Below are positions 1-10,568 of a stretch of 10,568 nucleotides of DNA, piece after piece. The stretch comes from an uncultured Deinococcales bacterium. GTDB lineage: Bacteria; Deinococcota; Deinococci; Deinococcales; JAAFIG01. The stretch lies in the NCBI GenBank assembly GCA_964247135.1, contig CAXTTL010000171.1, positions 1-10,568 of the forward strand. Reading direction: 5' to 3'. The position numbers and the translations under genes are program-made. Below the pieces are notes generated by a model. It was not told the origin of the DNA, did no database searches, and was given only the letters and a program-made list of their open reading frames with translations. Positions within the stretch are counted from its first letter, which is position 1. Each line of letters begins with the position of its first letter.

Positions 1-513
1 CAATATTTTGACGAGTCAAGCGTAGATCGTCTCGGAAAAATTATTTTTTCAACCGATCCGGTTGCCAAAGGGATCAAACCAGGCAACGAGATGCAAGATT
101 TTAAATTGCGCACCAGTGAGGGCAAAGTGGTGTCCTGGAGCGATTACAAGGGCAAACCGGTGATCATCAATTTTTGGGGTTCATGGTGCCCACCTTGCCG
201 TGCCGAAATGCCAAAACTTAATGCCCTTTTCGACAAATACAAATCGAGCGGCTTGATCGTTCTGGGCATCAATTACGCCGAGACGCCGGATGTCGCCGAG
301 AAATACCTGAGCGCAAACCCGATCAATTACATCGTTTTGTACGGCTTAAACGACCCAATGGTCGAGACTCGAGCCTTGTTTAGCGCTTGGGGCGGCAGCG
401 GCGTACCTTGGAATTTGTTTGTCGGCAAGGACGGTAAAGTCTCGAGCTGGGTGTTCGGTTACGGACCAGGTTCGGAGATTGACATGGAGCAAAAAATCAA
501 AGATATTTTGTAA
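1..513 (+). CDS. TlpA/ResA-family thiol-disulfide oxidoreductase (redoxin), 5' partial
   Basis: YKGKPVIINFWGSWCPPCRAEMP with a CxxC motif in a thioredoxin-like fold. The frame is open from position 1 (QYFDESSVDRLGK...), so the true start lies upstream of the window. Confidence 0.9.
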   Translation, partial: QYFDESSVDRLGKIIFSTDPVAKGIKPGNEMQDFKLRTSEGKVVSWSDYKGKPVIINFWGSWCPPCRAEMPKLNALFDKYKSSGLIVLGINYAETPDVAEKYLSANPINYIVLYGLNDPMVETRALFSAWGGSGVPWNLFVGKDGKVSSWVFGYGPGSEIDMEQKIKDIL

Positions 514-525
514 AGCGACCCGAAC

Positions 526-562
526 AAAACGGCTCGAGCATCGAACTCGAACCGTTTTTATT
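526..562 (+). terminator. Intrinsic terminator after the redoxin gene
   Basis: AAAACGGCTCGAG (526-538), 7-nt loop, CTCGAACCGTTTT (546-558), one mismatch. It ends in TTTTTATT and starts 12 nt after the stop codon. Confidence 0.75.
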
Positions 563-737
563 GCCAGTTGCTGATGCGCCGGTATTTGGTAAACAATTTG
601 CCCGTGCCGATTTTGGAATTTTGCAGCGCTCGAGCGGCAAAGTTTAAACCAAATATCCCTCCTCAAAGTCTGCCATTAAGGTCAACGGGCTTTAAAACTT
701 GTGAATCGCAAAACAATCGATTTTGTCAGGCTCGGCA

Positions 738-743
738 TATACT
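738..743 (+). promoter_or_regulatory. Putative -10 element (TATACT) for a leaderless cmk transcript
   Basis: TATACT lies 6 nt before an in-frame GTG at 750, with no Shine-Dalgarno and no convincing -35. Confidence 0.5.
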
Positions 744-749
744 GAATTG

Positions 750-1421
750 GTGAGCCTCGAGATGCCCTTTACACGGATTCAACTTTCAAACTCAAGCGTG
801 ATCACCATCGACGGGCTGGCAGCCAGTGGTAAATCCAGCGTGGCTCAGGGCGTTGCTCGGGCTTTAAACGTGCCTTTTGTCTCGAGTGGACTCTTGTACC
901 GCGCCGTGACTTACGCGGCGTTGCATCATCAAATCAGCCTCGAAAACGAAGCTGAGATTTTGCGAATGTTCGAGCAAAACCTGCTCAAACTCGAGCCGGC
1001 AAACGATGGCAACCGAGTGTTTTTGAATGGGCGGGACATCACCGAACTCTGTCACTCGAGTCTGGTCGACGCCAATGTCAGTGTGGTTGCGCTTCATCAA
1101 AAAGTTCGGGCTTGGGTGAATACGCAAATTCGAGCACTTCGGACACCTTTTGTTGCCGAAGGGCGAGACATGGGCGCGGTGGTCTTTCCTGATGCCGGCG
1201 TGAAATTGTTCCTGACCGCCTCGAGTGGCGTTCGTGCCAAACGCCGAACTTTAGAGCGCCCCGAAGAATTTGAAAATATCAAACGCATGATTGACGCTCG
1301 AGACGCCAAAGACGCCATCAATTCTGGGGCGGCGCAAGACGCAGTCAAGCTTGACACGGATAACTTGAATCTCGAGGAGGTGATTGCTGCGAGCTTAAAG
1401 GCGATAGCAGCCAAATCGTGA
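750..1421 (+). CDS. cmk: Cytidylate kinase
   Basis: ITIDGLAASGKSS P-loop, SSGLLYRA, VAEGRDMGAVVFPDA, KLFLTAS, and RDAKD motifs. The start is uncertain: GTG 750 (preferred, leaderless geometry), ATG 762 or GTG 798. Confidence 0.93.
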   Translation: MSLEMPFTRIQLSNSSVITIDGLAASGKSSVAQGVARALNVPFVSSGLLYRAVTYAALHHQISLENEAEILRMFEQNLLKLEPANDGNRVFLNGRDITELCHSSLVDANVSVVALHQKVRAWVNTQIRALRTPFVAEGRDMGAVVFPDAGVKLFLTASSGVRAKRRTLERPEEFENIKRMIDARDAKDAINSGAAQDAVKLDTDNLNLEEVIAASLKAIAAKS

Positions 1422-2050
1422 ACGACAAAAATCCTGATTTGTCCAACGCGCCCAGAAACTTTGATTTCATCAAAAAATTCTGGTGGTATTACATCGGTTT
1501 TTTGGGTTTGAGCTTCGAGCATCCAGAGTACATTCCGCTCACTGGTGGCGCGATCATTGCCGCCAACCACGTGACCCTGATCGATCCGTTCGCCGTTGGG
1601 CAACCCACACCGCGCCGGGTGCATTTTATGAGCAAGAAAGAGAATTTTAACACGCCGTGGGGAAGATGGTTTCAATATTCGGGCAACGCCTTTCCGGTGG
1701 ATCGCGGCAAGCCCGACATCAACGCCGTTAAAACCGCACTGCGAATTCTGAAAGGCGGGCAGTTGCTGGTGATTTTTCCGCAAGGTACACGCAACGGACA
1801 GGCGGCAAAAGACGGCGTCGGGTTGTTCGCCGCTCGAGCCAAAGTGCCCGTGATTCCGGCTGGCATCATCCTCGAGCGCAACTGGTTTGGCGGCAAACGC
1901 TTTAGGGTCCGTTACGGCGCACCAATTTTACCAGAAGGCAACGCTGAAGAGATCACCTCCAAGGTGATGCTCGAGATTGAGAATTTGATTGGAAAACCTG
2001 GGTCATTGACCAGTCATCATGAAGCCAATGCCGTGACCCAAGGTGAGTAA
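1418..2050 (+). CDS. plsC: 1-acyl-sn-glycerol-3-phosphate (lysophospholipid) acyltransferase, PlsC family
   Basis: NHVTLID (HX4D), FPVDRG, IFPQGTR and VPVIP blocks. GTGA overlap with the cmk stop; cmk-plsC linkage is common. Confidence 0.88.
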   Translation: MNDKNPDLSNAPRNFDFIKKFWWYYIGFLGLSFEHPEYIPLTGGAIIAANHVTLIDPFAVGQPTPRRVHFMSKKENFNTPWGRWFQYSGNAFPVDRGKPDINAVKTALRILKGGQLLVIFPQGTRNGQAAKDGVGLFAARAKVPVIPAGIILERNWFGGKRFRVRYGAPILPEGNAEEITSKVMLEIENLIGKPGSLTSHHEANAVTQGE

Positions 2051-2809
2051 TTGAACCAGCAAGTTTTGAAATACCTCGAGCGTGATGTGATGCAAAACAT
2101 TGTCGCTTTGAAAATGTTAACTGCGCATGATGGTGCGCGATGTTTTTATCGGTCCAACACTTTTGGCGAAGCCGCAATGATTCTGCTCGAGCCAAGCGCT
2201 TTTGCGTATGACCGAGAGCATTACCCGAATGCCGACTGCATTTGCATCGTCTCAAGCGACCATCCAATATTGACGGCTTGGTTGCTCGAGGAACTTGATG
2301 CAAAGCAAAAAGTGGTGTTCAAACTCAAATCCGATACCGACGCGCTCGAGGTTCAAAAGCGCTTCGATATCAAACCCATCACCTCGTTTTTATCTTTCAC
2401 CGACATCAGACCGTACTCGAGCGACAGTCATGTTTGTATCAGCACCAAACCCAGTCAAAAGTTCTTTGAATTCATTGCCACCCAAGGTCACACTCAAGAT
2501 TGGCTCGAGCCGTTGCTGGATGACGGTTGGGCTTTTTGCTGTGAACTTTTCAACGACGATCAAAAGCTCGAGTCGGTCTGTTTTGCCTTTGAAAATTACG
2601 GGTCGCTTTGGGAAATTGGTGGGGTTTACACGCCGCCAGCGTCTCGAGGTCGAGGGCTGGCGTCACGAACGGTTTGTGCGGCAGTTGGCGAGCTGCAAAA
2701 AGGCGGCAAACGCAGCCGTTACCAGGTTCATCAGGAAAATTCTGTCTCGATTCGGGTTGCACAACGCGCACAACTCGAGTTGTTTTTGACCATCACACAT
2801 TGGTTTTAA
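2051..2809 (+). CDS. GNAT-family N-acetyltransferase (C-terminal GNAT domain, uncharacterised N-terminal domain)
   Basis: EIGGVYTPPASRGRGLAS (acetyl-CoA motif A) and NSVSIRVAQRA. The TTG start directly follows the plsC stop; ATG 2090 is an alternative. Confidence 0.8.
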   Translation: MNQQVLKYLERDVMQNIVALKMLTAHDGARCFYRSNTFGEAAMILLEPSAFAYDREHYPNADCICIVSSDHPILTAWLLEELDAKQKVVFKLKSDTDALEVQKRFDIKPITSFLSFTDIRPYSSDSHVCISTKPSQKFFEFIATQGHTQDWLEPLLDDGWAFCCELFNDDQKLESVCFAFENYGSLWEIGGVYTPPASRGRGLASRTVCAAVGELQKGGKRSRYQVHQENSVSIRVAQRAQLELFLTITHWF

Positions 2810-2861
2810 CGTGTTCAATCAAAAGCTCGAGTTGGAGCAGATAAAATCGGTGTCCTTTCGA

Positions 2862-2879
2862 GGCGCATTGCCATGCGCC
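2862..2879 (-). other. Short GC-rich hairpin immediately 3' of the MocR stop
   Basis: Minus strand reads GGCGCAT-GGCA-ATGCGCC: a 7-bp stem with a GNRA loop, 1 nt after the TAG. There is no U-tract. Confidence 0.4.
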
Positions 2880-2880
2880 G

Positions 2881-4296
2881 CTACGGCAGATGTTGCTCGA
2901 GCCAAACCTTGCCCAAACGCTTGATGCCCTCCTCGAGCATGGGTTGATCGCAGGCGGCGAAACTCAGGCGCACAAAAGAACCTGGGGCTTCGGCTGGAAA
3001 CCATGCCCTGCCCGCACTGATTTGCACGCCGGCGGTCGCAGCATGTTGGGCGAACAGAATTTCGTTGCTGCCCTGGGGAAGCTCGAGCCAAACGCTGAAG
3101 CCACCCTTTGGCACGTGCGTCACTTGAGCCTGCGGGAAGTCAAGCGCCAGGGCTTTCAAGGTGGCATCCCTGCGTGCCCTCAGGCGGTCACGGAGGCGCT
3201 TGAGGTGCTTTTGCCAACCTGAACTCGTGACCAGTTCCAAAGCCACCTCCTGAAGCTCCAAACTGACAAACAGATCATCGACGGCTCGGGTCGTGCGCAA
3301 ACGGTTCATGACTGCGCCCTTGGCGATCACGGCGGCAACCCGCAGGCTCGGCGCGGCGCATTTGGAGAGGCTGCGAATGTAGACCACCCGCCCGTCGCCC
3401 TGGGCAAACATTGGCGGCAGCGCCGTCCCGTCCAAGGTCAGTTCGCGGGCGTAATCGTCTTCGATGACAAACGCCCCTGCCCATGCTGCCACGTCCAGCA
3501 CGGCACGGCGACGCTCCAAACCGAGGCTCGAGCCGGTCGGGTTGGCGTAAAGCGGCTGCAAATACACCGCTCGAGCATTGGTGTTTTTGAAGGCAACCTC
3601 GAGCAAATCTGGGCGGATGCCCTCAGAATCGGTTGGCACCGGCACCGCGCGAATGCCAGCCGATTGGGCGACCGCGAGCGCCCCAAAATAGGTCGGGCTT
3701 TCAAACAAGATCGCCTCGCCTGGCGGCACGATGGCTCGCATGGTGCTCGAGACGGCGGCTTGACCCCCAGGCACAATCAGCACATCATTCGCCCGAGCCT
3801 CACCGCCGACGGTTTGCGCAAACCACGCCCGCAACGGCTCGAGTCCGTCCAAGGGTGCCCGCGCCCAAATGCCTGGTCGCCTGCCCGCACGGGTCATGGC
3901 GGCTGCCAGCATCGCCAACGGTTGCAGGCTCTCGTCGGGGTAGCCGCTGCCGAGCGGAATGTTTAAGGCGCTCGGCGGACTCAGCAGGGTCTGAATCTCG
4001 TCGCTGACAATCGTTCGTGCTCCCAAGGTTAAACTCTGCCAACCCAGGTCGCTCGAGTTAACGGCTCTGGGCGGCTCAATCTTGAACGTGCCATGCCCTG
4101 GCTTGGTCACGATCAAACCCGCCCGAACCAAATGTGTGATGGCGCGTTGCACGGTGACTGGGCTGGCTTTGTGGCGCCTCGTCAACTCGCGCACGCTTGG
4201 AACTTGCGTTCCTGGCAGCAATCCCTCGAGTTCGCTCTGAATTTGAAGCGCCAAATGTTCCGAGGCTCTGATCGGTTTGCGCATTTCGCTTTCCAT
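2881..4296 (-). CDS. MocR/GabR-family transcriptional regulator (GntR wHTH plus PLP-dependent aminotransferase-like domain)
   Basis: N-terminal PSVRELTRRHKASPVTVQRA..L...GLIVTKPGHGTF. AAT domain with ESPTY, NPTG, IEDDY and SLSK (PLP lysine), and LRV. Start reassigned to ATG 4296, because the ORF-track extension to 4437 overlaps the EamA gene. Confidence 0.92.
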   Translation of the reverse strand: MESEMRKPIRASEHLALQIQSELEGLLPGTQVPSVRELTRRHKASPVTVQRAITHLVRAGLIVTKPGHGTFKIEPPRAVNSSDLGWQSLTLGARTIVSDEIQTLLSPPSALNIPLGSGYPDESLQPLAMLAAAMTRAGRRPGIWARAPLDGLEPLRAWFAQTVGGEARANDVLIVPGGQAAVSSTMRAIVPPGEAILFESPTYFGALAVAQSAGIRAVPVPTDSEGIRPDLLEVAFKNTNARAVYLQPLYANPTGSSLGLERRRAVLDVAAWAGAFVIEDDYARELTLDGTALPPMFAQGDGRVVYIRSLSKCAAPSLRVAAVIAKGAVMNRLRTTRAVDDLFVSLELQEVALELVTSSGWQKHLKRLRDRLRARRDATLKALALDFPQAQVTHVPKGGFSVWLELPQGSNEILFAQHAATAGVQISAGRAWFPAEAPGSFVRLSFAACDQPMLEEGIKRLGKVWLEQHLP

Positions 4297-4357
4297 GGTG
4301 TTATCATATAACATGAACAGACCCAGTAACGTTACCCTGCAAACCGGAGTAACACCA
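4296..4357. promoter_or_regulatory. Divergent promoter/operator region between MocR and EamA
   Basis: Overlapping -10-like hexamers TATCAT (+, 4302-4307) and TATGAT (-, 4308-4303) sit inside TGTTAT-N3-ATAACA (4299-4313). Also a perfect palindrome GTAACGTTAC (4326-4335) and an inverted pair TGGTGTTA (4296-4303)/TAACACCA (4350-4357). Confidence 0.65.
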
Positions 4358-4378
4358 ACCGCGCGGGGTGCATCATGA
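4313..4378 (+). CDS. Putative 21-aa leaderless uORF (MNRPSNVTLQTGVTPTARGAS) coupled to EamA
   Basis: ATG lies 5 nt after TATCAT, and its TGA overlaps the EamA ATG (ATGA, 4375-4378). Confidence 0.4.
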   Translation: MNRPSNVTLQTGVTPTARGAS

Positions 4379-5301
4379 ACCCGCAACTCGAGCAGCCTGA
4401 CTTGAGGCTTAAAACCACAACCACCAATCACAAACACGATCTCGAGGGAACCATTTACGCCCTGCTCGGAATCTTAATGTTTTCGATGACGCTGACGGCT
4501 TCTCGAGTCATCGTGCCAGTGTTGGGTGGAACGTTTGTGGGTTTGGGACGCGCCGTGCTCGCCGCGACACTTGCCGCAATCGTCCTGATCTCGAGACGCG
4601 AACCGTTTCTCGAACGCCGTTATTGGCGTTCAATCTGCATCACCGCGCTGGGGATTGTGTTTGGTTTCCCGCTCCTCTCGAGCCTTGCCCTCAAGACCAT
4701 TCCCGCCATTCATGCGGTGGTCATCACAGGCTTGCTTCCCGCCATGACCGCCACCCTCGCCGTCATCCGAACTCGAGAACGTACCTCTCCCCTGTTCTGG
4801 GCGGCGGTGGCGCTCGGTGTGGTTGGTGTGCTGGGGTTTGCCGTGATCGAAGGCGCCGGCAAACCCCAACCCGCCGATCTGCTGCTGTTTGGCGCTGGTT
4901 TGCTCGGCGCGGTGGGTTATGTCGAGGGCGGCATTCTGGCAAAAGAAATTGATGGTTGGCGCGTGGTCAGTTGGGCATTGATTTTTTCCTTGCCATTTTT
5001 GATTCCACCCGTGCTGTTCAGTCTCCCCTCGAGCCTCCCAACACAACCCATTGTCTGGATTTGTTTTGTTTACGTCGGCGCGATCAGCATGTACCTCGGG
5101 TTTTTTGCCTGGTACAAAGGCTTGGCACTGGCTGGAATCGCCCGCTCGAGCGCCCTGCAAGTCTTGCAACCCTTGTTCAGCATGGTTTGGGCGGTTTTGC
5201 TGCTGCACGAACAACTGCACGTTCAAACGATTTTTGCCGCCATCATCGTGATTGCCAGCGCGACCCTCTCGAGGTTCGCCCGCATGAAAGGGGCAGCATG
5301 A
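4375..5301 (+). CDS. DMT/EamA-family transporter
   Basis: About 10 hydrophobic segments in two repeats. Motifs GLGRAVLA, LLPAMTA..A..R..ER and FFAWYKGL...Q.LQP......A..LLHE. Typical divergent partner of MocR regulators. Confidence 0.9.
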   Translation: MNPQLEQPDLRLKTTTTNHKHDLEGTIYALLGILMFSMTLTASRVIVPVLGGTFVGLGRAVLAATLAAIVLISRREPFLERRYWRSICITALGIVFGFPLLSSLALKTIPAIHAVVITGLLPAMTATLAVIRTRERTSPLFWAAVALGVVGVLGFAVIEGAGKPQPADLLLFGAGLLGAVGYVEGGILAKEIDGWRVVSWALIFSLPFLIPPVLFSLPSSLPTQPIVWICFVYVGAISMYLGFFAWYKGLALAGIARSSALQVLQPLFSMVWAVLLLHEQLHVQTIFAAIIVIASATLSRFARMKGAA

Positions 5302-5717
5302 ATTTGGAAGGGTTTTCAATCTCGACTGACAAAACCAAACTCGATCTCGAGGTGATCTGCCATTTTCTTGCTGGCGCGTACTGGGCGAATCAACGTTCAC
5401 GGGACACCATCAAAAAATCGCTCGAGTATTCCTTAAACTTTGGTTTGTACCATCTGGGCAATCAAATTGGTCTGGCTCGAGTCGTCACCGATCACGCCAC
5501 GTTCGCGTACTTGTGCGATGTGTTTGTGCTTGAGGAATACCAAGGGCGCGGGCTTGGAAAGTTTTTGTTGCAAACCGTGCTCGAGCATCCAGAGTTAACC
5601 AACCTGCGACGGTTTATGTTGGCAACTCGAGACGCACACGGCTTGTATTCGCAGTTTGGTTTTGAAGCTTTGGCTGCGCCAGACAGGTGGATGGAACGGT
5701 TTAACAAAAACGCTTGA
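5298..5717 (+). CDS. GNAT-family N-acetyltransferase (139 aa)
   Basis: ISTDKTKLD..I..FL...YWA, IGLARVVTD, YLCDVFVLEEYQGRGLGK, and ATRDAHGLYSQFGF. True start is ATG 5298 (ATGA overlap with EamA), not 4956. Confidence 0.9.
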   Translation: MNLEGFSISTDKTKLDLEVICHFLAGAYWANQRSRDTIKKSLEYSLNFGLYHLGNQIGLARVVTDHATFAYLCDVFVLEEYQGRGLGKFLLQTVLEHPELTNLRRFMLATRDAHGLYSQFGFEALAAPDRWMERFNKNA

Positions 5718-5813
5718 GCCTCGAGATGTTCATTTTGGAACTTTGAAAGTGCGTTTGTCGTATAGATTCTCTGGAATGCGTTTTCGGTAATGCAACCAGG
5801 GAAGTGATTTTTT

Positions 5814-6335
5814 GTGAAAACGGTGGTCAGTCAGCGTGGTTTGAAATGGTGGGCGAACATTGTCGCTCGAGTTATTCTATTGGGGTGGTTGATCGAAACC
5901 TCTTTTAATTTTGGAAAACTTATCATAATTAAATTACCAACCACAAAATCTTTTGAAATGCAAATTATAACAATTGTTTTTTTTCTCATGTGTTTTATCT
6001 GTATTTTTGTAGTTTTTGAAATTTTAAAACATTTTTTTCAATACACAATTATGGTATCAAAAGATGGAATATACGAAATTATGGGAAATGAGAAAACTTT
6101 TCACTCATTTGAGAATATCAATAAAATTAAAATGCACTTTCATTCGACAAAATACACGCAATGGAAGGAGCTTGAATTATTTTTGGTTAACCAAAAAGAC
6201 TCCGCTATACTTCAAACACGTAGGTTTGATAACACAAGAGAACTTAATCTGGTCATCATGGATCAATCCAGGGTTATCAACCCAGAAATTCAGATTGATA
6301 GTGCATGTCTTACAGCTTATCGGCATCACCCATAG
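5814..6335 (+). CDS. Hypothetical membrane protein (two N-terminal TM segments plus soluble domain), AT-rich
   Basis: A 173-codon ORF stays open in DNA whose sampled 60-nt lines are 18-30% GC. Two hydrophobic stretches. Start uncertain; no recognisable family. Confidence 0.6.
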   Translation: MKTVVSQRGLKWWANIVARVILLGWLIETSFNFGKLIIIKLPTTKSFEMQIITIVFFLMCFICIFVVFEILKHFFQYTIMVSKDGIYEIMGNEKTFHSFENINKIKMHFHSTKYTQWKELELFLVNQKDSAILQTRRFDNTRELNLVIMDQSRVINPEIQIDSACLTAYRHHP

Positions 6336-6449
6336 TCAGTACAACTCGAGTATCAATTGAGTCAGTTATGGTGGCTTTAAATATCTTAGTTTACTTTTTA
6401 AATCTCGAGCCAAGAAATGAGTGCAAACTCGAGTGCTCAGGTTGTTTGG

Positions 6450-6479
6450 TTGACACGATTATGCACTTGCGCATACAAT
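6450..6479 (+). promoter_or_regulatory. Sigma70-type promoter for the mgtE leader
   Basis: TTGACA (6450-6455), 18-nt spacer, TACAAT (6474-6479). Predicted TSS near 6485-6487. Confidence 0.8.
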
Positions 6480-6482
6480 CAC

Positions 6483-6511
6483 GTTGTCTTGAACCTTGCG
6501 TTCAAGACAAC
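6483..6511. repeat. Perfect 12-bp inverted repeat at the predicted TSS
   Basis: GTTGTCTTGAAC-CTTGC-GTTCAAGACAAC. Confidence 0.85.
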
Positions 6512-6540
6512 CCGAGTTCACAGCTTCACACTCGAGTTTT

Positions 6541-6756
6541 AGGAGGTGGTTATGGAACCCATTCCCAGTTCAGGGTCAGTGCCGTTATCTTGCACTTCGG
6601 GTGTTCATGCCGCGCTCCAAACAAAATCTGTTTGAGTTCATCATGACTTCCTGACCTGAATTCGCTTCGGGCGCGGTATCGTGCTCCATTCCCTGAATGT
6701 TGTCACCAAATGTTCGGGCGTTGCTCTTTGCGGGCATCAGGAGGTGAAATCATGAT
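6541..6756 (+). promoter_or_regulatory. Structured cis-regulatory leader of mgtE with alternative anti-RBS / anti-anti-RBS pairings
   Basis: 6640-6654 is complementary to the mgtE SD and ATG (6737-6756). Alternatively 6651-6662 pairs with 6567-6579, and 6642-6646 pairs with 6605-6609. Confidence 0.65.
6552..6635 (+). CDS. Putative mgtE leader peptide, 27 aa (MEPIPSSGSVPLSCTSGVHAALQTKSV)
   Basis: Perfect SD AGGAGGT at 6541-6547, ATG 6552, TGA 6633-6635. Pro at codons 3, 5 and 11. Confidence 0.6.
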   Translation: MEPIPSSGSVPLSCTSGVHAALQTKSV

Positions 6757-8149
6757 TCTTGAAGGTACAACGCTACAGCCGCTCGAGTTGCTCGAGGTTT
6801 TAAAAGAGGGTCGGCGCGACGAGTTTAAAGGTTTGCTGCGAAGCCAGCCCGAAACCGTGGTGGACGCGGCGTTCGAGGATGCAACCCGTGACGAACGCTT
6901 GGAATTCTTGCGTTTGATGCCGGTCGAACGGGCGGCGAACACGTTCACGGATTTGTCGCTCGAGGATCAAAGCGATTTCTTGCCCGATCTGTCCAGCGAC
7001 CGCATTCGGGTCATGGGCGCGTTTTTTGGTCCGGACGAAATGGCAGATTTGCTGGGCGAACTCGAGTCGGACGCGGATGCCAGGGCGTATCTGATCTCGA
7101 GTTTGCCGCCGACCCTCGCCAAAAGTGCGCTCGAACTCGAGTTGTACCCCGACGATGACGCGGGCGGTATGATGACGCCAGAATTTGTGGCGGTGCGTGA
7201 GGGTTGGAGCGTCGGGCACGCGATTCAATTTTTGCGCCAAGCCGCAGACCACGCCGAGACGGTGCAGAATCTGTATTTGGTGAACACAGGCGGTCAATTG
7301 CGCGGCATCATTCCGCTTCAAGCGTTAATCACCGCACCCGCAATGGCAAAAGTCGAAGACTTGGCGCGGCTCGAGATTATTTTTGCCAGAACCGACACAG
7401 GTCAAGAAGAGGTTTCGCGCCTGATGCGCGATTACGATTTGGCGGTCATGCCAATTGTCGATGAATCTGGGGTTCTAAAAGGAATTGTCACGATTGACGA
7501 TGTGATTGACGTACTCGAGGAGGAAGCCACCGATGATATTTACAAGGGCGCGGCGATTCAGGGTGGCGAGTTCGAGTACCGAACCGCCAGTCCGTTTTTG
7601 CTGTGGCGCAAACGCATTGGCTGGTTGTTGATTTTGTTTGTGACCGAAAGTTTAACCGCAAATGTGATCGGGGCTTACGACGGACTGATTAAGGCTGCAC
7701 CGTTGCTGGCAGTTTATTTGCCCACTTTGATCGGGACTGGTGGCAATACAGGATCGCAATCGGCGACCTTGGTCATTCGGGCGATTGCGTTGGGTGAAAT
7801 TCGAGGGCGCGACGCCTGGCGGGTGATGTTCAAAGAACTTGGTGCTGGGTTATTGATTGGCGCGACGATTGGCATTGTGGCTTTTGCCCGAATTGTGTTG
7901 TTTCGCCGAAATCAGGGTTTGGGCTTGGCGCTCACGGCGGCAATTTCGATGTTTCTGATTGCCATTTTTGCCAACATCACTGGGGCGTTGCTGCCGATTT
8001 TGTTTAAGAAACTCAAAGTCGATCCCGCGTTAACCTCCAGTCCATTTTTGGCAACGGTCATGGATGCAACGGGCTTGTTGATCTATTTTGGGCTGGCACA
8101 ATTTTTGATTCATTTGGGCATCTATCAACTCGAGCCGATCAAACCATGA
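6752..8149 (+). CDS. mgtE: Magnesium transporter MgtE (N domain, CBS pair, 5-TM domain)
   Basis: AGGMMTPEFVAV, GIVTIDDVIDVLEEEATDDI, GTGGNTGSQ and DPALTSSPFLATVMDATGLLIY with the pore Asp. SD AGGAGGT at 6739-6745 supports ATG 6752. Confidence 0.96.
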   Translation: MILEGTTLQPLELLEVLKEGRRDEFKGLLRSQPETVVDAAFEDATRDERLEFLRLMPVERAANTFTDLSLEDQSDFLPDLSSDRIRVMGAFFGPDEMADLLGELESDADARAYLISSLPPTLAKSALELELYPDDDAGGMMTPEFVAVREGWSVGHAIQFLRQAADHAETVQNLYLVNTGGQLRGIIPLQALITAPAMAKVEDLARLEIIFARTDTGQEEVSRLMRDYDLAVMPIVDESGVLKGIVTIDDVIDVLEEEATDDIYKGAAIQGGEFEYRTASPFLLWRKRIGWLLILFVTESLTANVIGAYDGLIKAAPLLAVYLPTLIGTGGNTGSQSATLVIRAIALGEIRGRDAWRVMFKELGAGLLIGATIGIVAFARIVLFRRNQGLGLALTAAISMFLIAIFANITGALLPILFKKLKVDPALTSSPFLATVMDATGLLIYFGLAQFLIHLGIYQLEPIKP

Positions 8150-8184
8150 ATTGAAGCTCAGTGTTGAACCACTCTGTCCTTCTC

Positions 8185-8215
8185 GGCTCGAGCCAACCTC
8201 GAGCCTGTTTCATTT
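8185..8215 (+). terminator. Possible terminator hairpin between convergent mgtE and glutaminyl cyclase genes
   Basis: GGCTCGAG-CCAAC-CTCGAGCC (8185-8205) followed by TGTTTCATTT, a weak U-tract. Confidence 0.5.
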
Positions 8216-8980
8216 GATTTCGATCTCGTATAAAAATGCCCAGTATTTTCCGGTCACAAAAATACGTTTTGTGGCGGCATCATAGGCAATTCCGTTTAAA
8301 ACCGCATCCGGATTTTCGGTCCCAAATTTTGGTTTTAAGCCCGTCAGGTCAATGTATGCCGTTATTTTGCCGGTGGTCGGGTTGATACGGGCAATCTTAT
8401 TCGTATACCAAATGTTTGCCCATATTTCGCCGTTGATCCACTCGAGTTCGTTGATCTGATTGATTGGCTTTCCACCGTCGGTCACTTCCAGGGTTTTGAT
8501 GGTTTTAAAATCGCTGGCGTTGCGGAAGTAAATGGTGCTCGAGCCGTCGGATTGAATCAGGTTTTTGCCGTCGGTGCTCAAACCCCAACCTTGGGTGTCA
8601 TATGGCAGGGTTTTGAGGAGTTTAAAATTGCTCGAGTAGACAAAAGCGGTTTTGCTGAGCCACGTCAGTTGATAAAATTTGCCATTCAGGTAGCTTAAAC
8701 CTTCGCCAAATTTGTCGGCTGGAAGGGGCTGTTTTTGAATCACCTCGCCCGTTTCGAGCTTCACTTTGCGAATGTCGCTGTGCCCGTTTTGTCCGGTGCT
8801 TTCAAACAAAAACCCGTCTTTGTAGAGCAGTCCTTCGGTATAAGCCGTTGGGTCGTGCAGGTAGGTATTTAAGATTTTGTAACCTTGAACGGGCGTGCTC
8901 GGATTTTGTGAGTACACCCTAGACGCGAGAAAGCCCAAACTCGAGATCACAAGACAAATCACGGCGCTGCGTTTGTTCAT
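8210..8980 (-). CDS. Glutaminyl-peptide cyclotransferase (plant/bacterial beta-propeller type), secreted
   Basis: HDPTAYTEGL, ESTG, FGEGL, QLTW, GWGL, SDGS, NELE, ANIW, VLNGIAYD and VTGKYW motifs. N-terminal signal peptide; SD AGGA upstream. Confidence 0.92.
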   Translation of the reverse strand: MNKRSAVICLVISSLGFLASRVYSQNPSTPVQGYKILNTYLHDPTAYTEGLLYKDGFLFESTGQNGHSDIRKVKLETGEVIQKQPLPADKFGEGLSYLNGKFYQLTWLSKTAFVYSSNFKLLKTLPYDTQGWGLSTDGKNLIQSDGSSTIYFRNASDFKTIKTLEVTDGGKPINQINELEWINGEIWANIWYTNKIARINPTTGKITAYIDLTGLKPKFGTENPDAVLNGIAYDAATKRIFVTGKYWAFLYEIEIK

Positions 8981-9021
8981 GTTTTTATCCTAACGCGATT
9001 TAAACCTGGGTTGTCTCGGGT

Positions 9022-9669
9022 TTATTTTTTGACAGGGGTGGTCGTGCTGTTGACCGCCACCACTTTGGTTTTGTCGCCCACTTGAAATGCCACGAACGAG
9101 TAGGACTGCGTCGATTGCAGCCGCAATTTAAAGCTCGAGTTTTTCTTGTCCTTGCTGTAGGCGTCAAAACTGATGCTGAGGGGGTTGACCAAAATATCTT
9201 GACTGGCGTTTGGCTTTAAATCTTTAAAAACGCTGGTGCCATCGCTTGTTTTGATGCTGAGCAGGTCGCTCGAGAAGTTGTAGGCGAGCAATTGGGCTTT
9301 GACTTTGTTGGCAATTTTTTTGTCGTTAAAGCTTTTGACGCTCAAATTGTTGCTCGCGCCGACGATTGCCAGGGTATAAAACTTGCCCGCTTTCGCTGTC
9401 AACGTGGCACTTGTTTTGTTGGTTCCACTTTGCATTTCAAAGCTGTGATTGCCCGCCTTGAGCACTTCATAGGGCAGAATCCCTTGGGCGGTCAGCGCGG
9501 CAATCCAGGGTTTGCCATCGAGTTTAACGGCTATCGGTGACGCCCCCAACTCCGCGTCAATGATTCGCACGAAGCTCGAGTTGGCGGGCGGTTCTGGGGC
9601 GTACAGTCCTTGCGCCAGGGCTATTGGGGTCAAAACGATCAACAGGCTCAACATCTTGGTGGGTTTCAT
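9022..9669 (-). CDS. algF: AlgF-like periplasmic O-acetylation accessory protein
   Basis: Signal peptide ending ALA, then GLYAPEPPANSSFVRII matching the AlgF N-terminal LY.P.PP..SAFVR pattern. Two beta-rich repeats; adjacent to an AlgX/AlgJ-like gene. Start ATG 9669 is preferred (AAAGGA upstream). Confidence 0.78.
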   Translation of the reverse strand: MKPTKMLSLLIVLTPIALAQGLYAPEPPANSSFVRIIDAELGASPIAVKLDGKPWIAALTAQGILPYEVLKAGNHSFEMQSGTNKTSATLTAKAGKFYTLAIVGASNNLSVKSFNDKKIANKVKAQLLAYNFSSDLLSIKTSDGTSVFKDLKPNASQDILVNPLSISFDAYSKDKKNSSFKLRLQSTQSYSFVAFQVGDKTKVVAVNSTTTPVKK

Positions 9670-9745
9670 GGGTCCTTTCAAAACGCGTCTGCTCGAGTTT
9701 GAACAAACCTGATGAATTTTGAATGAAGTCCTGATTGTACCGAAC

Positions 9746-10568
9746 CTATTTCAAAGCGCAGATTTTGGTGTTCTCGAGTTTCGGGTTGACATCGCCGTCA
9801 CTTGCCACGACACTCAAAGAGCTGACATTCAAGCCGTCCGGCAAAGCAATATTCAGGTCATGCGGATCGTCGTCGTCGGCTCGGGTGGCGGTCAAGGCTT
9901 TACGCTGGTTATCGCTCGCCAAAAAACGCAACTCGATTTGGCTCACGCCGCTGGCGGTGATACGCGTGTGCAAATACCAACCGCTTCGGGGACTGGGTTT
10001 GGCAAATTGCACCACACCATTTTTGAGGCTGCTCGAGATGCCATTCTCTCCGCAGTCGCCCAAAATCCAAGGTCCCAGCGTTTGGCTCAAATGCCTGACC
10101 TTGTCGGTGGCGGTACGGTAAATGTATTCTGGAACTTCCCAGACGATCAATTTAGGCGGGTTTTGTGAAAACGCATCGCTGGTAAAATACTCGCCCGCGC
10201 TGGTGGCAATGCCGCCGCCAGGGATCGAGACGTTGGCGACGGGGCTTTGCAGGGCAACCTCCAAATTGTCCGGAAAGGCGTGCTTGTTGACCTCGGCGCT
10301 GAAACTGGTGCCGATCAAAACCGTGGCTGGTGCCGTGTCAAACAAACTCGAGCCGGAGACGGCAGAGACGGCTTTGTACAACTGATAGGTTTCACTCGCG
10401 GGTGGCAGAATACCCAGCCTGGTTTTTGCCGCGTCGTCGAGCACAAAGCCGTTCAGGCTGAGGTTCTTGTCTGGAATATCGGTCGGGGTTTTGCGGCGTT
10501 TGCCGTCTGGCTCGAGTTTGTACCTGACGGTCGGTAAATGTTGTCGCCAACCGTTTTGGTAAACGTAA
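9746..10568 (-). CDS. AlgX/AlgJ-family SGNH-like polysaccharide O-acetyltransferase with C-terminal beta domain, 5' partial
   Basis: SLFD.....VLIGTSFS (catalytic Ser), V.NVSIPGGG and F...PPKLIVWEVPE motifs. The frame is open to the window end (YVYQNGWRQHLPTVRYKLEPDG...). Confidence 0.8.
   Translation of the reverse strand, partial: YVYQNGWRQHLPTVRYKLEPDGKRRKTPTDIPDKNLSLNGFVLDDAAKTRLGILPPASETYQLYKAVSAVSGSSLFDTAPATVLIGTSFSAEVNKHAFPDNLEVALQSPVANVSIPGGGIATSAGEYFTSDAFSQNPPKLIVWEVPEYIYRTATDKVRHLSQTLGPWILGDCGENGISSSLKNGVVQFAKPSPRSGWYLHTRITASGVSQIELRFLASDNQRKALTATRADDDDPHDLNIALPDGLNVSSLSVVASDGDVNPKLENTKICALK

Follow-up and report, generated by a model that had tools for sequence, protein, structure and literature searches.

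The window analysed here, i.e., the whole 10,568-nt stretch of DNA from a member of an uncultured Deinococcales family, raises the question of why a single six-base palindrome, CTCGAG, recurs in it at 7.3 copies per kb and what maintains it there. The first-pass annotation had counted about 77 copies by hand, and exactly 77 exact matches were recovered, running from 368-373 to 10511-10516 (Table 1), while 200 dinucleotide-preserving shuffles of the window gave a mean of 1.67 copies (sd 1.2, max 6) and none of the 200 reached 77. The word is found in all 13 window ORFs, 1-11 times each, as well as 7 times in the 605 bp outside ORFs. Respective to the reading frame, 40 copies are read CTC-GAG, 12 xCT-CGA-Gxx and 22 xxC-TCG-AGx, a sum exceeding the number of sites in ORFs because two overlapping ORFs share some of them. 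In cmk, the frames assigned earlier proved correct: the sites at 990 and 1371 encode Leu-Glu, those at 881, 1055 and 1220 x-Ser-Ser and that at 1297 Ala-Arg-Asp, and a further Leu-Glu site lies at 756. The flanks are also as first described, with a 5' G at 36/77 sites and RCTCGAGY at 40/77.

Table 1. Positions of the CTCGAG array, of CTCGAG-bearing spacers and of selected genes in the window.
Feature	Position	Strand	Basis
Array of 77 CTCGAG	368..10516	strandless (own reverse complement)	exact matches
Two sites (533, 629) in spacer from AhpC/TSA-family ORF to cmk	533..634	.	exact matches
cmk (cytidylate kinase) ORF, 7 sites, all three frames	723..1421	+	PF02224, E 2e-50
Site in spacer, 17 nt beyond stop codon of GNAT-family ORF (2051-2809)	2826..2831	.	
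GntR-aminotransferase (MocR-type) ORF, 11 sites	2881..4437	-	
Site 3 nt past stop of GNAT ORF 4956-5717	5720..5725	.	
mgtE ORF, 9 sites	6710..8149	+	
Two sites (8187, 8198) in 60-bp spacer of convergent mgtE and glutamine cyclotransferase genes	8187..8203	.	
Glutamine cyclotransferase gene	8210-8980	-	
Site in spacer of ORFs 9022-9681 (-) and 9746-10567 (-)	9692..9697	.	

Over the whole 5.09-Mb genome (G000), CTCGAG occurs 33,925 times, i.e., one per 150 bp, which is 24.8x the mononucleotide, 35x the order-1 Markov and 14x the order-2 Markov expectation. Far from being confined to one contig, it is present in 386/386 contigs (minimum 2.56 per kb, median 6.81), and none of the 4,128 3-kb genome windows has two sites or fewer. 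The contigs are 116 kb at most. Spacing is near random (CV 0.96; Fano factor of 1.12 in 1-kb windows), and spacings of 6-20 bp number 1,469 for 3,129 expected. The unit is the bare hexamer rather than a longer REP, as first proposed, since flanking positions hold at most 0.07 bits of information each and diverge at the background rate; the palindrome arms do not extend beyond chance and one-mismatch words reach merely 0.5-2x expectation. Other palindromes of the genome are strongly avoided, in line with the rule given in the annotation for restriction-type sites, e.g., GAGCTC (0 copies), GGCC (380 copies, O/E 0.016) and some 20 hexamer palindromes at O/E <0.1.

Codon or dipeptide usage does not account for the excess, as the annotation had maintained. 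In 2,994 long ORFs (3.68 Mb), 23,966 copies were present against 3,243-3,363 in five synonymous-codon shuffles and 1,377-1,410 in three whole-codon shuffles, the excess over the synonymous shuffle being 7-fold overall and reaching 14.5-fold and 11-fold in the frames other than Leu-Glu. The Leu-Glu frame holds 61% of coding sites, and 77% of the 19,086 Leu-Glu pairs use CTCGAG, where 5% would be expected. Density is 6.41 per kb in ORF-free DNA (42% GC) against 6.51 in genes; it is flat along genes and doubled in the 40 nt following stop codons genome-wide. Leu-Glu is the top dipeptide genome-wide, and in AlaRS its O/E lies at 2.2-2.7 in 7/7 family copies against 0.85-1.67 in 9/9 others. The force overrides protein sequence, since 190/342 lineage-private sites coincide with an amino-acid difference, and when 177 genes are ranked by conservation, the lowest quartile has 8.5 sites per kb and the highest 5.4 (Spearman -0.43).

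Once present, the sites are kept. In the alignment of G000 with its congener G005 (294.6 kb, 85.9% identity), 1,651/2,122 (78%) and 1,651/1,924 (86%) of CTCGAG sites were retained against 47% of other hexamers, and in non-coding DNA 29/45 against 34%. For the same amino acid, codons were retained more often inside than outside the word, i.e., CTC.92/.57, GAG.94/.70, TCG.92/.72 and CGA.81/.58. Divergence of the flanks equals the background rate right to the edge of the word, conservation thus covering exactly six bases; site differences are mainly transitions, and one-base deviations are evenly spread across the three half-site positions (125/139/112). A new site had arisen within 50 bp in 6.4% of cases for kept sites, compared with 9.6% for random positions and 12.2% for lost sites; this deficit and that of short spacings amount to diminishing returns at short range. 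In the window, 70-81% of the aligned sites of the GntR-aminotransferase ORF are retained in four congeners, and the mgtE ORF is the part aligning to the largest number of relatives.

The trait is present in 19/19 species-level genomes of this family (4.3-6.9 per kb), recorded under many different accession prefixes and including one closed chromosome, which disposes of the library artefact that had been envisaged; three short contigs from a separate freshwater metagenome run further show 0-1 differences to the window across six sites. The observation is thereby confirmed in full, the loss under shuffling, the confinement to one contig and the artefact named in the annotation as ways for it to fail all being absent. 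Two genomes of another family (G149, G150) are also CTCGAG-dense, and at like GC G150 has 7.0 copies per kb against 0.3 in its congener G151; the trait thus acts like a discrete character that can be switched. Counts are raised in GC-rich relatives, and Deinococcus-type genomes, with 26-1,372 copies each, avoid the word. The similar enrichment that the annotation mentions for Meiothermus-type genomes stands in a milder form, CTCGAG reaching 2.9x the synonymous-shuffle expectation in one marker gene of 10 Thermaceae against 8.1x in the Deinococcales family, but the extreme carriers are the latter. No report of CTCGAG hyper-abundance in Deinococcales was found in the literature searched.

It is thus close to certain that CTCGAG is a lineage-specific highly iterated palindrome in all long-resident DNA of the family, kept by a force that acts on exactly six bases and is countered by constraint on protein and RNA; it is frequent enough to alter proteins and is actively preserved. 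As for the nature of this force, we tentatively favour a self-DNA watermark, maintained site by site via sequence-biased uptake or recombination with a putative reader, a reading that is plausible rather than secure. A step of natural transformation or of the ensuing homologous recombination (binding, uptake, degradation protection or exchange initiation) would favour CTCGAG-bearing fragments, whereby alleles with one extra copy would displace alleles with one fewer genome-wide (molecular drive), and accumulation would continue until the benefit is offset by the protein cost. Such a reader, as a protein, would have to recognise six bases with the precision of a restriction enzyme.

Comparison can be made with the uptake sequences of Neisseriaceae (DUS) and Pasteurellaceae (USS). 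These sit in terminators, which the raised CTCGAG density just downstream of genes recalls; they are 9-12 bases long, asymmetric, present at ~1 per kb and experimentally shown to bias uptake, while CTCGAG, described here from genome sequence, has six bases, is palindromic and stands at 6.7 per kb. Findlay and Redfield (2009, PMC2817400) describe true uptake sequences as spread through resident DNA, doubling the encoded peptides, absent from recently acquired genes, preferring poorly conserved genes and conserved in their extant copies, footprints that those of CTCGAG match. In G000, 32 CTCGAG gaps of at least 1.3 kb were found for ~5 expected, many at 27-40% GC, with a reverse transcriptase-protease fusion, an OLD/AbiEii-like ATPase, an O-antigen ligase and ORFans among their contents; these are recently acquired genes without the word. 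Type IV pilus ATPases are encoded in G000 and all 14 genomes tested, but are non-discriminating since they are equally present in CTCGAG-poor G151 and Deinococcus-type genomes. That HIP1 acts in uptake or recombination is argued in two texts (bioRxiv 10.1101/2024.09.10.611283; PMC13756078). The uptake signal that the annotation had listed as an alternative is the best fit to the footprints, yet each of them would also follow from any weak force acting uniformly per site, biased repair and weak direct selection included. Moreover, ORF-free DNA, where constraint is supposedly lowest, is not denser (6.4 per kb) than weakly conserved genes (8.5 per kb), and CTCGAG-rich viral contigs are not predicted by a drive through transformation only, unless they are prophages.

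Among the rivals, the one best surviving, albeit unlikely, is that of the annotation itself, whereby a resident orphan methyltransferase would mark CTCGAG and a methyl-directed nicking or repair activity would resolve mismatches nearby in favour of the strand creating or keeping the site, the word being a by-product (model of Elhai, 2015). The sharp six-base specificity is typical of methyltransferases and restriction-type enzymes, the predominance of transitions fits, and the short-range self-limitation matches the saturation argument of section 3.4 of Elhai (PMC4390886), although that section places saturation at roughly 1 per kb, ~7x below the density here. Genuine XhoI-family systems, which recognise the same word, exist in the order (HMM matches in 7 of 363 genomes, a positive control) and are paired with a 340-aa PF01555 methyltransferase, but no XhoI-family endonuclease was matched in the 19 family genomes or in 125 genomes of the neighbouring family. 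Nor was an orthologue of the partner methyltransferase detected in the 19 genomes, G149 and G150, where the best match scored 64 bits through a motif only, while three controls scored 546-776 bits. Neither gene occurs in any of these 21 high-density genomes. Restriction targets are normally avoided, as CTCGAG is in Deinococcus-type genomes, whereas it is enriched in this family. The single-contig genome G011 has 23,515 copies without any PF01555 enzyme, G008 is without a C5 enzyme, and matches of the Eco57I/N6_Mtase class are variable type I, IIG or IIL enzymes. In G000, the classical type II methyltransferases all adjoin an endonuclease of other specificity (PvuII, NgoPII, Eco29kI, SacI-like, MvaI/BcnI, NotI-like) and no Vsr was found. 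G150 encodes four methyltransferases of two classes that G151 does not have, but these are PvuII-type and SacI-linked homologues. The profiling of methyltransferases against CTCGAG that had been suggested yielded no class common to all high-quality genomes, even if most genomes are incomplete MAGs and a methyltransferase of unrecognised class or sequence-unreadable specificity could escape notice. The even one-base deviations further leave no room for an inner methylase core that repair would have extended. In the favoured reading, CTCGAG would be neither a restriction target nor something that the restriction-modification systems of the family genomes produce in passing.

That the sites are selected directly for some chromosomal role, e.g., binding of a nucleoid or DNA-repair protein, is a rather improbable reading; in a relative of Deinococcus, such a role could lie in protecting or aligning fragments once DNA has broken. 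The near-random spacing of CTCGAG, as seen on contigs of at most 116 kb, shows no regular lattice. Large-scale periodicity is reported for HIP1. Density is similar in genes and ORF-free DNA, flat along genes, and the whole family retains the trait, but density yields to protein constraint instead of staying uniform, one-mismatch words are not enriched though structural DNA-binding proteins usually tolerate near-cognate words, and G151 and all Deinococcus-type genomes manage without the trait. Conservation of coding and non-coding sites beyond matched controls, as seen here, is the argument from which selection for such a function is proposed for HIP1 by Xu et al. (2018, PMC5861425).

Slightly less probable again is a self marker in defence, where a translocating nuclease or defence system would be attenuated by CTCGAG, in a palindromic and Chi-like manner, or would attack CTCGAG-poor DNA, host and successful phage DNA being selected as rich in the word. 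The candidate system is purely hypothetical; nonetheless, restriction pressure is exceptional in this genome, as judged from its avoided palindromes, and the CTCGAG-free islands hold foreign defence cargo. Some viral contigs of unassigned host have CTCGAG as top hexamer, in all frames, but they were selected by this very feature and show no similarity to G000. Chi sites (RecBCD/AddAB) are likewise over-represented short self words that could bias recombination or nuclease action, but known ones are asymmetric, strand-skewed and far (~30x) rarer. HIP1 has been likened to Chi by Kamoku and Nielsen (bioRxiv 10.1101/2024.09.10.611283).

Ordinary causes, namely biased use of codons or codon pairs, dispersal of a longer REP or MITE repeat and an assembly or library artefact, for which the Leu-Glu share of coding sites and the raised counts in GC-rich relatives could be invoked, are ruled out for practical purposes by the shuffles, the equal density of ORF-free DNA, the bare flanks and unextended arms, and the excess in 19 separate assemblies.

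The analogy with HIP1 (GCGATCGC) drawn in the annotation holds as a description, and CTCGAG can be viewed as a denser counterpart, in another phylum (Deinococcota) and with another word, of this still unexplained cyanobacterial element. Both are grossly over-represented, occur in all frames and in intergenic DNA, and are conserved more than the background; both are specific to lineages, are at times lost or replaced inside a clade, and are unexplained in function. Methylation of HIP1 is reported in cyanobacteria, and its one-base deviations concentrate at the ends while those of CTCGAG are evenly spread. HIP1 and the alternate cyanobacterial HIPs (GGCGCC, GCCGGC, GCsGC) given in section 3.4 of Elhai (2015, PMC4390886) are likewise short GC-rich palindromes, with roughly one copy per kb and a cognate methyltransferase for each, whereas none is detectable for CTCGAG. 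Over-representation of HIP1 is put at 15- to 300-fold by Xu, Lawrence and Durand (2018, PMC5861425), a range within which the 25- to 35-fold of CTCGAG falls. Unlike HIP1, CTCGAG visibly changes protein composition, with Leu-Glu at a genome-wide O/E of 2.36.

At the scale of the window, the hexamer CTCGAG, i.e., the XhoI site, occurs exactly 77 times between positions 368 and 10516, against 1.67 copies expected from 200 dinucleotide-preserving shuffles, the richest of which held 6. As such, the count of the first-pass annotation is recovered to the unit, as are the 5' G it reported at 36 of the 77 sites and the presence of sites in all frames of cmk, namely Leu-Glu (990 and 1371, to which 756 is added), x-Ser-Ser (881, 1055 and 1220) and Ala-Arg-Asp (1297). 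Sites were also said to fall in every gene and in intergenic DNA; all 13 ORFs of the window carry some, and 7 lie in the 605 bp outside ORFs. The genes are ordinary housekeeping ones, i.e., for an AhpC/TSA-family protein, cmk, an acyltransferase, GNAT proteins, a GntR-aminotransferase, EamA, MgtE and a glutamine cyclotransferase. Taken at full length, the ORF of the EamA transporter runs 346 bp into that of the following GNAT gene, and since their Pfam matches do not overlap, the GNAT start is probably located further downstream. One DNA sequencing run had a 0.06 share of the window words, with parts of the window lacking cover, and no RNA sequencing run matching window words was listed.

The genome of origin, G000 (5.09 Mb, 386 contigs of up to 116 kb, 84% complete, 52.7% GC, the window being contig C171), contains 33,925 CTCGAG, i.e., one per 150 bp or 6.7 per kb, more than twofold above any other hexamer. 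The excess over Markov expectation amounts to 24.8-fold (mononucleotide), 35-fold (order 1), 14-fold (order 2) and 3.5-fold (order 3); a maximum-order ratio says nothing useful here, CTCGAG dominating the pentamers too, so that orders 1-3 were used instead together with coding-aware shuffles. A many-fold genome-wide excess of this kind is that of a highly iterated palindrome (HIP), as the first-pass annotation had it. Of all TCGA in G000, 62% lie inside CTCGAG. Its one-mismatch words reach no more than 0.5-2 times expectation. The word is found in every contig (minimum 2.56, median 6.81 per kb), and none of 4,128 3-kb windows has two copies or fewer.

Neither codon nor dipeptide usage explains these numbers, in agreement with what had been concluded from cmk. 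In a proxy gene set built without a gene caller (ORFs of at least 200 aa, longest first, non-overlapping; 2,994 ORFs, 3.68 Mb), 23,966 CTCGAG are present, namely 14,699 as CTC-GAG, 3,690 as xCT-CGA-Gxx and 5,577 as xxC-TCG-AGx, versus 3,243-3,363 in five synonymous-codon shuffles retaining protein and per-gene codon usage (about 2,560, 254 and 494 by frame, respectively) and 1,377-1,410 in three whole-codon shuffles. The excess is as dense in DNA lacking any 70-codon frame (74 kb, 42% GC), with 6.41 sites per kb vs 6.51 in genes. CTCGAG spells 77% of 19,086 Leu-Glu pairs, versus 5% expected from codon use elsewhere, a single spelling that distorts codon, dipeptide and k-mer statistics. Leu-Glu is moreover the most over-represented dipeptide of G000 (O/E 2.36), and in alanyl-tRNA synthetase (AlaRS) its ratio is 2.2-2.7 in 7 of 7 copies from f1, the uncultured Deinococcales family of G000, vs 0.85-1.67 in 9 of 9 others; raised in this way, orthologues included, it indicates that proteins have been altered by CTCGAG.

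Respective to their anatomy, the sites are placed near-randomly (mean spacing 148, median 108, CV 0.96; Fano factor 1.12 in 1-kb windows), with a deficit of spacings of 6-20 bp (1,469 vs 3,129 expected) and not one spacing of 6, which would make GAGCTC. Flanks carry at most 0.07 bits of relative entropy per position, and palindrome arms extend beyond the hexamer at chance, with at least two extra pairs in 6.1% of sites vs 6.25% expected; a dispersed repeat of REP or MITE type is thereby discarded. Along genes the density is flat, and it is twofold in the 40 nt past stop codons (13.6 and 10.5 per kb). The sites were also considered as terminator-hairpin apices, a reading rejected with arms at chance and at least four extra pairs in 1.3% of sites after stops vs 0.4% in ORFs. 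The 66 predicted tRNA genes hold 10 CTCGAG (1.95 per kb), and a search with three primer-type motifs found no rRNA in the assembly.

Sites are kept between relatives well above background. Those of the window are retained at 28/40, 35/46, 34/42 and 32/43 in four congeners, against 32-40% of other hexamers. From the best congener, G005, 400 kb (its contigs C76, C6, C63, C9, C10 and C57, picked for length) yielded 294.6 kb aligned to G000 at 85.9% identity, where 1,651 of 2,122 sites are kept from G000 to G005 and 1,651 of 1,924 in reverse, i.e., 78-86%, vs 47% of other hexamers; in ORF-free aligned DNA, 29 of 45 sites (64%) are kept vs 34%. For the same codon and the same amino acid, retention inside and outside CTCGAG is.919/.572 for CTC,.941/.701 for GAG,.920/.722 for TCG and.805/.581 for CGA. 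Up to the very edge of the site, flanking positions diverge at the genome mean (0.13-0.15), and the gradient of divergence that conversion tracts would leave around sites is absent. The 376 one-base site differences, mostly transitions, are evenly spread over half-site positions 1, 2 and 3 (125, 139 and 112), which indicates the lack of an inner core, unlike in HIP1, the cyanobacterial case, where they concentrate at the first and last positions. Gains within 50 bp are seen in 6.4% of cases around kept sites, 9.6% around random positions and 12.2% (52/426) around lost sites. By rising quartile of protein conservation, density decreases from 8.48 to 7.94, 6.31 and 5.35 per kb (177 genes), and 190 of the 342 coding sites private to G000 coincide with an amino-acid difference.

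Across the order, CTCGAG was counted in 363 genomes, including the unpublished G325 on which no claim rests. All 19 genomes of f1 have 4.3-6.9 CTCGAG per kb (most genome sizes being rounded), G011 being a closed chromosome of 5,085,195 bp, and families f2, f4 and f5 mostly 1-3.5 per kb, while the 111 genomes of g7, a Deinococcus-type genus by records, hold 26-1,372 copies each. Genus g19, of family f3, is split, with 8.6 per kb in G149 and 7.0 in G150 vs 0.3 in G151. The AlaRS fragment of G150 is 81% identical to that of G151, 66-73% to all others and about 68% to f1, and the two loci are alike in GC (0.514/0.511), yet carry 8.8 vs 0.3 sites per kb; the placement of G149 by its own fragment is less clear, and the G150-G151 alignment spans 419 bp containing one site. 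In a quick AlaRS tree of 28 of 80 loci plus G000, keeping near-full-length Deinococcota rows and three outgroups and leaving out fragments, ten further Meiothermus rows and other phyla, all 14 high-density copies form one clade (SH-aLRT 100). Within that gene, ten f1 copies hold 186 sites vs 23.0 after synonymous shuffling (8.1-fold), ten Thermaceae copies 69 vs 23.9 (2.9-fold, with 59 of 118 Leu-Glu pairs spelled CTCGAG) and two Deinococcus copies 1 vs 1.8. As such, the state is extreme in f1 and in G149 and G150 of family f3, off in their congener G151, mild in Thermaceae (one gene being a thin basis here) and avoided in Deinococcus, and the per-genome densities, the split of g19 and the AlaRS data indicate a trait graded across the order that, kin not being independent, changed state at least twice.

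Conversely, stretches devoid of the word point to newcomer DNA. G000 has 32 gaps of at least 1.3 kb without CTCGAG where about 5 would be expected, and many of them have 27-40% GC. Among the ten ORFs annotated in the largest gaps are five ORFans, an AAA_16 protein, an O-antigen ligase (Wzy_C), an AAA_21/AAA_15 (OLD/AbiEii-like) ATPase and a reverse transcriptase-trypsin fusion. The fusion is a 35%-GC ORF on contig C4, joining a reverse transcriptase with a trypsin-like peptidase, and resembles defence genes of the retron or DRT type; of the other CTCGAG-free islands, one on C20 houses the ATPase and those on C13 and C1 hold ORFans of 26-31% GC. The recently acquired MvaI/BcnI restriction-modification pair of G000 (38-40% GC) has 0-1.3 CTCGAG per kb. 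CTCGAG thus marks long-resident DNA, and provides an easy signal with which to bin f1-type genomes and recognise foreign DNA within them. In G011, a C5 methyltransferase (42% GC, no site) adjoins an HD-CE domain protein (34% GC), a locus that looks like a recently acquired island.

With regard to METHYLTRANSFERASES as well as restriction, many palindromes are depleted in G000, e.g., GAGCTC (0), GGCC (380, O/E 0.016), CCGCGG (11) and CAGCTG (15), about 20 hexamer palindromes being below an O/E of 0.1, and its restriction-modification genes match the avoided words (table).

Coordinates of the features discussed, with contigs numbered within each genome
Feature	Location	Locus	Remark
EamA transporter, longest ORF	window 4375-5301		within 4375-5717
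GNAT gene, longest ORF	window 4956-5717		within 4375-5717
PvuII endonuclease and PF01555 methylase	among G000 C36:19235-21059, C14:36040-37936, C178:2930-4752	L019, L023, L024	CAGCTG
NgoPII and C5 methylase	same three-locus set	L019, L023, L024	GGCC, 0 in window
Eco29kI and C5 methylase	same three-locus set	L019, L023, L024	CCGCGG
SacI-family endonuclease overlapping Dam-class methylase	G000 C320:1061-2985	L026	364 aa; 29.7 bits, cut-off 19.3
NotI-like and MvaI/BcnI pairs, two MmeI-like enzymes, type I system, methylase-SNF2 fusion	G000		other systems
Reverse transcriptase-trypsin-like peptidase fusion	G000 C4:51606-53234	L204:1607-3235	CTCGAG-free
C5 methyltransferase and HD-CE domain protein	G011 C1:4982132-4983683	L131:437-2532	
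XhoI-family pairs	G021 C1:74896-76793 (L195)	L195, L196, L191-L194	genuine; endonuclease convergent with 340-aa PF01555 methylase, SPPY motif
SacI-like or XhoI-family endonuclease copy	G003 C699:5357-6448	L180	in-frame stop
SacI-like or XhoI-family endonuclease copies	G248 C14; G356 C1:1095688-1096226	L197, L198	in-frame stop

GAGCTC, i.e., CTCGAG read backwards, is missing from the 5.09 Mb of G000 and from the window and reaches 0-25 copies in most f1 genomes. A SacI-like gene occurs in 20 of the 363 genomes, the carriers being the GAGCTC-poor ones, and the f1 genome G008, where the gene was not found, has 568 GAGCTC. This system explains the missing GAGCTC but not the CTCGAG excess; as a driver, the SacI-like and Dam-class pair is excluded by six Deinococcus-type carriers with 10-75 GAGCTC but 40-419 CTCGAG. 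As for a resident XhoI-type system, no Vsr, TaqI_C domain or XhoI-family gene was found in G000, and the XhoI-family endonuclease (PF04555), present in 7 of the 363 genomes with a 340-aa PF01555 methylase as partner, occurs in 0 of 19 f1 and 0 of 125 f3 genomes. A probe of this methylase gave at most 64 bits, a motif-only match, in the 19 f1 genomes, G149 and G150, against 546-776 bits in three control genomes; such a system was rejected, both enzymes lacking in these 21 high-density genomes. Avoidance of the site is not seen in the five f4 genomes with XhoI-family pairs, which still have 1,400-3,900 CTCGAG. The in-frame stop codons of some endonuclease copies (table) suggest that these are decaying restriction genes.

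The orphan CTCGAG methyltransferase that the first-pass annotation had proposed, acting with biased repair, is not supported, as no methyltransferase class is universal among the f1 genomes, mostly MAGs and with specificities unreadable from sequence. PF07669 matches vary from 0 to 9 per f1 genome, PF01555 is absent from G015 and entirely from G011, C5 methyltransferase is absent from G008, Dam-class matches are weak in G008 and G009, and PF02384 matches are a mixed set of type I, IIG or IIL enzymes. Individual candidates fared no better, namely (i) a recurrent set of Eco57I-hit proteins of roughly 500 aa, which turn out to be type I HsdM subunits of varied sequence (23-98% identity) beside HsdS, (ii) the M.TaqI-like 499-aa enzyme of G009 (PDB 2adm, E 2e-8), present in G009 and G014 only among the loci compared, (iii) a 466-aa methyltransferase on C4 of G000, with just 24% identity to its G009 counterpart, and (iv) the sole orphan-like enzyme of G011, a Dam-class gene amid housekeeping genes, common to G007 at 70% identity and not found in G000, G008 and G009. 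The methylases of G150 are homologues of the PvuII-type (66-68%) and SacI-linked (70-73%) methylases of f1.

CTCGAG is a real, lineage-specific and actively maintained six-base word, which gives way where constraint is strong and is missing from newcomer DNA, and to which no recognisable cognate restriction-modification gene is tied; we infer that a weak directional force acts on each site. With HIPs, it shares its occurrence in all frames and in non-coding DNA beyond codon use, as well as the retention of sites between relatives, but differs in that no XhoI-type methyltransferase was detected in the 21 high-density genomes searched, mostly MAGs, and, from HIP1, in being about 7 times denser and in Deinococcota. 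To our knowledge, HIP1 has lacked an explanation for thirty years and has been reasoned about from a single phylum. CTCGAG, as a second case, provides an independent test bed, with the sharp on/off contrast between the congeners G150 and G151 and graded states over 363 genomes. No literature on CTCGAG as an iterated palindrome, or linking it to Deinococcota, was found, supplements with possible oligomer tables lying outside the search.

DNA uptake sequences (DUS/USS) are asymmetric motifs, 9-12 bases long and present about once per kb, unlike the densely packed six-base palindrome CTCGAG with its uninformative flanks. Their footprints are nonetheless similar: true uptake sequences, in part of the account of Findlay and Redfield (2009, PMC2817400), have their encoded peptides about doubled, are absent from recently acquired genes and prefer poorly conserved ones, and likewise CTCGAG about doubles Leu-Glu, leaves AT-rich islands with accessory cargo free and favours poorly conserved genes (Spearman -0.43 between protein identity and density). 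Type IV pilus uptake machinery is also encoded (PF00437 ATPases, 14 of 14 genomes tested, G000 among them) and was dropped as a discriminator, being found equally in CTCGAG-poor genomes. Biased uptake or recombination would, in the reading we tentatively prefer at less than even confidence, drive the accumulation of CTCGAG.

Readings of HIP1 in print include a by-product of methyl-directed repair, selection on nucleoid structure and a methylation-dependent signal for uptake or recombination (Elhai, 2015, PMC4390886; Xu et al., 2018, PMC5861425; Rodriguez-Cruz et al., 2026, PMC13756078; Kamoku and Nielsen, 2024, bioRxiv 10.1101/2024.09.10.611283). Production of CTCGAG by methylase-linked repair appears unlikely; no cognate methyltransferase is detectable, the site has no inner methylase core and its footprints resemble those of DUS, which together favour the uptake or recombination view of HIPs over a repair by-product. 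Direct structural selection on the sites seems a little less likely again, the spacing of CTCGAG being near-random. For HIP1, a periodicity of 10-90 kb along the chromosome has been described (Xu et al., 2018). A defence-type self marker, which the CTCGAG-free newcomer islands could fit, is the least probable of the four.

A HIP system lacking a cognate DNA methyltransferase may also be envisaged, though doubtfully, in which a putative protein of uptake, recombination or repair, as precise over six bases as a restriction enzyme, would rewrite the genome into a watermark of the species group through tens of thousands of substitutions, amino-acid changes included, under a discrete and switchable determinant. 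If this were true, comparative genomics of a second phylum could be brought to bear on the 30-year-old HIP question. On the practical side, XhoI-type enzymes would cut CTCGAG-rich DNA to fragments of about 150 bp.

In two IMG/VR viral contigs (L413 and L426), picked by this very feature among at least 120 loci so that their frequency carries no meaning, and without tblastx match to G000, CTCGAG is also the commonest hexamer, reaching 4-6 times what order 1 predicts and occurring in every frame as well as between ORFs, with 57 copies and no GAGCTC in 9.7 kb and 73 copies in 14.2 kb at 56.5% GC.

Follow-up and report, generated by a model that had tools for sequence, protein, structure and literature searches.

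What controls the Mg2+ channel gene mgtE in Deinococcales, and what is a short open reading frame (ORF) doing in the leader in front of it? mgtE is usually pictured under the control of the M-box riboswitch, its usual regulator in Firmicutes, which needs no ORF; ribosome-mediated sensing of Mg2+ on a leader ORF is known mainly from the enteric genes mgtA, mgtCBR and corA. We analysed a 10,568-nt stretch of DNA from an uncultured Deinococcales bacterium (hereafter the window), for which the original prediction was that mutually exclusive RNA helices hide (OFF fold) or expose (ON fold) the mgtE ribosome-binding site (RBS), with the position of a ribosome on the leader ORF (uORF) selecting the fold. 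The reading that we favour, tentatively and with a little less than even confidence, is that the leader is a leader-ORF translational attenuator of mgtE that turns the gene on when Mg2+ is low. The gene and its promoter region comprise the following features:

6450..6479, + strand: promoter-like site, TTGACA (6450–6455), 18-nt spacer and TACAAT (6474–6479), with 11/12 matches
6483..6511, + strand: perfect 12-bp inverted repeat (6483–6494/6500–6511) with a 5-nt spacer, from reading of the sequence
6752..8149, + strand: mgtE, 465 codons, with Pfam MgtE_N, CBS and MgtE domains

The ATG at 6752–6754 is also the start used by mgtE orthologues. The promoter is likely to be a strong sigma-70-like one with a transcript start at ~6486, which would give an mgtE leader running from ~6486 to 6751, and GGTTGACAC is retained upstream of the mgtE leaders of relatives. 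The arms of the inverted repeat, GTTGTCTTGAAC and GTTCAAGACAAC, lie at the predicted transcript start and form a hairpin in folds that begin at 6486; the repeat is only partly retained in same-genus leaders and could either stabilise the 5' end as a hairpin or serve as the operator of a repressor. A 113-amino-acid ORF at 6305–6646 was treated as spurious because it has no Pfam match and is not retained as an ORF in relatives.

The mgtE promoter is separated from an upstream 173-codon ORF (5814–6335), for which there was no Pfam match, by a terminator-like hairpin (6418–6439) whose tail is rich in T and which would close the preceding unit; also upstream are an EamA transporter gene (4375–5301) and, on the minus strand, a gene for a GntR-aminotransferase fusion regulator (2881–4437). 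The other neighbours, both on the minus strand, encode a glutamine cyclotransferase (8210–8980) and an AlgF-like/DUF4397 protein (9022–9681). The genome has an unusual palindrome content: CTCGAG ranks top of all 4096 hexamers (33,925 copies in 5.09 Mb, ~1 per 150 bp; 77 in the window) and is also abundant in the loci of relatives, and GAGCTC (0 copies), CGGCCG (3), CGTACG (5), CCGCGG (11) and GCATGC (17) are nearly absent from the 5.09-Mb genome.

Within the leader, the uORF and two segments overlapping it were defined as follows:

6552..6635, + strand: uORF of 27 codons, by ORF reading, encoding the peptide MEPIPSSGSVPLSCTSGVHAALQTKSV and ending in TGA (6633–6635)
6541..6561, + strand: segment A, made up of the uORF Shine–Dalgarno (SD) sequence (6541–6548), its ATG (6552–6554) and codons 2–3; pairs with segment B
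6598..6619, + strand: segment B, the codon 16–23 block (G-V-H-A), which a duplex search matches to A; its 5' part is also complementary to segment C (below)

The uORF SD, AGGAGGTG, is well spaced from the ATG. Its conservation was assessed in 19 species genomes (GTDB) representing five genera of an uncultured Deinococcales family; 18 of these harbour an mgtE orthologue, and with two loci cut by contig ends this left 16 readable leaders. All 16 carry a uORF of 22–33 codons with an SD-like site, the conserved short ORF with start context that would be expected of leader-peptide attenuators in general; neither of the two corA genes of the window's genome has a comparable leader ORF. An initial pattern scan of genome contigs had given 10 matches, of which six were true leaders in uncultured Deinococcales MAGs and four (L017, L018, L020 and L022) were chance matches inside unrelated coding DNA. 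A metagenome scan for MgtE returned 25 loci and added no leaders, as all were at ≤ 35% identity.

Leaders from the five species of the window's genus are ~85% identical overall, and only one base differs between them over the stretch that begins with the SD and ends with codon 15; at the nucleotide level, silent sites included, these species keep the 5' half of the uORF all but constant. The first 10 codons are 94–97% identical in other genera, and what the peptides have in common across genera is a part rich in acidic residues and proline together with a P-L-S motif. The codons of the P-L-S motif differ synonymously (CCG/CCC/CCT, TTA/CTT and TCT/TCG/AGT, with a change from S to R in one leader), and none of the three changes within DPEPLS in genus g5 alters the peptide. 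This synonymous variation, which includes the use of TCT/TCG as well as AGT for serine, points to selection acting on the P-L-S part of the peptide. The G-V-H-A block, by comparison, is kept as RNA: in one same-genus species (leader L005, genome G005) a 1-nt indel at codons 15–16 shifts the frame to give MEPIPSSGSVPLSCTCRCSCHSPNKICLSS but leaves segment B intact at the base level, the indel being either real or a MAG assembly error. The start context of the uORF and its position relative to segment C are kept across the five genera, in which MgtE is 61–65% identical to that of the window. From these comparisons the uORF is a real, conserved leader ORF and is probably a translated regulatory one.

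Constraint at the peptide level on P-L-S and DPEPLS is also what would be expected if the 27-residue product were a small protein acting in trans, for instance on MgtE. This is highly improbable given that the C-terminal half of the peptide is freely variable, and frameshifted in one species, that its length ranges from 22 to 33 residues without a hydrophobic segment, and that the ORF overlaps three pairing segments.

We searched for known RNA families that could account for the leader without the uORF. With Rfam 15, which we take to include the enterobacterial mgtA Mg sensor, there were no matches at the gathering score in the window or in 24 related loci; a strong match is what the original prediction had named as removing novelty. 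Relaxing the threshold to E values up to 10 in region 6330–6800 returned neither the M-box (ykoK, RF00380) nor any other family. The M-box likewise precedes mgtE and has the same presumed signal; it was found in none of the 19 family genomes in a search to which the control genomes of B. subtilis and L. lactis responded. Another element found in front of mgtE is the 'mgtE motif', a riboswitch candidate whose long imperfect stem has the SD and AUG at its base; the part of its report available to us places it only in Thioalkalivibrio, a single gammaproteobacterial genus, and mentions no uORF, and the comparison is by description rather than alignment (PMC11109978).

Direct sensing of Mg2+ by the leader RNA had been raised as an alternative. 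Sensing of Mg2+ or another ligand by the RNA, as a riboswitch or a Mg2+-stabilised helix with the uORF incidental or an effector, would fit with the freezing of the 5' half of the uORF at silent sites in five species, with the preservation of the G-V-H-A block as RNA despite a frame shift, and with the locking of both start sites by ~9 kcal/mol (see below). We consider it quite improbable, as along with the negative Rfam and M-box searches there is no conserved multi-helix junction and the leaders vary widely in both length and sequence between genera outside A, B, C and D; a purely RNA-based sensor is also at odds with peptide-level constraint on the P-L-S codons and a start codon with SD-like site in 16/16 leaders.

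The pairing of A with B was absent from the original prediction. In the window this helix has 18 pairs and covers the SD and AUG of the uORF itself, and a search across the entire leader gave the same codon block, B, as the best match to A in all 16 leaders, with energies of -17 to -27 kcal/mol that were equalled by 0–42 of 300 shuffles. A:B was also part of the RNAalifold consensus of six leaders for both the full transcript and the transcript ending before segment D (pre-D transcript). At one A:B position nine leaders have a G-C pair and the other seven an A-U pair, remaining changes being wobble-compatible, and in C:D the flanks of the SD and their partners differ together between lineages; the partner tables for A:B and C:D from which these observations come favour pairing, because they were fitted sequence by sequence. 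After realignment with a covariance model, 82.4% of cells were paired compared with 36–55% when the register was slid. Covariation was not significant by comparison with column shuffles (82.4% versus 82.6% of cells paired, with one compensatory pair). The covariance model, R1, finds the 16 family leaders only and a single copy in the window's genome.

Downstream of A and B, the segments and hairpins that bear on the mgtE start are:

6567..6579, + strand: segment 1', uORF codons 6–10, AGTTCAGGGTCAG, the partner of C in the ON fold as originally predicted (pairing check)
6618..6634, + strand: hairpin CAAACA/TGTTTG, ending in the uORF stop codon, with 93.8% of cells paired and wobble-compatible changes
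6640..6662, + strand: segment C, anti-SD/anti-start, ATCATGA CTTCCTGA CCTGAAT, with a tandem CCTGA
6669..6686, + strand: conserved hairpin inside the C:D loop (6669–6675/6680–6686), 97.6% paired and present in minimum free energy (MFE) and consensus folds
6692..6718, + strand: local hairpin (6692–6701/6709–6718) with a weakly terminator-like score, competing with the extension of the OFF helix
6722..6736, + strand: small hairpin TGCTC/GGGCA directly 5' of the mgtE SD (pairing check and consensus fold)
6737..6756, + strand: segment D, the mgtE SD AGGAGGTG (6739–6746) and start ATG (6752–6754)

Segment C begins 5 nt after the uORF stop and has several possible partners: D, A, 1'/B or its own sequence in a hairpin (6634–6640/6657–6663). 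The OFF fold was predicted to close D with C, and its pairs 6640–6646/6750–6756 and 6647–6654/6737–6744 proved to be standard pairs throughout; the accompanying hairpin is present as 6722–6726/6732–6736. The proposed extension of this helix (6655–6661/6712–6718) can also pair, but MFE and consensus folds prefer the local hairpin 6692–6701/6709–6718.

The strength of these pairings was compared with chance by shuffling C against each partner. In the window, C:D has an energy of -22.3 kcal/mol that was equalled by 10 of 500 shuffles, and pairing of C with the uORF body has an energy of -17.5 kcal/mol, equalled by 85 of 500; the two energies were equalled jointly by only 3 of 1000. For five same-genus leaders, tested over the 34 nt that follow the uORF (a window that was not fitted), the corresponding values of 300 shuffles were 0–99 (U:C), 0–6 (A:C), 9–24 (C:D) and 0–3 (joint), values that are not independent as the leaders are close kin. 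An earlier duplex scan with a 26-nt D window was too permissive (3–185 of 200 shuffles) and was replaced by these tests.

The OFF helix is present in the MFE structures of 6530–6770 (z -1.63) and 6536–6763. It recurs, shifted by one CCUGA repeat, when six leaders are folded together with RNAalifold. Across these six leaders the OFF pairs are kept in 96.3% and the ON pairs in 97.6% of cells, compared with 12–46% when slid. Covariation, which had been proposed as a check on orthologous leaders and whose lack had been named as refuting the switch, was next to nil: the OFF and ON folds have no compensatory pairs across six leaders, and for A:B the shuffles equalled the observed value.

An anti-SD follows the uORF stop directly in four of the five genera (g1, g4, g3b and g2); C lies 5 nt past the stop in g1 and g3b and 8 nt past it in g2, and overlaps it in g4 and g5. 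In g5, C:D was at chance level (83–243 of 300 shuffles), and a B:C hairpin that holds the stop (GGGGUUCA/UGAACCCC) is kept in 7/7 leaders. Three closely related g5 leaders suggested a terminator by eye, in the form of a 7–8-bp stem (GGGGTTCA/TGAACCC(C)) with a T-run behind it; the idea was discarded, as the T-run is missing from the other four leaders and a terminator scan, which rejects the stem because its loop is too long, called none in the leader tested. Overall there was no conserved intrinsic terminator in the leaders, the window having one weak, genome-specific terminator-like site at 6692–6718. Taken with the folding models, an RBS-sequestering C:D helix is credible.

For the ON fold, the complementarity that had been predicted is real: codons 6–10 lie at 6567–6579 as placed, the pairs 6567–6574/6655–6662, 6576–6579/6651–6654 (with G6575 bulged) and 6605–6609/6642–6646 are all standard, and the CAAACA/TGTTTG hairpin at the uORF stop forms from 6618–6623 and 6629–6634. 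The further pairing predicted between C and the uORF's own SD/ATG was likewise found (-17.5 kcal/mol; 26 of 500 shuffles in the window). The ON fold itself was not, however, preferred by consensus folding of the pre-D transcript, which gave A:B plus the C self-hairpin 6634–6640/6657–6663. It was the MFE structure of the pre-D transcript only with the 5' end at 6536, and with the 5' end at 6486 neither the full nor the pre-D MFE structure held the folds of the original prediction; the full structure then lacked C:D, and B paired instead with 6672–6678. Predicted folds thus vary, being dependent on the ends chosen. The pairing 6610–6616/6672–6678 (GCCGCGC/GCGCGGU) is genome-specific, the other four species of the genus having GAGCAC at the second site.

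Ribosome positions on the uORF were then represented as footprint constraints. In free RNA each start site, that of the uORF and that of mgtE, costs ~9 kcal/mol to open, the cost for D in the window being 8.5–8.9 kcal/mol. The notion that ribosome position selects an open mgtE site was not borne out at equilibrium in the window, where the site remained closed, at 7.5–11.1 kcal/mol, wherever the ribosome was placed. A ribosome at approximately codons 3–7 lowered the cost of opening D by 1–4 kcal/mol in all six leaders modelled, and one at approximately codons 9–17 raised it above the free-RNA level in five of the six; in the sixth (g5, genome G017) the cost only returned to about that level. 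These ensembles lend modest backing to the reading in which a ribosome on the early codons opens mgtE.

A structured leader that simply dampens mgtE translation constitutively, or stabilises the mRNA, with a small ORF that has no regulatory role, would account for D being closed in every state modelled at equilibrium in the window and for the lack of significant covariation; the threefold complementarity of C is also partly automatic, because an anti-SD will pair with any SD. We regard the absence of a switch as improbable nevertheless, since it leaves unexplained the retention of the uORF, together with its start context and its placement with respect to C, over five genera with MgtE proteins 61–65% identical to the window's, the analogous arrangements in sister families (below), and a joint energy for uORF-body:C and C:D in the window that only 3/1000 shuffles equalled.

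The consensus of six leaders indicates that, left alone, the RNA folds as A:B plus C:D with both start sites hidden. As modelled, the architecture is a four-segment chain in which A:B and C:D compete with B/1':C or A:C. In the favoured reading, that of a translational attenuator turned on by low Mg2+, a ribosome lingering or aborting in the first codons (MEPIPSS, acidic/proline-rich as in MgtL) would block A:B; the freed B and the neighbouring 1' would capture C, D would be left open and MgtE would be made. A run-through ribosome would cover 1' and B and so release C, allowing C:D to close, and C:D would also keep the mgtE site closed without any uORF translation. The choice would fall while the RNA is being transcribed or soon afterwards; a kinetic switch is demanded both because the open state is the less stable one and because the cost of opening D in the window ranges only from 7.5 to 11.1 kcal/mol. 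By analogy with the enteric systems, from which we also infer the direction of the response, the likeliest signal is Mg2+ in the cytoplasm, working through the ribosome, and low Mg2+ would turn mgtE on.

The same device may work with the opposite sign, uORF translation switching mgtE on as the terminating ribosome covers or unwinds C and D opens; the untranslated state, A:B plus C:D, would then be off, and the Mg2+-dependent stability of A:B would set the rate. C does lie within or at the edge of the footprint of the terminating ribosome across the family, and a ribosome at the last codons cuts the cost of opening D both in g4, from 11.3 to 4–6 kcal/mol, and in g3b, from 9.7 to 5.9 kcal/mol; in the part of the Salmonella study available, translation of mgtQ frees the mgtB RBS (PMC8092293). 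The last-codon ribosome brought no relief in the window (9.1–10.8 kcal/mol), however, or in g2 (8.5 compared with 7.8 kcal/mol in free RNA), and on the short uORF of genus g9 (below) it would cover the decoy arm and free the anti-SD. Moreover, if acidic/proline-rich codons provoke abortion at low Mg2+, this arrangement would lower MgtE just when Mg2+ is scarce. We therefore consider the opposite sign unlikely, though a real contender.

A uORF-dependent translational attenuator, as originally proposed, remains the best reading, with a uORF in 16/16 leaders, an anti-SD in 4/5 genera, no riboswitch match and the logic of mgtQ-mgtB in its favour; the case is comparative and thermodynamic, and the two checks requested with the prediction gave no significant covariation and, in the window, an mgtE site that stayed closed under every footprint. 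Judged from conservation and folding, the leader is probably a uORF-dependent attenuator of the MgtL/MgtQ kind.

The closest parallel is the mgtQ-mgtB device of Salmonella, for which the accessible portion of the report describes 1:2 and 3:4 helices competing with 2:3, occlusion of the RBS and translational control, with mgtQ translation promoting mgtB translation by freeing the mgtB RBS (PMC8092293). In both, as far as that portion goes, a short ORF overlaps segment 1, helix 3:4 hides the RBS of a Mg2+ transporter gene, and acidic codons feature: ribosome-destabilising ones matter in mgtQ, and the window uORF is acidic/proline-rich. The counterpart of segment 1 in helix 1:2 is overlapped by the uORF through A:B in 16/16 leaders; the RBS-occluding helix 3:4 corresponds to C:D, at chance level in g5; and the equivalent of 2:3, 1'/B:C, is present as complementarity that is neither the preferred pre-D fold nor accompanied by covariation. 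On the same partial account the systems differ in that they share no sequence similarity, mgtB encodes a P-type ATPase and mgtE a channel, the mgtQ ORF has 8 codons rather than 27 and lies between operon genes rather than in a 5' leader, and mgtQ-mgtB is a tested device, whereas the present one is known from sequence and has the uORF's own ribosome-binding site as segment 1.

MgtL, which precedes the Mg2+ importer gene mgtA in E. coli and Salmonella, resembles the window uORF in starting M-E-P with spaced prolines and, in the part of the source available, in that finishing or aborting translation of the leader ORF chooses the RNA fold. Glutamate is at position 2 in 22 of the 29 leader peptides listed. 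The output of MgtL is transcription termination; here the RBS is occluded, no conserved terminator was seen and no Rfam family matched. Translation aborts more at low Mg2+ at the N-terminal EPDP of MgtL, and the available text gives as a rule at least four D/E/P in an N-terminal six-residue window (10.1101/2021.02.02.429294). By that rule, as given there, the window peptide falls short (EPIPSS, 3/6 D/E/P), and 8/16 family leaders (g2 and g5) and one sister-family leader conform to it. We found no published description of an mgtE leader-ORF device in the Deinococcales group in the open-access library searched; within that scope the design is known from enteric bacteria and is not described for mgtE or for Deinococcales. 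If the favoured reading is true, the ribosome as a Mg2+ sensor would be a recurrent solution, reached also in a distant phylum without an M-box.

Comparable leaders were sought beyond the family by an order-level MgtE search, which gave matches in 85 of 121 genomes. In sister families there are leaders whose uORF begins ME(D/G), with an anti-SD CUUCCUUCC and with A:B, A:C and C:D available as in the family. They were present at 7/9 g13 loci (an eighth being a variant in which the frame has no stop), at both loci of g22 and that of g24, in two f4 genera and at 1/15 f2 loci; a further ten f4 loci and a single g30 locus did not have them. Model R1 detected none of 61 order-level loci at E values up to 1, which leaves homology across families unsupported, and the relationship between family and sister-family leaders is, from their sequences, a likeness of design.

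A different arrangement was found in genus g9 of a sister family, where 19/20 loci (L071–L091) have an 11–13-codon ORF (M..ALPSSPRP) ~110 nt upstream of mgtE. Its stop lies in arm 1, the 5' arm, of a hairpin (AAGGCCGCC), and the 3' arm, arm 2 (GGCGGCCUUC), matches arm 1 and is also fully complementary to the mgtE SD (GGAGGCCGCC), which reads as a clean three-segment switch. The hairpin is 96.5% paired in 18 leaders, with two compensatory pairs (25 of 500 shuffles). The g9 uORF may be leaderless, as it begins 9 nt past a -10-like TAGGCT. The MgtE of g9 gives a 441-residue alignment to the solved structures 2yvx/2zy9 of MgtE, which we take to be from Thermus thermophilus.

These leaders suggest a broader idea, which we hold as distinctly doubtful: that mgtE leader ORFs might be lineage-wide ribosome-based Mg2+ sensors in the Deinococcus-Thermus group (the family, its sisters and the relatives of crystallised MgtE), and that (D/E)P...P-L-S might be a new nascent-chain arrest/abort signal, independent of MgtL and wired to a self-locking uORF start. 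With g9-type leaders beside 2yvx/2zy9-like MgtE, the idea would be within reach in the organism used for ribosome and MgtE structures. Two aberrant leaders were noted among the order-level loci: L087 (genome G075), in which the uORF start is ATT and the hairpin arms differ, and L108 (G034), whose GTG-started frame reaches mgtE without meeting a stop; both genomes also have a second, weaker MgtE match.

Follow-up and report, generated by a model that had tools for sequence, protein, structure and literature searches.

A short upstream open reading frame in a Deinococcales mgtE leader as a candidate ribosome-operated Mg2+ attenuator

What controls the Mg2+ channel gene mgtE at a locus where a short open reading frame with a perfect Shine-Dalgarno (SD) sequence stands in the leader? 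Ribosome-based Mg2+ sensing has been shown experimentally for enterobacterial mgtA, mgtB and corA (PMC8092293, PMC11552253, bioRxiv 10.1101/2021.02.02.429294), and many mgtE genes are described as having no M-box riboswitch (PMC9276622). An earlier note on this DNA had read the upstream open reading frame (uORF) as an MgtL-like leader peptide. From folding models and comparison with known leaders, we consider it probable that mgtE is under a translational attenuator in this leader, operated by the ribosome, laid out like Salmonella mgtQ and responding to Mg2+.

The uORF and its setting

The window, i.e. the whole stretch of 10,568 nucleotides that was analysed, contains a gene that scores 350.7 bits against the mgtE model TIGR00400 (cut-off 232.75) and starts behind its own AGGAGGTG (Table 1). 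The perfect SD and the 27-codon uORF with proline at codons 3, 5 and 11 described in the earlier note were found in the sequence, and its leader of about 270 nt agrees with the approximately 266 nt between the predicted transcription start and the mgtE ATG, the promoter being near-consensus (TTGACA-18-TACAAT, 11/12 consensus matches). A GTG two codons 5' of the uORF ATG overlaps the SD and is implausible as a start. The uORF peptide matched no Pfam or NCBIfam model, its exact sequence was absent from the protein collection searched, and no Rfam family came up at E<1 for the window or reached its gathering score in any of 12 related loci. With one acidic residue in positions 2–7, the peptide is weaker than the EPDP motif. 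The genome encodes both efp and Rho. Perfect SDs alone are not rare, as 10 of the 104 AGGAGGT-N3-8-ATG sites in the genome open an ORF of 10–40 aa; ATG-GAR-CCN-NNN-CCN occurs four times, and the leader uORF is the only SD-led MEPxP. The uORF is judged to be above chance because of its conservation in the family, not because of the SD alone, and is very likely a translated regulatory element.

Directly 5' of the leader lies an AT-rich ORF of 173 aa (5814–6335) with no family match above cut-off, which is probably a recent insertion, as the upstream neighbour varies between relatives. The CTCGAG repeats within the leader and ahead of it were discounted as a signal, this being the commonest hexamer of the genome (33,925 copies, 6.7 per kb); AGGCCG and CCGGCC have just 9 copies apiece, and this skew suggests a strong restriction-modification or repair bias.

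Table 1. Features of the mgtE leader and gene, in window coordinates.
Feature	Position	Strand	Remarks
Sigma-70-type promoter	6450..6479	+	-35 and -10 hexamers, 18-nt spacer; pattern match; predicted start near 6486
5'-terminal hairpin of leader	6483..6511	+	12 bp; sequence unconserved
uORF Shine-Dalgarno	6541..6547	+	AGGAGGT; SD-like in 16/16 family loci
Segment 1, uORF SD and start	6542..6559	+	partner is segment 2 or segment 3
Leader uORF	6552..6635	+	27 codons; ATG at 6552, TGA at 6633–6635
Codons 1–8, MEPIPSSG	6552..6575	+	23/24 nt invariant in 8/8 type-A leaders, three genera
AGT serine codon	6567–6569		inside the MEPIPSSG stretch
Segment a, codons 6–10	6568..6579	+	predicted outer ON helix with 6652–6661
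Segment 2, codons 16–23, 'GVH' block	6599..6618	+	predicted OFF with segment 1, ON with segment 3
Segment 3, anti-SD and flanks	6640..6661	+	core 6646–6654
Three small hairpins in predicted OFF multiloop	6669..6736	+	6669–6686, 6692–6718, 6722–6736
Segment 4, mgtE SD and start codon	6737..6756	+	SD at 6739–6746
mgtE, Mg2+ channel gene	6752..8149	+	465 aa; MgtE_N, CBS and MgtE domains; start backed by 16 family loci

Conservation of the leader in the family and across the phylum

The host's family comprises 19 genomes, 18 of which have an mgtE match; two matches lie at contig starts, leaving 16 loci from four genera, among which MgtE identity falls as low as 61%. The earlier note had proposed the uORF as a possible control of mgtE and made its conservation the point to check: an SD-led uORF of 22–33 codons is present in 16/16 genomes whose mgtE contig includes the upstream DNA, a promoter equivalent was recognized by pattern in 15/16, and a 17th leader (type B, see below) was found on a separate contig. 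A covariance model trained on 14 of the family leaders that it finds detected a single full copy in each of 17 of the 19 family genomes, at mgtE every time, and had no match in 42 genomes from four further families. Eight of the 16 leaders, from three genera, begin with MEPIPSSG (type A) and show almost no synonymous change in the first eight codons; the other eight, from two genera, carry (D/E)PEPLS further in and a G-V block after it (type B), and the codons for D, P, E and L vary synonymously. Six lengths (40–64 nt) separate the start from segment 2, in the same frame in 14/16 leaders, and five separate it from Pro-Leu, every one a multiple of 3. In one genus member, a single base inserted after codon 15 shifts the frame of the C-terminus, and the C-terminal uORF peptide is therefore dispensable.

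An mgtE match was found in 234 of the 364 genomes of the phylum (a tally that includes the unpublished G327, on which no other result depends), and upstream DNA was read for a sample of mgtE loci per family. Two further leader types emerged, which we label by inferred names as Thermus-like (genus g9) and Meiothermus-like (genus g13 and neighbours; type C). Among the 23 of 32 Thermus-like loci examined, 22 have a nearly leaderless uORF of 11–20 codons containing LP(S/P)S, the 23rd having lost both ATG and hairpin. Outside g9, the same family (f5; 22/36 examined) yielded 18 GTG-started uORFs with acidic residues first and then serines (type C), one degenerate leader and three loci without; family f4 (15/21 examined) has type C in two, and no common uORF was seen by eye in families f2 (30/119 examined) and f3 (2/8). 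Proline at codons 3 and 5, proposed earlier as a core across Deinococcota, did not hold up: MEPIP occurs in 8/16 family leaders and (D/E)PEPLS in the other eight, whereas Thermus-like leaders have LPSS and Meiothermus-like ones acidic residues followed by serines. In-frame length changes were found in all four leader types, whose uORFs span 11–33 aa with unrelated C-termini and no hydrophobic span.

Several observations stand beside this survey. The two degenerate leaders (L048:440-520 in G225 and L028 in G034) are both in genomes with two mgtE matches, as are the intact leaders of G213 and G236. One f2 locus (L029) has an SD-led 20-codon TTG uORF about 143 nt before mgtE, with an acidic-proline run first and an AGT inside, which is absent from the other f2 loci viewed; nine f2 loci (L084, L086–L088, L095–L097, L105 and L107) carry repeated GCAC(A/G)AGC-like motifs 5' of mgtE, possibly a protein-binding site. 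With the query used, mgtE matches were obtained in 8/125 genomes of the Deinococcus-like family f3 vs 68/68 of the Thermaceae-like family.

Alternative pairings and the modelled ribosome walk

Segment 3 can pair with the mgtE SD region (6737–6756), with segment 2 plus codons 6–10 (6568–6579), or with segment 1. Helix 1:2 was better than base shuffles in 13/14 family leaders (p = 0.003 at this locus) and better than synonymous recoding in 9/14, and in the alignment 82.5% of its cells pair vs 36–48% when slid; its covariation was not above shuffles (212/500). Three sub-structures folded better than shuffles (z = -2.6, -2.9 and -2.9) in windows picked afterwards. Taken alone, the anti-SD:SD duplex showed no excess over shuffles at this locus (p = 0.17), and just 6/23 loci gave p < 0.05, the best partner at several loci being other than segment 3. 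An inverted repeat (6607–6628/6658–6679) and a terminator-like element (6692–6718) were rejected, the former as unconserved and the latter as lacking a U tract.

In a modelled ribosome walk (27-nt mask, 37 °C, equilibrium folding, 3' footprints of 12, 15 and 18 nt), the probability of anti-SD:SD pairing at this locus was 0.67 in the ribosome-free leader, 0.00–0.22 with the P site at codons 1–7 and 0.80 at codon 8, where the codon-8 boundary rests on one assumed 12-nt 5' footprint; the pattern holds for all three 3' footprints, and the modelled ON window coincides with the invariant MEPIPSS. Past codon 12 the probability drops again via 1:3 pairing and the model reopens the SD at this locus, which would blur the OFF state unless a following ribosome occupies segment 1. 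Across the family leaders, equilibrium folding gave early SD release that was clear in 7/14, partial in 2/14 and absent in 5/14; with transcripts ending before the SD, early anti-SD capture was also seen in three of these five. The full-leader SD-opening cost, computed for 35 loci, gave no switch at this locus (7–10 kcal/mol throughout) nor in type A. Pairing bears on the peptide as well: the CCC-ATT-CCC codons are able to pair with the uORF's own SD (structures of locus L006), the uORF prolines may in part be a side effect of RNA pairing, as with mgtQ Pro4, the 'GVH' block is accounted for by pairing, and Glu2, invariant in 8/8 type-A leaders, has a GAA codon that also pairs in helix 1:2.

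We propose the following mechanism. Helices 1:2 and 3:4 would form the OFF state, and helix 2:3, reinforced by an outer helix from codons 6–10, the ON state. With the ribosome absent or past codon 7, the anti-SD would sit on the mgtE SD and close it; a ribosome on codons 1–7 (MEPIPSS) would block segment 1, so that the uORF body captures segment 3 and the mgtE SD is free. At low Mg2+, ribosomes would linger or repeatedly abort in MEPIPSS (Glu-Pro, Pro-Ser-Ser), leaving segment 2 unswept and mgtE translated; at high Mg2+ they would read to the end, freeing segment 3 at the stop codon and passing it to the SD, which would turn mgtE off. That the output is masking of the mgtE SD is likely, and we hold this with good confidence; that the signal is Mg2+ read by the ribosome is quite probable by analogy, Mg2+ being named as the signal because of the downstream gene mgtE and of precedent only.

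Folding of the other layouts gave related pictures. The SD of Thermus-like leaders vies with the stop-codon arm for one strand, and as the ribosome nears the stop the predicted SD-opening cost rises from 5.5–10.5 to 12.9–21.3 kcal/mol in 21/21 distinct leaders; the ribosome-free state was variable among three leaders of a further folding run. Two Thermus-like helices are 97% paired and nearly invariant, and an apparent covariation signal (7/500 shuffles) came from one misaligned row (L049) and was not counted. In type C, folded for 16 of the 20 leaders with four near-duplicates left out, the anti-SD is predicted to pair with the uORF's own RBS, and a ribosome at the start closes the mgtE SD in 15/16 leaders, a polarity opposite to the early release of type A. 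A simple early stall would be unfit for type C, for which abortion or poor loading would fit; that busy, complete translation means OFF would suit most leaders of all four layouts.

The feature common to all four leader types is an in-frame AGT serine codon rather than Pro3 and Pro5: it is present in 58/58 intact uORFs (8, 8, 22 and 20 by type, two degenerate leaders left out), often within Pro-Ser-Ser or Pro-Leu-Ser, and lies on or close to the modelled ON/OFF boundary in three of the types, namely type A, type B and Thermus-like. A motif that includes AGT served to locate the Thermus-like uORFs, with all 23 loci retained; choosing the first ATG without this motif gave the same frame in 21/22 leaders. 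Among serine codons sampled from two Thermaceae-like genomes, AGT makes up 3.3% and 2.8%; its share is 15% in the host genome and 32% in one type-B genome, and since it is rare in the Thermaceae-like genomes, its conservation is telling only there. Among these closely related species the neighbouring codons are equally constant (CCC 22/22, TCG 21/22). Pairing can account for the T of AGT in type A and part of type C; in Thermus-like leaders the pairing probability of AGT ranges from 0.00 to 0.94, and swapping it for AGC shifts the SD-opening cost by -1.6 to +2.1 kcal/mol in the ribosome-free state, the only informative one in this test as ribosome-bound states mask the codon. Tentatively, and with the balance of probability against it, Deinococcota might read Mg2+ through a ribosome step undescribed for MgtL, MgtQ and CorL, in which decoding of the wobble AGU serine codon, or passage of Pro-Ser-Ser or Pro-Leu-Ser, would become slow or abortive at low Mg2+.

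Comparison with known Mg2+ leaders and competing explanations

Among known systems, Salmonella mgtQ-mgtB is the better match. There, 1:2/3:4 versus 2:3 pairing governs how mgtB is translated, the acidic codons at positions 2 and 5 are required and Pro4 exerts its effect via pairing, as described in PMC8092293. In common with mgtQ, as far as it is laid out in the same source, the present leader has a uORF overlapping segment 1, helices 1:2 and 3:4 set against 2:3, a 3:4 helix that hides the transporter RBS, a predicted translational output, an acidic residue 2 and a predicted fall in expression when the start codon is lost; computationally, the 1:2/3:4 and 2:3 helices are mutually exclusive and a resident ribosome favours 2:3. 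Unlike mgtQ, with which it is compared by layout and not by sequence, it would control MgtE rather than the P-type ATPase MgtB, it stands in a 5' leader behind its own promoter rather than between mgtC and mgtB, and its family has uORFs of 22–33 codons that contain segment 2, together with an additional outer helix.

With MgtL the leader shares the M-E-P-x-P start (MEPDPT in MgtL) and the prediction that efficient translation represses a Mg2+ importer; N-terminal DE/P motifs, including MgtL EPDP, are described as causing translation abortion that is stronger at low Mg2+ (bioRxiv 10.1101/2021.02.02.429294). It has no EPDP, however, with Ile in place of Asp (EPIP), MEPxP is found in just half of the family, it precedes mgtE and not the P-type ATPase gene mgtA, and SD masking rather than Rho termination is the output predicted for it. 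DPEP or EPEP occurs internally in 8/16 sister leaders. The mgtA leader RF01056 had no match in the window or in the host genome (84% complete), with the E. coli control positive. The MgtL-like label of the earlier note therefore does not stand, failing on RF01056, on EPDP and on mgtA context, while its suggestion of convergence rather than MgtL homology is borne out by the missing RF01056 match and by MEPIP in just 8/16 family leaders. The RNA switch, which that note had missed, is closer to mgtQ (SD masking) than to MgtL (Rho termination), and was probably built independently of both Salmonella systems. The host also has an mgtA-type P-type ATPase gene (TIGR01524 over cut-off; G000:C54:493-3033) about 60 nt after another ORF, presumably pyruvate-kinase-like; no leader or uORF was seen at this gene, and mgtA-type genes were found in 3/19 family genomes.

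CorL of corA likewise is a uORF within alternative leader helices, with translation inverse to transporter expression and few acidic or proline residues being enough, and differs in being Rho-dependent and serving another transporter (PMC11552253); no such leader was found at the host genome's two corA copies. The M-box (ykoK) riboswitch RF00380 is also a cis element before mgtE (PMC9276622), yet its RNA binds Mg2+ directly, and, as the earlier note had supposed for this locus, it was not found: 0/41 genomes searched had a match, with B. subtilis and L. lactis controls positive. Thioalkalivibrio's SRC-65-1, called the 'mgtE motif', is another structured leader, with a stem that takes in the mgtE SD and start; compared by description, it is presented in the available part of PMC11109978 as a riboswitch candidate in Thioalkalivibrio only, a part that mentions no uORF. 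The present leader works like mgtQ, yet it is a member of neither MgtL, mgtQ nor M-box. No description of a Deinococcota mgtE uORF was found in the open literature, a search scope with most subscription journals outside it, and the motif list from 50 genomes in the supplement of PMC11109978, which lies outside the comparison, may bear on novelty.

The attenuator could be real and respond to something else, namely serine or proline tRNA charging, the general initiation rate or temperature, which we regard as unlikely. Serine codons are prominent, AGT is in frame in every intact uORF, and Salmonella mgtP is described as responding to tRNA-Pro (PMC8092293). Against this, no genome has more than one copy of the family leader, which stands before mgtE alone, and mgtL, mgtQ and corL are all linked to low-Mg2+ expression. 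Amino-acid attenuators, moreover, usually have runs of one residue ahead of the biosynthetic genes for that residue.

With a reading of Mg2+ by the ribosome retained as the preferred signal, the output might still be MgtL-like, uORF translation gating Rho-dependent termination in the 116-nt spacer between uORF and mgtE and SD pairing being secondary. The presence of Rho in the genome, the full-length SD-opening cost without a switch at this locus, and the reported action of the mgtA (MgtL) and corA (CorL) leaders through Rho (PMC11552253) speak for this, but the spacer is structured (z = -2.87), the stop-to-start gap is just 27–52 nt in 8/16 family leaders, and anti-SD segments follow the SD sequence in different genera. 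Folding favours SD masking as the predicted output, and Rho termination seems quite unlikely.

Very unlikely in our estimate is a riboswitch of undescribed kind, in which the RNA itself senses Mg2+ and segments that have to pair with SD-like sequence give rise to the uORF incidentally. Consistent with it are the near absence of synonymous change in the first eight codons of type A, the pairing of CCC-ATT-CCC and of the 'GVH' block, and the frameshifted member; it is contradicted by length changes that stay in frame in all four leader types, by synonymous variation in (D/E)PEPLS, and by leaders that vary about threefold in length, have no conserved tertiary-looking core and match no Rfam family. 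Action of the uORF peptide in trans on MgtE, in the manner of the MgtR/MgtU regulatory peptides (28–30 aa, Salmonella mgtCBRU operon), is highly improbable for a peptide of 11–33 aa with unrelated C-termini, one of them frameshifted, no hydrophobic span, and conserved parts that are N-terminal or explained by RNA pairing. A chance ORF within a constitutive leader, for which the 10 perfect-SD short ORFs in the genome might be cited, is scarcely credible given 16/16 conservation over four genera whose MgtE proteins are as little as 61% identical, with the frame kept.

If the attenuator reading is true, a conserved uORF switch ahead of mgtE in so distant a phylum, with four layouts in one order, would show the ribosome to be a general Mg2+ gauge. 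The Thermus-like version of 11–12 codons, a very clean predicted switch, would be a minimal system in which to ask which codons make translation Mg2+-sensitive, Thermus being a genetically tractable genus. It precedes the MgtE used as structural model: in one Thermus-like genome with an AGT leader, 135/140 MgtE residues (96%) are identical to PDB 2yvy/2zy9, so that the AGT reading is directly testable. 2ZY9 is the T. thermophilus MgtE channel (PMC9276622).

Metagenomes were scanned as well. This locus's protein gave no match, and the family alignment gave 80 distant MgtE loci (30–45% identity), in which the family RNA model had no match; a scan of genome contigs returned 16 more loci of the same family, taken as duplicates and not counted. 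Among the 70 distant loci with at least 200 nt upstream, 12 have an SD-led uORF, two of them Meiothermus-like. Pro-rich uORFs stand before MgtE relatives at loci L137 and L170, and loci L172 and L190 have 16-codon uORFs with Pro-Ser-Ser (AGC, not AGT) about 210 nt before a distant mgtE.
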